DNA of 64,000 nucleotides from Bacillus subtilis subsp. subtilis str. 168 (GCF_000009045.1 NC_000964.3:2294001-2358000); one strand, 5' to 3'. Numbered from the stretch's first letter, positions 1-64,000 are shown. Notes: generated from the sequence alone by a model not told the origin. Numbers and translations are program-made.

Positions 1-37
1 CTTGGATGAGAGAGTTTTCTTTAAGCAACGGTTTCAT
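1..37 (-). CDS. ilvA: Threonine dehydratase, N-terminal 12 codons only (runs off window)
   Basis: Reverse complement reads ATG AAA CCG TTG CTT AAA GAA AAC = MKPLLKENSLIQ, preceded by AAAGGAA RBS; recognised N-terminus and synteny. Confidence 0.85.
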   Translation of the reverse strand, partial: MKPLLKENSLIQ

Positions 38-79
38 GTACAGATTCCTTTCTTGTTTTAAATCCCTATTTAATATGCC

Positions 80-105
80 ATTATAACATGAATATTCAAA
101 AAATA
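80..105 (-). promoter_or_regulatory. ilvA extended -10 (TGtTATAAT) with adjacent CodY-like box
   Basis: TATAAT at 80-85 (minus) preceded by TG; AATATTCAAAAAATA at 91-105 has 3 mismatches to AATTTTCWGAAAATT. Confidence 0.5.
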
Positions 106-285
106 AGACAATTATTTTTATTTAATAATTAAAAAAATACAGACTATGTCCACCACATCTTGTGGTAACTTCTGTTCAACCATTATCCTGCAGAGCCAAG
201 AAAAAAGATGATCGTAAAATAAAGGGTGTTTTCAACCAAAAGGCATGATATAATGAAACCAATTAGAACCAAAAGGAGCCAATTG

Positions 286-1281
286 ATGAATAGTGCACCA
301 AAACTCAATACATTTCAACATCTAATCGGAGAACATCAAACTTTTCTGGAAGCGAAGCGAATCGCCAAGCAGTTCTCGTTATCGGAGCTTCCTGTCTTAA
401 TAACAGGAAAAATCGGAACAGGCAAAAATCACTTCGCACATGCCATACACTTGGAATCTTCGAGAAGCAATGAACCGTTTATAAGCGTCAATTGCAGCAC
501 CCATTCGGAAGAAACCCTTATTCATGAGCTTTTTGGCCCTAACGGAAACACAGGTGTTTTTCAAAAAGCGGTACGAGGAACCCTTTTTCTTGATGATGTA
601 TGGCGCATGCCTGCTTCTGTACAAGCTCAGCTGTTAAAAGCGCTTGATTCAGACACGGAGAAACCGCGAATGATCTGTGCTTCTGCAGACCGATCCGTGG
701 AACATACATTCAGGCAAGACTTATTCTACAGACTGAACATTTTAACGCTCACACTGCCCGAATTATCGGAACGAAAAAGCGATATTCCGCTTTTGACACA
801 GCATTTTCTCTCAAATTCTGGTCAGCAATTGTTAATCGATCCCTCCGTTTTTCCCGTGCTTGAGAAGCATGCATTTGAAGGCAATGTCAGGGAATTAAAA
901 AACGCTGCAGATTATATGGCGGCAGTATCAAGCGGGGGAACGATTCAGCCATATGACCTGCCGCCGTATATTAGAGGCACGATAGACGGAAAAACGTCGA
1001 AGAAAAAAGCGAAACTGCTTACTTTAATGGAAAAAGCTGAGTTTTTGTTTATTTTGGAAACAATAAAAGTATTGAACGAAAAAGGAGAACCTGCCAGCAG
1101 ACGGATCATTTCTGAACACAGCAAAAATACCCAAACCTCGTTAACTCCTCAGCAGGTCAGAAGCCGTCTCGACTATTTGGAGAAAAAAGATTATGTCACC
1201 AAAAGCCGCGGACGCGCAGGCACAAAAATTACCTTTGAGGGCTTGAGCTTTATAGAGACGTTAAAAAATCAAATGATCTAG
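286..1281 (+). CDS. yplP: NtrC/NifA-like AAA+ transcriptional regulator with C-terminal winged HTH
   Basis: Walker A GKIGTGK, TLFLDD, FRQDLFYRLN; start moved to ATG 286 after AAAAGGAG RBS. Confidence 0.9.
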   Translation: MNSAPKLNTFQHLIGEHQTFLEAKRIAKQFSLSELPVLITGKIGTGKNHFAHAIHLESSRSNEPFISVNCSTHSEETLIHELFGPNGNTGVFQKAVRGTLFLDDVWRMPASVQAQLLKALDSDTEKPRMICASADRSVEHTFRQDLFYRLNILTLTLPELSERKSDIPLLTQHFLSNSGQQLLIDPSVFPVLEKHAFEGNVRELKNAADYMAAVSSGGTIQPYDLPPYIRGTIDGKTSKKKAKLLTLMEKAEFLFILETIKVLNEKGEPASRRIISEHSKNTQTSLTPQQVRSRLDYLEKKDYVTKSRGRAGTKITFEGLSFIETLKNQMI

Positions 1282-1301
1282 CGATCGAAAGGAGAATGTA
1301 C

Positions 1302-1943
1302 TTGTTTACAATCAAAGAAGAGATCGCCAATGCGATTACACACGGCATCGGTGTCCTCTTATCCATCCCAGCATTAGTGTTTCTAATCATATTTGCGGCT
1401 AATTACGGGTCTGCATGGGACATTGTCAGCTTTACAATATTCGGTGTCTCTATGCTGCTGTTATATTTGAGCTCCACCCTGCTTCACAGCATCACACATA
1501 AAAAAACGAAGGACATTTTGGAGATTATTGATCATAGCGCAATTTACGTACTCATCGCCGGAACCTACACGCCTTTTTTGCTTGGGCCGCTGAAAGGCAC
1601 ACTCGGCTTTACCCTGTTGGTTATCGTATGGTCACTTGCCCTAGGCGGAATCGTTTTTAAAATTTTCTTTGTGAAACGGTTTATCCTATTGTCAACCTTC
1701 GTGTATTTAGTCATGGGGTGGCTGATGATTATTGCAGTTAAACCTTTATATGCTTCACTGAGCGGAGCGGGATTCAGCCTCCTTTTTCTCGGCGGCATTT
1801 TATACTCTGTCGGAACCATCTTTTACATTTGGAAAAAGATCCCCTTCCATCACGCCATTTGGCACAGCTTTGTATTGGGCGGGAGCGCTGCCATGTTTTT
1901 CTGCGTGCTCTTCTATTGTGTAAAGGTGCCTTTCCTTTCGTAA
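1302..1943 (+). CDS. yplQ: Hemolysin III / PAQR family membrane protein
   Basis: EEIANAITHG, STLLH, DHSAIY, HAIWHSFV motifs; multiple TM segments; TTG start after AAAGGAG. Confidence 0.9.
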   Translation: MFTIKEEIANAITHGIGVLLSIPALVFLIIFAANYGSAWDIVSFTIFGVSMLLLYLSSTLLHSITHKKTKDILEIIDHSAIYVLIAGTYTPFLLGPLKGTLGFTLLVIVWSLALGGIVFKIFFVKRFILLSTFVYLVMGWLMIIAVKPLYASLSGAGFSLLFLGGILYSVGTIFYIWKKIPFHHAIWHSFVLGGSAAMFFCVLFYCVKVPFLS

Positions 1944-1952
1944 CAGTAACAG

Positions 1953-1983
1953 AAAAGCGCAGTCTTCACGACTGCGCTTTTTT
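1953..1983. terminator. Bidirectional intrinsic terminator yplQ/ypkP
   Basis: AAAAGCGCAGTC-TTCAC-GACTGCGCTTTT. Confidence 0.9.
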
Positions 1984-2602
1984 ATGCACGTAATTGTTTT
2001 TCATTGGCAGGTATATAAGCTTTTGAAAAGGACAATTCAATGTCTGCCGGTTTTAAGCGTTTAAAAAACGAGCCATTTTGCATGTTATCTGTTCCTTTCG
2101 TTTCCACCATCACCAACGGAAGATGATAGCGGGCCGCAAGTTCTACAGGATCAATAGAACCATCTAGTGAAAGAATCAGGCTTTGTCCCTTTTCCAGCTG
2201 TTTTGTCACATCTTCATATACCTTTTCTGAATCCCCGTCTGAAATCACATCCATCCGATCCAGCCATTGCCCGATAAAAGGCAAGCGGAACACTTTTGGG
2301 TTAGCGATAAAGCCGGCCGGTTCCTCAATATATCCAGCAATTAAGGCCAGTTCAGCCAAACGCAAACGGGGATGCACATACAAAACAGGACCGTGTGGTA
2401 TTGGCTCTGGCTGATGGATCGTCACAACTGAACCGGAGATGCCGATACAGCCTTCTAAAAACGCCTTTGGCTGTTCGTACACAAGAGCCATCTGTTTTTT
2501 GTATGACAGACGGGGATCGAGCATTGTTTGATTAAATAATTGTTTCATATTTTTTAACAGCATATACACAATATAAACCACTAGAAGGCTGTAGCGAACC
2601 AA
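1982..2602 (-). CDS. ypkP: PlsC-like acyltransferase-fold protein with degenerate motifs
   Basis: GPVLYVH and [14 protein letters not shown] resemble PlsC blocks I and II; directly follows dfrA. Confidence 0.75.
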
Positions 2603-3109
2603 TTAAAATCCTCCCGCTTTAGAAGAATTCTTTTTTTCATACATTAGAAATTCGTAATCATACGGGTTTTTTTCGTCTTTGGTCCCCTGCTCAGAAGAAA
2701 CCAGCTTCCAATTGGATTCATCAAATTCAGGAAAGTGACGGTCACCCTCAAACTCGTGATGAATTTTCGTCATATACAGTCTGTCCGCATAAGGGAACAG
2801 GTCCGTATAGAGCTGAGCCCCTCCGATCACAAAGCATTCTTCAGGGCCTGAACAAATGTCCAGTACATCCTTTAATGAACTGACAACCGTGCATCCCTGA
2901 AATTCTGAATCCGGCGCTGAGGTAACGACAATATTTTTCCGATTTGGAAGCGGACGTCCGATCGATTCAAATGTTTTCCGGCCCATAATGATTGAATGGC
3001 CCGATGTTATTTTCTTAAAGTATGCAAGATCATTGGGCAAATGCCACGGCAAATCATTGTCTTTGCCGATAAGCCTGTTGGCATCCATCGCAAAAATGAA
3101 TGAAATCAT
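2603..3109 (-). CDS. dfrA: Dihydrofolate reductase
   Basis: [39 protein letters not shown]. Confidence 0.98.
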
Positions 3110-3900
3110 ACGCTGACCGCCCCTTTTATATGAGGATGCGGATCATAATCCTCGATGATAAAGTCCTCAAATGCAAAGTTAAAAATAGAATCAACCTTTC
3201 TGGCGAAACGAAGCTGCGGAAGCGGTCTAACATCTCTTTCCAGCTGCAAATTGACTTGTTCAATATGATTTTGGTAAATATGAACATCACCAAACGTATG
3301 GATGAACTCGCCCGGTTCAAGCCCAGTCACATGAGCAATGATCATGGTTAGGAGGGCATAAGATGCAATATTAAACGGCACACCTAAGAAAACATCGGCA
3401 GAGCGCTGATACAGCTGACAGGACAGCTTGCCGTCAGACACATAGAATTGGAACAGGCAATGGCACGGCGGCAACGCCATTTTATCAATTTCACCAACAT
3501 TCCAGGCGCTGACGATTAAGCGTCTGGAGTTCGGATTTGTTTTAATATCTTCAATAAGACGGGAAATTTGATCAATGGTTTCTCCATCAGCTCCCCGCCA
3601 AGAACGCCATTGGGAGCCATATACAGGTCCAAGTTCACCGTTTTCATCAGCCCACTCATTCCAGATTCGCACTCCGTTTTCCTGCAGATAGCGTACATTC
3701 GTATCTCCTTTTAAGAACCACAGCAGTTCATGCGCAATTGATTTAAAGTGGAGTTTTTTAGTGGTGAGCATCGGAAAGCCTTCCCGTAAATTAAATCTCA
3801 TTTGATATCCGAAAGTGCTGATTGTTCCGGTCCCAGTCCGGTCTCCCTTTTTCTCACCATGCTCTAAAACATGTCTGCAGAAATCCTTATACTGTTTCAT
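3106..3900 (-). CDS. thyB: Thymidylate synthase B
   Basis: [31 protein letters not shown]; ATGA overlap with dfrA. Confidence 0.98.
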
Positions 3901-3945
3901 TTTTTTCATCCTTTAAAAGTAGTCTTCTAGTAGTGTAACACAATA

Positions 3946-3980
3946 AAAAATCATTTCTGAACCCAGAAATGATTTTTTTA
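3946..3980. terminator. Intrinsic terminator after ypjQ
   Basis: AAAAAATCATTTCTG-AACC-CAGAAATGATTTTTT perfect inverted repeat. Confidence 0.85.
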
Positions 3981-3983
3981 TAG

Positions 3984-4517
3984 TCAGCTGACGACAGGCT
4001 TTTCATCCTGTTCTTTTTCTTCATCTTGCAGATCCTGATGCGTATGTGCAATTCTGCTCGCCGCTGCTGCAGCAAGAGCTGCCACAATATCATCCAAAAA
4101 GGTGTGAATACCGTCTGGACTTTCATCAAGTTCCTTAATAATTCCAATCTTCTCTTTATCCAAATAACCGAAATTGGTCAAACCGATCGACCCGTACACA
4201 TTAACGATTGAAAGCGGGATAATTTCATCTATGCCGTAAAGCGGTTCATCCGTTTCAACAAGGTGCTGCAGCGGTTCGGGGAGAAGTTTCTGTTCTGCAA
4301 GCTGATCGAGTGCAAGGCCTGTCAAAACAGCATGAATAATTTCACGTTTGTTCAGGACTTTTTCTACATTCTCCATGCAAACACTGAGCGGCAGATTTGG
4401 ATTGTATTTTTCCTGAAGTTTTTGAACAATCCGTGCAATATCTTCTATCATAACGCCCCGTTTGTTCAGCATATCCTTTGTTATATCGACCATTTCATTC
4501 ATTGTGTACTTTTTCAT
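3984..4517 (-). CDS. ypjQ: PgpA-family (phosphatidylglycerophosphatase-like) protein
   Basis: DE...GSIG...FGYLDK and FLDDIVAALAAAAA motifs. Confidence 0.8.
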   Translation of the reverse strand: MKKYTMNEMVDITKDMLNKRGVMIEDIARIVQKLQEKYNPNLPLSVCMENVEKVLNKREIIHAVLTGLALDQLAEQKLLPEPLQHLVETDEPLYGIDEIIPLSIVNVYGSIGLTNFGYLDKEKIGIIKELDESPDGIHTFLDDIVAALAAAAASRIAHTHQDLQDEEKEQDEKPVVS

Positions 4518-4534
4518 GTCTAATGGCATCTCCT

Positions 4535-5146
4535 TTAGGCACTCATCCAGTTGGGAGGCGTGTTGCGGTCCCAGTAAATGCTCCCAAGCTCATGATGTGA
4601 TTGAAATCCATCTTCTGCTGTATGATAATGAAAATTAAACCAGTAGCCGTCATGAGGCGGGTGGTCTCTTCGCACATGGAATCTGAGAAGATCTTCTCCA
4701 GTTGTCCGATTGTAAACGTTGAAAATTTTTTCCGTTTTGCCCGCTGAAGGCATGCTTGAGATCACAACATCTTGGTACGCCTCATCATCTTGCAATGTCG
4801 CTAAATAATCACTAATCACATTTTCGATTTTTGGCAGGATCTCTTTCCGATAGTCATCCTCAATGACAGGAGCGATTCTGCTGCCGAATTTTAAAAAGGA
4901 CTGATCCTCAGCGCTGTCAAGGAGCTGTTCCTTGTACGATTGAAAAAGCAGTTCAGGATCTCGCCTGTCATCCGACTCATCATCGTACAGGTCATGCTCA
5001 TCATAAAAAGCGGTGTAATCATTCTGCTCAAGACTGCTCGGCTGTCCGGAAGGCTTGTCCGCCATAAGGGCAGCCGGAGGAGATACGAGCCCGAACGTTA
5101 CAATGGTAAATAAAACCACAAGGGTCTTTCTCATCCACAATTTCAT
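4535..5146 (-). CDS. ypjP: Conserved exported/membrane-anchored protein of unknown function
   Basis: N-terminal KLWMRK plus hydrophobic stretch and AxA site; synteny. Confidence 0.8.
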   Translation of the reverse strand: MKLWMRKTLVVLFTIVTFGLVSPPAALMADKPSGQPSSLEQNDYTAFYDEHDLYDDESDDRRDPELLFQSYKEQLLDSAEDQSFLKFGSRIAPVIEDDYRKEILPKIENVISDYLATLQDDEAYQDVVISSMPSAGKTEKIFNVYNRTTGEDLLRFHVRRDHPPHDGYWFNFHYHTAEDGFQSHHELGSIYWDRNTPPNWMSA

Positions 5147-5310
5147 GACTGCTTATTCCTCTCTATTTTATTGTCATGTTTCTCTTATTTTAGCACATCC
5201 AAAACATGCAAGTCATGTACTATATGAAACTGATATGCAAATTAGGAGATTCGTTGCTATGCACTTTGTGTAAAAACGCTTACAATATTTCATGAAAGGA
5301 GGCTTTCCGC

Positions 5311-5385
5311 ATGATTGACGCTCTGTTTGCCACAGTTTCACTCTTAACATTATTATACTTTGTCGTCATGGAGGTCACCGATTAA
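5311..5385 (+). CDS. Candidate 24-aa hydrophobic small protein MIDALFATVSLLTLLYFVVMEVTD (not in supplied ORF track)
   Basis: AAAGGAGG at 5295-5302, 8 nt before ATG; TAA at 5383-5385; terminator immediately downstream. Confidence 0.6.
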   Translation: MIDALFATVSLLTLLYFVVMEVTD

Positions 5386-5389
5386 CAGA

Positions 5390-5415
5390 AAGCCCGTGAT
5401 ATGAATCACGGGCTT
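5390..5415. terminator. Hairpin between the small ORF and the ypiP 3' end
   Basis: AAGCCCGTGAT-ATGA-ATCACGGGCTT. Confidence 0.8.
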
Positions 5416-6179
5416 GTTTGAATGACGCCATAATGGAACAGTGCTGTTTTTCTTTTCATGACGTTAAAACCAAACTGTTCAAACCGCGGGCTTTTCCAGT
5501 GGTCTTTTAGCACAACGCTTTTTCTGGCGACTCGTACCGCTTCATTGATACATCCTTCGTGCAAAACGGAATCCTCTGCCAAATCACGTAAAGGCGCGAT
5601 GCCGTCAGAGGTTTCTACAGGTTCATGAAACATTGGATCGAAATAAACCACATCAACAGAGTTGTCAGGGAGCTGCTTGATGTGTTCAAAGCAATCACCA
5701 TTCTTCACCTGGATTCTTCTCATCGCAGCTTGAAGCTCTTCTATACCCGTTTCCCATGAATGCAGCCCCGTCCTCACTAAAACAGACACAAGATGGTTTT
5801 TTTCAATCCCAACAACAGAACCCGTTTCGCCTACTGCCATACTTGCGATAATGGCATCTGACCCCAACCCGAGTGTGCAATCTAAAAACGTATCCCCTTC
5901 AGATAAGCCGGCAGCCCGAAGCATAGGTTCTTTCTCCCCCTGTAAGAAGCGTTTGGCTCTGAACATCGCTGTATTCGGATGAAAAAAGAATTTGGCACCT
6001 TGTTTCGTATACAGCTCAAACCGCTCTTTGCCGACCACAAGCAAATCACGTTCAGCTGATTTCAGCAGGTGCTCAACCGTTTGTTTATTCCGGCCGCAGT
6101 ATGGCATATTTAGCTCTTTAGAAAGCTGCTTTGCAGTTTTTATGGTGTGTTCAGACGGTCTATAGCTTGTTGTTATCAT
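5406..6179 (-). CDS. ypiP: SAM-dependent methyltransferase, RsmJ-like
   Basis: LDCTLGLGSD SAM-binding motif and VYFDPMF motif IV. Confidence 0.8.
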   Translation of the reverse strand: MITTSYRPSEHTIKTAKQLSKELNMPYCGRNKQTVEHLLKSAERDLLVVGKERFELYTKQGAKFFFHPNTAMFRAKRFLQGEKEPMLRAAGLSEGDTFLDCTLGLGSDAIIASMAVGETGSVVGIEKNHLVSVLVRTGLHSWETGIEELQAAMRRIQVKNGDCFEHIKQLPDNSVDVVYFDPMFHEPVETSDGIAPLRDLAEDSVLHEGCINEAVRVARKSVVLKDHWKSPRFEQFGFNVMKRKTALFHYGVIQTSP

Positions 6180-6220
6180 CTTCTGTACTCCCAAAAAGAA
6201 AATGCCCGGAGAACGGGCAT

Positions 6221-6655
6221 TTAGCAGTGCGCATCGAAGGCAGCAGTCAGATTTTTCATGATTTCTTCCATATCGTGTCCTTCAATTTCATGACGCGGAA
6301 TAAAATGTACGACTTCTTTGCCTTTCAAAAGAGCCATTGATGGTGAAGAAGGCTCCTGGCCAGTAAAATACTCACGCATTTTCGCAGTAGCTTCTTTATC
6401 TTGGCCCGCAAATACAGTCACCGTATTGTCAGGTGTTTTGTCATTCTGGAGGACTGCCTGTGTAGCCGCAGGACGCGCAAGGCCTGCCGCGCAGCCGCAT
6501 ACAGAGTTAACGACTACAAGAGTTGTGCCCTCTGCCTTTTCCATAAAGTTTTCTACTTCTTCCGCTGTTGTTAACTCTTCAAAACCTGCTCCAGTCAGCT
6601 CGCGGCGCATCGGTACGACAAGCTGGCGCATGTATTCTTCATAAGCCATTGACAT
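6221..6655 (-). CDS. brxA: Bacilliredoxin A (YphP)
   Basis: NSVCGCAAG CGC motif of the YphP/YqiW family. Confidence 0.93.
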   Translation of the reverse strand: MSMAYEEYMRQLVVPMRRELTGAGFEELTTAEEVENFMEKAEGTTLVVVNSVCGCAAGLARPAATQAVLQNDKTPDNTVTVFAGQDKEATAKMREYFTGQEPSSPSMALLKGKEVVHFIPRHEIEGHDMEEIMKNLTAAFDAHC

Positions 6656-6721
6656 AAAAAAAGCCCCCTCTAGTATCCTTCATCTGAAGTAAAGGATACT
6701 ATAGAGAGGGCCGGATTTCAA
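6656..6721 (-). terminator. ilvD terminator hairpin with U-tract, overlapping the brxA RBS and a candidate SigA promoter
   Basis: CCCTCT..AGTATCCTT / AAGGATACT..AGAGGG stem then 7 U; TTGAAA(6716-21)-17-TATCCT(6693-98). Confidence 0.65.
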
Positions 6722-6761
6722 ATGTTCACGCCTTAAAATAAAAGAAAGTGTCCCCAGCTAT

Positions 6762-8438
6762 CTAGATTTTCATAATACCGCCGGTGTTGGCACTTGTCAC
6801 AAGTTTAGAATAACGTGCCAGGTAGCCGGTTTTCACTTTCGGTTCAAAACCTTTCCAGTTCGCTTTTCGTTTTTCCCACTCTTCTTCTGGCACTTGTACA
6901 TCCAAGATGCGTTTTTCAATATCAACGATAATATGGTCTCCGTTTTCAACAAAGGCAAGCGGCCCGCCCTCAGCGGCCTCAGGTGATACGTGGCCGATTG
7001 AGAGGCCACGGGAGGCTCCGGAAAAACGTCCGTCCGTAATCAATGCCACTTTTGGCCCGAGTCCCATTCCAACGATTTGGGATGTTGGCGCCAGCATTTC
7101 CGGCATGCCAGGTCCGCCTTTTGGCCCTTCGTATCTGATGATGACAACGTCGCCTTCTTTTACTTTTCGGTTGATAATGCCGTCAAGCGCCTCGTCCTGA
7201 GAATCGAATACGACAGCCGGCCCTTCGTGTCTTGTAATCCCATTCTGTACGCCGCCTGTTTTAATGATAGCGCCGTCCGGAGCTAGATTACCGAATAAAA
7301 CAGCAAGGCCTCCCTTTTCAGTGAATGGTTGATCCAGCGGGTGAATGACGTCATAATCCTTTACTTCATGTCCGGCAATGGTTTCTCCAAGAGTTTTTCC
7401 TGTAACAGTCAGCGCATCTAAATGAAGCGCTCCTTCTTTCTTCGAAAGCTCATTCAGAGCCGCTGAAACGCCGCCCGCTTCGTGAAGATCTTCAATAAAC
7501 ACATCCGATGCAGGCGCCAGCTTAGCCAAGTGCGGCACGCGCTCAGCGACTTCGTTAATGCGTTCTAAAGAGTATTCAACGCCGGCTTCGTTTGCAAGGG
7601 CAAGGGTATGAAGAACGGTATTTGTAGAACCTCCGAGCGCCATATCGAGTGCAAACGCGTTATCAATCGCTTTTACTGTAACAATATCACGCGGTTTGAT
7701 ATCTTTGCGAATCGTTTCCATTAATTGCGCAGCCGATTTTCTCACAAACTCTTTGCGTTCCGGAGATGTTGCCAGAATGGTTCCATTACCCGGCAAAGCA
7801 AGACCAAGTGCTTCTGACAGACAGTTCATTGAGTTCGCCGTAAACATGCCTGAGCAAGACCCGCACGTTGGGCATCCGAACTGCTCTAGTTCTTGAAGCT
7901 CGTTTTCGTTGATTTTCCCTGCTTGGTAGGCGCCTACCCCTTCGAATACTGAGGAAAGGGAGATTTTTCGCCCGTCACTTGTTCTTCCTGCCGCCATCGG
8001 TCCGCCGCTGACAAAAATCGTCGGAATGTTGATGCGCATTGCCGCCATAAGCATTCCCGGTGTGATTTTGTCGCAGTTCGGAATACAGACCATTCCGTCA
8101 AACCAGTGTGCGGATACAACCGTTTCCACAGAGTCTGCGATAATTTCACGGCTTGGCAGCGAATATCTCATACCGATATGCCCCATTGCGATGCCATCAT
8201 CTACCCCAATGGTATTAAATTCAAACGGAACGCCCCCTGCTTCTCTGATTGCTTCTTTTACGATTTTCCCAAACTCCTGCAAGTGAACATGACCGGGAAC
8301 GATATCAATGTATGAATTACACACCGCAATAAACGGCTTGCCGAAATCCTCTTCTTTTACCCCTGCTGCACGAAGCAAACTGCGGTGCGGAGCTCTATCG
8401 ATTCCTTGTGTGATCATATTACTGCGTAATTCTGCCAT
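6762..8438 (-). CDS. ilvD: Dihydroxy-acid dehydratase (Fe-S)
   Basis: [37 protein letters not shown]. Confidence 0.98.
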
Positions 8439-8625
8439 GGTGATCCTCCTAAATTCTTTCAATTGTTTGATTGGATTTTATTTTGACAATTTTCAGTTTA
8501 TTTATGGGCTGTTTTTGCAAATAAGATAAATACAGGCCGCCCTCACCTTGTTTTGTTCTTTCGTGTTTTTATATTTATATAGCTTTCTTTCGATTTGAAC
8601 CCTCCAACTATTAATATTGTTACTT

Positions 8626-8654
8626 ACTATAAATAGTTTTCGGATATTTTTCAA
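8626..8654 (-). promoter_or_regulatory. ilvD SigA-type promoter overlapped by a CodY-like box
   Basis: TTGAAA(8649-54)-17-TATAGT(8626-31); AGTTTTCGGATATTT at 8635-49; second CodY-like AATTTTCAGTTTATT at 8488-8502. Confidence 0.6.
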
Positions 8655-8693
8655 CAATATTCGAAATAATTTTTATAAAAAGTGAATTCACAT

Positions 8694-8722
8694 AAAAAAG
8701 GTGCATGATCTGCACCTTTTTT
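8694..8722. terminator. Intrinsic terminator after ypgR
   Basis: AAAAAAGGTGCA-TGATC-TGCACCTTTTTT. Confidence 0.9.
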
Positions 8723-8726
8723 ATCT

Positions 8727-9860
8727 TTATTCGCCTTTTTTTCTGCTTTCCGTCATTTGTTTCCAAACAGAACCTTTTGCTTCTTCTCCATGCTCAATAC
8801 GTTCAAGCGCCATTTTGACTTGAAGGCTGACCTCAAATTCGGGGTCATCTTCGGCAGCGCGCAAAGCTTCAATTGCACTTTCATCGCCGACTTCGTACAG
8901 GAACATGGCGGCACGCCAGCGAACAAGCTTGCTGGAGTCGCTTAATGACTTGATCATAGCAGGAATGGCTTGAGGATCGCCGATATCAGACAGGCAGTCT
9001 CCGGCCGTTCTTCTGACTGATACAGCTTTGTCCTCAAGTGCTTTATACAATAGAGGAAGAACATCAGGTGTTTCAATCATTCCTAAGTACACAACAGCCT
9101 GTCTTCTGATGGACACCTTTGGATCATCCAATGCCTTCTGTAAAACCGGGATATCCTCTTCTTTCGGATCCATCTGTTCCAAGTGTGCATAACGCTTTTT
9201 CCAGTCCTCATCATCCAGCATATCAAGCGTTACTTTATACGCTTTGCGCTGTACAGCTTGTTTTGCTTCGCCCTTTCCTTGAGCGGCTGCTTCAGTCAGT
9301 CGTTTCAGCCGTTCATCACTGTATGCCGCTTGAAGCTCTTCTGTCACATCATGGCCGATTTCATCAAAGTCACCGAATCTGACACCTTGTTCTTTCCAAG
9401 CCCGCTCAAACACAACATTGGAAGCTTCAGATCTAAGTTTTAAGATCGCCTGCTGAAAGCGTTCAGGTAAGCCGAAGCGTTCTTCCCGCTCTCCATCGGT
9501 TAATTTAACTTGCATAGGAATGCCGCTGAACATCTGCACAAAAACTTTTACCTCTCCAAAAGATTCTTGATCAGAACGATTTTCTTCTGCGCTTTCAGCA
9601 CTTTCCATCCCAAATGCAGTGCGGACTTGCGGTAAAATGTCTTTCCAGTCGTATCTTGCATTCCGTTCAACAGCAAGAAAATCTGCGACGTGATATACCC
9701 CTTTAACTCCATCTATTTTAAGGATTTCCGCTATAACAAGCGGTGCGCCTTCTGCTTGCTCAGGTTTATAGTTATTGCTTTTGCCCGCCGGAAGCTCTTC
9801 CGTTAAGATGACTTTCATTGTATTCGGGCTTGGTGTAGGTTCAATTGATTTTATCTTCAT
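8727..9860 (-). CDS. ypgR: Nfu N-terminal-like domain + middle domain + HEAT (PBS-lyase type) repeats; CvfC-like
   Basis: SIEPTPSPNTMK N-terminus; repeated L..AL.D....VRR.A units at the C-terminus. Confidence 0.85.
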   Translation of the reverse strand: MKIKSIEPTPSPNTMKVILTEELPAGKSNNYKPEQAEGAPLVIAEILKIDGVKGVYHVADFLAVERNARYDWKDILPQVRTAFGMESAESAEENRSDQESFGEVKVFVQMFSGIPMQVKLTDGEREERFGLPERFQQAILKLRSEASNVVFERAWKEQGVRFGDFDEIGHDVTEELQAAYSDERLKRLTEAAAQGKGEAKQAVQRKAYKVTLDMLDDEDWKKRYAHLEQMDPKEEDIPVLQKALDDPKVSIRRQAVVYLGMIETPDVLPLLYKALEDKAVSVRRTAGDCLSDIGDPQAIPAMIKSLSDSSKLVRWRAAMFLYEVGDESAIEALRAAEDDPEFEVSLQVKMALERIEHGEEAKGSVWKQMTESRKKGE

Positions 9861-9919
9861 GATCGTCCTCCTATAGCATATCTGTGACTTATTCTATCAT
9901 AGTCGCTCCAAGCCTTCTA

Positions 9920-10537
9920 TTACGACGTTTCGGCATCAATCCCGGGTATGTCTTTTTCTAATTGGCGGACAAATTGAAGCATAAAATTGTGTCTTTCTTC
10001 TGCCAGTTCCCGTGCAGTGTCTGTATTCATCATATCTTTCAGCCGCAGCAGCTTATGAAAAAAATGAGCGTAGGCGCTTTGCTCATCTCCATAAAGGCCA
10101 TGCCCTTTTGCGCCCGCAAACATGAAAGCTCTCGCAATGCCGACAGCACCAATCGCATCAAGTCTGTCAGCATCCTGTACAGCTTTTCCTTCAATTGAGA
10201 GCGGCTCCTTCGCCAATTTCCCCCTGTCCCGAAAGGACATCCTTGTTATAATATGAATCACCCTGTCAGCATTCTCTTTTCCTACTCCGAAAAAAACGAG
10301 CTGATCATATACTTCGCTCACAGAAAGCCTGACCGTGTCAGGCAGCTTCACATCAATTAAATCATGAACCAAAGCCGCCGTTTCAACAATGAACAAATCC
10401 GCTTTTTCCTTTTCTCCAATATACGCTGCAAGATCTGCTACTCTTGATACATGATGCCAGTCATGTCCAGAGCTTTCGTCAGTCAGGATAGATTGAACCC
10501 ATGTCCTGATTTGCTCTGCCTGCTTCAATTCCTTCAC
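9920..10537 (-). CDS. ypgQ: HD-domain metal-dependent hydrolase
   Basis: GHDWHH..RV, LVHD, QDADRLDAIG. Confidence 0.9.
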   Translation of the reverse strand: MKELKQAEQIRTWVQSILTDESSGHDWHHVSRVADLAAYIGEKEKADLFIVETAALVHDLIDVKLPDTVRLSVSEVYDQLVFFGVGKENADRVIHIITRMSFRDRGKLAKEPLSIEGKAVQDADRLDAIGAVGIARAFMFAGAKGHGLYGDEQSAYAHFFHKLLRLKDMMNTDTARELAEERHNFMLQFVRQLEKDIPGIDAETS

Positions 10538-10552
10538 AAAAACACCCTCTTT

Positions 10553-11035
10553 TTATTGCTCTAATAGCTTCACGATATCGTCTTCCAACTCTTTCGGATT
10601 TGTATTTGGTGAATAACGGCCAACGATTTCTCCATTTCTATCCACTATAAATTTCGTGAAATTCCACTTGATCGCCTTAGTTCCCAGCATCCCTTTCGCA
10701 TGTTCTGTCAAATACACAAACAGCGGGTGGGCGTTTTTCCCGTTTACATCCACTTTTGAAAACATAGGAAATGTAACACCGTAATTTGTTTCACAAAATT
10801 CCTGTATGTCAGCCTCTTCACCAGGCTCTTGGTTCATGAATTGATTGCAGGGGAACCCTAAGATCTCCAGCCCCTCCTGCTGATATGTATCATATAATTC
10901 CTGCAGCTGCTTCAATTGGGAAGTAAAACCGCACTTACTTGCTGTATTCACGATCATCAGTACCTTTCCCGCGAAAGGCTGAAGTGTCATGTCTTTCCCT
11001 GTGATTGTACGTACCTTCATATGATAAATAGACAT
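10553..11035 (-). CDS. bsaA: Glutathione peroxidase-family peroxidase (Cys type)
   Basis: NTASKCGFT, GFPCNQF, IKWNFTKF; start after AGGAGG. Confidence 0.95.
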   Translation of the reverse strand: MSIYHMKVRTITGKDMTLQPFAGKVLMIVNTASKCGFTSQLKQLQELYDTYQQEGLEILGFPCNQFMNQEPGEEADIQEFCETNYGVTFPMFSKVDVNGKNAHPLFVYLTEHAKGMLGTKAIKWNFTKFIVDRNGEIVGRYSPNTNPKELEDDIVKLLEQ

Positions 11036-11311
11036 GTAAGTCCCTCCTATGTCCTTGGTGCTGATTATTTTACCTTTTTTAAATCGCAATTCAAAATGTA
11101 AACATCAATTAAGAACTCATAAGAAACCTAACGATATGAGCGTCAGTTCATTATCAATTCATATGGCTCGTTTTTTATCTTATCATTCTATAAAACATTA
11201 CAATTCCCTCTTACATCTTTGAAAATCATTTTACTGTGAAACCAAAAGGCGTGTCAGTGCGTTTTATTTAAAGAGTTTTCTGTTGTTTCCCCCTCAACAC
11301 GTATAGATAGA

Positions 11312-11340
11312 TTGAAAATTGGCGTGAAAATTCCTATAAT
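11312..11340 (+). promoter_or_regulatory. metA SigA promoter
   Basis: TTGAAA(11312-17)-17-TATAAT(11335-40). Confidence 0.8.
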
Positions 11341-11377
11341 GAAGAAAATTAAACGGGGAAATAATGGAGGTGGCACG

Positions 11378-12283
11378 TTGCCTATTAATATACCAACACA
11401 CCTGCCGGCAAAACAGGTGCTTGAAAGTGAACATATATTTGTAATGGATGAAAGCAGAGCATTTCATCAGGATATCCGGCCGCAAAAAATTATTATATTA
11501 AATTTGATGCCGAAAAAAATCCAAACAGAGACTCAGCTTCTCAGATTGCTTGGAAATTCGCCTTTACAGGTTCATTTCACATTTTTAATCCCAAGCACAC
11601 ACACGCCGAAAAATACTGCGAGAGAACACCTTGACGAATTTTACACGACTTTTTCCAATATCCGTCACAAGAGGTTTGACGGCATGATTATCACCGGTGC
11701 GCCGATCGAGCATTTGGCGTTTGAAGAGGTTTCATATTGGGAAGAGCTCAAGGAAATCATGGAGTGGAGCAAAACAAATGTCACTTCAACCTTGCATATT
11801 TGCTGGGGTGCTCAAGCAGGTTTGTATTACCATTACGGTGTGGAAAAAATTCAAATGCCGAAAAAAATCTTCGGTGTGTTCGAACATACCGTTCTTTCAA
11901 AACACGAAAGATTGGTAAGAGGTTTTGACGAGCTATACTACGTGCCGCATTCCCGGCATACAGATATAAATATGGAACAGCTTCAAGCAGTGCCCGAGTT
12001 AAACATTCTTACCGCATCAAAGGAAGCCGGGGTTTGCTTAATTGTGTCTAAAGACGAAAAACAAGTCTTTTTGACAGGGCACCCTGAATATGATACAAAT
12101 ACGCTTCTTCAAGAGTATGAAAGAGATTTGGAACGAAACCTTTCTACTGTCGAGGCCCCTAAACATTATTTTGCAAAAGGCAGCAACGAGCCAGTGAATC
12201 GCTGGAAAGCGCATGCCACATTATTGTTTATGAATTGGCTGAATTATTACGTTTACCAAGAAACTCCTTATGAATGGGACTAA
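11378..12283 (+). CDS. metA: Homoserine O-acetyltransferase (MetA family)
   Basis: ILNLMP, IITGAP, ICWGAQA, TGHPEY; TTG start after GGAGGTG. Confidence 0.95.
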
Positions 12284-12513
12284 TTTTTCTTTTTTTAGTG
12301 ATACGCTGAGCAAAAAATATGATAAAATACATCTGATTCAGTCTGCGTATAACAAAAATTTAAAATACTGGAATCCAAATCATTTAAAATTAGCTTAACT
12401 TTTTCACTGCATTAATAATTCGATTATGTATTTGTGTTATGTTTATGTATAGACAATAACTCCTTACGATGCATGAAGCTTGCTTGTTGTTGATTACATT
12501 GAGGTGAATTTAC

Positions 12514-13662
12514 TTGAATACCAATAAAAGAGTATTAATTTTGACTGCAAATTACGGAAATGGACATGTGCAGGTAGCCAAAACACTTTATGAACAATGT
12601 GTACGGCTCGGCTTTCAGCATGTAACAGTTTCTAATTTGTACCAAGAGTCAAATCCGATTGTTTCAGAGGTAACTCAATACCTTTATTTAAAAAGCTTCT
12701 CAATCGGGAAACAGTTTTATCGTTTGTTTTATTACGGAGTTGACAAAATCTATAATAAACGTAAATTCAATATTTACTTTAAAATGGGTAATAAAAGATT
12801 GGGCGAACTTGTCGATGAACATCAGCCCGATATTATTATTAATACATTTCCGATGATCGTCGTGCCGGAATACAGACGCCGAACTGGAAGAGTCATTCCT
12901 ACCTTCAACGTTATGACTGATTTTTGTCTTCATAAAATTTGGGTTCACGAAAACGTGGATAAATATTATGTGGCGACAGATTACGTGAAGGAAAAACTGC
13001 TGGAGATCGGCACTCATCCAAGCAATGTAAAAATCACAGGAATTCCAATCAGGCCGCAATTTGAAGAATCCATGCCTGTTGGCCCGATATATAAAAAGTA
13101 CAATCTTTCACCAAACAAAAAAGTGCTTCTGATCATGGCAGGTGCTCACGGTGTATTAAAGAACGTAAAAGAGCTGTGCGAAAACCTTGTCAAGGATGAC
13201 CAAGTGCAAGTAGTTGTCGTGTGCGGGAAAAATACGGCTTTAAAAGAATCTTTGAGTGCGCTTGAAGCGGAAAATGGTGACAAATTAAAAGTTCTGGGCT
13301 ATGTGGAGCGCATTGATGAGCTATTTCGGATCACAGATTGCATGATTACCAAGCCCGGCGGCATTACTTTGACAGAAGCCACAGCCATTGGAGTGCCTGT
13401 CATTCTGTACAAACCCGTGCCTGGCCAGGAAAAAGAAAATGCAAACTTCTTTGAAGACCGCGGAGCTGCCATCGTTGTGAACCGTCATGAAGAGATTCTC
13501 GAGTCAGTCACTTCCCTTCTTGCAGATGAAGATACCTTGCATCGCATGAAGAAAAACATTAAGGACCTTCATTTAGCAAACTCCTCTGAAGTGATTTTAG
13601 AGGATATCCTGAAGGAATCAGAAATGATGACCGCCAAACAAAAAGCCAAAGTGCTATCGTAA
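12514..13662 (+). CDS. ugtP: Processive diacylglycerol glucosyltransferase
   Basis: GNGH, TKPGGITLTEA, PGQEKEN (GT28/MGDG synthase motifs). Confidence 0.95.
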   Translation: MNTNKRVLILTANYGNGHVQVAKTLYEQCVRLGFQHVTVSNLYQESNPIVSEVTQYLYLKSFSIGKQFYRLFYYGVDKIYNKRKFNIYFKMGNKRLGELVDEHQPDIIINTFPMIVVPEYRRRTGRVIPTFNVMTDFCLHKIWVHENVDKYYVATDYVKEKLLEIGTHPSNVKITGIPIRPQFEESMPVGPIYKKYNLSPNKKVLLIMAGAHGVLKNVKELCENLVKDDQVQVVVVCGKNTALKESLSALEAENGDKLKVLGYVERIDELFRITDCMITKPGGITLTEATAIGVPVILYKPVPGQEKENANFFEDRGAAIVVNRHEEILESVTSLLADEDTLHRMKKNIKDLHLANSSEVILEDILKESEMMTAKQKAKVLS

Positions 13663-13784
13663 TGGCGTACTTGAGAGCATACGAAAATCGTGTGCTCTTT
13701 TTATTTATATTCAGCCATCAATAAAAGCGGTTACATTTTTTTATGGAACTTGCCCTTCTTTTGAAAAATAAGCCGTTTCGCAAC

Positions 13785-13813
13785 TTGACGGGTGCTCCCA
13801 GATGGTGTATAGT
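13785..13813 (+). promoter_or_regulatory. cspD SigA promoter
   Basis: TTGACG-17-TATAGT with TG just upstream of the -10. Confidence 0.85.
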
Positions 13814-13904
13814 TGAACCATCATTTAACAATGAATCAAAGTTAGATGATGACAAAATTTTTTTTAGCACATGGGTGCTACAGTACTAGGAGGAATTAAG
13901 CAAT

Positions 13905-14105
13905 ATGCAAAACGGTAAAGTAAAATGGTTCAACAACGAAAAAGGATTCGGCTTCATTGAAGTTGAAGGCGGAGACGATGTATTTGTTCACTTCACAGCT
14001 ATCGAAGGAGATGGATACAAATCATTAGAAGAAGGACAAGAAGTTTCTTTTGAAATTGTCGAAGGTAATCGTGGACCTCAAGCTTCTAATGTTGTAAAAC
14101 TCTAA
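13905..14105 (+). CDS. cspD: Cold-shock protein D
   Basis: RNP1 KGFGFI, RNP2 VFVHF; AGGAGG RBS. Confidence 0.97.
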
Positions 14106-14130
14106 ACTCAATACATGATGATGAGATGAC

Positions 14131-14163
14131 AAATAGAGGAGAGGCATTCGCCTCTCCTATTTG
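14131..14163. terminator. Bidirectional terminator cspD/degR
   Basis: GGAGAGGC-ATTC-GCCTCTCC stem with A/T flanks. Confidence 0.8.
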
Positions 14164-14339
14164 ATTTTCATCTGGATTTCAATCGCCAAAATGTTTTGTT
14201 TACACCTCTGTTCAATCTCTTCAACATACTTTTCCATTGATGGTTTTCCTTTTTTCGCGATATCGGCCAGTTCTTCTAAATCACTGTATATTTCTATAAA
14301 TGTTTTGTGAAGGATCAACTTCAAGTCTTTATCATCCAT
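14157..14339 (-). CDS. degR: Degradative enzyme activator DegR
   Basis: 60-aa MDDKDLKLILHKTFIEIYSDLEEL recognised. Confidence 0.9.
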   Translation of the reverse strand: MDDKDLKLILHKTFIEIYSDLEELADIAKKGKPSMEKYVEEIEQRCKQNILAIEIQMKIK

Positions 14340-14410
14340 AGCTGCGTTCCCCTTCTCTATCAAGATACCTCAAATAGTAAAACGGTCCTATTTATTCTGG
14401 TTCAATAGTT

Positions 14411-14418
14411 ATATCGGC
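14411..14418 (-). promoter_or_regulatory. SigD -10 element of degR
   Basis: GCCGATAT exact SigD -10 consensus on the minus strand. Confidence 0.75.
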
Positions 14419-14494
14419 TTATTTTTATTTTCTTTTCTATTTTGGTACATAAATTTCAAAAAAACTCTGCAAAATAATGGCGGAGGTGTTTTTT

Positions 14495-14764
14495 GTGACT
14501 TCAGAATTTCATAATGAGGATCAGACCGGCTTTACGGATAAGCGGCAGCTGGAACTAGCGGTGGAAACAGCGCAGAAAACAACAGGAGCCGCGACGAGAG
14601 GCCAAAGCAAAACATTAGTCGACTCTGCATACCAAGCCATTGAGGATGCTAGAGAACTGTCACAATCTGAAGAGCTGGCAGCTCTCGATGATCCTGAATT
14701 TGTAAAGCAGCAACAGCAGCTGCTAGATGACAGCGAGCATCAGCTGGATGAATTCAAAGAATAA
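14495..14764 (+). CDS. ypzA: Small acidic protein (sporulation associated)
   Basis: GTG start after GGAGGTG; terminator at 14763-14790. Confidence 0.75.
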   Translation: MTSEFHNEDQTGFTDKRQLELAVETAQKTTGAATRGQSKTLVDSAYQAIEDARELSQSEELAALDDPEFVKQQQQLLDDSEHQLDEFKE

Positions 14765-14791
14765 AAACCGCAGCTTCTGCGGTTTTTATTT

Positions 14792-14974
14792 TTAGTGATT
14801 GGTTAAGACATCTCCGTATTGTTTCAACTTTTCACCAACCGTACATTTATTGATACAAAATGAATGCGCATAAGTTTTGCCAAATTCTTTGCGAAACTGC
14901 TTCTTAATAAAACAGTCCTTGCAATATTCATCGTGCAGTTCTGTCAGTTCTTTAAAGATCATTTTCTTATCCAA
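14792..14974 (-). CDS. ypeQ: Small putative zinc-finger protein
   Basis: CKDC...HSFCINKC cysteine pattern; overlaps the ypeP stop. Confidence 0.75.
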   Translation of the reverse strand: MDKKMIFKELTELHDEYCKDCFIKKQFRKEFGKTYAHSFCINKCTVGEKLKQYGDVLTNH

Positions 14975-15647
14975 TATCGTCATCTCCGTTACGGTCTAAT
15001 TTCGTGTGGCTTTCTACGAATTGATGGGATAGAATTTTTTTAGCGAGGCCGTCAGCTTCCTGATTGTCTTTTCGTTGTATTGTTTCGTAGGTTGGAGTAA
15101 GCTTCAGCGATTCAAGGAGTGCTTCTATTTTGTCCAGCCATTCATTATGAGATGGATCATAACAAGGCCAGCTGCCGTCAAGCTGATTCAGCACAACAAG
15201 CGAGTCCCCTTTGATTGTAATTGAATTTCTGCTTGCCCCAAGCTCTCTTACTTCTCTTATTGCTTCATAAAGCGCTGCGTATTCAGCTTCATTATTGGTT
15301 TTCAGCCGGAAGCTTTTATTTTTTCTCAAGCGATGCCGGGTTCCTCCCAATGAATAATAGATGACGATCCCGAGACCGGCCAGTTCGCTCTCTTTATCGA
15401 AACTGCCGTCAAAATAAACAGTAATGTCATCAGGCTCTTGAGCAAGCTCCTCTGTCAGCTTTTCCAATTCCTTCAGCGTCCAGCTGCCGCCTTTCTCGTC
15501 TTCGAACTCTAGCTCCTTCATGTATGGAAAACGGCCAAGTTCTCTGGCGAACGTACGTGCCTGCTGTGCTGTCAGCCAGTCTTCGCTAAAAAATGAGACG
15601 GATCCCGTTCCTTTTGCTTCTATTTTCAAATGCGGTCTGAGCTTCAT
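14967..15647 (-). CDS. ypeP: RNase H-fold protein with N-terminal extension
   Basis: YFDGS, NNEAEY, KGDS, NQEADGLA acidic tetrad. Confidence 0.9.
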   Translation of the reverse strand: MKLRPHLKIEAKGTGSVSFFSEDWLTAQQARTFARELGRFPYMKELEFEDEKGGSWTLKELEKLTEELAQEPDDITVYFDGSFDKESELAGLGIVIYYSLGGTRHRLRKNKSFRLKTNNEAEYAALYEAIREVRELGASRNSITIKGDSLVVLNQLDGSWPCYDPSHNEWLDKIEALLESLKLTPTYETIQRKDNQEADGLAKKILSHQFVESHTKLDRNGDDDIG

Positions 15648-15729
15648 TACAATCACCTTACCATTCATTAGTTGCCGGGCTTATGCTATAATCAAACCAA
15701 TCTTACCCCGGAAAGGAAGCTTTTTCATC

Positions 15730-16419
15730 TTGTTTAATAATTCGTTTTGGATCTTTTTTGCGATCATTCATTTTATCATTGTTCTTTTATTTTATAAAGG
15801 ATTTGGCAAAATGGGACTGTTTGTTTGGATCGGTTTTGCGACAGTCTGCGCCAACCTCCAAGTCGTCAAAACAGTCGAACTGTTTGGCTTAACAGCGACA
15901 CTCGGGAATGTGATGTATGGCACAATCTTTTTTGCGACAGATGTGCTGAATGAAAAATACGGACCAGCTGAAGCCAGAAAAGCGGTATGGCTCGGATTCT
16001 CAACGCTCCTGACGCTGACATTTGTCATGCAGGGCGTGCTGCTTTTCGAACCGGCTTCCAGCGACATATCACAAACAGCGCTGGAAACGATCTTCGGATT
16101 CCTTCCGCGAGTTGCGTTAGGAAGTCTGCTTGCCTTTATCTTCAGCCAAACGCTGGATGTTTATGTATATTCGGCAATTAGAAGGATATTTCCTTCTGAT
16201 CGGCTTTTATGGCTCAGAAACGGCGGCAGTACAGCAGTCAGCCAGTTGTTTGATACATTCATATTCACTGCAGTCGCCTTTCTCGGCATTTATCCGGCAG
16301 ACGTGTGGCTTCATATTTTTATTTCTACATATTTGATTAAGTTTGCGGTATCTTTAATTTCATTGCCTTATGCCTATGCAGCCAAAAAAATGATACCTAA
16401 TGATGAAAGGAGTTCATAA
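15730..16419 (+). CDS. ypdP: Queuosine precursor transporter family (YhhQ/VUT) membrane protein
   Basis: [36 protein letters not shown]; TTG start; TGcTATAAT at 15684-92. Confidence 0.85.
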
Positions 16420-16817
16420 TGCCTACAGAAATATATGTAGACGGCGCAAGCGCCGGTAATCCAGGGCCTTCCGGTATCGGCATTTTTATCAAACATGAGG
16501 GAAAAGCAGAATCTTTCTCTATTCCAATCGGAGTGCATACAAACCAGGAAGCGGAATTTCTTGCATTAATTGAAGGGATGAAGCTATGTGCAACGCGCGG
16601 GTATCAATCAGTTTCCTTTCGAACCGATTCAGATATTGTGGAACGCGCCACTGAGCTTGAAATGGTTAAAAATATAACGTTTCAACCGTTTGTAGAAGAG
16701 ATCATCCGATTAAAAGCGGCATTCCCTCTTTTTTTCATCAAATGGATACCGGGCAAGCAAAACCAAAAAGCCGATCTTCTGGCAAAAGAAGCGATTCGGC
16801 TGAATGAAAAGAATTAA
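16419..16817 (+). CDS. ypdQ: RNase HI-like protein
   Basis: [29 protein letters not shown]; TAATG overlap with ypdP. Confidence 0.9.
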
Positions 16818-16858
16818 ATCTTGATCATTGGTTCATCCTAATGGCGAGGTGAACTAAC

Positions 16859-16987
16859 ATGAAAAAGAAAGATAAAGGCCGGCTGACCGGCGGTGTTACT
16901 CCGCAAGGCGACCTGGAAGGCAATACACATAATGACCCTAAAACAGAGCTTGAGGAGAGAGCAAAAAAAAGCAATACAAAACGCTAG
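16859..16987 (+). CDS. sspL: Small acid-soluble spore protein L (42 aa; missed by ORF track)
   Basis: MKKKDKGRLTGGVTPQGDLEG...; GAGGTG RBS; SigG-like GAATT-18-CATCCTA upstream. Confidence 0.9.
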   Translation: MKKKDKGRLTGGVTPQGDLEGNTHNDPKTELEERAKKSNTKR

Positions 16988-16994
16988 AGAGGAT

Positions 16995-17885
16995 CTAAAC
17001 GATCTCTCTAGCGTTCAGCTTTTCAAGCATACGCTCAATTCCTTTAATTTGGTGGCGGCGAAGCATGTCAGCCGCCTGCTCCATTTGCAAAGTAAATAAA
17101 GCGTCTTTCAGTGTGCAGGCCAGCGGCACTGAGCAATGGATTTCCGCAAGCTTCCTCGACATCTCCAAATCGCTTAAACCTTGCTGAATTTTTCCCTGCT
17201 GTCCTTTTGGAAGAAGAGAAAGATTTTCCAATAAACGGTCAATCGTTTCGTATTCACGAATCAGTTTGTAGGCTGTTTTTTCTCCAATGCCTTTGACTCC
17301 GGGATAGTTATCACTGGAATCACCCATAAGCGCTTTAATATCAATCAAAGCCTTCGGCATTACGCCTGTTTCTTCATAAAAAGTCTCTTTTGTATAGACT
17401 TTATAATTTCCGATTCCTTTTTGAAGCAAAGCAACGCTTACTTTATCCGTTAACAGCTGAAGTAAATCTCTGTCCCCTGTTACCACCGTAATGTCCGCTT
17501 CATTCGCAAATAAATCGGCAAGAGTACCGATACAGTCATCCGCTTCATAGCCGGCAAAGCCAATATTCATGATTCCAAGCTCTGCGGCTGCTTCCTTTGC
17601 CAAATCAAACTGCGGAATCAGCTCCACAGGCGGCGCGCTGCGGTTGGCCTTATAATCTTGGAACAAGTCATTTCGGTACGTTTTGCTCCCCATGTCCCAG
17701 CAGCAGACGACGTGTGTCGGCTGGAATGTTTCCACAGCTGTAATCAAATGCTTTAAAAAGCCGTTGACGCCGTTCGTCGGCACCCCGCTGTCATTTATCA
17801 TAAAGTTGCGATGTACGGCCGTGGCAAAAAAGGCCCGGAATAAAAGAGCCATGCCGTCAACCAGCAATAGTTTATTATTATTCAT
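16995..17885 (-). CDS. ypcP: Stand-alone 5'-3' exonuclease / flap endonuclease (YpcP, FenA)
   Basis: LLVDGMAL, YKANR, YEADD, GDRDLLQL, GDSSDNYPGVKGIGEKTA; no polymerase domain. Confidence 0.93.
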   Translation of the reverse strand: MNNNKLLLVDGMALLFRAFFATAVHRNFMINDSGVPTNGVNGFLKHLITAVETFQPTHVVCCWDMGSKTYRNDLFQDYKANRSAPPVELIPQFDLAKEAAAELGIMNIGFAGYEADDCIGTLADLFANEADITVVTGDRDLLQLLTDKVSVALLQKGIGNYKVYTKETFYEETGVMPKALIDIKALMGDSSDNYPGVKGIGEKTAYKLIREYETIDRLLENLSLLPKGQQGKIQQGLSDLEMSRKLAEIHCSVPLACTLKDALFTLQMEQAADMLRRHQIKGIERMLEKLNAREIV

Positions 17886-17985
17886 CAAATAACTCCCTTT
17901 TCTTTCATTCCTTCTATTTTATCATAAAGCAGCCCAAAAATAAAAAACAGTATCTCTTTAATTAGAGATACTGTTTGAATATTTA

Positions 17986-18132
17986 TCAATCGTTGTGTCT
18001 TTTGTTGCTGGCGATCAGCTTTTCAGCTTCGCGTCCTGCGTAAGAGTCAAAATGGGTTTGAAATCCGTTTTTCTTTTTGGCGTTGTTATTCGCCTGTGCA
18101 TTTCTGTTTCCGAGCTTTGTTCTGCCCAACAT
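17986..18132 (-). CDS. ypzF: Small basic protein (48 aa)
   Basis: AAGGGGG RBS before ATG 18132; terminator at about 17945-17975. Confidence 0.7.
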   Translation of the reverse strand: MLGRTKLGNRNAQANNNAKKKNGFQTHFDSYAGREAEKLIASNKRHND

Positions 18133-18206
18133 GAATCCCCCCTTACGTCGGATGCATATAGTATATGCTTCCGGCAGGAGGTTCACTCGCGACAGGATCA
18201 TCCAGC

Positions 18207-18464
18207 TTACATGCGGCTTACGTATTCTCTGACCATTTCTTTTGATACAAGCCGTCTTGTCGGGACGATGCCTTTTTTAGCGAGCTGATTCATTTGCTCG
18301 GTAATTTCATTAATTGCATCTGTAGTATAAGGCTCATCGTTTCTGCATTTAGCAACAGCTTCTTCAATCGCCAATTCACGCATATTTTCAAGACGCATAA
18401 ATGCTTTGATATGCTCGTGCTGTTTTGATGAATGTGCTGAAATTGCTTTATGTACCTCTGACAT
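18207..18464 (-). CDS. ypbS: Conserved small protein (DUF2533-like)
   Basis: MSEVHKAISAH start; downstream of dynA. Confidence 0.75.
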   Translation of the reverse strand: MSEVHKAISAHSSKQHEHIKAFMRLENMRELAIEEAVAKCRNDEPYTTDAINEITEQMNQLAKKGIVPTRRLVSKEMVREYVSRM

Positions 18465-18528
18465 TAATCGTTCATCTCGCTTTTTTCTATTTAGTCTATC
18501 ATGACTTGAAATACAAGCCAACTGAATT

Positions 18529-21500
18529 TTACATTTTTATTGTATTGTCTGAATTTTTCCAGGAGATGCACGCCTGATACGCCATTTCAATCTCTTTCGC
18601 ATGTTCCCCTTCCGCATATCCTCTTAAATATGTCTCTTTTTGATCCGTTATTTGCGCGATTGCTTTTTCACCCATATCTTCCTGTAAGCGTCTGAGGTGA
18701 GCAGTGTAATGAGATATCAGGCTTTCTTCTTCATTTTTTATCCATGCCTCTGTGATTTTCGTAAGTTTCATCCGTACAGCTTCGATAAAGGTCGCTTTTC
18801 CTTTCTGCTCAAAAAACTGCTTCGGTGATTTGATCTCTTTTAGTTCCTGCTCAAAAGCACGTTCTTCTATTTCCGGTTCAACTTCCTTCAACTGTATGCC
18901 GTTCGAATGCTGATCACCCGCATAAACGGAAAAATAACCGTCCTCGTTTAATGTTTTTTGAAAATGATCCAGCCATTCTTCATTGATATGCCGTTCGATG
19001 AAACCGCTCATGCGAACATCAAGCGTTTTGATTTCCTGAATATATTCAAATAGATATTCATGTAAGGCTGTTGTCATCGCTTTACTGACGTTCTTTTTCC
19101 AATCCCCGTTTTGCAGCCCGGGATGAAATGCCGATTTTAATAAATCATTTGCAAAATATGATAATCGCTGTGCAATGTGATATAGCTGCTCTCTTGTATC
19201 TTTTTTTACTTTTTCAATGATGGTTTTTGAGTTCCGCCGTTTCTCGATATCGGCCGCTGTCCGCTCAAATGACAGCATAAGGCACTGTTTCTGCGCTTCC
19301 TTCTCTTCTCGGGACTGATGCTGGGATTGGTGAAGCTGAAAAACAGTTTCGCATAGTTTGTCTGCCTCCGAACTGAGCTGCGCTGCTGACGCTTTTTTTA
19401 CATCCACTTCGATAAACCGGTCTAAGTGTTTTCTTACTTTCGAGAACTGATTATAAAATGACTCCGGTTTTCCCACCAGTTCCTCCTTACTTGATACGGT
19501 AAAGAGCTGCGGCTCATAAACCCCTTCTTTTACAAGCTCTGCGCTGACATAATCGGTCACTGTTTCGAGCTCTGTTTTATCTTTTGCAAGGTCTGCAGCA
19601 TTAATAATAAAAAACATTTTATCCATGCTGAGCGATTCTTTCACAAGTCCAAGCTTTCGCAAAAATGAACGGTCTCCTTTTGAAAAAGAGTGCTGATAAT
19701 AAGTCATATAAAAAAATGCATCAGCATCTTTGATATATTGGAATGCCAGTTCTGTATGCCGTTTATTCATGCTGCTCGCGCCGGGTGTATCAACGATCGT
19801 AATCCCTTTTTCAGTGAGCGGGCATGTATAGTAGACCGTTACCTCTTTCACAGCACAGGCCGTTGTTTCCTCTGCTACATACGGCTTTAATTCAGAGAGC
19901 GGAATCGTTAATTTCTTCTGTTCCTGTATATACTGCTGATACTTCTCGTATGCAAGCAGGAAATTGCTGATCAATTTCACGTGTTCTTCCTGCAGCCTGT
20001 TTTTTTTGACTGCCTTTTCCCACTTCTCTGTGAAGGAACGGCCTGCCGGCTCCTTTGGTATTCCGGTGAGCTGCAAAATTTCAGCCGTTAAGTCATCCTC
20101 TGTCTTAAACACTACATTCGCTGTTTTGTTTAAGTTGCCATTGATTGGCTTTGTGATCTTGTTAATTGTCGCTGTGGTTGGCGTTGGTGAGGATGGCAGC
20201 ACTCTTTCGCCGACAAGCGCATTGGCAAATGATGATTTCCCCGAGCTAAAGCCTCCAAAAAGAGCGAGTGTAAATTTCCGTTCCTCAAGCCTTTTCACCC
20301 TTTCACGAAACGCTGAAGTTTGCTTTAACAACATGCTGCATTCGCCTAAAATGTCAGACAAAGTGTAAAAGCGTTTGATTTGGTCTTGAAGCGGCATTTC
20401 TTGTTCCATTTTGATTTCTGATTTCGGCATCGGCTGCGCCGTCAGCTGGCTTCGGCCTTGTTTCTGCTCTGGAGCCGCCACTCTTGTTTTCTTCGATTTA
20501 AACCATTCTGTGTCTATATGCATTGGGCATGCGGACTCTTCTTCCCAAATGGCCCACAGGCGATCGGTTTTCTCTCGGGCATTATTCTCTAAACGTGCCT
20601 GTTCTTGAAGAAAGACAAGTTTTTCTGATTCTTGGACGAGCCGGTCGTTAATTGTTTGCACATCTTTGGAAACACGCTCTTTCACCATAGCGGAGAGCAC
20701 CTTTATGATGTCTGCGGCTTCTCTTTTCGCCTCTTTCCGGATGAGCTCTGCCAAGTCTTTTGTATATTGCAATACATATTCAGAGGAAAAGGCTGCACCA
20801 TGCTTGACCGCGTGTTCAATGATGCTTATATCAAGCGGTGTGCGATAGGCCTGAATCAGCTTTTCACTTTCAGCGGTATAGACATCAAATACCTTGGCGA
20901 GTTTATGAAGCGTGTCTATCATATGCCAATCCGCTTCGGCCTCTGTTCGTTTTGCCACATCAGAGAAAAAAGCATTCCGCCTTTTATCTCTTTCCTGTGC
21001 AGTTTTCGCTTTAGAAAAGAAAAAGCCGGTTTTAAAGGAAGGCTCTTGTGATTCTAAAAATGCAGCCGCCAATTCACGCATTTCAAAAGGCGTCAGGTTG
21101 GCGTTTTTTAAAATACGATTGATTTCTTCCTGCATCCTCTTCTCTGCCTCAGTCATTTGTTTTTCGGCCTCATCCAATTGATCACGCAGCGATTGGACCA
21201 GTCCAGTATGGATATTAAGCTGTTCAGCGAAACTCGGAGCGCCTGTTTCGTCTTTCTTCAGCATTTCCGTATGTTCCTTTAGCAGATTACGGACTTTTTG
21301 TTCGGTTAAAGCCTGCATATTGCTTTTTGATTGCTGTTCTATTCTGCTTAACTCTTCTCTCAGGGCCCCCATCTGATTGAACGGGTGATCCGGTTCTGTT
21401 ACTGATGTAAAATAGAGCGCTTCCCTTGAAATCCCTTCATTGCAAAGCATCTCCTCTACCTGCGCTTGATAGTCTCCAAATTTCGTCTCCGTCTCATCAT

Positions 21501-22110
21501 GGCGGTCAATTTGATTGACGATAAAATACACATTCGGAATGCTTTCTTTTATTGATCTGAGAAACTTTACATTTTCCTCAGCGTGCACGTGATTATAGTG
21601 AACGACGTAAAACAGCGCATCCGCTTGGTGAAGAATAGAAGCAGCCGATAGAAAATGCGCATCATCTGTTGAATCTATCCCTGGAGTATCAATATACGCA
21701 ACCCCGGAATCGATCTCAGTATACCTGTCAAAAATTTCGACGCTTTCAATCTGTTCCCCGTCTTTACAATATTGCTGCACCTTGTCTTTCTGGTAAGTCC
21801 CTTCCAGCTCAGCACACGCTCCGTCTGTTGTATGAAGCCGAACTCGCTTTTCCCCGTTTCTGATCACAACAAGGTTAGCGCTTGTCGGAATCGGGCTTGT
21901 CGGCAAAATATTCTCCATTAACAGGCAGTTCAGCAGTGACGATTTCCCCGCTGAATAATGCCCGGTAAACGCGATATAAACCTCTTCATCAGCCGCTTTT
22001 TTCATGACCGCAGCCAGTTTAGCAGCCCTTTGTTCATCTTGATTCTCAATAAATTGCTTATAAAGTTCCCCGGTTTTATGCAAAAGCTCTTTTCTGTTTT
22101 GATCTGTCAT
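18529..22110 (-). CDS. dynA: Bacterial dynamin-like protein, fusion of two GTPase modules
   Basis: Two G1 (GHYSAGKS, GGFSSGKS), two G3 (DTPG) and G4-like (NQID, NAAD) motifs with long helical stalks. Confidence 0.95.
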   Translation of the reverse strand: MTDQNRKELLHKTGELYKQFIENQDEQRAAKLAAVMKKAADEEVYIAFTGHYSAGKSSLLNCLLMENILPTSPIPTSANLVVIRNGEKRVRLHTTDGACAELEGTYQKDKVQQYCKDGEQIESVEIFDRYTEIDSGVAYIDTPGIDSTDDAHFLSAASILHQADALFYVVHYNHVHAEENVKFLRSIKESIPNVYFIVNQIDRHDETETKFGDYQAQVEEMLCNEGISREALYFTSVTEPDHPFNQMGALREELSRIEQQSKSNMQALTEQKVRNLLKEHTEMLKKDETGAPSFAEQLNIHTGLVQSLRDQLDEAEKQMTEAEKRMQEEINRILKNANLTPFEMRELAAAFLESQEPSFKTGFFFSKAKTAQERDKRRNAFFSDVAKRTEAEADWHMIDTLHKLAKVFDVYTAESEKLIQAYRTPLDISIIEHAVKHGAAFSSEYVLQYTKDLAELIRKEAKREAADIIKVLSAMVKERVSKDVQTINDRLVQESEKLVFLQEQARLENNAREKTDRLWAIWEEESACPMHIDTEWFKSKKTRVAAPEQKQGRSQLTAQPMPKSEIKMEQEMPLQDQIKRFYTLSDILGECSMLLKQTSAFRERVKRLEERKFTLALFGGFSSGKSSFANALVGERVLPSSPTPTTATINKITKPINGNLNKTANVVFKTEDDLTAEILQLTGIPKEPAGRSFTEKWEKAVKKNRLQEEHVKLISNFLLAYEKYQQYIQEQKKLTIPLSELKPYVAEETTACAVKEVTVYYTCPLTEKGITIVDTPGASSMNKRHTELAFQYIKDADAFFYMTYYQHSFSKGDRSFLRKLGLVKESLSMDKMFFIINAADLAKDKTELETVTDYVSAELVKEGVYEPQLFTVSSKEELVGKPESFYNQFSKVRKHLDRFIEVDVKKASAAQLSSEADKLCETVFQLHQSQHQSREEKEAQKQCLMLSFERTAADIEKRRNSKTIIEKVKKDTREQLYHIAQRLSYFANDLLKSAFHPGLQNGDWKKNVSKAMTTALHEYLFEYIQEIKTLDVRMSGFIERHINEEWLDHFQKTLNEDGYFSVYAGDQHSNGIQLKEVEPEIEERAFEQELKEIKSPKQFFEQKGKATFIEAVRMKLTKITEAWIKNEEESLISHYTAHLRRLQEDMGEKAIAQITDQKETYLRGYAEGEHAKEIEMAYQACISWKNSDNTIKM

Positions 22111-22219
22111 AAGTCTGAACCCCTTTGTGCCGTTTCAATTGTGAACCTTTTTCGAAAGATCTGAATTCATTCCCTTTTCATTTTACACAAGAATAAACCA
22201 AATTTCTTTAGGAGAATAG

Positions 22220-22246
22220 AAAAAAGCCGCCATTACGGCAGCTTCT
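22220..22246 (-). terminator. Terminator after fbpC
   Basis: Minus strand AAGCTGCCG-TAAT-GGCGGCTTTTTT. Confidence 0.7.
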
Positions 22247-22285
22247 ATAAAAGAAAATCTGCAACTTTTACAAGTTCCAGATTCA

Positions 22286-22375
22286 TCAAACAGATTTATT
22301 AGAGATTCCTTTTAATACAAAACCAATTAATACACTATATGTACAAACCGCTCCAAGCAAAAACAGCATTGTCAT
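22286..22375 (-). CDS. fbpC: Fur-regulated 29-aa protein MTMLFLLGAVCTYSVLIGFVLKGISNKSV (missed by ORF track)
   Basis: Translated by hand; AGGATGGTG RBS; length, position upstream of ypbR/dynA and Fur boxes match FbpC. Confidence 0.85.
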   Translation of the reverse strand: MTMLFLLGAVCTYSVLIGFVLKGISNKSV

Positions 22376-22393
22376 TTGCTTCACCATCCTGAT

Positions 22394-22441
22394 TGAGAAT
22401 CTTTTTCAAACCCATTTTAACATGGTTGAGAATGATTTTCA
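22394..22441. promoter_or_regulatory. Two Fur-box-like 7-1-7 elements
   Basis: TGAGAAT-G-ATTTTCA (22427-41) and TGAGAAT-C-TTTTTCA (22394-408) versus TGATAAT-N-ATTATCA. Confidence 0.75.
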
Positions 22442-22445
22442 ATCG

Positions 22446-22952
22446 CTATTTTACGCTGTATTCCTGTAATGCTTTGTCTTCTGCGCGAATTCTGACGCTT
22501 AACAACACGGCATTGAAAATGGAAAACAGACACATGGTGACGTATGCTTGATAAAGCAGCGGAATCAGCAAAATTTCGAGGATAACAACGGCATAGTTTG
22601 GATGTTTCATCCATTTATATGGACCTTTTTTTACAAGCTCTACACCTGGAACAACAAGGATTTTCGTATTCCAATATGCTCCTAAGGAACAAAGCGCCCA
22701 ATACCGTACGATCTGTACGCTTAAAATCACTGCAGCGATACCGAGCCACCAGCTGGACGGCTGTTTATTCATCAGCAGCACCTCGGCAATTAAGGACAGG
22801 AAAAAAAGGATATGCATCGTAATGATATACGGATAGTGGCTCTCGCCAAATTCAATTGCTCCTTGCTTCTTTACCTTTTGTTCGTTTTGCCTGGCCACTG
22901 CCATTTCTGCTGCTCTTTGAACAATGAGAATGGCGATCAACAACCAAAACAT
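22446..22952 (-). CDS. bpsB: Isoprenylcysteine methyltransferase-like alkylpyrone O-methyltransferase (YpbQ)
   Basis: LVKKGPYKWMKHPNY and RIRAED ICMT motifs. Confidence 0.9.
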   Translation of the reverse strand: MFWLLIAILIVQRAAEMAVARQNEQKVKKQGAIEFGESHYPYIITMHILFFLSLIAEVLLMNKQPSSWWLGIAAVILSVQIVRYWALCSLGAYWNTKILVVPGVELVKKGPYKWMKHPNYAVVILEILLIPLLYQAYVTMCLFSIFNAVLLSVRIRAEDKALQEYSVK

Positions 22953-22955
22953 GAG

Positions 22956-24053
22956 TCAGGCCCCCTTTTCCCAGCTGAATAATAGCAACTCTGATGAGAA
23001 ACCCGGCCCTAATGCGCCAATCAGTCCTCGTTCAGCTTCCTTTTTATGTCCGTTCTGCAGATGGTCTTTGATCACATACAAGATTGTGGCTGAAGACATA
23101 TTTCCGTGCTTTTGCAAAATGCTTTGCGCAGATGAAAGCTTTTCTGACGACAGCCCGAGACTTTTGATGTATGCATCGATCACTTTTTTTCCGCCTGGAT
23201 GCGCCAAAAAAACACTGATATCATGGAATGACAGCTTATGTTTGTCCAAAAAAATCTGTACATTTGTTTTGAGCCATTTTTCCACCAAGGTCGGAATGTC
23301 TCGTGAGAAAATGACTTTGAATCCTTGATCGGTAAAGTCCCAGCCCATGACATCTTCTGATTGTTTCATCAAAACAGATTGGGCGTCCATTATCTTCGGC
23401 GCAAGCTTCAGCTTTGACACCCTGCGGTCCGCCTTCTCTCCGCATAATAAAGCTGCGGCAATGCCGTCACCAAAAAGCGAGGTGCCGATCAGATTGCTTT
23501 TTGTTTTATCTTCCGGCTGGAATGTCAGGCTGCACAGCTCGGCAGAAATGACAAGCACAAAAGCCTCAGGATACGCTTTGCAGTATTCGGCTGCACGCGC
23601 AAGTCCGCTGGCTCCTCCTGCACAGCCAAGCCCCCAAATCGGAATCCGCTTCGTATATGGAGAAAACGGAAGTTCATTCATAAGCCGCGCCTCGATACTC
23701 GGTGTGGAAAGACCTGTACTGGAGACGAAAAAAACAGCTTCCACTTTCTCATAAGGAATGGCTTCTTGAAAAAATTCCGGATGAGAGAGGCACTCACGAA
23801 CAGCCGCTCTGCTGTGTTTAAGTGTTTCTTCTATGTATATTTGATTTTTTTCTTCAAAGCTGTGCCCCTCTTTATACCATTCAATCGGCTTAACAAACTG
23901 TCTCGAATGGATTTGCCCGTTTTTAAAGGAGGATAACAGCCTGTCAATATCCTTAAAAGAATGCTGAAACATATAGCGGGCGAACTCGGCCGCTTTCTCT
24001 TGGTTTACATTATACGCAGGAAGACTTGTTCCAATGGATAAAATAAACGCCAT
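22956..24053 (-). CDS. bpsA: Type III polyketide synthase (BcsA)
   Basis: Cys-His-Asn triad: GLGCAGG, AHPGG, HGNMSS; GFGPG-like ALGPGF. Confidence 0.95.
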   Translation of the reverse strand: MAFILSIGTSLPAYNVNQEKAAEFARYMFQHSFKDIDRLLSSFKNGQIHSRQFVKPIEWYKEGHSFEEKNQIYIEETLKHSRAAVRECLSHPEFFQEAIPYEKVEAVFFVSSTGLSTPSIEARLMNELPFSPYTKRIPIWGLGCAGGASGLARAAEYCKAYPEAFVLVISAELCSLTFQPEDKTKSNLIGTSLFGDGIAAALLCGEKADRRVSKLKLAPKIMDAQSVLMKQSEDVMGWDFTDQGFKVIFSRDIPTLVEKWLKTNVQIFLDKHKLSFHDISVFLAHPGGKKVIDAYIKSLGLSSEKLSSAQSILQKHGNMSSATILYVIKDHLQNGHKKEAERGLIGALGPGFSSELLLFSWEKGA

Positions 24054-24126
24054 GCGATCACCTCTTTGCATACATTGTGCCGCAACAATCTTTTTTATAT
24101 GCAAAAAAAACTCCGCCGCGGCGGAG

Positions 24127-26088
<1,962 letters not shown>

Positions 26089-26127
26089 TGATATCACAAA
26101 AAACCGTACACGTGCGGTTCCATTGCT

Positions 26128-26196
26128 CACCCATAGTCGGACATTTACGGTGCCCGGTAGAAACTTGCGTGCCATATCCACGCGATTATATGAGTG
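26128..26196 (-). ncRNA. Guanine-sensing purine riboswitch aptamer (xpt-pbuX)
   Basis: CACUCAUAUAAUCGCGUGGAUAUGGCACGCAAGUUUCUACCGGGCACCGUAAAUGUCCGACUAUGGGUG, with discriminator C in CCGAC. Confidence 0.98.
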
Positions 26197-26259
26197 TTCC
26201 TATTATATTGTAATAAATTATATCAAGATTCTAATCTCTTGCATAGGCTGAAAATAAAA

Positions 26260-26303
26260 ATTCCCGAACTTTAATTTTGTTTTTTTAGATATCATTCGTA
26301 TTT
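26260..26303. promoter_or_regulatory. Inverted pair of PurR boxes upstream of xpt
   Basis: ATTCCCGAACTTTA (26260-73) and TATCATTCGTATTT (26290-303), 16 nt apart. Confidence 0.7.
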
Positions 26304-26354
26304 CAAGGGGATTCGATATAAAAGAGTCTGACGACCGCGCCGCCAGGCTTTTGA

Positions 26355-27860
26355 TTATAACAGATAGAGATTTGAATATTTGTTTGATAAATAATCAATT
26401 AAATAGCGAACATTCAGCTCTTCTCCTGTTGCATCTTTAATAATGTCTAACGGCTTTTTCCGTTTTCCGTGAATGTGCACCTTTTCCGTCAGCCATTGCT
26501 TTATCGGATGGAACTCTCCTCTTTCCAAGAGAGCGTCAAATTCAGGGAGATCCTCAAGCATTTTTTGTTTCAGCTGAGCCGCATACATGTAGCCGAGCGC
26601 ATAGGATGGGAAGTAGCCGAAATCTCCACCTGCCCAATGGACGTCCTGTAAAATCCCCTCTGCGTCGGTCTGCGGTGTAATCCCTAAATAATCCTGGTAT
26701 TTTTGATTCCAAAGCGACGGCAGATCTTCCACAGACACTTCATTGCTGAAAATCGCTTTTTCAATTTCATAACGGATGATGATATGAAGAGGATACGTCA
26801 ATTCATCCGCTTCGACCCTGATAAATGAAGGTTTTGATTCATTGATTGCCCGGACAAAATCATCCAGGGAGATGTCCTTGAACTGTACAGGTGATGCCTC
26901 TTGAATCTTCTTATAGTACGGAGTCCAAAAATGCTTGTTGCGGCCGATAAAATTCTCGTAAAATAATGATTGCGATTCATGAATTCCCATCGATGCGCCG
27001 TCTGACAAGTTCGTGCCACTGAGTGCTTCATCAATATTTTGCTCGTAAATCGCGTGCCCGCACTCATGAATGGTCCCAAAGATCGCCGTCCGGAAATCTT
27101 TTTCATCATATCTCGTCGTGACCCGAACGTCTCCCCGATTCAGCGTAGTTGCAAACGGATGAACGGTTTCATCAAGTCTTCCGCCATCAAAATCGTAGCC
27201 AAGCTCCTGTAAAAAATACAGACTGAGCTCTTTTTGCTTTTCTTTCGGGAACGCTTTTGTAATAAAGCTTGTATCTGGTTTATTTCCGGAAGCTGTCACC
27301 TGTTTAACAAGAGGGATAATCGCTTCCTTCAGCTCAGCAAACAACTGATCAAGCACCTTTACCGTGACGCCGGGCTCAAACAAATCAAGCAATGCATCAT
27401 AAGGATGCTCTTGATATCCCCAATACGTAATAAAACGTTTATTGAATTCAATCAGCTGTTCTAAATAAGGAGAAAACAAGCTGAAATCAGATTTTCCTTT
27501 CGCTTCCTCCCACGCTGTTTCTGCCTTTGAACACAGAATCACGTATTCTTTGTATTCAGCCTCAGGGATTTTCTTATTCTCTTCATACTCTTTTTTCGCC
27601 AGTTCCACTGCTTTTTTCGTATCTTCCGACAAGTCATCAAATCGTTCATACAGGACATCGATAAGCTCCTTCATTCGATCTGATGTTTGGATATTGAATA
27701 TATCTGTTGAAAGCTGGCCGATACTTTCGGCACGATCCTCTGAGCCATTTTTCGGCGCGCCTGTTCTGGAGTCCCAGTGCATTAACGCAACTGCTTCGCT
27801 GTAATGTGAGATTCTTTTTAAAAGATCAAAAAATTCTTTTTCATATGTATGTATCTCCAT
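26355..27860 (-). CDS. ypwA: M32 carboxypeptidase
   Basis: HPF, DVRVTTRY, HECGH (HEXXH), IHESQS, QDVHW. Confidence 0.93.
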   Translation of the reverse strand: MEIHTYEKEFFDLLKRISHYSEAVALMHWDSRTGAPKNGSEDRAESIGQLSTDIFNIQTSDRMKELIDVLYERFDDLSEDTKKAVELAKKEYEENKKIPEAEYKEYVILCSKAETAWEEAKGKSDFSLFSPYLEQLIEFNKRFITYWGYQEHPYDALLDLFEPGVTVKVLDQLFAELKEAIIPLVKQVTASGNKPDTSFITKAFPKEKQKELSLYFLQELGYDFDGGRLDETVHPFATTLNRGDVRVTTRYDEKDFRTAIFGTIHECGHAIYEQNIDEALSGTNLSDGASMGIHESQSLFYENFIGRNKHFWTPYYKKIQEASPVQFKDISLDDFVRAINESKPSFIRVEADELTYPLHIIIRYEIEKAIFSNEVSVEDLPSLWNQKYQDYLGITPQTDAEGILQDVHWAGGDFGYFPSYALGYMYAAQLKQKMLEDLPEFDALLERGEFHPIKQWLTEKVHIHGKRKKPLDIIKDATGEELNVRYLIDYLSNKYSNLYLL

Positions 27861-27971
27861 ATCCATTCCCTCCCTATTCTAGCCGTTCCATTACAGGCTA
27901 ATGGAAGGGGGTATGAAAGTCAAATTGTTTGTATAAAAGGCTGCCGGTATGTTTTGTGGCAGCCTTTTTAT

Positions 27972-28964
27972 TCAGTTGATCGTCATTTGATTTTTTGGCG
28001 GAGGTGTTCTCCGCTTTTTCTGCTTGATTTTTTTATCTACCCACACTGTTGCCAGCGGGGTTAAGAGCGAGGTGACAATAACGCTTGTCGCGATAATTGC
28101 AGTTGCCGACTCAGCAACTGGCGCAAATGAGGCATTCGCTTCCGCTAATGCATATGGCACGGCTACAGCCGCCCCTGCCGTAGAAGAAGCGGCCACTCCC
28201 GCGACACCATCTCCCCGCGCAATAAAACGATCAAGCAAAAACAAAGAACTGCCCGATAAAATGACGACAGAAACTCCGATAAAAATGCCGAGCAGCCCTG
28301 ATTGGATCAGCATTCCAAAATTCAAGGTATTGCCGAGCGAAAAGGCGAAAAATGGAATGATCGCCGGCACAACCTTGCTGAATAAGTCTCTGAGATCATG
28401 ATCCAGATTTCCAAGTATACATCCAAGTAAAAACGGGATGACTGTCGCTGCCAGCGTTTCCCATGGGAATGCGGCAAGTCCCGTCACACCAAACGTCACC
28501 ATGGTCATAAAAGGACCAGATTCTGTACTGATAAAGGCGAAAGCGCCCGCATCCTCTTTTCTTCCCATGTGATTCATGAGCGCCAAATACAGTCCGCCGT
28601 TCGTTTCATTCATTACCGCGACAATTGCTAAAACAGAAAGGCCTGCAAAAAAGCCGGATTGTATGCCATCGTCAGGTATAAATTGCGCTGCGATCACGCC
28701 GAGCAGCGCCGCAAATCCGATCTTCCCCAATAATAACGTGATTCCTTTTCTTGCGATATAGCCTGAAGAACGAAAATCAATCGTTGCTCCTACGCAAAAG
28801 ATAAAAACACCCAGTATCGGCAGCGTTCCGGTAATCAAAGCACCCGTAAACCCTCCAAAGAACTCCGCTGTTCCAGGCGCAAACGTGTTGAGCGCCGCTC
28901 CAAGAAATAGCGGAATAATCATCATTCCGCCAGGTACCCGTTCAATTGTCGCCTTGATTTTCAT
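27972..28964 (-). CDS. kdgT: 2-keto-3-deoxygluconate permease
   Basis: IERVPGGMMIIPL, NETNGGLY, ESGPF. Confidence 0.95.
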   Translation of the reverse strand: MKIKATIERVPGGMMIIPLFLGAALNTFAPGTAEFFGGFTGALITGTLPILGVFIFCVGATIDFRSSGYIARKGITLLLGKIGFAALLGVIAAQFIPDDGIQSGFFAGLSVLAIVAVMNETNGGLYLALMNHMGRKEDAGAFAFISTESGPFMTMVTFGVTGLAAFPWETLAATVIPFLLGCILGNLDHDLRDLFSKVVPAIIPFFAFSLGNTLNFGMLIQSGLLGIFIGVSVVILSGSSLFLLDRFIARGDGVAGVAASSTAGAAVAVPYALAEANASFAPVAESATAIIATSVIVTSLLTPLATVWVDKKIKQKKRRTPPPKNQMTIN

Positions 28965-29008
28965 ATTGTGGATTCTCCCATCCTCCGGTTATGAAAAAAC
29001 AATTCCAC

Positions 29009-29599
29009 TTACACTTGGAAAACAGCCTGCAAATCCTCTTTTGAACAGCTGCCCAACTGGCTGCCGACTCCGACGGCGCCAGCTCCGGCTCTAAGCCAAT
29101 CAGGCACTTCAGACGGATGTATCCCGCCTGTCGGAATAAAGGTCACCTGCGGGAAAGGACCCGCTAAATTTTTCATAAACGGAATGCCAAACACACCGCT
29201 TGGGAACAGCTTTAATGTCGTAAAACCGAATGTCAGCGCTTCCATAATTTCGCTCGGAGTCAAGACGCCGGGGATATAATGTGTCTTTACAAAAGATAGA
29301 TGTTCAGCAAGATCAGCTGAAAAACCCGGACTGACAATAAACTGCGCGCCAGCCTTAGCAGCTTCCCCAGCTTGCTGCGCGCTGATGACCGTACCCGCGC
29401 CAATTAAAATATCTTCCCTATTACGGAAGGATTCGATAATATCTGATGCCCCGGGGGTCGTATACGTCACTTCAACTGCACGAATCCCTTTATCTAATAA
29501 ACTCTCAATCTGCTGACAGGCCTCCTGCTTATCCTTTGAACGAATGACTGCAATCAGCTTTGCTTCTTTCAGACGGTTTTCAACGACTTTGGACTCCAT
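29009..29599 (-). CDS. kdgA: KDPG aldolase
   Basis: [35 protein letters not shown]. Confidence 0.93.
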
Positions 29600-29600
29600 A

Positions 29601-30575
29601 TTAATAATCCCCTTTCTTTTGGTGAACCGTTCTTTGAGCAGATAAAAAAGAAGCTAATTTCTCCCTGGTCGGCAAACCGTCCATATCCCCCGGTGCCTGC
29701 ACTTGCAAAGCGCCAATCGCATTTCCCCTTTGCACCGCATCCTTGTACGACAAACCGTCTAGGATACCGCTGATTACACCGACTGCAAATCCGTCTCCGG
29801 CGCCGACCGTATCAACCACCCGGTCGACCCGGCAGCCTTCTAGAAATCCTTCACTTGTCCCCGTTTTAAAGTAAGCGCCTTCTTTTCCAAGTTTAATAGC
29901 AACAAAGCTGGCACCTTTTTTCAAATAATAGTCGGCAATGCCTTCAGGTGTTTTTTCTCCGGTCAATAGCTCTCCCTCTGCGATACCCGGGAAAAACCAG
30001 TCTGCAAGCCCAGCCAGATCATTGATTGTGTGTACCATTGTTGCTTGATCAGGCCAAAGCGAAGGTCTTACATTAGGGTCGAATGAAATGGTCTTCCCTG
30101 CGTTTCTCATGTCGTTCATGACATGATACGTGAAGTCTTTCATCTCGGCTGATAAAGCAGGCGGAATACCTGTCACATGCAAATGGCCTGCGCATTGAAA
30201 ATAATCTCTCGGATATTCAGCTGTAGTTAATGTGCTTGCAGCTGAGTTTTTCCTATAGTAGGTAACTTGCGGGTCGCCTTCTTTCACTTTTGACTTCAGC
30301 AGCAGCCCGGTGGGATTTTCGTCCTGCGAGCGGATCACGCGGGACACATCCACTCCCTCTTTTTTAAGCTCTTGTAAAATAAACGTTCCGAGCTGATCAT
30401 TGCCGACCTTGCTCATCCATCCCATTCGAAATCCGAGTCTGGCAAGGCCGCAGGCGACATTGCTTTCTGCTCCGGCAAGCCCTTTAGAAAAAGTGGATAC
30501 TTCATGAAGGCCTCCATACTCATTTGCATAAAACATGGCCATTGATTCCCCGAATGTCACCGCATCAAGCTTCAT
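29601..30575 (-). CDS. kdgK: 2-keto-3-deoxygluconate kinase (PfkB)
   Basis: [17 protein letters not shown]. Confidence 0.95.
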
Positions 30576-30612
30576 CTCTTCCCAACCTCCTCTTAGTTGA
30601 GGGCACCTAGGA

Positions 30613-31632
30613 TTAAAGTGACTTTCTCATGATGACTTTTGCCTCTAATTCAATGGTTTGAGGCGCTCCTTTGTCACCTTCAATCCTTTTTAATACACGT
30701 TCCATCGCCGTCCTGCCCATATCATGTGACGGCTGGGCGATCGTTGTAATGCCTGGACCGATCAGTTTGTACCACTCCGTATCATCGAATCCTGCAATCC
30801 CTATATCTTGAGGGATGCGCAGGCCAAGCTCTTCCATACAGCTGATGATTTTCAGCATAATCAAGCCATTCAAAGCCAGAATCGCTTTTTTTTGCTCCGG
30901 CATTTCCTTGTGAAAAGAACGAAGCTCCGCCTTAAGCTGCTCCTTGTCCTTTACGTCAATTTCATGCAATCTGACAAGCCCGTTCACATTTTGAACCGAA
31001 GCCATTTCCTGATACACAGCTGCTCTTTCTGCACGAGGGCTGATAGAGGAAATCGGTTCGGTAAACAGCGCGACATCAGTATACCCTTTGCTGTACACCT
31101 TCTGAAGAATCTCTTTTGTGATCCATCTGTTGTCAGTCGTTACGGTATCCAGTTTCAGATCCGGCAGTTTCCGGTCAATTAAGATTGTTGGAATTTGCTG
31201 TTCAGCAAAAGCGCGGAGTACATCCTTGTTTTCCCCTGTTGCGTTTAAAATCAAGCCCTCAACCGAATGGGCTTCTAGCTTTAAGAGCATTTCCCGCTCT
31301 TTTTCAGGACTGTTATCTGTGTTGCACACCATAATGCTGTATCCATATTGATCACAAACCTCTTCGACTCCCCTGAAAGCAGCGACCGAAAAAGGATTTG
31401 TAATGTCAGCCACAACAAATCCGATTAACTTGCTTTTTTTTATTTTCAAACCTTGTGCCATTTTACTCGGCCGATAATTCAATTCTGCGATTGCCTTTTT
31501 AATGTTTTTCACTTTTTCAGGAGAAATCGCGTCAATTTTTCCGTTAATATAGCGGGAAACTGTCGATTTCGAAACTCCTGCACATTCAGCTACGTCTTTG
31601 ATGGTTGTATGGCCTGTTGTTTTCTTTTTCAT
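30613..31632 (-). CDS. kdgR: LacI-family repressor of kdg/kdu
   Basis: TIKDVAECAGVSKSTVSR HTH; GFDD. Confidence 0.93.
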   Translation of the reverse strand: MKKKTTGHTTIKDVAECAGVSKSTVSRYINGKIDAISPEKVKNIKKAIAELNYRPSKMAQGLKIKKSKLIGFVVADITNPFSVAAFRGVEEVCDQYGYSIMVCNTDNSPEKEREMLLKLEAHSVEGLILNATGENKDVLRAFAEQQIPTILIDRKLPDLKLDTVTTDNRWITKEILQKVYSKGYTDVALFTEPISSISPRAERAAVYQEMASVQNVNGLVRLHEIDVKDKEQLKAELRSFHKEMPEQKKAILALNGLIMLKIISCMEELGLRIPQDIGIAGFDDTEWYKLIGPGITTIAQPSHDMGRTAMERVLKRIEGDKGAPQTIELEAKVIMRKSL

Positions 31633-31657
31633 TCAAGTGCTCCTGTATCTCATATAT

Positions 31658-31803
31658 TTGAAACCGATTTCAAAACCGTTACAACAAAAGAATACCATAA
31701 TTTTAAAATTTGGGAAGAGTTTTTTTAATAATATGTCAATTCATTATTTTTTCGTTGACTCTTTTCACTATTTATCCTAAAATTTTCTTTGAAACCGTTA
31801 CCA
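31658..31803. promoter_or_regulatory. Divergent kdgR/kduI control region: two cre/LacI-type operators and the kduI SigA promoter
   Basis: TTGAAACCGATTTCA (31658-72), TTGAAACCGTTACCA (31789-803); TTGACT(31755-60)-17-TAAAAT(31778-83). Confidence 0.75.
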
Positions 31804-31853
31804 AAATATTTTCATTCAAGTGATGCTGAAATCCTAACCAAGGGGGAAATATA

Positions 31854-32681
31854 ATGGAAAATCGTTATTCTGTACATCCTGAACAAGTAAAACGCTTTAC
31901 AACAGAGGAGCTTCGCAGTCATTTCTTAATGGATTCTTTATTTACAGAAAACAAACTTACGATGTATTACTCACATGAAGACCGGGTTGTCATCGGCGGA
32001 GCGGCTCCAGGGCAAAGTGAACTGAAGCTTGATGCAGGTGATTTTCTAAAAACAGACTTCTTTTTGGAACGGCGTGAAATCGGGATTATTAATGTCGGCC
32101 AGCCTGGTGCCGTTAGAGTCGGCGATGATGAATATGTGCTTCAAACAAAGGATTTTCTCTATATTGGAATGGGCAATCAGGATGTATCGTTTTCAAGCCT
32201 GAACGGGGAAAAAGCGAAGTTTTACTTCGTCTCCGCTTGCGCCCACAAAAGCTATCCGACACAAAAAGCCGCCCTATCTGAACTGACACCGGACCGCCTT
32301 GGTGATGATGCAGCGTCTAATGTCAGAAGTCTGTACAAAGTCATTCATCAGGATGGCATTAAAAGCTGTCAGCTGATGATGGGAATAACGATGTTAGATC
32401 AAAACAACAACTGGAATACCATGCCAGCACACGTTCATGACCGTCGGATGGAGGCTTATCTTTATCTGGATCTTGAAAAGGACTCAAAGGTATTTCATTT
32501 CATGGGCCAGCCGGACGAAACACGCCATCTTGTTGTTGGAAATGAGCAGGCTGTCCTTTCTCCCGCTTGGTCTATTCATTCTGGCGCAGGAACATCAAAC
32601 TATAGCTTTGTGTGGGCGATGGCTGGAGAAAATTACACATTTACGGACATGGATCTCATTCCAATGGATGGGCTGAAATAA
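31854..32681 (+). CDS. kduI: 5-keto-4-deoxyuronate isomerase
   Basis: FLERREIG, WNTMPAHVHDRRMEAY, WAMAGEN. Confidence 0.95.
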   Translation: MENRYSVHPEQVKRFTTEELRSHFLMDSLFTENKLTMYYSHEDRVVIGGAAPGQSELKLDAGDFLKTDFFLERREIGIINVGQPGAVRVGDDEYVLQTKDFLYIGMGNQDVSFSSLNGEKAKFYFVSACAHKSYPTQKAALSELTPDRLGDDAASNVRSLYKVIHQDGIKSCQLMMGITMLDQNNNWNTMPAHVHDRRMEAYLYLDLEKDSKVFHFMGQPDETRHLVVGNEQAVLSPAWSIHSGAGTSNYSFVWAMAGENYTFTDMDLIPMDGLK

Positions 32682-32682
32682 G

Positions 32683-33447
32683 ATGGGTTATCTACATGAC
32701 GCCTTTTCATTAAAAGGAAAAACAGCGCTGGTGACAGGCCCGGGAACAGGGATCGGTCAAGGAATAGCCAAAGCCCTAGCCGGGGCTGGCGCTGATATTA
32801 TCGGCACATCACATACAAGCAGTCTGTCTGAAACACAGCAGCTTGTGGAACAGGAAGGCCGGATATTTACATCTTTTACATTGGACATGAGCAAGCCGGA
32901 AGCGATAAAGGATTCTGCAGCTGAGCTGTTTGAAAACAGGCAGATCGACATCCTTGTCAATAATGCCGGCATTATTCATCGGGAAAAAGCGGAAGATTTT
33001 CCAGAAGAGAACTGGCAGCACGTACTGAATGTCAATCTAAACAGCCTGTTTATTCTGACACAGCTTGCTGGCAGGCACATGCTGAAAAGAGGTCATGGAA
33101 AGATTATTAATATTGCCTCTCTCCTGTCTTTTCAAGGCGGCATCCTCGTTCCGGCTTACACCGCGAGCAAACACGCTGTTGCCGGTTTGACAAAATCATT
33201 TGCAAATGAGTGGGCAGCGTCAGGTATTCAGGTCAACGCAATCGCCCCAGGCTATATTTCTACTGCGAATACAAAGCCTATTCGGGATGACGAAAAGCGA
33301 AATGAGGACATTTTAAAGAGAATTCCTGCCGGCCGCTGGGGCCAAGCGGATGATATCGGGGGGACTGCAGTCTTTTTGGCATCACGTGCTTCAGATTATG
33401 TAAATGGACATATTTTAGCAGTTGATGGCGGCTGGCTATCCCGCTGA
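32683..33447 (+). CDS. kduD: 2-deoxy-D-gluconate 3-dehydrogenase (SDR)
   Basis: TGPGTGIG, NNAG, YTASK, VDGGWL. Confidence 0.95.
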   Translation: MGYLHDAFSLKGKTALVTGPGTGIGQGIAKALAGAGADIIGTSHTSSLSETQQLVEQEGRIFTSFTLDMSKPEAIKDSAAELFENRQIDILVNNAGIIHREKAEDFPEENWQHVLNVNLNSLFILTQLAGRHMLKRGHGKIINIASLLSFQGGILVPAYTASKHAVAGLTKSFANEWAASGIQVNAIAPGYISTANTKPIRDDEKRNEDILKRIPAGRWGQADDIGGTAVFLASRASDYVNGHILAVDGGWLSR

Positions 33448-33453
33448 CAAATA

Positions 33454-33484
33454 AAAAAGCTGACGAACGATCGTCAGCTTTTTT
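33454..33484. terminator. Bidirectional terminator kduD/ypvA
   Basis: AAAAAAGCTGACG-AACGAT-CGTCAGCTTTTTT. Confidence 0.9.
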
Positions 33485-33487
33485 CCA

Positions 33488-35413
33488 TTACATCATGTGC
33501 GGTTCAACAGGCAAGACCTTTTTGACCTCATCAATGATGCGTTCATTTTCTCCGCCAGCGTAAATGTGAATCGAGCCGCTGTCTTGATTCGAGCGAATCA
33601 GGCGCCCGATGCCCTGCCGTACACGTAACAACATATATGGCAGATCAACTTCTTCGAACGGATCTTTTTTCGCTCCGTTGCGCTTCGCTGTAAATACAGG
33701 ATCGTGTGGCGGGAACGGTAATGACCAAATGGTAACATTCTTCAATGCGTCACCGGGAATGTCGAGTCCTTCCCATAAGTGAACTGAACAAAGTACTGTT
33801 TCTTCTTCCTCTTGGAATTTCTCTACTAAGCTGCTGATTTCCTCATCACCTTCGAAGAAAATTGGATACGGCAGCTCCCATGCCGCCGACAGCTCTTTAA
33901 ACTCGTTTAATTCTTCAAAAGAAGGGAAAAGCACCAGCGTTCTTCCTTTGTATCGTTTGATTGTTTCAATCGTTTCAGCCGTTTTTTGTTCAGCGTCCAT
34001 ATCTGTTTTTGCGTATAGATTAATACTCATTTGCTCGTCATAATCATAAGGGGAATCAACAGTTAATGACAAATAATCATGAATCCCAAGACTGTCGGCA
34101 ATATAATCAAACGAACCGCCTTCTGACAGCGTAGCAGAAGAAAAGATATAAGGAATTTTCTTAGAAAACACTTTTTCGCCAAGTACTTCTGCTACCGTTC
34201 TCGGCATCACGACAAAGGTTGATTCTGCTTCCTTTTTCTCCAGCCAGCTGATCGCATCCTTTTGATATAGAGATAATGAATACGCCATTTGTTCAACATA
34301 TTCTTCCACTACTGACAGTTCGTATTGATCAATCGTATACATTTCAGACTCAAATACAAGTGCCTCACCGATTTTATCAAGTAAACGGCAAAGCTCGTCC
34401 GCCGCCTTTTTGACACGATGGTCATTTTTTATTTCTAAACGGTGTGAACCGGCTACTTCCTTTGATTCTTCAGAAAGAACATAGAAAAATTCGTCGTTTG
34501 CGAGAAGCGCATCTTCAATCAATTCTGCAAACTCTTCTCTGATGTCATTTTGCAGCAATCGTTCTAAAAACAATTCAAGAGTAGACTGCTTCACTCTATA
34601 GGTTAGCGCTTTTTGCGCAGCAAACTCTAACAAGTGCCCCTCATCAAATACAACTGCACTATGATCAGGCAAGAGCGGCAGCTGGCCCTCTCGTTTGCGT
34701 GATTCTTCCGTCCACACATGCTCCATATAAAAATCATGGGAACAAATGATTAAGTCCGTTGACTTGCGGTAGTAATCTCTGGAAAGTGTCAGACCGCATC
34801 TGTGTCTCATATCACAAGTCAGACAGTCCTGAAACGAGTCGTAGCTTACGTCAGACCACTCTTCATTCGATAGATTTGCGTACTGCTTACGGTCGCCATA
34901 CGGATAAAAGCGCTGCATCGCCTGGGACTCGTGGACAAATGACGGTAACGACTCATAAAGATCCAGCCATTTATCATCATCAGAACGCTGCATTGTTTTT
35001 TCAAGCTTCTTCAAGCATAAATATTGCTCATGTGATTTTGACAGCCTTGTATCAATTTTCAGATCAAGATGCTCAGCCAGCTTAGAAATATCGCCCTCTT
35101 TTTTCACCAGCTGTTCAATTAATGTTTCATCCGCACAAGCGATGATGGCAGGTTTGCCGACATACCTTGCATAGCTGATTGCAAAAAGAAGATATACCAG
35201 CGTTTTCCCCGTTCCCACTCCAGCTTCGGCGAACATGACTTTTTTCTCTTTAAACGCCCGCTCCAGCTGAAAAGCCATAAATACTTGCTCGTCCCGAAGA
35301 TCAAACCCTTTTTCGGGAAGGATATCGTAAAACACGTCACCAATCCAATTGTTCAATTCTTCATAAAAATTCTTTGTTTTCGTTAAAGAAAAAGGCAAAC
35401 GTGATGTTGTCAC
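33488..35413 (-). CDS. ypvA: DinG/XPD-family helicase with Fe-S cysteines
   Basis: EAGVGTGKT, DEGH, SATL, WEGLD, QGIGRLIR; YLC...CLTCDMRHRC. Confidence 0.9.
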   Translation of the reverse strand: MTTSRLPFSLTKTKNFYEELNNWIGDVFYDILPEKGFDLRDEQVFMAFQLERAFKEKKVMFAEAGVGTGKTLVYLLFAISYARYVGKPAIIACADETLIEQLVKKEGDISKLAEHLDLKIDTRLSKSHEQYLCLKKLEKTMQRSDDDKWLDLYESLPSFVHESQAMQRFYPYGDRKQYANLSNEEWSDVSYDSFQDCLTCDMRHRCGLTLSRDYYRKSTDLIICSHDFYMEHVWTEESRKREGQLPLLPDHSAVVFDEGHLLEFAAQKALTYRVKQSTLELFLERLLQNDIREEFAELIEDALLANDEFFYVLSEESKEVAGSHRLEIKNDHRVKKAADELCRLLDKIGEALVFESEMYTIDQYELSVVEEYVEQMAYSLSLYQKDAISWLEKKEAESTFVVMPRTVAEVLGEKVFSKKIPYIFSSATLSEGGSFDYIADSLGIHDYLSLTVDSPYDYDEQMSINLYAKTDMDAEQKTAETIETIKRYKGRTLVLFPSFEELNEFKELSAAWELPYPIFFEGDEEISSLVEKFQEEEETVLCSVHLWEGLDIPGDALKNVTIWSLPFPPHDPVFTAKRNGAKKDPFEEVDLPYMLLRVRQGIGRLIRSNQDSGSIHIYAGGENERIIDEVKKVLPVEPHMM

Positions 35414-35514
35414 CTAGTTCCAACCCCCAACTATTCGACATTCAGACCACCAATAATATCATTTTCCGCTGATGAATACAATAAAAAACTTGGCAATGCC
35501 AAGTTTTTTGCAGT

Positions 35515-35706
35515 TTACTTACGATTGATCACATGCGACGATAAAAAAGGATGGTCTGTTGAATAAATATGTTCTACCGCTTTTTCTAAATCAGTTTGCG
35601 CATGCGAAATCACAGACGGAGACGAATCAGTCCCGAGCTCCTTCAGCTCGTTTGCTGTTGCGTCAAGCGCCCTTTGAATAAGATTAAAATGTTCGCTGTT
35701 CAGCAT
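35515..35706 (-). CDS. yptA: Small protein of unknown function
   Basis: AGAGGTG RBS; CATACAAT sporulation-type -10 at 35735-42; terminator at about 35484-35510. Confidence 0.7.
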   Translation of the reverse strand: MLNSEHFNLIQRALDATANELKELGTDSSPSVISHAQTDLEKAVEHIYSTDHPFLSSHVINRK

Positions 35707-35869
35707 GAGATCACCTCTGATGGAAATAATCATCATTGTATGCGAACTTTTCATTTTATATACATGCTTTACCGCATGTTATCACCGAAACATGCACAAA
35801 CTACACTTGATATTCCGTCTCCGGATTATCCGTCTTATCAACAATATTCTATCAGGGAGTGATGTTGAC

Positions 35870-36022
35870 ATGAGTTATAGAAACCGATTAGATCAGCATT
35901 CTGAACTGTTTCATCACAATTGGACGCGGCCTAAACGTTCAAAGTCTCAAGTAAACGGTCACACTGAAATGTCCCAAACCAACATTATATTGAGAAGCAA
36001 CGCGAAAGCTCACCGTTGGTAA
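35870..36022 (+). CDS. ypzG: Small spore-associated protein (50 aa)
   Basis: GGGAGTG RBS; SigG-like GCATG(35774-78)-18-CAAACTA(35797-803). Confidence 0.75.
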   Translation: MSYRNRLDQHSELFHHNWTRPKRSKSQVNGHTEMSQTNIILRSNAKAHRW

Positions 36023-36074
36023 CGATAGAATAGGGCTGAAAGATGAAAGAAGACGCATGCAGAGCGTCTTCTTT

Positions 36075-37232
36075 TTATGCGTTTTCTGTTTTCTTGCGCT
36101 GCGGTCTTACTTTTGACCAGTATTGATAATAATCCGTTTTAATAAACCCGTTAAAGAGTTTTCGTTTCTTCGTTGCTTTTCTGCCATATGCTTCCTCAAA
36201 GTTTTCATTTGATGTCAGCATATACACAGACCAAGTATCAAGCGGCTCGAACGCCTGCCCCATTTCTTTGTACATCTGCTCAACGGCTTTTTTCTCGCCG
36301 AGACGCTCTCCATATGGCGGGTTGCCGACAATTACGCCAAATTCCAGATTTGTGGTAAAGTCTTTGACCTGCATCTGTTTGAACTGGATTAGATCTCCCA
36401 ATCCTGCTTCCTCTGCATTTTCTTTTGCGATTTGAACCATGCGGTGGTCTATGTCGCTAGCGAAAATTGTAAGCGGCTGATCATAATTTGCCTTTTCTTC
36501 GACTTCAAGCCGCGCTTTGTTCCACAGATCTTTACCGATCCATTCCCAATCCTCTGATACAAAATCGCGGTTGAATCCCGGGGCGATGTTTTGGCCGATT
36601 AGCGCCGCTTCTATCGCGATTGTTCCGGAGCCGCAGAAAGGATCAACAAACGGGCGGTCAGGCGTCCAATTGGTTAATTGCACCAAAGCGGCAGCAAGTG
36701 TTTCTTTAATCGGCGCACCGCCCTGATCGACACGGTATCCTCGTTTGTGAAGGCCCGTCCCTGATGAGTCCAGTGTAATCAAAGCCTGATCTTTCAATAA
36801 AGATATTTCCACTTTATACTCAGCACCTGTTTCTTCAATCCAATCATTGGCTTTGCCGGACTGCAGCTTGAGCTTTTCGACAATTGCTTTTTTGACGATC
36901 CGCTGACAGTCAGGAACGCTTGCAAGTGTTGATTTTACCGATTTTCCGATGACAGGGAATTTCCCGTTTTCAGGTATAAATGAGCGCCAGTTAATCGCTT
37001 TCGTTTTTTCAAACAGTTCATCAAATGTTTTCGCTTTAAAAGAAGCAACCTGAACCTTTATGCGGTCGGCTGTTCTAAGCCAAAGGTTCGCACGGCAGAT
37101 GGCAAGTGCATCACCTTCAAAAATAACTTTCCCGTTATCAACCTTGCATTCGTATCCTAAATCTCGTACTTCCTTTGCGACAACAGCTTCAATGCCCATC
37201 GGCGCCGTTGCAATTAGTGTATACTTCTTCAT
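36075..37232 (-). CDS. ypsC: THUMP-domain RNA methyltransferase (RlmL-like)
   Basis: LHKRGYR, APIKETLAA, DPFCGSGT, NPPYG. Confidence 0.92.
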   Translation of the reverse strand: MKKYTLIATAPMGIEAVVAKEVRDLGYECKVDNGKVIFEGDALAICRANLWLRTADRIKVQVASFKAKTFDELFEKTKAINWRSFIPENGKFPVIGKSVKSTLASVPDCQRIVKKAIVEKLKLQSGKANDWIEETGAEYKVEISLLKDQALITLDSSGTGLHKRGYRVDQGGAPIKETLAAALVQLTNWTPDRPFVDPFCGSGTIAIEAALIGQNIAPGFNRDFVSEDWEWIGKDLWNKARLEVEEKANYDQPLTIFASDIDHRMVQIAKENAEEAGLGDLIQFKQMQVKDFTTNLEFGVIVGNPPYGERLGEKKAVEQMYKEMGQAFEPLDTWSVYMLTSNENFEEAYGRKATKKRKLFNGFIKTDYYQYWSKVRPQRKKTENA

Positions 37233-37319
37233 CGTATCACCCTGTCTTTTAAAACTTTTCTCTTTTCAAGATAAAAGCTCTCCTTATACGGGAGAGCTTG
37301 TTTTCATCATTTTAAATGT

Positions 37320-37720
37320 AAGTGGTCTAACGTTCTGTAAGCCATGTTTTGTTCCATCGTACTGCAAACGGCTCATCACCTCGTACTCAGGCGGCAATCA
37401 TCTATCTACAGAAAGCATTCTGTCCTTCTCTCCGTTGAATTCCGTTAAGAAGGTTCCCCTACCAAAATTTGGGTTTCTCGCTCGAGGGGTTTACCGCGTT
37501 CCACTCTCACCATTTCTAGTGAGACTTCGTCACTGTGGCACTTTCAAGGATACTCAGCCATATCCGAAGACGTAGGCTTTTTTCCTGCCGTCAGCCTCTA
37601 AAGACTGCCCTAGCTTATGACTTCGCTAGGCACGAACACTACGGGCATCTCAGCACCGTGCGAGCATGGACTTTCCTCTACAGATTCAAGATCTGCAGCG
37701 ATTACCCGAACGTTAAGAAC
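37320..37720 (-). ncRNA. rnpB: RNase P RNA, type B (401 nt)
   Basis: 5' GUUCUUAACGUUCGGGUAAUCGCU, GAGGAAAGUCC and AAAACAUGGCUUAC P4 motifs; TTGTAA(37751-56)-17-TATAAT(37728-33) promoter; terminator at about 37274-37300. Confidence 0.97.
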
Positions 37721-37778
37721 ATGAATTATTATATAACAACTGATTACAATTTACAAGCGCCATTTTTTTCAAGCGTGA

Positions 37779-38075
37779 TCAATCATAAAGCTTGCTGCCA
37801 AAAACGTGTTTTTCTAAGTTAGACAGCCGTTTTAAAATATCAAAGTTTGTTGTGTTAGATTGCACAGGCTGTTTTTTGCTGGCTTCTTCAAGCTGTTTTT
37901 TCAGCTGCAGATTTTCCTGCTGCAGTTCTTCAATTTCTTGATGGAAGGTTTCATAATCCTTAATAATCATATCTAAAAATTTGTCAACGTCTTCTTGCTT
38001 GTAGCCTCTAACGCCTGTTTTAAATTCTTTTTCCAAAATTTCTTTCGCAGAAAGCTTTACTTTATCAGCAAGCAT
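37779..38075 (-). CDS. gpsB: DivIVA-family cell-division adaptor
   Basis: [21 protein letters not shown]; [17 protein letters not shown]. Confidence 0.97.
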
Positions 38076-38152
38076 CTTTTTCACCTCGTATCGTGAATCA
38101 TCACATATATTTTTTCAGAAATCTGTACGGTTGTCAAATTTCTCTCTCATTG

Positions 38153-38695
38153 TTAGTAGCTGTCTTCCTCCACTGTCACTCTCAAGTCATCCATTGTAAT
38201 AAAGTAGATGGGATAGCCATCCTGTTCGCGCCTTTTTTCCGCTGTCCCAAGCATATACTTAGGGGAGCCTTCCTTTTCCGGGTCATATAAAAGCAGAAGC
38301 CCGTCGGACTTATCAATGAAGAACTGATTTTTTTGTTTGAATTGAAGCGGGCTTTCATAAGGACGGTGAGTCAGGCTTGCTTCATAGTCTGCCTGAGCCA
38401 GAACTGCTTCATACTGTTCTTTATTCGGTTCTTTCCAGTTCTTTTCCTGCTCGTAAAATGGTGTGATGACAGCTACCTTTAAGTCAGGGTATTCCTCCTG
38501 CAAATCATATGCAGCTTCTGCCGCCCACAGCTCAACTCCAAGCTGGCCCGAAATTAAAATCCATTCTAATCCTTCATCCAAAAAAGCAATCAGCCGGTTT
38601 TTAATGGCTTTTTTTATGTAATACAGCGCCTTGTCATCCTGCTTAAATATCCCCAGTTCAAACGGTTTATAGCCCGTTATTGCCAATACTTTCAT
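38153..38695 (-). CDS. ypsA: SLOG-superfamily protein
   Basis: [29 protein letters not shown]; start after GCAGGTG. Confidence 0.92.
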
Positions 38696-38783
38696 CATTT
38701 CACCTGCTTTAAAAAATGGGGCTCCCGTGGGCCCCATTTGTTGTGCTGCATTGTTTACACCATCAAGCTGCACGTTTTCCATA

Positions 38784-39011
38784 CTAGTAGTCGCAGCAAG
38801 GTTTTCCTGCTTGAAAATGCTGATGCGTAGCCGGGTCAACATTTGAGAAAGTGTGTGGAAAGTAGTGAACGTGCTGAAAATGCTGGTGGTTTACGTTTGT
38901 TGTATGCTGTGGGTGAATGTGCGGCACGATAGTCTTCGAAAACGTATGGTGTTCACAGCAATGAGTAGGATGGACAATTGGCGCCATCATATGCGGTCTG
39001 CAGTGATGCAT
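38784..39011 (-). CDS. cotD: Spore coat protein D (His/Cys rich)
   Basis: [16 protein letters not shown]..., GGAAAGGGG RBS; SigK-like CATAACTTA upstream. Confidence 0.95.
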
Positions 39012-39094
39012 GATAAAATCCCCTTTCCATAAACTTTATTACAATACTAAGTTATGAAAAATAAGGGGTACATGTTCTGATGCAAAGACCTATT

Positions 39095-39190
39095 TTAAAA
39101 GTGTGCAATTAAGCTGTCTTTAAAGTTTGAAAACACAAAAGCAATCAAAAATACCACAACAAAGAACAAGTAAAAAACACCCTTATACAT
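39095..39190 (-). CDS. Candidate 31-aa single-TM protein MYKGVFYLFFVVVFLIAFVFSNFKDSLIAHF (not in supplied ORF track)
   Basis: AAAGGGAG RBS 7 nt before ATG; TTGTAG(39245-50)-17-TAAAAT(39222-27) promoter; uninterrupted hydrophobic core. Confidence 0.62.
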   Translation of the reverse strand: MYKGVFYLFFVVVFLIAFVFSNFKDSLIAHF

Positions 39191-39323
39191 ACCAACTCTC
39201 CCTTTAAAAATAACTAACGTCATTTTACAGGATTCGCCGCTATTCTACAACAAAATCAATGTGAATTCAGCAAAAAAAATTCATGGCGAAACAAGTCGTC
39301 TTTTGCGCTTTCCCGGGGAATAT

Positions 39324-40565
39324 TTAAGAGGAATATTTCCTCTTTAGCCGGGCAATTCTCACATGCAGTTTTTCAGTTTCTTTCTCTGATAAGCATGCCG
39401 CATCGCTAAGCGATTGCTCTGCTACTTGCAATGCTTTTCCGAATTCTTTTTTCTTATGCTCAAAATATTTCGCGAGCTCTATTACAGCAGCGTATCTGCA
39501 CTTCTGGTTTTGCGAGCGGGACAGCTTTTCCCAAAGCGGCACTGCTTCTTCCAAGCGGTTTTGTTTTTTGTACAGGAGCGATAAATCCAGCCGTGCACTG
39601 TCCTGGTCCTCAAACGATTTTTCTATAAGCCTTTCCAACTGCTTGATCGCTTGGTCCGTTTCTTTATGAGCCATAAACCATTTCGCCATAGCATAGGCTT
39701 CACTGTGTTCTTTTGGCGCATGTGATTCTGAAAGGATTTTTTTAGACATATGGATGTACAATGAAATGAGTGATAACACATCCATTTCATTATGATGCAG
39801 GACACCTTTTAAAAGATCCGGCTCTTGCGCCTTGATAAAATGAAAGTAAAGCATTGGCGCCAAGTAGCCCGGTGTGTCTTCTAGCCTGCGGATGCCGAGC
39901 TCCTCTTTTTCAACCGTGCCAAGAGATACACGGTCCATTTTGTGTTTCCACAGGCGTCTAGCTCCATGCAAAAGATCAAAGTGGCCAAACTCCGGAAGCT
40001 TCGGAAGTCTGTCACGGATCAAGGTGTGCCTTGTTTTCACCTGCGGCCAATCAAAGGCTTTGCCGTTGTAGGTCACAAGTGATGTAATGTCAACCTCGCT
40101 TAAAAAGCTTTGGTACAAGGCGACTTCGTTCCCCGGTTTGGGCAAAAGATGCTGTTTGACTGTCACTCGGTCTTCATATACTCTCGCATGCCCAAGCAAA
40201 AAAATGGTATTCCCAGCTCCACCCCCAAGACCGGTTGTTTCTGTATCAAAGAAAAAGAGGTTGTTTTTGTTATACCCTTTTGCTGACAATGTATGCGACA
40301 GGCCGCTTTGATTCCACAGTGTGATCACTTCCTCAAGCTCAGAAAAGCTGTATAACCCATGGCGGTGAGAAAGCGGATATTCTACTTCTCTGATGAGGCA
40401 ATATTCATCTTCGAAGATGAAAGGCTTCATGCCAAAAGCCTCCCACTCTTCTAAAAACGGGATGTCATCAAAGTGGTTTTCTTGTTTGCCTGCTTCTATT
40501 TTTTGTTCTCCTTCGTCGAGCGCCATGTGCTTTTTCATCCGTTGGAGTTTCCCTTTTAATGACAT
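39324..40565 (-). CDS. mrfB: DEDD/RNase_H_2 exonuclease with C-terminal TPRs (YprB)
   Basis: FFDTETTG, YNGKAFD, HFDLLH, HNEMDV; TPR-like helices. Confidence 0.9.
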   Translation of the reverse strand: MSLKGKLQRMKKHMALDEGEQKIEAGKQENHFDDIPFLEEWEAFGMKPFIFEDEYCLIREVEYPLSHRHGLYSFSELEEVITLWNQSGLSHTLSAKGYNKNNLFFFDTETTGLGGGAGNTIFLLGHARVYEDRVTVKQHLLPKPGNEVALYQSFLSEVDITSLVTYNGKAFDWPQVKTRHTLIRDRLPKLPEFGHFDLLHGARRLWKHKMDRVSLGTVEKEELGIRRLEDTPGYLAPMLYFHFIKAQEPDLLKGVLHHNEMDVLSLISLYIHMSKKILSESHAPKEHSEAYAMAKWFMAHKETDQAIKQLERLIEKSFEDQDSARLDLSLLYKKQNRLEEAVPLWEKLSRSQNQKCRYAAVIELAKYFEHKKKEFGKALQVAEQSLSDAACLSEKETEKLHVRIARLKRKYSS

Positions 40566-40580
40566 ATCCGGCCTCCCTCC

Positions 40581-42830
40581 TTACGACATTTGATCCAACA
40601 GCTGCAAAATTCTTTCCTTTGCTTTTATCCCTTCTATTTCCGTACCTATACAAGACGGACAGCCGTCATGACAAGGACAATGTGTAATCAGTTGTTTCGC
40701 CGCTTCATTAATGTCTGAAAAACGTTTAAAGACTTCCTCCGCCAAACCGATACCGCCCGGATAATGATCATATAAAAATATGGTTGGCAATCCGGTATGG
40801 GCTGCTTTAATTTGAGAAACAACATGAACATCATTTCGATCACACATGATATACACAGGGACAATATGCTGCAGCACATTCGAGATGCCAAGAAGCAGCT
40901 GTTCCAGTGTCTTTTCCCCGATGTCTTCATCCGCTGTTTTGATTTCGAGCCAAGCTGCACTTGTATGCAGTTCTTCTTCCGGCAAATGAATAGGTCCAGA
41001 CCCAATATTTTCAAAAGTGGTCATTTTTATTTTTTTAAAAATGGTCGGCAGGGCATTGACAGTGACGTCTCCGTAGTGCAATGACGTACGGCTTTTTTCT
41101 TTCGTTTTATCGATTTCTAATACCTTCAGCTGAACTGCCAGGTTTGCATCCGTATAATATTCGACATCGACTTTTCTGACATACGCCTTTTTATGGTCCC
41201 AATCGAGCTTCTCAACTTGATACTGAACGCCTTCATGCAAATAAATCGCTTCATCATGCAAAAGCGTCATCGCACTAAAACGGTCCATTTCACCGATAAT
41301 CCTTACATTTGCAATATCCGACTGATCAACTATAACGACATTTTCCTGGGAGGCGGAACGCAAACTGATGTTTGACGCAGGGAACGACTCACTTGCCCAA
41401 TGGTACCGTTCGCCGTTGCGGTGAAGAACAGCCTCTTCCTGAAGATACTCAAGAATATCACTGACTTCCATGGCTCCAAATTCTTCATCAGCTCTAAAAG
41501 GAAGCTCATAAGCCGCACACTTTAAGTGGTCTACTAAAATAATCAAATTCTCCGGATTGATTCTTGCAGATTCCGGCGAACGATTAAAGAAATATTCAGG
41601 ATGCCGCACAATATATTGGTCAATCGGTGTTGAATTGGCTACCATGATAATCAAAGATTCACCGTGTCTTCTGCCGGCTCGTCCCGCCTGCTGCCAAGCA
41701 CTTGCAACACTTCCGGGATACCCCGTCATTACACACACTTGCAGCTGGCCGATATCAACACCAAGCTCTAAGGCATTCGTACTGACCACTCCTAAAATGT
41801 CGCCTTCTCTCAGTCCTCTTTCGATTTCTCTTCGCTCTTTCGGCAGATAGCCTCCCCGATAGCCTCTGATTGATTTTGTTCCAATCTCTTTTTTCACAAG
41901 CTCCTGAATATGGCTTAAAATAATTTCCACCCGAACTCTGCTTCTGGCAAAAACAATGGTCTGCACTTTGTTTTTAAGGAACTCTTTCGCCAGTTCATTC
42001 ACTTCTGCGGTTGCGCTCCTTCTAATATTCAGCGGTTTGTTCACAATTGGCGGATTGTAAAACACAAAATGCTTGCGTCCGCTCGGTGCGCCGTTGTCAT
42101 CGACCAGCCGCATCGGTTTGCCTGTCAGCTGCTCTCCCAATTCCTTTGGGTTGGCAATCGTTGCGGAAGTACAAATAAAAACTGGATCACTTCCATAAAA
42201 CCGGCAGATCCGCTTCAGCCGCCGGATCACATTTGCCACATGGCTGCCGAACACACCTCGATACGTATGAAGCTCATCGATGACGATATACTTAAGGTTT
42301 TCAAACAAACTGACCCATTTCGTATGATGCGGTAGAATGGCAGAATGCAGCATATCGGGGTTTGTAATGACAATATGACCTGCTTTTCTCACCTTTTGTC
42401 TGATTGCCGGAGACGTATCCCCGTCATATGTAAAGCTTTTAATATCAATGCCCATTTCATCAATAATTTCATTTAGCTCGCTCTTTTGGTCTTGTGCCAG
42501 CGCTTTAGTCGGAAATAAATATAACGCCCGGTTTGTTTCATCTTGGGCGATGGACTGCAGGACTGGGAGGTTGTAGCATAACGTTTTTCCTGATGCTGTT
42601 GGCGTTACGGTAACGATGCTCTCTCCTTTTTGCACATATTGAAAAGCGGAATATTGGTGAGTATATAGTTCATCAATGCCCCTTTTCGAAAGGGCCGCTT
42701 TGATTCTCTCGTCTATACTTTCGGGCATAGGCCTTGTTTTTGCTTCCCGAGGCTCAATTTCATGCCAATTCACAACGTTTTCATTTCCTTTTAAATCAGA
42801 AATGAGTTCAGTCAGTGATTTCTTTTTCAT
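40581..42830 (-). CDS. mrfA: SF2 DEAH helicase with DUF1998 4-Cys C-terminus (YprA/Hrq1 family)
   Basis: TPTASGKT, DELH, SAT, STNALELGVD, QQAGRAGR; CPCHDGCPSC. Confidence 0.93.
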   Translation of the reverse strand: MKKKSLTELISDLKGNENVVNWHEIEPREAKTRPMPESIDERIKAALSKRGIDELYTHQYSAFQYVQKGESIVTVTPTASGKTLCYNLPVLQSIAQDETNRALYLFPTKALAQDQKSELNEIIDEMGIDIKSFTYDGDTSPAIRQKVRKAGHIVITNPDMLHSAILPHHTKWVSLFENLKYIVIDELHTYRGVFGSHVANVIRRLKRICRFYGSDPVFICTSATIANPKELGEQLTGKPMRLVDDNGAPSGRKHFVFYNPPIVNKPLNIRRSATAEVNELAKEFLKNKVQTIVFARSRVRVEIILSHIQELVKKEIGTKSIRGYRGGYLPKERREIERGLREGDILGVVSTNALELGVDIGQLQVCVMTGYPGSVASAWQQAGRAGRRHGESLIIMVANSTPIDQYIVRHPEYFFNRSPESARINPENLIILVDHLKCAAYELPFRADEEFGAMEVSDILEYLQEEAVLHRNGERYHWASESFPASNISLRSASQENVVIVDQSDIANVRIIGEMDRFSAMTLLHDEAIYLHEGVQYQVEKLDWDHKKAYVRKVDVEYYTDANLAVQLKVLEIDKTKEKSRTSLHYGDVTVNALPTIFKKIKMTTFENIGSGPIHLPEEELHTSAAWLEIKTADEDIGEKTLEQLLLGISNVLQHIVPVYIMCDRNDVHVVSQIKAAHTGLPTIFLYDHYPGGIGLAEEVFKRFSDINEAAKQLITHCPCHDGCPSCIGTEIEGIKAKERILQLLDQMS

Positions 42831-42854
42831 TCTTTACACCTCTTTGTCAAGTAC

Positions 42855-42883
42855 AGTTTACCGAATATTTGTTTGCATGGCTA
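42855..42883 (-). promoter_or_regulatory. Candidate mrfAB SigA promoter with a LexA-like box in the spacer
   Basis: TAGCCA(42878-83)-17-TAAACT(42855-60); CGAATATTTGTTTG at 42862-75. Confidence 0.5.
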
Positions 42884-42932
42884 GGTGCAAATTTTATACA
42901 GTTGAATAAAAAAAGCAAGGCATACGCCCTGC

Positions 42933-43439
42933 TTATTTCGCTTTTATTGTAAAGAGCTTTGATTCGCCTTTACGAGCAGCCTTTTCGCCTGCCGATACCA
43001 TTGATCCTACAGCCTCACCATTCATTATAACGATTGGGATGACTGTGCTGCTCGCTTTTTCTTTTATTAATTCCAAATCACATGTAATCAGCGGGTCACC
43101 GACCTTCACTTTATCCCCTTCTTTAATGTGGGCAGTAAATCCTTCTCCGTTCATATTGACTGTCTCCAGCCCGACATGAATTAACAGCTCAATTCCCGAG
43201 CGAGTCCGAATGCCAACGGCGTGTTTGGTGTGGAAAATCTGAATGACTTCACCTTCAGCGGGAGAAACGATTTCACCGCTAGAAGGTTCCACCGCTATTC
43301 CTTCTCCCATCATTTTCTGTGAAAAAACAGGGTCCGGTACATCTGACAGGTCCATTACTGTACCGTCTGCCGGAGAATAAATAACCTCTTCTGTCACCTT
43401 TTCCTGAATTTTGCCCATTCCGAATAATTTTTTCAGCAA
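42933..43439 (-). CDS. ypqE: Stand-alone PTS EIIA (glucose family)
   Basis: [26 protein letters not shown] phospho-His motif. Confidence 0.92.
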
Positions 43440-43576
43440 TGTATTTTCTCCCTTCTCATTCACTTCAACCGTTATCCCTTCATTCACCACTATTTAACCA
43501 CACTTTCAATTTTGCTTCAATTTATAACAACATCTGGCATAGACGCATAATCTGGTTAAAAAAGGCGGTGGCGATA

Positions 43577-43996
43577 TTGGAATTCCATGATGACAAAAAG
43601 AACGAACTGCAAAAGAAAGAAGAAATCATAACGGAGGCAATCGACACTCTTTTTCAATCCTCAGCGTTCGGCAACCTTATAAACGGATTTCAGAACCTAA
43701 TCAACTCGAGTTTAAAGGATGTGCAGACGACCATACATGTCAGAGAAAGAGATACTGGGCTGTATATCGATATTACCATTCCGGCGACGTTTCGAGATGG
43801 CGAGATCGTCGTTGATGTTAAATCGAGGTATCTCCATGTAACACTCCAAGAAAAACAGAAACACCAAAATGAGGCTACCTTTACAAGCATGACAAGAACG
43901 GTTCAGCTGCCTTATGAAGTTCGCCAAGAAGATATGGAAACGTCTTGGAACGAGCAGACAATGACACTTTTCTTTCCAAAAAATAAGCATGAATGA
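43577..43996 (+). CDS. ypqA: Hsp20/alpha-crystallin-like protein
   Basis: C-terminal beta-sandwich pattern (RTVQLPYEV...MTLFFPK); TTG start after GGCGGTG. Confidence 0.7.
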   Translation: MEFHDDKKNELQKKEEIITEAIDTLFQSSAFGNLINGFQNLINSSLKDVQTTIHVRERDTGLYIDITIPATFRDGEIVVDVKSRYLHVTLQEKQKHQNEATFTSMTRTVQLPYEVRQEDMETSWNEQTMTLFFPKNKHE

Positions 43997-44016
43997 ACGA
44001 TTCATTCATGCTTCTA

Positions 44017-44394
44017 TCATTTAAAAAAGCTGGTAAATCCCTTTATTAAAGATCCGACCTGATTCATTGCACTCATTACTTGACCTGTCGTATCCATCAT
44101 TTTATTAAAATCAAATTGCCCATTGGCTTTTTTGAACTGCGACATAATGCTTTGAAATTGTGAAGGCTGCTGTTGATTAGGCCTTGGGATAGGATAAGGG
44201 TTAGAAAATACAGGCGGCTGCATAGGCATAGGCTGGATCGGAGCATAAGGCTGATAATAATCCTGCTGTCCATAATGCTGCTGAGGCAGTTGTTGCTCTA
44301 AATAACCGGGTGCAGCCTGCTGATAATATCCTTGCATATGCTGAGGATAATAATAGCCCATTTGCCGAGGATAGCTTCGAGAGCTCCCGTTCAT
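44017..44394 (-). CDS. yppG: Q/Y/P-rich spore protein
   Basis: Low-complexity N-terminus; [18 protein letters not shown]-terminal motif. Confidence 0.8.
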
Positions 44395-44581
44395 TGCGAT
44401 TCCCCCCTAAACACAACATATTTCTCTTCTATATATGTATGAATGACTTCTATTGTTTGTGTCACAAGTGATGATTAGCATTTGTCAAATTGTGTCGAAA
44501 GTTTAAATTTTTTAAAAACAGAAAAAAGTCGAATCATTATGGTACCATATTTTCAATACAGATGAGAGGGGATGCACCATA

Positions 44582-44770
44582 ATGAACGTATCATACTTAA
44601 GCAAACGTTTTGCAGAAATGAAGAAATATGAAACAGACTGTATGAATAAACTGATGGACTTTGCCAAGTTCCTCTATATTCAAGGACATCTCAGCATAAC
44701 TGAGTTTCGTAACAGTATGAAGGTTCTCGAAGCAAATGGAGCAGAAAGCCCGGCATATGAGATGAATTAA
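44582..44770 (+). CDS. yppF: Small conserved protein
   Basis: GAGAGGGG RBS; LMDFAKFLY..G motif; Spo0A boxes upstream. Confidence 0.75.
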   Translation: MNVSYLSKRFAEMKKYETDCMNKLMDFAKFLYIQGHLSITEFRNSMKVLEANGAESPAYEMN

Positions 44771-44808
44771 CGTCCGGCCCCCTATAAAAACGAAAAGAAG
44801 ACAGCCTT

Positions 44809-45180
44809 TTACCGGCTGTCTTCTCTTGCAATTTCATCCTTTACTGCGTGCAATGTATAAAGGACTGACTCAGTGATGTCCTTGAATCGTTTTTTATGAA
44901 TATGATGAACATAAGATTGAAGGACCAATTCCAGGAAATTATCCTTTACGGCCTCAATTTGCTCTTTATGCACATATTTTGGCCGGCGGACTTTTATCAA
45001 TTCAAGAGCACCCTCTGCCCAGCGAGCAGCCAGTTCATCATTCTCTTCAACTGCAGGCTTTATCGTCTCAAAAAAATCATAAGAATGATTACTGTTTTTT
45101 CCTTCCTGATACCGATCAGCGCCTTTTTCAGCAACTTCAATCATTTGCTCGGTCATTTCCAGCAAAGTTTGTGATAGCAA
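44809..45180 (-). CDS. yppE: Helical protein of unknown function (DUF1798-like)
   Basis: YDFFETIKP, RPKYVHKEQI; GAGGTG RBS. Confidence 0.8.
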   Translation of the reverse strand: MLSQTLLEMTEQMIEVAEKGADRYQEGKNSNHSYDFFETIKPAVEENDELAARWAEGALELIKVRRPKYVHKEQIEAVKDNFLELVLQSYVHHIHKKRFKDITESVLYTLHAVKDEIAREDSR

Positions 45181-45225
45181 TATCTTTCACCTCAATGCCT
45201 ATCGTACCAAATTTCACTCACAAAT

Positions 45226-45471
45226 TCAGCCGATGCGGTATACCTTCTCAAACGCATACCTGTGTTCAGGCGATTGATACAGCTCATTTATACAAATATG
45301 AAGATCTATGATTTCTTCTTCGAGCACACTTAGGCGATCGTTCTCCGTTTCCCGCATCTCAGCCTCTAATGCATTTACAGAATGATTCAGGCTTTGCTCA
45401 GCTCGCGTTAATTCATCTTCTATATCAGAAAGCATACGGAGAATATCTGTCTTGCATACATAACCGGACAT
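45226..45471 (-). CDS. yppD: Small acidic coiled-coil protein
   Basis: AAGGGAGG RBS before ATG 45471; TGTCGAA box at 45597-603. Confidence 0.7.
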   Translation of the reverse strand: MSGYVCKTDILRMLSDIEDELTRAEQSLNHSVNALEAEMRETENDRLSVLEEEIIDLHICINELYQSPEHRYAFEKVYRIG

Positions 45472-45669
45472 TCGTGTACCTCCCTTTCCTTGTCTCTCCC
45501 GGTTAACATTCTTTGCTCTCAAGGCTCTTTCCTTCCTCATGACAAAACTAGAAGCAAATCGCCAAACAAACAGGTATTCCACGAAAAGCTGAAGTTTTCG
45601 ACAAAAACACCCGCAAAAATTGTATGATCCTCCTCATTAATGCAAACGATACTTGTGAGGAGGTGCCGT

Positions 45670-45774
45670 ATGAAAACAAGACCGAAAAAAGCCGGCCAGC
45701 AAAAAAAGACTGAATCAAAGGCAATCGATTCTTTAGATAAAAAATTAGGCGGCCCGAACCGCCCTTCTACGTAA
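45670..45774 (+). CDS. sspM: Small acid-soluble spore protein M (34 aa; missed by ORF track)
   Basis: MKTRPKKAGQQKKTESKAIDSLDKKLGGPNRPST; GAGGAGGTG RBS. Confidence 0.9.
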   Translation: MKTRPKKAGQQKKTESKAIDSLDKKLGGPNRPST

Positions 45775-45798
45775 GAAGCAAGGAATTTCCTTGCTTCT

Positions 45799-46761
45799 TT
45801 ATTTTTTCAGCCACTGCTCCACCGCAAAAAGCGCATGAAGCTGGCGCTTTTTATGTAAATACCAGTCTGTCAATTCAATCTGCTTCGGCAATTCCTCGCG
45901 CCTAAAGAACGTTTTCTTTATCTTTCCATGAAACCAATCTGTTTTCGTTCCGTCTAATGAGTGGATTAACTCAGGGTAGCATGTCCTTAGCATAGGAGAT
46001 GTTCTTTTTGTAATCCCGATCATCTTTTCCATATCAAAACGGGAACCTGTGTGCGGCACTGTGTGCAAAAAGTGATAAAAAGAGGAGAACAATTCTGGCT
46101 TGAACAGCAATTGAGACAGCTGCTTTCCCAGCCTTATCCTTTCCTCCGCCTTTGAAAAGCGTTTCACTGAAATGCCGTAAAAAAACCCATTTGAGGAAGG
46201 AAAAATAACGGTGTTAAAATGAAACCAGTCACTTAAATAAAAAGGAATCGTGTCAAAAACATTCTTTTTAAACGAAGGATTTTGTATAATAGGTGTTTGG
46301 ATAGTGTTTTGTTCATTTATAATGAGGGCATACATTAGCCGCTCCGTATTTCGCTCATGCCAAAAACGGGTCCATTCTTCCGACATAAATTGTGAGACGC
46401 CAAACACATGCAGCAGATGAAACAGCGGTTTCCCAACTCTTTTTGACCAGTGGTATAAAAGAAGCTGCGGATAGGCATCCGAAAAAATAAGCCAGTTCGC
46501 TCTTTCATAGGCTAAAAAGAACCATTTTTGCTGTCTCTCACGGAGTCCAAGCTGAAACAGACTGCCTTTTAAGTCAGTCATTGACCAGCCGGCATTACGA
46601 GAAACGAAAGAAGCCAAAAGCGACCATTTGATTTCCGGATGACGGTCGTAAAATGCTTTATAAGCATTTGTTCTTGAAATGTTATCCGCGTTTTTCATTT
46701 TTGTCTGCCGCTCAATCCGGCTCAGAAGCTTTCTGATGGCCTGTTGTTCTTGCACGTTCAT
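45799..46761 (-). CDS. yppC: DUF2515-like protein
   Basis: NISRTNAY, WSLLASFVSRNAGWSMTDL. Confidence 0.8.
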   Translation of the reverse strand: MNVQEQQAIRKLLSRIERQTKMKNADNISRTNAYKAFYDRHPEIKWSLLASFVSRNAGWSMTDLKGSLFQLGLRERQQKWFFLAYERANWLIFSDAYPQLLLYHWSKRVGKPLFHLLHVFGVSQFMSEEWTRFWHERNTERLMYALIINEQNTIQTPIIQNPSFKKNVFDTIPFYLSDWFHFNTVIFPSSNGFFYGISVKRFSKAEERIRLGKQLSQLLFKPELFSSFYHFLHTVPHTGSRFDMEKMIGITKRTSPMLRTCYPELIHSLDGTKTDWFHGKIKKTFFRREELPKQIELTDWYLHKKRQLHALFAVEQWLKK

Positions 46762-46801
46762 TCACTTCCGTCATGATTAGTTTAATAAGGAGGATGAGAA
46801 A

Positions 46802-47422
46802 GTGATTCGGTATCCTAATGGAAAAACATTTCAGCCGAAACATTCGGTTTCATCCCAAAACAGTCAGAAAAGGGCCCCGTCTTACAGTAATCGCGGAATG
46901 ACCCTCGAAGATGACTTAAACGAAACGAATAAGTATTATCTGACAAACCAAATTGCCGTTATACACAAAAAGCCGACACCTGTTCAAATTGTAAATGTCC
47001 ATTATCCAAAAAGAAGTGCCGCAGTGATTAAAGAAGCTTACTTTAAACAATCATCGACAACAGACTACAATGGGATTTACAAAGGGCGGTATATTGATTT
47101 TGAGGCGAAAGAAACGAAAAACAAGACCTCTTTCCCCCTGCAGAATTTTCATGACCATCAAATCGAGCATATGAAGCAGGTAAAGGCTCAAGACGGTATT
47201 TGTTTTGTTATTATATCCGCTTTCGACCAGGTTTATTTTTTGGAAGCCGATAAGCTGTTTTATTTCTGGGACAGAAAAGAAAAAAACGGCAGAAAATCAA
47301 TTCGAAAAGATGAGTTGGAAGAAACAGCTTATCCGATTTCTCTTGGATACGCACCCAGAATTGATTATATTAGTATTATTGAACAGCTTTATTTTTCGCC
47401 ATCATCTGGTGCGAAAGGTTGA
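46802..47422 (+). CDS. recU: Holliday junction resolvase
   Basis: NRGMTLE, HKKPTP, TTDYNG, FEAKET. Confidence 0.97.
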
Positions 47423-47443
47423 TTAACGAAAGGTTGAGATGTT

Positions 47444-50188
47444 ATGTCAGATCAATTTAACAGCCGTGAAGCTCGACGAAAAGCGAACAGCAAATCGAGT
47501 CCTTCACCGAAAAAAGGCAAGAAACGAAAAAAGGGCGGATTGTTTAAAAAGACCCTTTTCACTTTACTCATTCTGTTTGTTTTAGGCGTAGTCGGCGGTG
47601 CTGTTACATTTGCCGTCATGGTTTCTGATGCGCCGTCCCTTGATGAAAGCAAATTGAAGACGCCTTATTCATCAACGATTTATGATAAAAATGGAAAAGA
47701 GATCGCCGAAGTCGGCGCCGAAAAACGGACCTACGTCTCGATAGATGAAATTCCCGATGTTGTAAAAGAAGCCTTTATCGCGACAGAAGACGCTCGTTTT
47801 TATGAGCACCACGGGATTGACCCTGTCCGTATCGGCGGTGCATTAGTTGCCAACTTTAAAGACGGCTTCGGGGCTGAAGGCGGAAGTACGATCACCCAGC
47901 AGGTCGTCAAAAACTCCCTTCTTTCACATCAGAAGACGTTGAAACGGAAGGTGCAGGAAGTATGGCTTTCGATTCAGCTGGAGCGCAATTACTCTAAAGA
48001 TGAAATTTTAGAAATGTATTTAAACCGGATTTATTTTTCTCCTAGAGCATACGGAATCGGAAAAGCGGCGGAAGAATTTTTCGGCGTTACTGATTTAAGC
48101 AAATTGACTGTCGAACAGGCTGCGACGCTTGCAGGAATGCCGCAGAGCCCAACAGCGTACAACCCGGTCAAAAACCCGGATAAAGCGGAAAAACGACGGA
48201 ACATCGTACTCAGTCTGATGAAAAAGCAAGGATTTATTTCTGATTCTCAATATAACAAAGCGAAAAAAGTGGCAGTGAAAGACGAAGGCGTCGTGTCACA
48301 GAAGGAATATGAAAAAGCAAGTACAAACAAATACAGCGCATTTGTTGAAGAGGTTATGAAGGAAATTGATGAAAAATCTGATGTCGATCCATCTGCTGAC
48401 GGATTAAAGATCTATACGACATTAGATACAAAAGCACAAGATAAACTAGATGAATTAATGGACGGAGACACCGTCGGATTTACTGAAGGCATGCAGGGCG
48501 GTGTGACGCTTCTCGATACCAAAAACGGAGAAGTCCGAGCGATTGGTGCGGGACGCAATCAGCCTGTCGGAGGCTTTAACTATGCTACTCAAACTAAGGC
48601 ACAGCCTGGTTCGACCATAAAACCGATTTTGGACTACGGACCAGTTATTGAAAATAAGAAATGGTCCACATACGAACAAATTGATGACTCAGCTTATACG
48701 TATTCTAACGGAAAACCGATTCGTGATTGGGACCGCAAATATCTAGGGCCTATCTCAATGCGTTACGCTCTGGCCCAATCAAGAAATATACCTGCTTTAA
48801 AAGCATTCCAGGCAGTCGGTAAAGATACTGCTGTAGACTTTGCAAATGGACTCGGGCTTGGTTTAACAAAAGATAATGTAACAGAGGCCTATTCTATTGG
48901 CGGTTTCGGTGGGAACGATGGTGTTTCTCCTCTGACAATGGCAGGTGCATACAGCGCGTTTGGAAATAACGGAACGTATAATGAACCGCATTTTGTAAAA
49001 TCTATCGAATTTAACGATGGCACGAAGCTTGACTTAACACCAAAATCAAAATCAGCCATGAGTGATTATACTGCGTTTATGATTACAGATATGCTGAAAA
49101 CAGCTGTGAAGACAGGTACTGGACAGCTTGCACAAGTACCTGGTGTAGAAGTTGCAGGAAAAACAGGAACGACTAACTTTGATGATAATGAAGTCAAAAG
49201 GTACAATATCGCTAGCGGTGGCGCCCGAGATTCTTGGTTCGTTGGCTACACACCGCAATATACAGCTGCCGTCTGGACGGGAATGGGAGAAAACGAGGCT
49301 GGAAAGAAATCACTTTCAGCTGAAGAGCAAAAAGTTGCAAAGCGCATCTTCGCCCAGCTCATCGCCGATGTCGATGACGGAAGCGGATCATTTGAGAAGC
49401 CTGACAGCGTAGTGGAAGCCACCGTAGAAAAAGGTTCTAATCCGGCAAAACTGGCAGGGCCAAATACGCCAAGCGATAAGAAGCTCACAGAGTACTTTGT
49501 TAAAGGCACAGCTCCTTCTACTGTTTCTAAAACATATGAGAAAGAAGAAAAAGAGGAAACAGCTAAACTGTCTGGTTTAAACGTGAAATACGATAAAGAC
49601 AATCAATCTTTAACGTTAAGCTGGAATTACGACGGAGATGCGACCTTTGCTGTTAAGCAATCTGTTGACGGCGGCAGCTACTCGGAAATTCAAAACAGCT
49701 CTGCAAAAGAGGCAGTTATTTCGGGTGTGCAGCCAGGATCTGTATACAAATTCGAAGTAACAGCCGTCAGTGATGATGGCAAAAGTACAGCTTCCACATC
49801 TTATGAGGTGCCAAAAGCTGAAGACGATGAAGATAAAAAAGACCAGCAACAAACGGATGATGAAAAACAAGATGATGAGAAGACTCAGGATGATACACAA
49901 ACTGATGATTCTCAAAAAGATGACGGTCAGACGGATCAAGATCAGACAGATGATTCAACAAACGATCAAGACAAAAAACAAGACAATACGAACACCAATC
50001 CGTCCGACAACAATAACCAAGACCAATCAAACGATAATGATAACGACAACAGTAACAACCAGGATACGTCGGATGGTGATTCGAACTCTGGTAAGAATGA
50101 TTCAACAGGTTCTGACACGAATAAAAATAAAACAGACACATCTAATAAAACACAAACAAACTCATCATCCATTGAAAAAACAAATTAA
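47444..50188 (+). CDS. ponA: Class A PBP1 (transglycosylase, transpeptidase, FN3 domain, disordered tail)
   Basis: EDARFYEH, GGSTITQQ, STIK (SxxK), SRN, KTG. Confidence 0.98.
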   Translation: MSDQFNSREARRKANSKSSPSPKKGKKRKKGGLFKKTLFTLLILFVLGVVGGAVTFAVMVSDAPSLDESKLKTPYSSTIYDKNGKEIAEVGAEKRTYVSIDEIPDVVKEAFIATEDARFYEHHGIDPVRIGGALVANFKDGFGAEGGSTITQQVVKNSLLSHQKTLKRKVQEVWLSIQLERNYSKDEILEMYLNRIYFSPRAYGIGKAAEEFFGVTDLSKLTVEQAATLAGMPQSPTAYNPVKNPDKAEKRRNIVLSLMKKQGFISDSQYNKAKKVAVKDEGVVSQKEYEKASTNKYSAFVEEVMKEIDEKSDVDPSADGLKIYTTLDTKAQDKLDELMDGDTVGFTEGMQGGVTLLDTKNGEVRAIGAGRNQPVGGFNYATQTKAQPGSTIKPILDYGPVIENKKWSTYEQIDDSAYTYSNGKPIRDWDRKYLGPISMRYALAQSRNIPALKAFQAVGKDTAVDFANGLGLGLTKDNVTEAYSIGGFGGNDGVSPLTMAGAYSAFGNNGTYNEPHFVKSIEFNDGTKLDLTPKSKSAMSDYTAFMITDMLKTAVKTGTGQLAQVPGVEVAGKTGTTNFDDNEVKRYNIASGGARDSWFVGYTPQYTAAVWTGMGENEAGKKSLSAEEQKVAKRIFAQLIADVDDGSGSFEKPDSVVEATVEKGSNPAKLAGPNTPSDKKLTEYFVKGTAPSTVSKTYEKEEKEETAKLSGLNVKYDKDNQSLTLSWNYDGDATFAVKQSVDGGSYSEIQNSSAKEAVISGVQPGSVYKFEVTAVSDDGKSTASTSYEVPKAEDDEDKKDQQQTDDEKQDDEKTQDDTQTDDSQKDDGQTDQDQTDDSTNDQDKKQDNTNTNPSDNNNQDQSNDNDNDNSNNQDTSDGDSNSGKNDSTGSDTNKNKTDTSNKTQTNSSSIEKTN
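49825..50185 (+). repeat. Low-complexity D/Q/N/T/S-rich coding repeats (PBP1 disordered tail)
   Basis: Degenerate GATGAT..CAA..ACA units encoding QTDD/KQDD/DNN repeats. Confidence 0.85.
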
Positions 50189-50190
50189 AC

Positions 50191-50266
50191 AAAAAAGCCG
50201 TCACCTTTGGGGTGATGGCTTTTTTGGTACACAATAAAAAACCTCCCGTTTTAACAGGAGGTTTTA
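50191..50266. terminator. Back-to-back terminators of convergent ponA and ypoC
   Basis: AAAAAAGCCGTCACC-TTTG-GGGTGATGGCTTTTT and AAAAACCTCC..GGAGGTTTT. Confidence 0.85.
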
Positions 50267-50758
50267 TCGATTCATCGCATGATATTTATAAAAATGCTTT
50301 TTCATTTCGGTAATCAGCTCATCAAGCTGAATAAAGCAATGGTATTGGGTCGGCTTAAGAAGAATAAATTCCACTCGTTCAGCCCAATTAATCGGCTTTG
50401 CGGGATATGATTTCTCCCTCAGTTCTTGCCAATCGAGCGATTTCACCGGCTCACCTGCTGTCCAATGTAACGAAGCCAGCAAACACACAATGCCCTTTAA
50501 CATTTCGTTTTGGTCACATCTCGATTTTCGTGTTTGAAAGACTGGGAGAAGTGATGCTTTGATGTCATCCCACACTTCAAATAAAAGCGGAACGTATTTC
50601 CCGCTGTCCTCCCATGGCAAATCGCCTTGTAATTCCGTGCAGAAATCAAAATACACGGGATTGGTCTGCAAGGTTTTCTTCATATCCGAGGAACTCTTCT
50701 GGCCAAGACTGCGCAAGTATTGCTCATAGGAAGCCAACACTTCTTTTGCTTGCGTCAT
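50264..50758 (-). CDS. ypoC: Protein of unknown function, coupled to nth
   Basis: ATGA overlap with nth; KPINWAERVEFIL motif. Confidence 0.8.
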   Translation of the reverse strand: MTQAKEVLASYEQYLRSLGQKSSSDMKKTLQTNPVYFDFCTELQGDLPWEDSGKYVPLLFEVWDDIKASLLPVFQTRKSRCDQNEMLKGIVCLLASLHWTAGEPVKSLDWQELREKSYPAKPINWAERVEFILLKPTQYHCFIQLDELITEMKKHFYKYHAMNR

Positions 50759-51414
50759 CGTTTCACCAGTCCTTTTTTATCCCTCTTCTGCCCTTCTCTG
50801 CACAAAGAAAGCAGCGGACACTCCGCACAGCGCGGAGATTGGGCTTTACAGTGATATCTGCCGAAGAAAATAAGCCGGTGATGCGTAACGGACCAATCTT
50901 CTTTGGGAACCTTGCGCATCAGCGTCTTTTCAACTTCCAGAACCGAGTCCTTCCACCGGCAAATGCCCAATCGTTTGCTGACTCTCTCCACATGGGTATC
51001 TACGGCTATGGCCGGCACGCCAAACGCAACGGATACCACTACGTTTGCGGTCTTTCTCCCGACCCCTGGCAGTTTGACAAGCTCATCGCGGTCTCTCGGC
51101 ACTTCTCCGCCGTAATCTTCAATAATCATTTTACTCAGCTTTTGAATATTTTTCGCTTTATTACGATATAAACCGATTGATTTAATATCCTGCTGAAGCT
51201 CTTCCAGCGGAACAGCCAAATAGTCTTCCGGCCGTTTATATTTTTGGAATAATGTTTTGGTCACTCTGTTTACAAGTGCATCTGTACATTGCGCAGATAA
51301 AGCAACAGCCACCACTAATTCAAAAGGATTGGAATGAACCAGTTCACACTCCGCATGAGGAAACATGTCACCTATCTTGTCTAAACAGAATTCAATTTGT
51401 TTTAGATTTAACAC
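50755..51414 (-). CDS. nth: Endonuclease III
   Basis: LPGVGRKTAN HhH, VDTHV, C-x6-C-x2-C-x5-C Fe-S motif. Confidence 0.97.
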   Translation of the reverse strand: MLNLKQIEFCLDKIGDMFPHAECELVHSNPFELVVAVALSAQCTDALVNRVTKTLFQKYKRPEDYLAVPLEELQQDIKSIGLYRNKAKNIQKLSKMIIEDYGGEVPRDRDELVKLPGVGRKTANVVVSVAFGVPAIAVDTHVERVSKRLGICRWKDSVLEVEKTLMRKVPKEDWSVTHHRLIFFGRYHCKAQSPRCAECPLLSLCREGQKRDKKGLVKR

Positions 51415-51432
51415 GATTGTCACCTTTTCACT

Positions 51433-52131
51433 TTATTGTTCAAGCCAATTGTAAAAAGGAACCTGCCTTTTATACTCTTTTTGCGGTTCATTCTGCTTTG
51501 CTTGTACACGCCGGAATTTTTGGCTGTGTATTTTTGCCTGCTCCACAGTTTTAAGCCCATTTTTCTTCCATTCAAACAAAATCCGGTCAATGTAGCGGAA
51601 ACTGAGTTTTCCTGATAGTACAGCCTCTTTTAACGCGTGTTTGATCAGTTGTGCGTCATGCTGATCCTGGTCCTGCCAGATCGCCAGCGTTTCACACTCC
51701 AAAGGCGATAACGGTCTTGCGAACTCTTCCTCAAAAATGGTATAAAGGCTTTTTTGTTCCCCTTCTGCTTTTCTTTCCTGTGTTTGATTCTGTGCAAGCT
51801 GAATATACTCGTACAGCTTGCCCCATAAAGGCTGAAGAGAATATTTCTCAAATTTGATGCCGTTTTGATCCTCGCATTCTTCAATAAACAGAAAGCCTTT
51901 TTGAATAAACATCCGCAATCTGTTTGTACATTCTTCAACAGAAATTGACATACCTTCCTGCAGCTGATTCGGTGTAGGAAAATATGATCCTTTTTCTAAA
52001 TGCATTTTAATTTTTAACAGCAGAATAAGTTCTGTTTCATTAAGCCCAAGCTGTTTATAATGCGTGAGCAGAAGATTGGGGATGGTTGATGTTCCCTGCT
52101 CCTGCATATCAATAAATTGCTGTTTTTTCAT
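51433..52131 (-). CDS. dnaD: Replication initiation/primosome protein
   Basis: FEEEFARPLSPLE, YIDRILFEW, FYNWLEQ. Confidence 0.96.
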   Translation of the reverse strand: MKKQQFIDMQEQGTSTIPNLLLTHYKQLGLNETELILLLKIKMHLEKGSYFPTPNQLQEGMSISVEECTNRLRMFIQKGFLFIEECEDQNGIKFEKYSLQPLWGKLYEYIQLAQNQTQERKAEGEQKSLYTIFEEEFARPLSPLECETLAIWQDQDQHDAQLIKHALKEAVLSGKLSFRYIDRILFEWKKNGLKTVEQAKIHSQKFRRVQAKQNEPQKEYKRQVPFYNWLEQ

Positions 52132-52223
52132 CGTCACACCTCTTACTGTAAAGGATTGTGATTGCCCCTTTACTGTAAAAAGTCTCCCTTGCAGGAGACT
52201 CTTTTTTGTTTCATTTGAATGTA

Positions 52224-53516
52224 TTACGGATACAGACGGTTTAACAGTCTTGGGAACGGAATCGTTTCACGAACGTGAGGCGCTCCGCTGATCCAAGCTA
52301 CTGTCCGCTCTAATCCAAGGCCGAAGCCGGAATGAGGAACTGATCCATATTTTCTAAGTTCAGCATACCATTTATAAGCGTCAGAATCCAGTCCATGTTC
52401 TTTAAGACGCGATTCCAAAAGTTCCATATCGTGAATCCGTTCAGACCCGCCGATGATTTCTCCATAGCCTTCCGGCGCAATCAAGTCAGCGCAAAGCACA
52501 ACGTCCTCACGGTCAGAAGCCGGCTGCATATAGAACGGTTTTAAGGACGTCGGATAGCGAGTGATGAATACCGGTTTGTCATAATGTTCAGCAATCGCTG
52601 TTTCATGAGGCGCTCCGAAATCATCTCCCCACTCGATATCGTCAAAGCCTTTTTCTTTCAGAAATTCAATCGCTTCATCATACGTAATTCTTGGGAACGG
52701 GGCTTTGATTTGCTCAAGTTTTGACGTGTCTCTTCCCAATGTGTTTAGTTCAATTTTGCAATTTTTAAGAACTGATTGCACGATGAAAGAAACGTAATTT
52801 TCCTGTACTTGAAGGTTTTCTTCAAATTCTACAAACGCCATTTCCGGTTCGATCATCCAGAATTCGATTAAGTGACGCTTTGTTTTAGACTTTTCCGCTC
52901 TGAATGTCGGTCCGAAAGAGAATACTTTTCCTAAAGCCATTGCCGCAGCTTCCATGTAGAGCTGTCCGCTTTGAGACAGATATGCATCTTCATCAAAGTA
53001 CTTTGTCGCAAAGAGTTCTGTTGTTCCTTCAGGTGCGCTTCCAGTCAAAATCGGCGGATCCACTTTTACGAAGCCTTCGTTATTAAAGAATTCGTAAGTC
53101 GCGCGAATGATTTCATTACGGATTTTCATGATCGCATGCTGGCGCTTTGAACGCAGCCATAAATGTCTGTGATCCATCAAAAATTCCGTTCCGTGTTCTT
53201 TTGGTGTAATTGGATAATCGGTCGCTTCGTGAATGACTTCAATATCTGTCACAGCAAGTTCATATCCAAGCGGAGAACGCTCGTCCTCTTTGACAATCCC
53301 TTTTATATAGAGCGACGTTTCCTGCGTCACTGATTTAGCTGTTTGGAAAATGCTTTCTTCCACTTCCGCTTTTACTACGACACCCTGAATAAAACCGGTA
53401 CCGTCCCGAAGCTGTAAAAACGCAATTTTCCCGCTTGAACGCTTATTAGCGACCCAAGCTCCGATCGTTACTTCCTCACCTACGTGCTTGTACACTTGGT
53501 TGATTGTTGTTTTCAA
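52224..53516 (-). CDS. asnS: Asparaginyl-tRNA synthetase
   Basis: [27 protein letters not shown]; TTGACC-18-TATAAT promoter at 53587-53616. Confidence 0.97.
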
Positions 53517-53659
53517 CATATTTCCCTCCAAAACAAGAAAGACATTCGGAAGCTCATTGCCCCGCGAACTCTTTTATCATCACTTTATTATACCCGCTCT
53601 TAACTAACCGGGTCAATGCAGATAAAAAGCGGCTTTTCTGTCAGCCGCTTTTTGATCTG

Positions 53660-54841
53660 TTAGCTATGTTTTTCTACAAAACGCTTGATTCTTTCAATGG
53701 CTTCTTCAAGAAGATCTAACGATGTTGCATAAGAAAGACGGACATTCTCAGGAGAGCCAAATCCGGATCCTGGAACAATCGCAACTTTTTCCTCCTCGAG
53801 AAGCGCTTTAACAAATTCATCTACATCTTTGAAACCGCAAGATTGAGCTGCCTCTTTTGCATTTGGGAACAAGTAAAAAGCACCTTCCGGCTTCACGCAG
53901 CTGAACCCTGGGATTTCTATGAGCTTTGCATAGATCGTATTTAATCTATGTTCAAATGCTTCTCTCATTTCTTCCAATGGCTCAGAAGGCCCGTTATAAG
54001 CAGCAATCGCTCCGTATTGTGCGATTGATGTCGGGTTTGACGTGCTGTGGCTTGCAAGGTTCGTCATCGCTTTAATAATGTCTTCAGAGCCTGCCGCATA
54101 ACCGATTCTCCAGCCTGTCATGCTGTGGGACTTCGATACGCCGTTTATAATGACCGTTTGCTCTTTCAGTCTGTCTGACAGCTGTGCAATGGAAACATGT
54201 TTCTTTCCGCCGTATGTAAGTTTTTCATAAATTTCATCTGACACAATCAAGATATCATGTTCAAGGCACACTTCACCGAGCGCAGATAGTTCTTCTTCCG
54301 TATACATGACACCAGTCGGGTTGCTTGGAGAGTTAATAACGATTGCTTTTGTTTTTTCCGTAATTGCATTTTTCAGCTGCTCAGGCGAAATTTTGAAGTG
54401 ATTTTCCTCAAGCCCTTCTACATAAACAGGCTTTCCGCCAGCGAGTTTCACCTGCTCCGGGTAGCTTACCCAGTAAGGCGTTGGAATAATAACTTCATCT
54501 TCTTCATCCAAAATCACTTGGAAAAGGGTATACAGAGCATGTTTGGCACCAGTGCAGACAATAATTTGAGACGGTTTGTATTCAATATTCTGGTCGCGTT
54601 TAAATTTCTCTGCAATGCTGTTTTTCAGTTCAGCCAAACCACCGGAAGGCGTGTATTTCGTATGGCCCTCGTTCATCGAACGCACAGCGGCATCAATAAT
54701 ATGCTGCGGTGTATTGAAGTCAGGCTCGCCTGCTCCTAAGCCGATGACATCATGGCCTGCGGCTTTCAGTTCTTTCGCTTTCGCTGTGATTGCCAGTGTG
54801 GTTGATGGTGTTAATGCGGATACTCTTTTTGCCAGTTTCAA
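53660..54841 (-). CDS. aspB: Aspartate aminotransferase (class I)
   Basis: GEPDF, NSPSNPTG, SDEIY, SKSHSMTGWRIG. Confidence 0.96.
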   Translation of the reverse strand: MKLAKRVSALTPSTTLAITAKAKELKAAGHDVIGLGAGEPDFNTPQHIIDAAVRSMNEGHTKYTPSGGLAELKNSIAEKFKRDQNIEYKPSQIIVCTGAKHALYTLFQVILDEEDEVIIPTPYWVSYPEQVKLAGGKPVYVEGLEENHFKISPEQLKNAITEKTKAIVINSPSNPTGVMYTEEELSALGEVCLEHDILIVSDEIYEKLTYGGKKHVSIAQLSDRLKEQTVIINGVSKSHSMTGWRIGYAAGSEDIIKAMTNLASHSTSNPTSIAQYGAIAAYNGPSEPLEEMREAFEHRLNTIYAKLIEIPGFSCVKPEGAFYLFPNAKEAAQSCGFKDVDEFVKALLEEEKVAIVPGSGFGSPENVRLSYATSLDLLEEAIERIKRFVEKHS

Positions 54842-54863
54842 CTTGAACTCCCCCTAATTCGTC

Positions 54864-55349
54864 TTAAGGCGTGATATTTTTGAGAATCTTTCCAGTTGTA
54901 AAGTCCACATAACTTAAACTGTATTGCCCTTCTTTGTCTAAGTACGTCACTTCCCAAAGCAGGACGTTTCCTTCTCTTGCCAGATGAACCTCTTTTTGCT
55001 TTGAAACCAGCCCTTCATCCTTTATGATTTTCGCCGCTTTGTCTTCAGAGATTCCCTCTTTCGCTTCTTTTGAGAGAATTTTTGCTTTTTTATCAGCAGG
55101 AACCCAGACATATAATGCAGTGCCTTTTTTATCCGTTCCCTTTACAACATAATATTTTTCTTTTCCGACAAATGTTTCGACTTGATCAACATGGGCGAGA
55201 TCGGTTTCTTTTTTAGCTTCAGCAGCTGCTGCTTCGTGCCCCTCTTCCTTTTGTGCCATGGCTGATTTATAAATGCTTGCCGAGACAAGAAGTACTGCTA
55301 AAAAAATAATACCAAAAATGACGGTAAATATTAATGCTTTTTTTCTCAT
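54864..55349 (-). CDS. tseB: Membrane-anchored PepSY-like protein (YpmB)
   Basis: N-terminal TM; WEVTYLD...YVDFTTG. Confidence 0.85.
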   Translation of the reverse strand: MRKKALIFTVIFGIIFLAVLLVSASIYKSAMAQKEEGHEAAAAEAKKETDLAHVDQVETFVGKEKYYVVKGTDKKGTALYVWVPADKKAKILSKEAKEGISEDKAAKIIKDEGLVSKQKEVHLAREGNVLLWEVTYLDKEGQYSLSYVDFTTGKILKNITP

Positions 55350-55357
55350 CTTCTCAC

Positions 55358-55528
55358 CTACGTACGATAAATGGTAAAAACGGCTTGGTTTTTGTTTTCT
55401 TCATCCAGCGCAAGGCCGAACATCAGATTGTCTCTTTTCAGTGTACGATTCAATGTGTCCACAATTTTATACAGATCATCAGAATGCTCTACATTAATTG
55501 TTGAAAGAATTTCGATTTTACTTTCCAT
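55358..55528 (-). CDS. ypmA: Small conserved protein
   Basis: LYKIVDTLNRTLK..LMFGL; GGAGG RBS. Confidence 0.8.
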   Translation of the reverse strand: MESKIEILSTINVEHSDDLYKIVDTLNRTLKRDNLMFGLALDEENKNQAVFTIYRT

Positions 55529-55670
55529 TTTTTCATCCTCCAGTTTGAACAAATATTGTTAGTCATACTCCATTTCAGGACACGCCATACTAGTATCACA
55601 GAGCGGGAAATCCGCTTTTAAATAAAACACCATCCTACTCCCACACCGCAAAAGCCGCTTTATGCGGCTT

Positions 55671-58466
55671 TTATTCTTTTTCCCCTGCAACATAAGCTTC
55701 AAGCTCGCTGTCAGTCATTTCGGATACTGAGGTTGTCGGCAAGGCATCAAGAAACAGCCGGCCGTAACCAGCGGTTTTAATCCGTCTGTCCAATATAATA
55801 ATCGTTCCCTTGTCTCCCGCAGAACGCAGCAAGCGTCCGATTCCTTGCCTGAAGGTCAGCACAGCTTCCGGTAATGACACTGTTTGAAACGGATTCTTTC
55901 CTTTTTTGCGGGCAAGCTCACATTTTGCAGCATGAAGCGGGTGATCAGGGGACCGGAATGGGAGCCTCACGATCATTACTGTCGTCAGCTCATCACCAGG
56001 GAAATCAACGCCTTCCCAAAAATGATTTGTTCCGAGCAGGATCGCCTGATTGGATGTTTTAAAAGTCTTCATCAGTTTGCCGGGACTTCCGCCTGTAATC
56101 CCTTGTGCCAAGAGCTGAATGCCGGAAGCACTCATGTTATGCTTAAGCTCCTGGTGAACCTTTTTCAGCATATCATGGGATGTAAACAGCACAAGGATTT
56201 TAGGCTGTTTTTCCTTTGCCATCAGTTCGATATAACGGGCTGTATCCTGTATAAATTCAGGTTGCCCTGTATCCTGAATTGATTTCATTTCTTTTGGAAT
56301 CATCACCTGCATACGCTCATCGTAAGAAAAGGGTGACTCAATTCTCATTGTCCGCGGGAAAAAGTCACTCAGTCCCAGTCGTTCAATCATAAATTGAAAA
56401 GAACCTTCGACTGTAAGAGTTGCAGATGTCAGCACCACACTATTTTTGCGCGCGAAAAACTGATCAGCCAGAAGTTCACCAGGTTCAAGAGGCTGTGCGT
56501 AAATGGCCACTGCATTTTTCGCACCCTTTGCATCTATTTCAATCCAAACCGCTTCATCGTCATCAGAGCCAAAGAAGAGCTTCTGCAACGTCTGACAGTA
56601 ATGCTGCAAGCCTTTCATGCTTCTTTGGTATTCATCGGCTAAAAAGACGGTTTTGCTCTTCATGCCCTTCAAATGTTTTTCCATAAGGGATGACTGCGCC
56701 TCAAAAAGCTGCTGCAAATGTGTCAGCATGGAACAAAGCCTCTCCGCACCATCTGTTAAGATCGACCAGCTTTTATCCTGGCTTTCTTTGTTCACCTTAA
56801 ACACTAGACGGTTTAAGTCTTCTTTAGGTTTTCTTCGTTTGACAAAAGAATGTACAGAGCTAAAGAAAGCATCACTTTCTGCTTGAACGTGCTGAAGCCA
56901 CTCTTCCAATTCGAAAAATGAATCAACCGGCAGGCTGTTTCGCTGGAATAGCTGTCTCATCTTTTTTAGAAGTCCCTGCTCCTTCAGAGTGCCGATTCTG
57001 CTCAATTTCGTATGCAATTCTATGTACGTGGCTCTTTTCCCTAAATGTTCGCTTGCCGCACGTTCAAAATGGTGTGCTTCATCAATAATAAATGTGCCGC
57101 TTTCGGGAAGCCTTTTTTTATGGCTGCCTTCATCGGTCAGCAAAAGAGAATGATTGGTGATCACCAAATCGGAACGCATAGCAATCTGTTTGGCCCGCTC
57201 GTAAAAACCGATCACATGCTCACTGCGACTTCTTTTATAGGAGTCATCGTCATAAGCCAATCTGTCCCACAGCAATTTTCCGCCTGAAGGCAAATTCAGT
57301 TCCGCTACATCTCCTGTATTTGTCTCTGTCAGCCAAACAAGAAGCTGTGCCTTTGTCAGTACGGCATCATAATTATCATCTTCTTCATGAAGCACCTGCT
57401 CAAATTTATACAGGCATAAATAATGCGATTGCCCTTTTAAAATCGCCGCTGTTACCGGAAATGGAAACAGATCTTGGACAATCGGCAAATCCTTTGTGAG
57501 AATCTGCTGCTGTAAAAGCGTCGAATACGTGCTGATTATGACCGGCTTTTTTGATTTCTTGGCAAAAAGCGCAGCCGGAATAAGATAGCCAATCGTTTTT
57601 CCGATGCCTGGAGGAGCTTCAATCAGCGCATGCTCACGATTGGCAAACGCATCAGCCACCTCTCTCATCATCATCATTTGGCCGTCTCTTTTTTCATACC
57701 CAGGCATTAACTCTGACAGCGCTTTTTCATTTCCCGCTTCCCAGCTTTCGATCTCAAATGAGAAGTTCTCGTCCTCATTTATACGAACATCGATAGCTTC
57801 AGGTTCTCTGACAGAAAACGAAGAAAAGCGCGTATAGCCCGGTATCTCGGTATGTCTGTTTTCATTAATGAACATATCCAACAAATGCGTCAGATCACTG
57901 ATGAAATGCTGCGAAAGCCTTCTTAACTGCTTTAATGTCGGATAAGGAAGCTGCCGCAGCTTTTCAAGGATTTCCAAAAAAATAAGCCCTGTCACTTCAG
58001 CATCGCTGTCAGCCCGGTGCGGCTGATCATGCCGCAGCTGAAGCTCCTCGCTTAATTCCGTCAGCTTATACCCTTCAAATCCCGGAAAAACAATGCGTGA
58101 GAGCTCGACAGTATCAAGCACTTCACAATCTGGGAGCTGAAAGCCCGCCTTATGTAGCTCATACTTGACAAATCCAAGGTCAAAATGGATATTGTGGGCG
58201 ACAAAATAAGCGCCGTCAAGCAATTGGAATACTTCTTCAGCAACTGCTTCAAATGGCTGTTCATTCTCGACCATTTGATTAGAGATTCCAGTAAGCTGCT
58301 CAATAAAAGCAGGGATTGATTTATTTGGATTAATGTATTTTGAAAACCGCTCAGTAATTTGTCCATTTTCGATTACAACCGCTGCGATTTGTATGATTTT
58401 ATCGCCTTTCTTCGGCGAATTCCCTGTTGTCTCTACATCTATAACAACGAACCGTTGCTTATTCAT
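55671..58466 (-). CDS. dinG: DinG-family 3'-5' exonuclease-helicase fusion
   Basis: DVETTG, HNIHFD, HRADSD (DEDDh); GIGKT, DEAH, QGIGRLLR. Confidence 0.95.
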   Translation of the reverse strand: MNKQRFVVIDVETTGNSPKKGDKIIQIAAVVIENGQITERFSKYINPNKSIPAFIEQLTGISNQMVENEQPFEAVAEEVFQLLDGAYFVAHNIHFDLGFVKYELHKAGFQLPDCEVLDTVELSRIVFPGFEGYKLTELSEELQLRHDQPHRADSDAEVTGLIFLEILEKLRQLPYPTLKQLRRLSQHFISDLTHLLDMFINENRHTEIPGYTRFSSFSVREPEAIDVRINEDENFSFEIESWEAGNEKALSELMPGYEKRDGQMMMMREVADAFANREHALIEAPPGIGKTIGYLIPAALFAKKSKKPVIISTYSTLLQQQILTKDLPIVQDLFPFPVTAAILKGQSHYLCLYKFEQVLHEEDDNYDAVLTKAQLLVWLTETNTGDVAELNLPSGGKLLWDRLAYDDDSYKRSRSEHVIGFYERAKQIAMRSDLVITNHSLLLTDEGSHKKRLPESGTFIIDEAHHFERAASEHLGKRATYIELHTKLSRIGTLKEQGLLKKMRQLFQRNSLPVDSFFELEEWLQHVQAESDAFFSSVHSFVKRRKPKEDLNRLVFKVNKESQDKSWSILTDGAERLCSMLTHLQQLFEAQSSLMEKHLKGMKSKTVFLADEYQRSMKGLQHYCQTLQKLFFGSDDDEAVWIEIDAKGAKNAVAIYAQPLEPGELLADQFFARKNSVVLTSATLTVEGSFQFMIERLGLSDFFPRTMRIESPFSYDERMQVMIPKEMKSIQDTGQPEFIQDTARYIELMAKEKQPKILVLFTSHDMLKKVHQELKHNMSASGIQLLAQGITGGSPGKLMKTFKTSNQAILLGTNHFWEGVDFPGDELTTVMIVRLPFRSPDHPLHAAKCELARKKGKNPFQTVSLPEAVLTFRQGIGRLLRSAGDKGTIIILDRRIKTAGYGRLFLDALPTTSVSEMTDSELEAYVAGEKE

Positions 58467-58591
58467 TAAAATGGACACCTCAATTCTTGCATACGACAAA
58501 AGTGTAACACGTTTTGTACGGAAATGGAGCGGCAAAACCGTTTTACTCTCAAAATCTTAAAAGAAAACCCCCGATAAAGGGGGCTTTTCTT

Positions 58592-58975
58592 CTACAAAAT
58601 TGTACGGGCTGGTTCGTTCCCCAGCATTTGTTCAATTTTGTTTTGATCATTCAGAACAGCCACTTTCGGCTCATGGCTTGCCGCTTCTTGATCAGACATC
58701 ATTTTGTAGGAAATAATAATGACCTTATCTCCTTCCTGCACAAGGCGTGCGGCTGCACCGTTTAAGCATATGACGCCGCTTCCCCGTTTACCAGGAATAA
58801 TATACGTTTCAAGACGTGCTCCATTATTATTATTCACAATTTGTACTTTTTCATTAGGAAGCATTCCCACAGCATCAATGAGATCTTCATCAATTGTAAT
58901 GCTTCCCACATAGTTCAGGTTTGCTTCCGTAACAGTTGCCCTGTGAAGTTTGCCGCTCATCATTGTTCGATACAT
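58592..58975 (-). CDS. panD: Aspartate 1-decarboxylase
   Basis: [16 protein letters not shown] autocleavage site, LNGAAAR. Confidence 0.97.
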
Positions 58976-58976
58976 A

Positions 58977-59837
58977 TTATATTCTCTCCATTTCTCGAAT
59001 ATCAATAATGATATTATCTATTAAACGCGCTTTTGAAAAAGCAACTGCAACAGCGAGAATCATCTTTCCAGCAATTTCATTCACAGGCTCGAGTTCCGGA
59101 TAGGAATAAAGCTCTACATAGTCTATGGTTCCGCTAGTCGTTTCAATGATATCTTTTGCAGCTTTTATCACCGCTTCAGGATCTCTTTCACCGGCTTGGA
59201 CAAGTTCCGCACTTGTTTGAAGGGCCCGATACAGCTTAGGCGCTTCTTTTCTTTCCTCAGCTGTTAAGTATACATTGCGAGAGCTTTTGGCTAAGCCGTC
59301 TTCCTCTCTGACCGTATCGACAGGAACCAATTCAATATCCATGAAGAAGTCGCTGATTAACCCATCAACAACAGCTACCTGCTGCGCATCTTTTAAACCG
59401 AAATAGGCACGAGTCGGCTTGACTAGATTGAAAAGCTTCGTCAGTACGATCGCGACCCCGTCAAAATGTCCTTCTCTTGAGCGCCCGCATAACACGTCTG
59501 TGCGTCTTTCTACATGAATCGTGACATTCTTTTCACCGGGATACATATCATGAGCATCTGGCGTAAAAAGAATATCGACTCCGGCGTTTTCTGCAAGAGC
59601 TGCATCCCGCTCAATATCGCGCGGATATGCTTCAAAATCTTCATTAGGGCCGAATTGTGCAGGATTCACAAAAATACTCATAATAACGGCGTCGTTTTCT
59701 TGTCTTGCTTTGTCTGCTAAGGTTAAATGCCCCTCATGCAGAAACCCCATCGTCGGAACAAATCCGATTGACTTGCCCTCTGAATGGTATTGTTTTATGG
59801 CTTCTTTCAGCTGTGAAATATCAGTAATCTGTCTCAT
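58977..59837 (-). CDS. panC: Pantothenate synthetase
   Basis: [30 protein letters not shown]. Confidence 0.97.
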
Positions 59838-59838
59838 C

Positions 59839-60672
59839 TTATTTTCCCCCGTACAAGCCGTCAAGCACTGTCTGGTTCATTTGAAAGGAATGCTTTTGTT
59901 CAGGGAAAGCACGATGTCTTACATCCTGAACATATCCGCTGATTGCTGTTTCGATGGTTTCATCAATGCGCGTATATTGCTTTACAAATTTAGGTGTTCT
60001 CTCAACACCGTGGCCGATAATATCATGATAAACGAGAACTTGTCCGTCCGCTTTCACACCAGCCCCGATTCCAATGACCGGTATGCTTAGCGTCTCGGCA
60101 ATTTTGGCTGTGAGTTCTGCCGGCACACATTCCAGCACAAGCATCATAGCTCCTGCTTCTTCGCATTTTATACTGTCTTCTATTAATTTTTTGGCGCTTT
60201 GTTCGTCTTTGCCCTGTACTTTATAGCCGCCCAGTACGCCGACTGACTGCGGTGTCAAACCTAAGTGACTGACTACTGGAATGCCTCCAAGCGTCAATGC
60301 GCGAATGGATTCAAACACGCCTTCTCCGCCCTCAAGCTTCAGTGCGTCAGCTCCGCTTTCCTGAACGATAGCCGCTGCATTTTTCAGCGTATCTTCCTTA
60401 GACAGGTGATAAGACATAAACGGCATATCTGTCACAATAAAGGTATTCGGCGCACCCCTTTTAACGGCTTTTGTATGATGGATCATGTCCGCAACTGTCA
60501 CACCGACAGTTGAATCAAGGCCGAGGACGACCATTCCAAGTGAATCACCGACTAAAATCATGTCAACTCCCGCTTGTTCAGCAAGTTTAGCTGCCGGATA
60601 ATCATAAGCGGTCAGCATGACAATCGGTTCTTCAGACTCCTTCATTTTTAGAAAATCCAGTTTTGTTTTCAT
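59839..60672 (-). CDS. panB: Ketopantoate hydroxymethyltransferase
   Basis: LTAYD, LVGDSLG, DMPF, KLEGG, HLGLTPQ. Confidence 0.97.
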
Positions 60673-60913
60673 GTTTTCTCCTCCTCATGTTTAGAGGAGA
60701 TGATCTGCCGTTTTCTTCTGCAAGCCAAAAAACCTTCCGTTACAACGAGAAGGATTCTTCACTTTCTAAAGTTCGGCGAGTTTCATCCCTCTGTCCCAGT
60801 CCTTTTTTGGATCAAGGCAGACTGCTGCAATGTCTATCTATTTTAATAATAGGTGCAGTTCGCAGGCGATACTGCCCAATGGAAGTATACCAAAATCAAC
60901 GGGCTTGTACCAA
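60673..60913 (-). promoter_or_regulatory. panB promoter and structured ~200-nt leader with internal terminator
   Basis: TTGGTA(60908-13)-18-TGgTATACT(60884-89); terminator stem 60733-53 plus 6 U at 60727-32; RBS hairpin 60678-99. Confidence 0.7.
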
Positions 60914-60917
60914 CACA

Positions 60918-61895
60918 TTAGCCCAATTCGATATCGGCAGAATAGATTTTTTTAATGCCTTCGTTCGTTTCTAAAAGCAGAACGCCTTCATCATCTATAC
61001 CTAACGCCTTACCGTAAAAGGTTCCGTTTAACGTTCTGGCTCTCATATTAGTGCCAATACCGAGCGCATAGCTTTCCCATAAAAGCTTAATCGGCGTAAA
61101 TCCGTGCGTCATATAATCCCGGTACCGTTTCTCAAAGCATAGTAAAATATGCTGGATGACGCCGGCCCGATCAATTTTTTCCCCAGCAGCTTGGCTGAGG
61201 CTTGTCGCGATGTCCTTCAATTCATCTGGAAAATCATTAGGCTGCTGGTTAACGTTAATGCCGATCCCAATGATCACTGAACGTACGCGGTCTTCTTCAG
61301 CCTGCATTTCCGTTAGGATACCGACTGTTTTTTTTCCGTTAATCAAAATATCATTTGGCCATTTAATATCCGTTTGGATGCCTGCTGCCTCTTCTATTCC
61401 CTGCACAACAGCTACTGCAGCAAGCAGAGTCAGCTGCGGTGTTTTTTGGAGCGGAATGTCAGGCCGCAAAATCAGGCTCATCCAAACACCGTTTCCTTCT
61501 TGAGAATGCCATACCCTAGACATTCGGCCCCTTCCGGCTGTTTGTTTGTCAGCCACCACAAGGGTGCCTTCCGGTGCGTTATTATTCGCGAGCTCATGAG
61601 CCGTTTTTTGCGTGCTTGAAAGAACGTCATGGTAAATAAGATGCTGGCCCATCACTTCCGTTTTTAATCCAAAACGAATTTCGCTTTCACTGAGTTTTCC
61701 GGGTTTTTTGATGAGCCGATATCCTTTTCTTCTAACGGCTTCTACTTCATAACCCTCTTTCCGAAGCTCTTCAATATGCTTCCACACAGCAGTTCTTGAA
61801 CAGCCGAGAGCATCACTGATTTTTTGGCCGGAAATAAATTCATTGCCGGCCTGAGAAAATAATTCAATAAGGTCTTTTCTTAATGTTGACCGCAT
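60918..61895 (-). CDS. birA: Bifunctional biotin ligase / repressor
   Basis: N-terminal wHTH SRTAVWKHIE; QTAGRGR, KWPND, GIGIN. Confidence 0.97.
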   Translation of the reverse strand: MRSTLRKDLIELFSQAGNEFISGQKISDALGCSRTAVWKHIEELRKEGYEVEAVRRKGYRLIKKPGKLSESEIRFGLKTEVMGQHLIYHDVLSSTQKTAHELANNNAPEGTLVVADKQTAGRGRMSRVWHSQEGNGVWMSLILRPDIPLQKTPQLTLLAAVAVVQGIEEAAGIQTDIKWPNDILINGKKTVGILTEMQAEEDRVRSVIIGIGINVNQQPNDFPDELKDIATSLSQAAGEKIDRAGVIQHILLCFEKRYRDYMTHGFTPIKLLWESYALGIGTNMRARTLNGTFYGKALGIDDEGVLLLETNEGIKKIYSADIELG

Positions 61896-63073
61896 GTCTT
61901 CAGCCACTCCTCTATGTGTTTCTTTTGATTGGAGAGCTTCCCTGTCACAACAGCCTGCTCGATCCACTGTAATTCTTCTGACACCCATTTTCCGGCCGGC
62001 CGGTTTCGAAGCGCAAGCAAGTCCTTACCCGTGATATCAAGATCCTTAAGGCTTTTGATCGGCAGGTTTTGATAAGCGTACTGAATGTCCTTCAGTTTCT
62101 TTTCATCCAGTTTTTCGTTTTGCCGAAGCTGCGATATTTTGGCCGCTGAGAGCAGTGCTTTTTTCCCAGCTCTGTACATTGTCATTGCGTCAAGGCTCTG
62201 GCCAAACGTATCGGCAATGTGAATGGCTTCCTTGATCACTTTTCCCGGGAGCTTCCAGGCTTTCAGGAAAAGGGGCGCGTCTTTCAAAACTATGCCAAGG
62301 TTAATTAAAAGAGCAGCCCAAAGCTCCTCACGGGATGTTAAAGAGAAGAATGGAAACTCACTCGTTGAAATCAGGTTTTCTCGTTTATGATAAAAACCAG
62401 GAAGCTCTTCATACAATCTCGTTTGAATGAGTGTTTGAAGCGCCTGGCGAGAAGCTCTTCCCTGCAGCAATTTCTCAAACTCTATAGTTTTTCGTTCGAC
62501 TGAAACATGGGAGAGGAGTGATTTTTCTTTCGCAATGGCTTCTTCTGTTTCCGGTGAAAGCGTAAAGCCAAGCTGGCTCATAAAGCGTACGGCTCTCAGC
62601 ATACGAAGCGCATCCTCTTGAAATCTATCCTCAGGCTTTCCAACGGTTCGAATCACTTTCTGATCAATATCTTTCTTGCCGCCAAAATAATCAAGCACCT
62701 TCCCGTCCGCTGTCATGGCCATCGCATTGATCGTTAAATCTCTGCGTTTTAGATCCTCTTCTAATGATGAGATAAATTGCACTTCTGACGGTCTTCTGAA
62801 ATCAACATAATCAGATTCAGTCCGGAATGTCGTGACTTCATAGGTTTCATCCTCCCAGAGCACAATAATGGTCCCGTGCTCTTTGCCTACATCAACAGTC
62901 CGCTGAAACAGCCGTTCTACTTGATCAGGTGCCGCATCTGTCGCGATATCGACATCTCCGATCGTTCGTTTCATATAGCTGTCACGAACTGCGCCCCCGA
63001 CAAAATAAGCCTGATGGCCCGCTTCGATTAAGATGCGGAGCACGGGAAGTGCTTTGATAAAAACTTTTTCCAT
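61880..63073 (-). CDS. cca: CCA-adding tRNA nucleotidyltransferase
   Basis: VGGAVRD, DVDI, RRDLTINA, EDALRMLRA. Confidence 0.96.
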   Translation of the reverse strand: MEKVFIKALPVLRILIEAGHQAYFVGGAVRDSYMKRTIGDVDIATDAAPDQVERLFQRTVDVGKEHGTIIVLWEDETYEVTTFRTESDYVDFRRPSEVQFISSLEEDLKRRDLTINAMAMTADGKVLDYFGGKKDIDQKVIRTVGKPEDRFQEDALRMLRAVRFMSQLGFTLSPETEEAIAKEKSLLSHVSVERKTIEFEKLLQGRASRQALQTLIQTRLYEELPGFYHKRENLISTSEFPFFSLTSREELWAALLINLGIVLKDAPLFLKAWKLPGKVIKEAIHIADTFGQSLDAMTMYRAGKKALLSAAKISQLRQNEKLDEKKLKDIQYAYQNLPIKSLKDLDITGKDLLALRNRPAGKWVSEELQWIEQAVVTGKLSNQKKHIEEWLKTCGQH

Positions 63074-63077
63074 GTGA

Positions 63078-64000
63078 TCACTCCGGTTCTGCTAAATCGG
63101 CATAAATCTGTTCATACTGGCTGACAATTTTTTTAGAAGAAAATTCATTTTCAAGCATCTCTATTGCCGCCTTTGTAAAACGATTGCTTAGCTGTTCATC
63201 TTCTAAAATGCTCATCGCGCGGGCTGTTGCGGCCGTAACATCACCGACATCCACCAAAAATCCGCTCACATTGTTTTTTATAACCTCAGGGATACCGCCA
63301 ATGTTTGTTCCAATACAAGGCACTCCGCAAGCCATCGCTTCAAGCAGGACAAGGCCAAAGCTTTCTTTTTCAGATAGCAGCAGCTTCAAATCGCTAATAG
63401 AATAAAGATCTTCAACACGGTCTTGATTTCCAAGCATTAAGACTTGGTCTTCCAAGCCATATTTTCTGATAAGCTCGCAGGCTGTCGATTTCTCCGGACC
63501 GTCTCCGACTAAAAGCAGCTTCGCTTTCGTTTTGCCAGCGATATTGCGGAACACACGGATGACATCCTGCACGCGTTTAACTTTTCTGAAGTTGGACACA
63601 TGGATGACGACTTTTTCATCTGGTAAAATTCCATGTTTCTCTTTAATTGCCGCTGTGTTTTTCTTCAGATACACGCGCTCGTCTATAAAGTTATAAATCG
63701 TTTCAATTTTTTTCTCCGGTTTAATTAAATCGTATGTTTCAGCCGCAAGCGCTGAGGAGACGGCCGTCACCCTGTCTGATGACTCAATAGCAAAACGGAT
63801 CAGATCTTTTAGAGACGGATCATAACCTAACACCGTGATATCCGTGCCATGCAAAGTGGTAACAATGCCGATATTGCGTTTCAGCATTTGTTTTGCAAGA
63901 TAGGCGCAAACGGCATGCGGGAGAGCATAGTGAGCATGGATAATGTCTAAATTCTCCCGTTCCGCCACCTCAGCGATTTTGCTTGCCAATGTCAAATCAT
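63078..64000 (-). CDS. bshA: N-acetylglucosaminyl-L-malate synthase (bacillithiol), 5'-truncated by the window edge
   Basis: [35 protein letters not shown] (GT4). Confidence 0.93.

Follow-up and report, generated by a model that had tools for sequence, protein, structure and literature searches.

Protein-mediated attenuation in mRNA leaders of Bacillus is exemplified by PyrR acting on pyr, by TRAP acting on trp, and by ribosomal-protein leaders such as that of L20. A different kind of leader element is the guanidine-II (mini-ykkC) riboswitch, a pair of small tandem hairpins with conserved bases in their loops, which kiss, and this element was first thought to be too simple for metabolite binding. 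The pan motif is found upstream of panB, panC, and aspartate decarboxylase (panD) genes in three phyla, and its describers, who named B. subtilis among the carriers, suggested that it is a binding site for a dimeric protein (Weinberg 2010, Genome Biol 11:R31, PMC2864571). In-line probing of the pan RNA of Geobacter metallireducens with 1 mM pantothenate, CoA, or beta-alanine revealed no modulation (PMC2864571 supplement). The probed construct comprised a single hairpin and was exposed to these three compounds, and the authors warned that it may be inadequate (PMC2864571). According to their description, the alignment files published with the motif include predicted transcription terminators, and lines marking terminators are present for rows other than that of B. 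subtilis (PMC2864571). Our literature searches found no later paper identifying a ligand, a binding protein, or regulated termination for the panB leader, no Term-seq or reporter data for this leader in B. subtilis, and no published account of the downstream platform in Bacillaceae that is described here. Apart from the original description, these searches returned only genome and transcriptome papers listing the motif, among them transcriptome papers on B. methanolicus and Paenibacillus riograndensis.

The window analyzed here is a stretch of 64,000 nucleotides from Bacillus subtilis subsp. subtilis str. 168. The minus-strand ORFs in its last 8 kb are bshA-like, cca, birA, panB, panC, panD, and dinG-like, and the 245-nt gap between the end of birA (60918) and the start of panB (60672) forms the panBCD leader region, which lies on the minus strand, as do all leader features given below. 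According to the ORF list, panB (3-methyl-2-oxobutanoate hydroxymethyltransferase) spans 59839–60672 with its AUG at 60672–60670, and is the first gene of panBCD. No regulator gene was evident in the operon order birA-panB-panC-panD. The comparison set consisted of 80 Bacillaceae panB loci whose PanB proteins were 65–98% identical to that of the window, and birA preceded panB in the same orientation in 79 of these loci. The whole panB leader folded better than all 200 of 200 dinucleotide shuffles (z = −3.6).

The preliminary description of this leader had suggested a search against the Rfam pan motif, and this search gave a full-length match to RF01749 at 60878–60787 on the minus strand, with a score of 69.7 bits (gathering score 36.2) and E = 3.5e-10 over the whole window. 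Model positions 1–92 of 92 were covered, so that the element is not truncated. Moreover, the segment 60982–60484 (minus strand) was identical at 499 of 499 nt to the row NC_000964.2/2354179-2353681 of the motif-defining alignment. Since this is the B. subtilis row, the panB leader is a rediscovered member of the published pan family, a real element that was already known. The preliminary description had referred to a pan motif predicted in some bacteria, which is correct, but it had not recognized this leader as the motif itself. With respect to the motif, this leader does not differ from the published family, both having tandem stems with two bulged A residues each in a panBCD 5′ UTR. The motif, whose end lies 114 nt from the panB start, is followed on the minus strand by panB, panC, and panD. 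It was present upstream of panB in 20 of 20 Bacillaceae loci scanned with Rfam, while the signature of hairpin 2 and its tail was found in 80 of 80 Bacillaceae panB loci. In a permissive Rfam scan of 60500–61100, pan was the sole match on the minus strand, T-box and S-box were unmatched, and the other match was a sub-threshold psRNA2 on the opposite strand. Consequently, T-box, S-box, and other curated leader families were rejected, and the earlier statement that the leader is not a T-box, S-box, or leader-peptide system holds, the ORFs opened by an AUG in the tail being unconserved. A permissive scan of the whole window returned no further pan-like elements, and therefore gave no sign of a local regulon.

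Several other RNA elements were matched elsewhere in the window. A purine riboswitch aptamer (RF00167) at 26114–26213 on the minus strand scored 82.4 bits against a gathering score of 37 and is an ordinary known element, and the RNase P RNA of bacterial class B (RF00011) was matched at 37333–37713 on the same strand with 352.7 bits. The cspA thermoregulator model gave a full-length, sub-threshold match at 13753–14164 on the plus strand (63.7 bits vs. 78, E = 1e-13), which may be the leader of a cold-shock gene. A Bacillaceae-1 RNA at 128–194 on the plus strand was near the threshold, with 31.1 bits against a gathering score of 35. The Thr_leader model matched 50162–50307 below threshold on both strands (36.2 and 33.6 bits vs. 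a gathering score of 55), which points to a palindromic hairpin of the terminator type more than to a leader.

The promoter that had been proposed for the panB leader is present as described. This predicted sigma-A-type promoter at 60884–60913 comprises a −35 box TTGGTA (60913–60908), an 18-nt spacer, and the extended −10 box TGgTATACT (60892–60884). It was the only promoter-like site in the scan, and since 1.6 such sites were expected in shuffles, the single match alone is no more than chance would provide. Among the relatives, a −10 box was found 4–11 nt upstream of the pan motif in 76 of 78 distinct promoter regions and was preceded by TGn in 61. This conserved spacing indicates that the pan motif begins at about +1 of a dedicated promoter, and the expected transcription start, at about 60878, coincides with its first base.

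Both pan hairpins, as placed by the Rfam alignment, are stems with one bulged A per strand in a twofold-symmetric layout. Hairpin 1 (UGGGCAGU-A-UCgccugcGA-ACUGC-A-CCU) spans 60851–60878 with its bulged A residues at 60870 and 60854, and the 5′ hairpin GCAGU-A-UCG/CGA-ACUGC (60875–60855) noticed earlier is its inner part. An A/U-rich linker (60821–60850), whose length and sequence vary widely among relatives, separates it from hairpin 2 (CUGCCUUG-A-UCCaaaaaaGGACUGGG-A-CAG), which spans 60791–60820, has bulged A residues at 60812 and 60794, and was absent from the preliminary description. The bulged A residues were invariant on both strands, in 78 of 78 distinct sequences for hairpin 1 and in 79 of 79 for hairpin 2. 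The stems were nearly invariant as well, with compensatory changes in hairpin 1 from C-G to U-A (10 sequences) and from A-U to G-C (three sequences), while the loop of hairpin 2 ranged from 3 to 12 nt. Hairpin 2 also carries a U-U mismatch (60814/60798, p7-q5) adjoining the 5′ bulged A. This pair was non-canonical in 65 of 79 relatives, comprising U-U in 53 and A-C in 10. Being conserved and next to a bulged A, this mismatch resembles a recognition feature.

Directly 3′ of hairpin 2 lies a Shine-Dalgarno-like purine tail, AGAGGGAUGA (60783–60792), whose first two bases are the last two of the hairpin. The tail forms the 3′ end of the Rfam model, and GACAGAGGG was found with 0–2 substitutions in 81 of 81 leaders. 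It is the strand common to two predicted helices, an antiterminator helix and an anti-sequestor helix. The antiterminator helix consists of eight pairs, one of them G-U, between AGAGGGAU (60792–60785) and AUCCUUCU (60755–60748), the latter being the 5′ arm of an intrinsic terminator plus the two nucleotides upstream of it. The terminator (60727–60753) has the sequence CCUUC-U-CGU uGUA ACG-GAAGG followed by UUUUUU (60732–60727), and both it and the 8-bp helix that excludes it had been recognized in the preliminary description. Its stem of 8 bp with one bulge is weak (−7.4 kcal/mol), and a consensus terminator scan of 60400–61200 flagged none, probably due to the bulge. The terminator was nevertheless retained, since it is present in the minimum-free-energy fold, is followed by the U6 tract, and has counterparts at the same place in 67 of 77 distinct related leaders, with CCUUCU in the 5′ arm of 54 of these 67.

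When 18 genera-level representative leaders were aligned and folded with RNAalifold, exactly the 8-bp antiterminator helix and no other was obtained, and it was kept in 14–18 of the 18 leaders. The duplex between the tail and the terminator arm had a median energy of −10.6 kcal/mol compared with −5.8 kcal/mol for permuted tails, and none of 200 permutations was as good. Duplexes at or below −9 kcal/mol were formed in 57 of 67 cases. A check for covariation across Bacillales had been proposed earlier. Within Bacillaceae, the extension of the tail:anti-SD helix described below covaries, whereas the antiterminator helix showed no compensatory change among the 18 representative leaders, both of its strands being nearly invariant. 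It is therefore conservation that backs the antiterminator, and this conservation could have another cause.

The second partner of the tail is the anti-SD element UCAUCUCCUCU (60693–60703), which can pair either with the Shine-Dalgarno sequence (SD) of panB or with the tail, in the latter case through 10 pairs with one bulged U. This long-range helix was not part of the preliminary description, which had identified the hairpin CUCCUC/GAGGAG occluding the RBS. The RBS-masking hairpin is indeed present at 60680–60699, with CUCCUC at 60699–60694, GAGGAG at 60686–60681, and the SD GGAGG at 60684–60680. The sequence CAUCUCCUCU occurred with no more than two substitutions in 61 of 77 distinct leaders and was located just 5′ of the SD in most leaders, and the anti-SD:SD duplex reached −8 kcal/mol or lower in 76 of 77. 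Since summed duplex energy often selected the terminator arm, which is also anti-SD-like, the anti-SD site was chosen by a motif anchor. Ten leaders of 200–400 nt (L010-L012, L028, L031, L035, L044, L045, L060, and L075) carried additional structured insertions, located either downstream of the terminator or in the interval separating the anti-SD element from the SD.

In the core of the tail:anti-SD helix, 92.7% of the cells were paired, compared with 47–68% when the partner was slid by 1–3 columns. The covariation of the core was not above that of its shuffles because both strands are conserved, and the support for the helix comes instead from the slid-register control and from the extension. 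Individual compensatory pairs were found, with tail A1 changed to G and its partner U changed to C in three Peribacillus leaders, and tail G6 changed to A with its partner C changed to U in Priestia endophytica and Gottfriedia. In B. subtilis, the extension is formed by GCCG (60774–60777), which pairs with CGGC (60710–60707) in the minimum-free-energy fold. The core is flanked by sequences that vary from genus to genus while remaining complementary. A partner-swap test from which the core was left out gave −4.7 kcal/mol for the own partner and −2.8 kcal/mol for swapped partners (p about 5e-5), and the outcome was the same with longer windows, which included the terminator arms, and with short windows.

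The two layers were not conserved to the same extent. The seven Peribacillus leaders (L046, L058, L067, L073, L074, L076, and L077), whose tails start with GGAGGG instead of AGAGGG, have as terminator a long hairpin, GACUAAA.../...UUUAGUC, which lacks complementarity to the tail. The leaders of the B. pumilus group (L006-L008) and Priestia endophytica (L052), at about positions 1424–1500 upstream of panB, have no terminator and keep the pan motif, the tail, the anti-SD element, and the SD, so that control in these lineages, judged from their sequences, would be translational only. The translational layer is therefore more widely kept than termination.

The competing folds were predicted to be of similar energy. 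The whole leader reached −63.2 kcal/mol with the terminator and a masked SD, and −61.8 kcal/mol with the tail:anti-SD helix and the terminator, while the nascent RNA ending at 60733 reached −37.2 kcal/mol in the terminator state and −35.4 kcal/mol in the antiterminator state. The folds in these pairs thus differ by only 1.4–1.8 kcal/mol, with similar values when both pan hairpins were enforced. In this model, the energies are close enough that a bound factor could decide between the folds, and gaps of only 1–4 kcal/mol do not indicate which state is the default.

These features can be arranged into a mechanism in which transcription would start at about 60878 from the extended −10 promoter, and the first 88 nt would fold into the two bulged-A hairpins, with the purine tail directly 3′ of hairpin 2. 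If the tail is free, it would pair first with the 5′ arm of the terminator, forming the 8-bp antiterminator and allowing RNA polymerase to read through, and would then pair with the anti-SD element via 10 bp and the covarying extension, leaving the panB RBS open. A factor bound to the hairpins would clamp the foot of hairpin 2 and probably the tail, so that the tail is withheld and the terminator forms. In RNA that is nevertheless read through in the factor-bound state, the SD would be masked by the anti-SD element. The factor may be a protein more readily than a small molecule, and would probably be a dimer that reports the pantothenate/CoA status.

We consider it an even bet that the panB leader is such a two-level OFF switch, acting by termination and RBS masking, with a factor on the tandem hairpins that is likelier to be a protein. 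The ON-state assignment, the protein nature of the factor, and the pantothenate/CoA signal are what we infer from this arrangement. The preliminary description had proposed ligand- or protein-controlled termination of panBCD, which is a reasonable reading in light of the conserved, mutually exclusive folds, but termination alone does not cover the case, as the masking of the RBS is more widely kept. The likened systems controlled by PyrR, TRAP, and L20-type proteins share with the pan leader a short conserved RNA site at the 5′ end, followed by competing terminator and antiterminator folds and by RBS masking, and in the scheme likened to them the bound protein would favor the terminator. Unlike the PyrR and TRAP sites, the pan site is a twofold hairpin with bulged A residues, and no regulator gene is evident in the operon.

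The OFF logic suits a biosynthetic operon and agrees with two other members of the pan family. In the published alignment, Anaeromyxobacter has a single pan hairpin with GGAGG directly after it and the panB AUG 8–9 nt later, and this position before the AUG indicates that the Anaeromyxobacter tail is a real SD. As read from the alignment rows without folding, this form appears to have no obvious alternative helix. For Caldicellulosiruptor, there is complementarity between the annotated terminator (5′ arm, GGCAGA) and the 5′ strand of hairpin 2. With somewhat less than even confidence, we suggest that the tail of the pan motif is an SD mimic, which serves as the shared strand for two outputs and is derived from a real SD like that of Anaeromyxobacter, under the control of a trans-acting factor or a CoA-pathway metabolite.

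The preference for a protein effector is based on the sequence-conserved stems, the twofold layout, the freely varying loops and linker, and the Anaeromyxobacter form, together with the dimer proposal of the describers and the absent response to the three probed compounds. A small-molecule riboswitch is a serious rival. In this alternative, the hairpins, either singly or docked via the bulged A residues, would themselves bind a small molecule from the pantothenate/CoA pathway, for instance pantoate, ketopantoate, phosphopantetheine, dephospho-CoA, or an acyl-CoA, and would act through the same tail platform. It remains serious because probing has covered only three compounds and a single construct, which contained one hairpin and about which the authors raised their own caveat (PMC2864571). 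The strict association with panB, panC, and panD leaders across three phyla (PMC2864571) also argues for it, as do the invariant unpaired nucleotides and a full expression platform with competing helices that are conserved, partly covarying, and nearly isoenergetic. Moreover, the platforms of the pan family vary by lineage, as is typical of riboswitches. Guanidine-II provides a precedent, being likewise composed of two small tandem hairpins with a variable linker, but it differs in where conservation lies, since the pan loops vary (3–12 nt) and it is the bulged A residues, together with adjoining stem bases, that are conserved in pan. For a binding pocket, neither a conserved loop nor a conserved junction is available, and in Anaeromyxobacter the SD follows directly after a plain hairpin that offers no obvious helix to bias in the unfolded alignment. 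The Geobacter RNA did not respond to 1 mM pantothenate, CoA, or beta-alanine (PMC2864571), and no ligand reported since the 2010 description was found in the literature searches. On balance, we regard direct metabolite binding as rather unlikely, and the protein-controlled switch as the preferred reading.

The remaining alternatives deny a role to the RNA hairpins or assign the choice of fold to another process. The terminator at 60727–60753 might merely be that of birA, with leader hairpins that have no regulatory role for panBCD. birA ends at 60918 without a terminator of its own before the pan promoter, and with birA preceding the leader in 79 of 80 loci, synteny does not tell the two roles of the terminator apart. 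This explanation is nevertheless highly improbable in view of the conserved −10 box between birA and the pan motif, the terminator arm that remains complementary to the pan tail, the nesting of the terminator within the covarying long-range helix, and the occurrence of the motif upstream of pan genes in phyla beyond Firmicutes. The terminator may have a double role, also ending birA transcripts. That the inverted repeats are DNA operators of a transcription factor binding just downstream of the promoter would fit near-palindromes at about +1 to +28 and +59 to +88 with arms conserved like half-sites, but this has a barely appreciable probability. Among distinct Bacillaceae sequences, 99 stem cells had G-U on the sense strand, a pair that would become an A-C mismatch on the opposite strand, compared with only 11 for the reverse case, and this strand bias is more in keeping with RNA than with a DNA operator. 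The bulged A residues break the symmetry of the DNA, the compensatory changes preserve RNA pairing, and at the RNA level the tail is part of alternative helices with the terminator and with the anti-SD element. Finally, attenuation by a leader peptide would have the AUG within the pan tail (60786–60784) open a six-codon ORF, MKLAEL followed by a stop (60786–60766), whose translation selects between terminator and antiterminator. Of 77 distinct leaders, 64 have an AUG at the equivalent place, and the ORF extends into the antiterminator region, but the AUG is absent in the other 13, the ORFs vary from 2 to 74 codons and have no conserved sequence, and the SD-like GAGGG is followed immediately by the AUG, leaving no spacer. 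Since the AUG is also accounted for by pairing with UCAUC of the anti-SD element, we attach almost no weight to this possibility.

The panB leader thus adds no new element to those already described, and what this analysis adds is the description of the platform downstream of the pan hairpins. The role of the tail as a shared pairing strand accounts for the conservation at the 3′ end of the Rfam model. Reporters and mutants can be designed in a tractable organism around elements whose coordinates are given here, namely the tail common to both helices, the arm of the terminator, the anti-SD element, and the four bulged A residues. The leader is of practical interest because B. subtilis with overexpressed pan genes is used for vitamin B5 production (PMC8247775). 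If the reading of the tail as an SD mimic is true, panBCD would be controlled at both transcription and translation by a factor that recognizes twofold bulged-A hairpins, and this factor could be a moonlighting enzyme of the pantothenate pathway acting as an RNA-binding dimer, or a CoA-pathway metabolite. The finding bears on how Firmicutes set the level of pantothenate and CoA synthesis.
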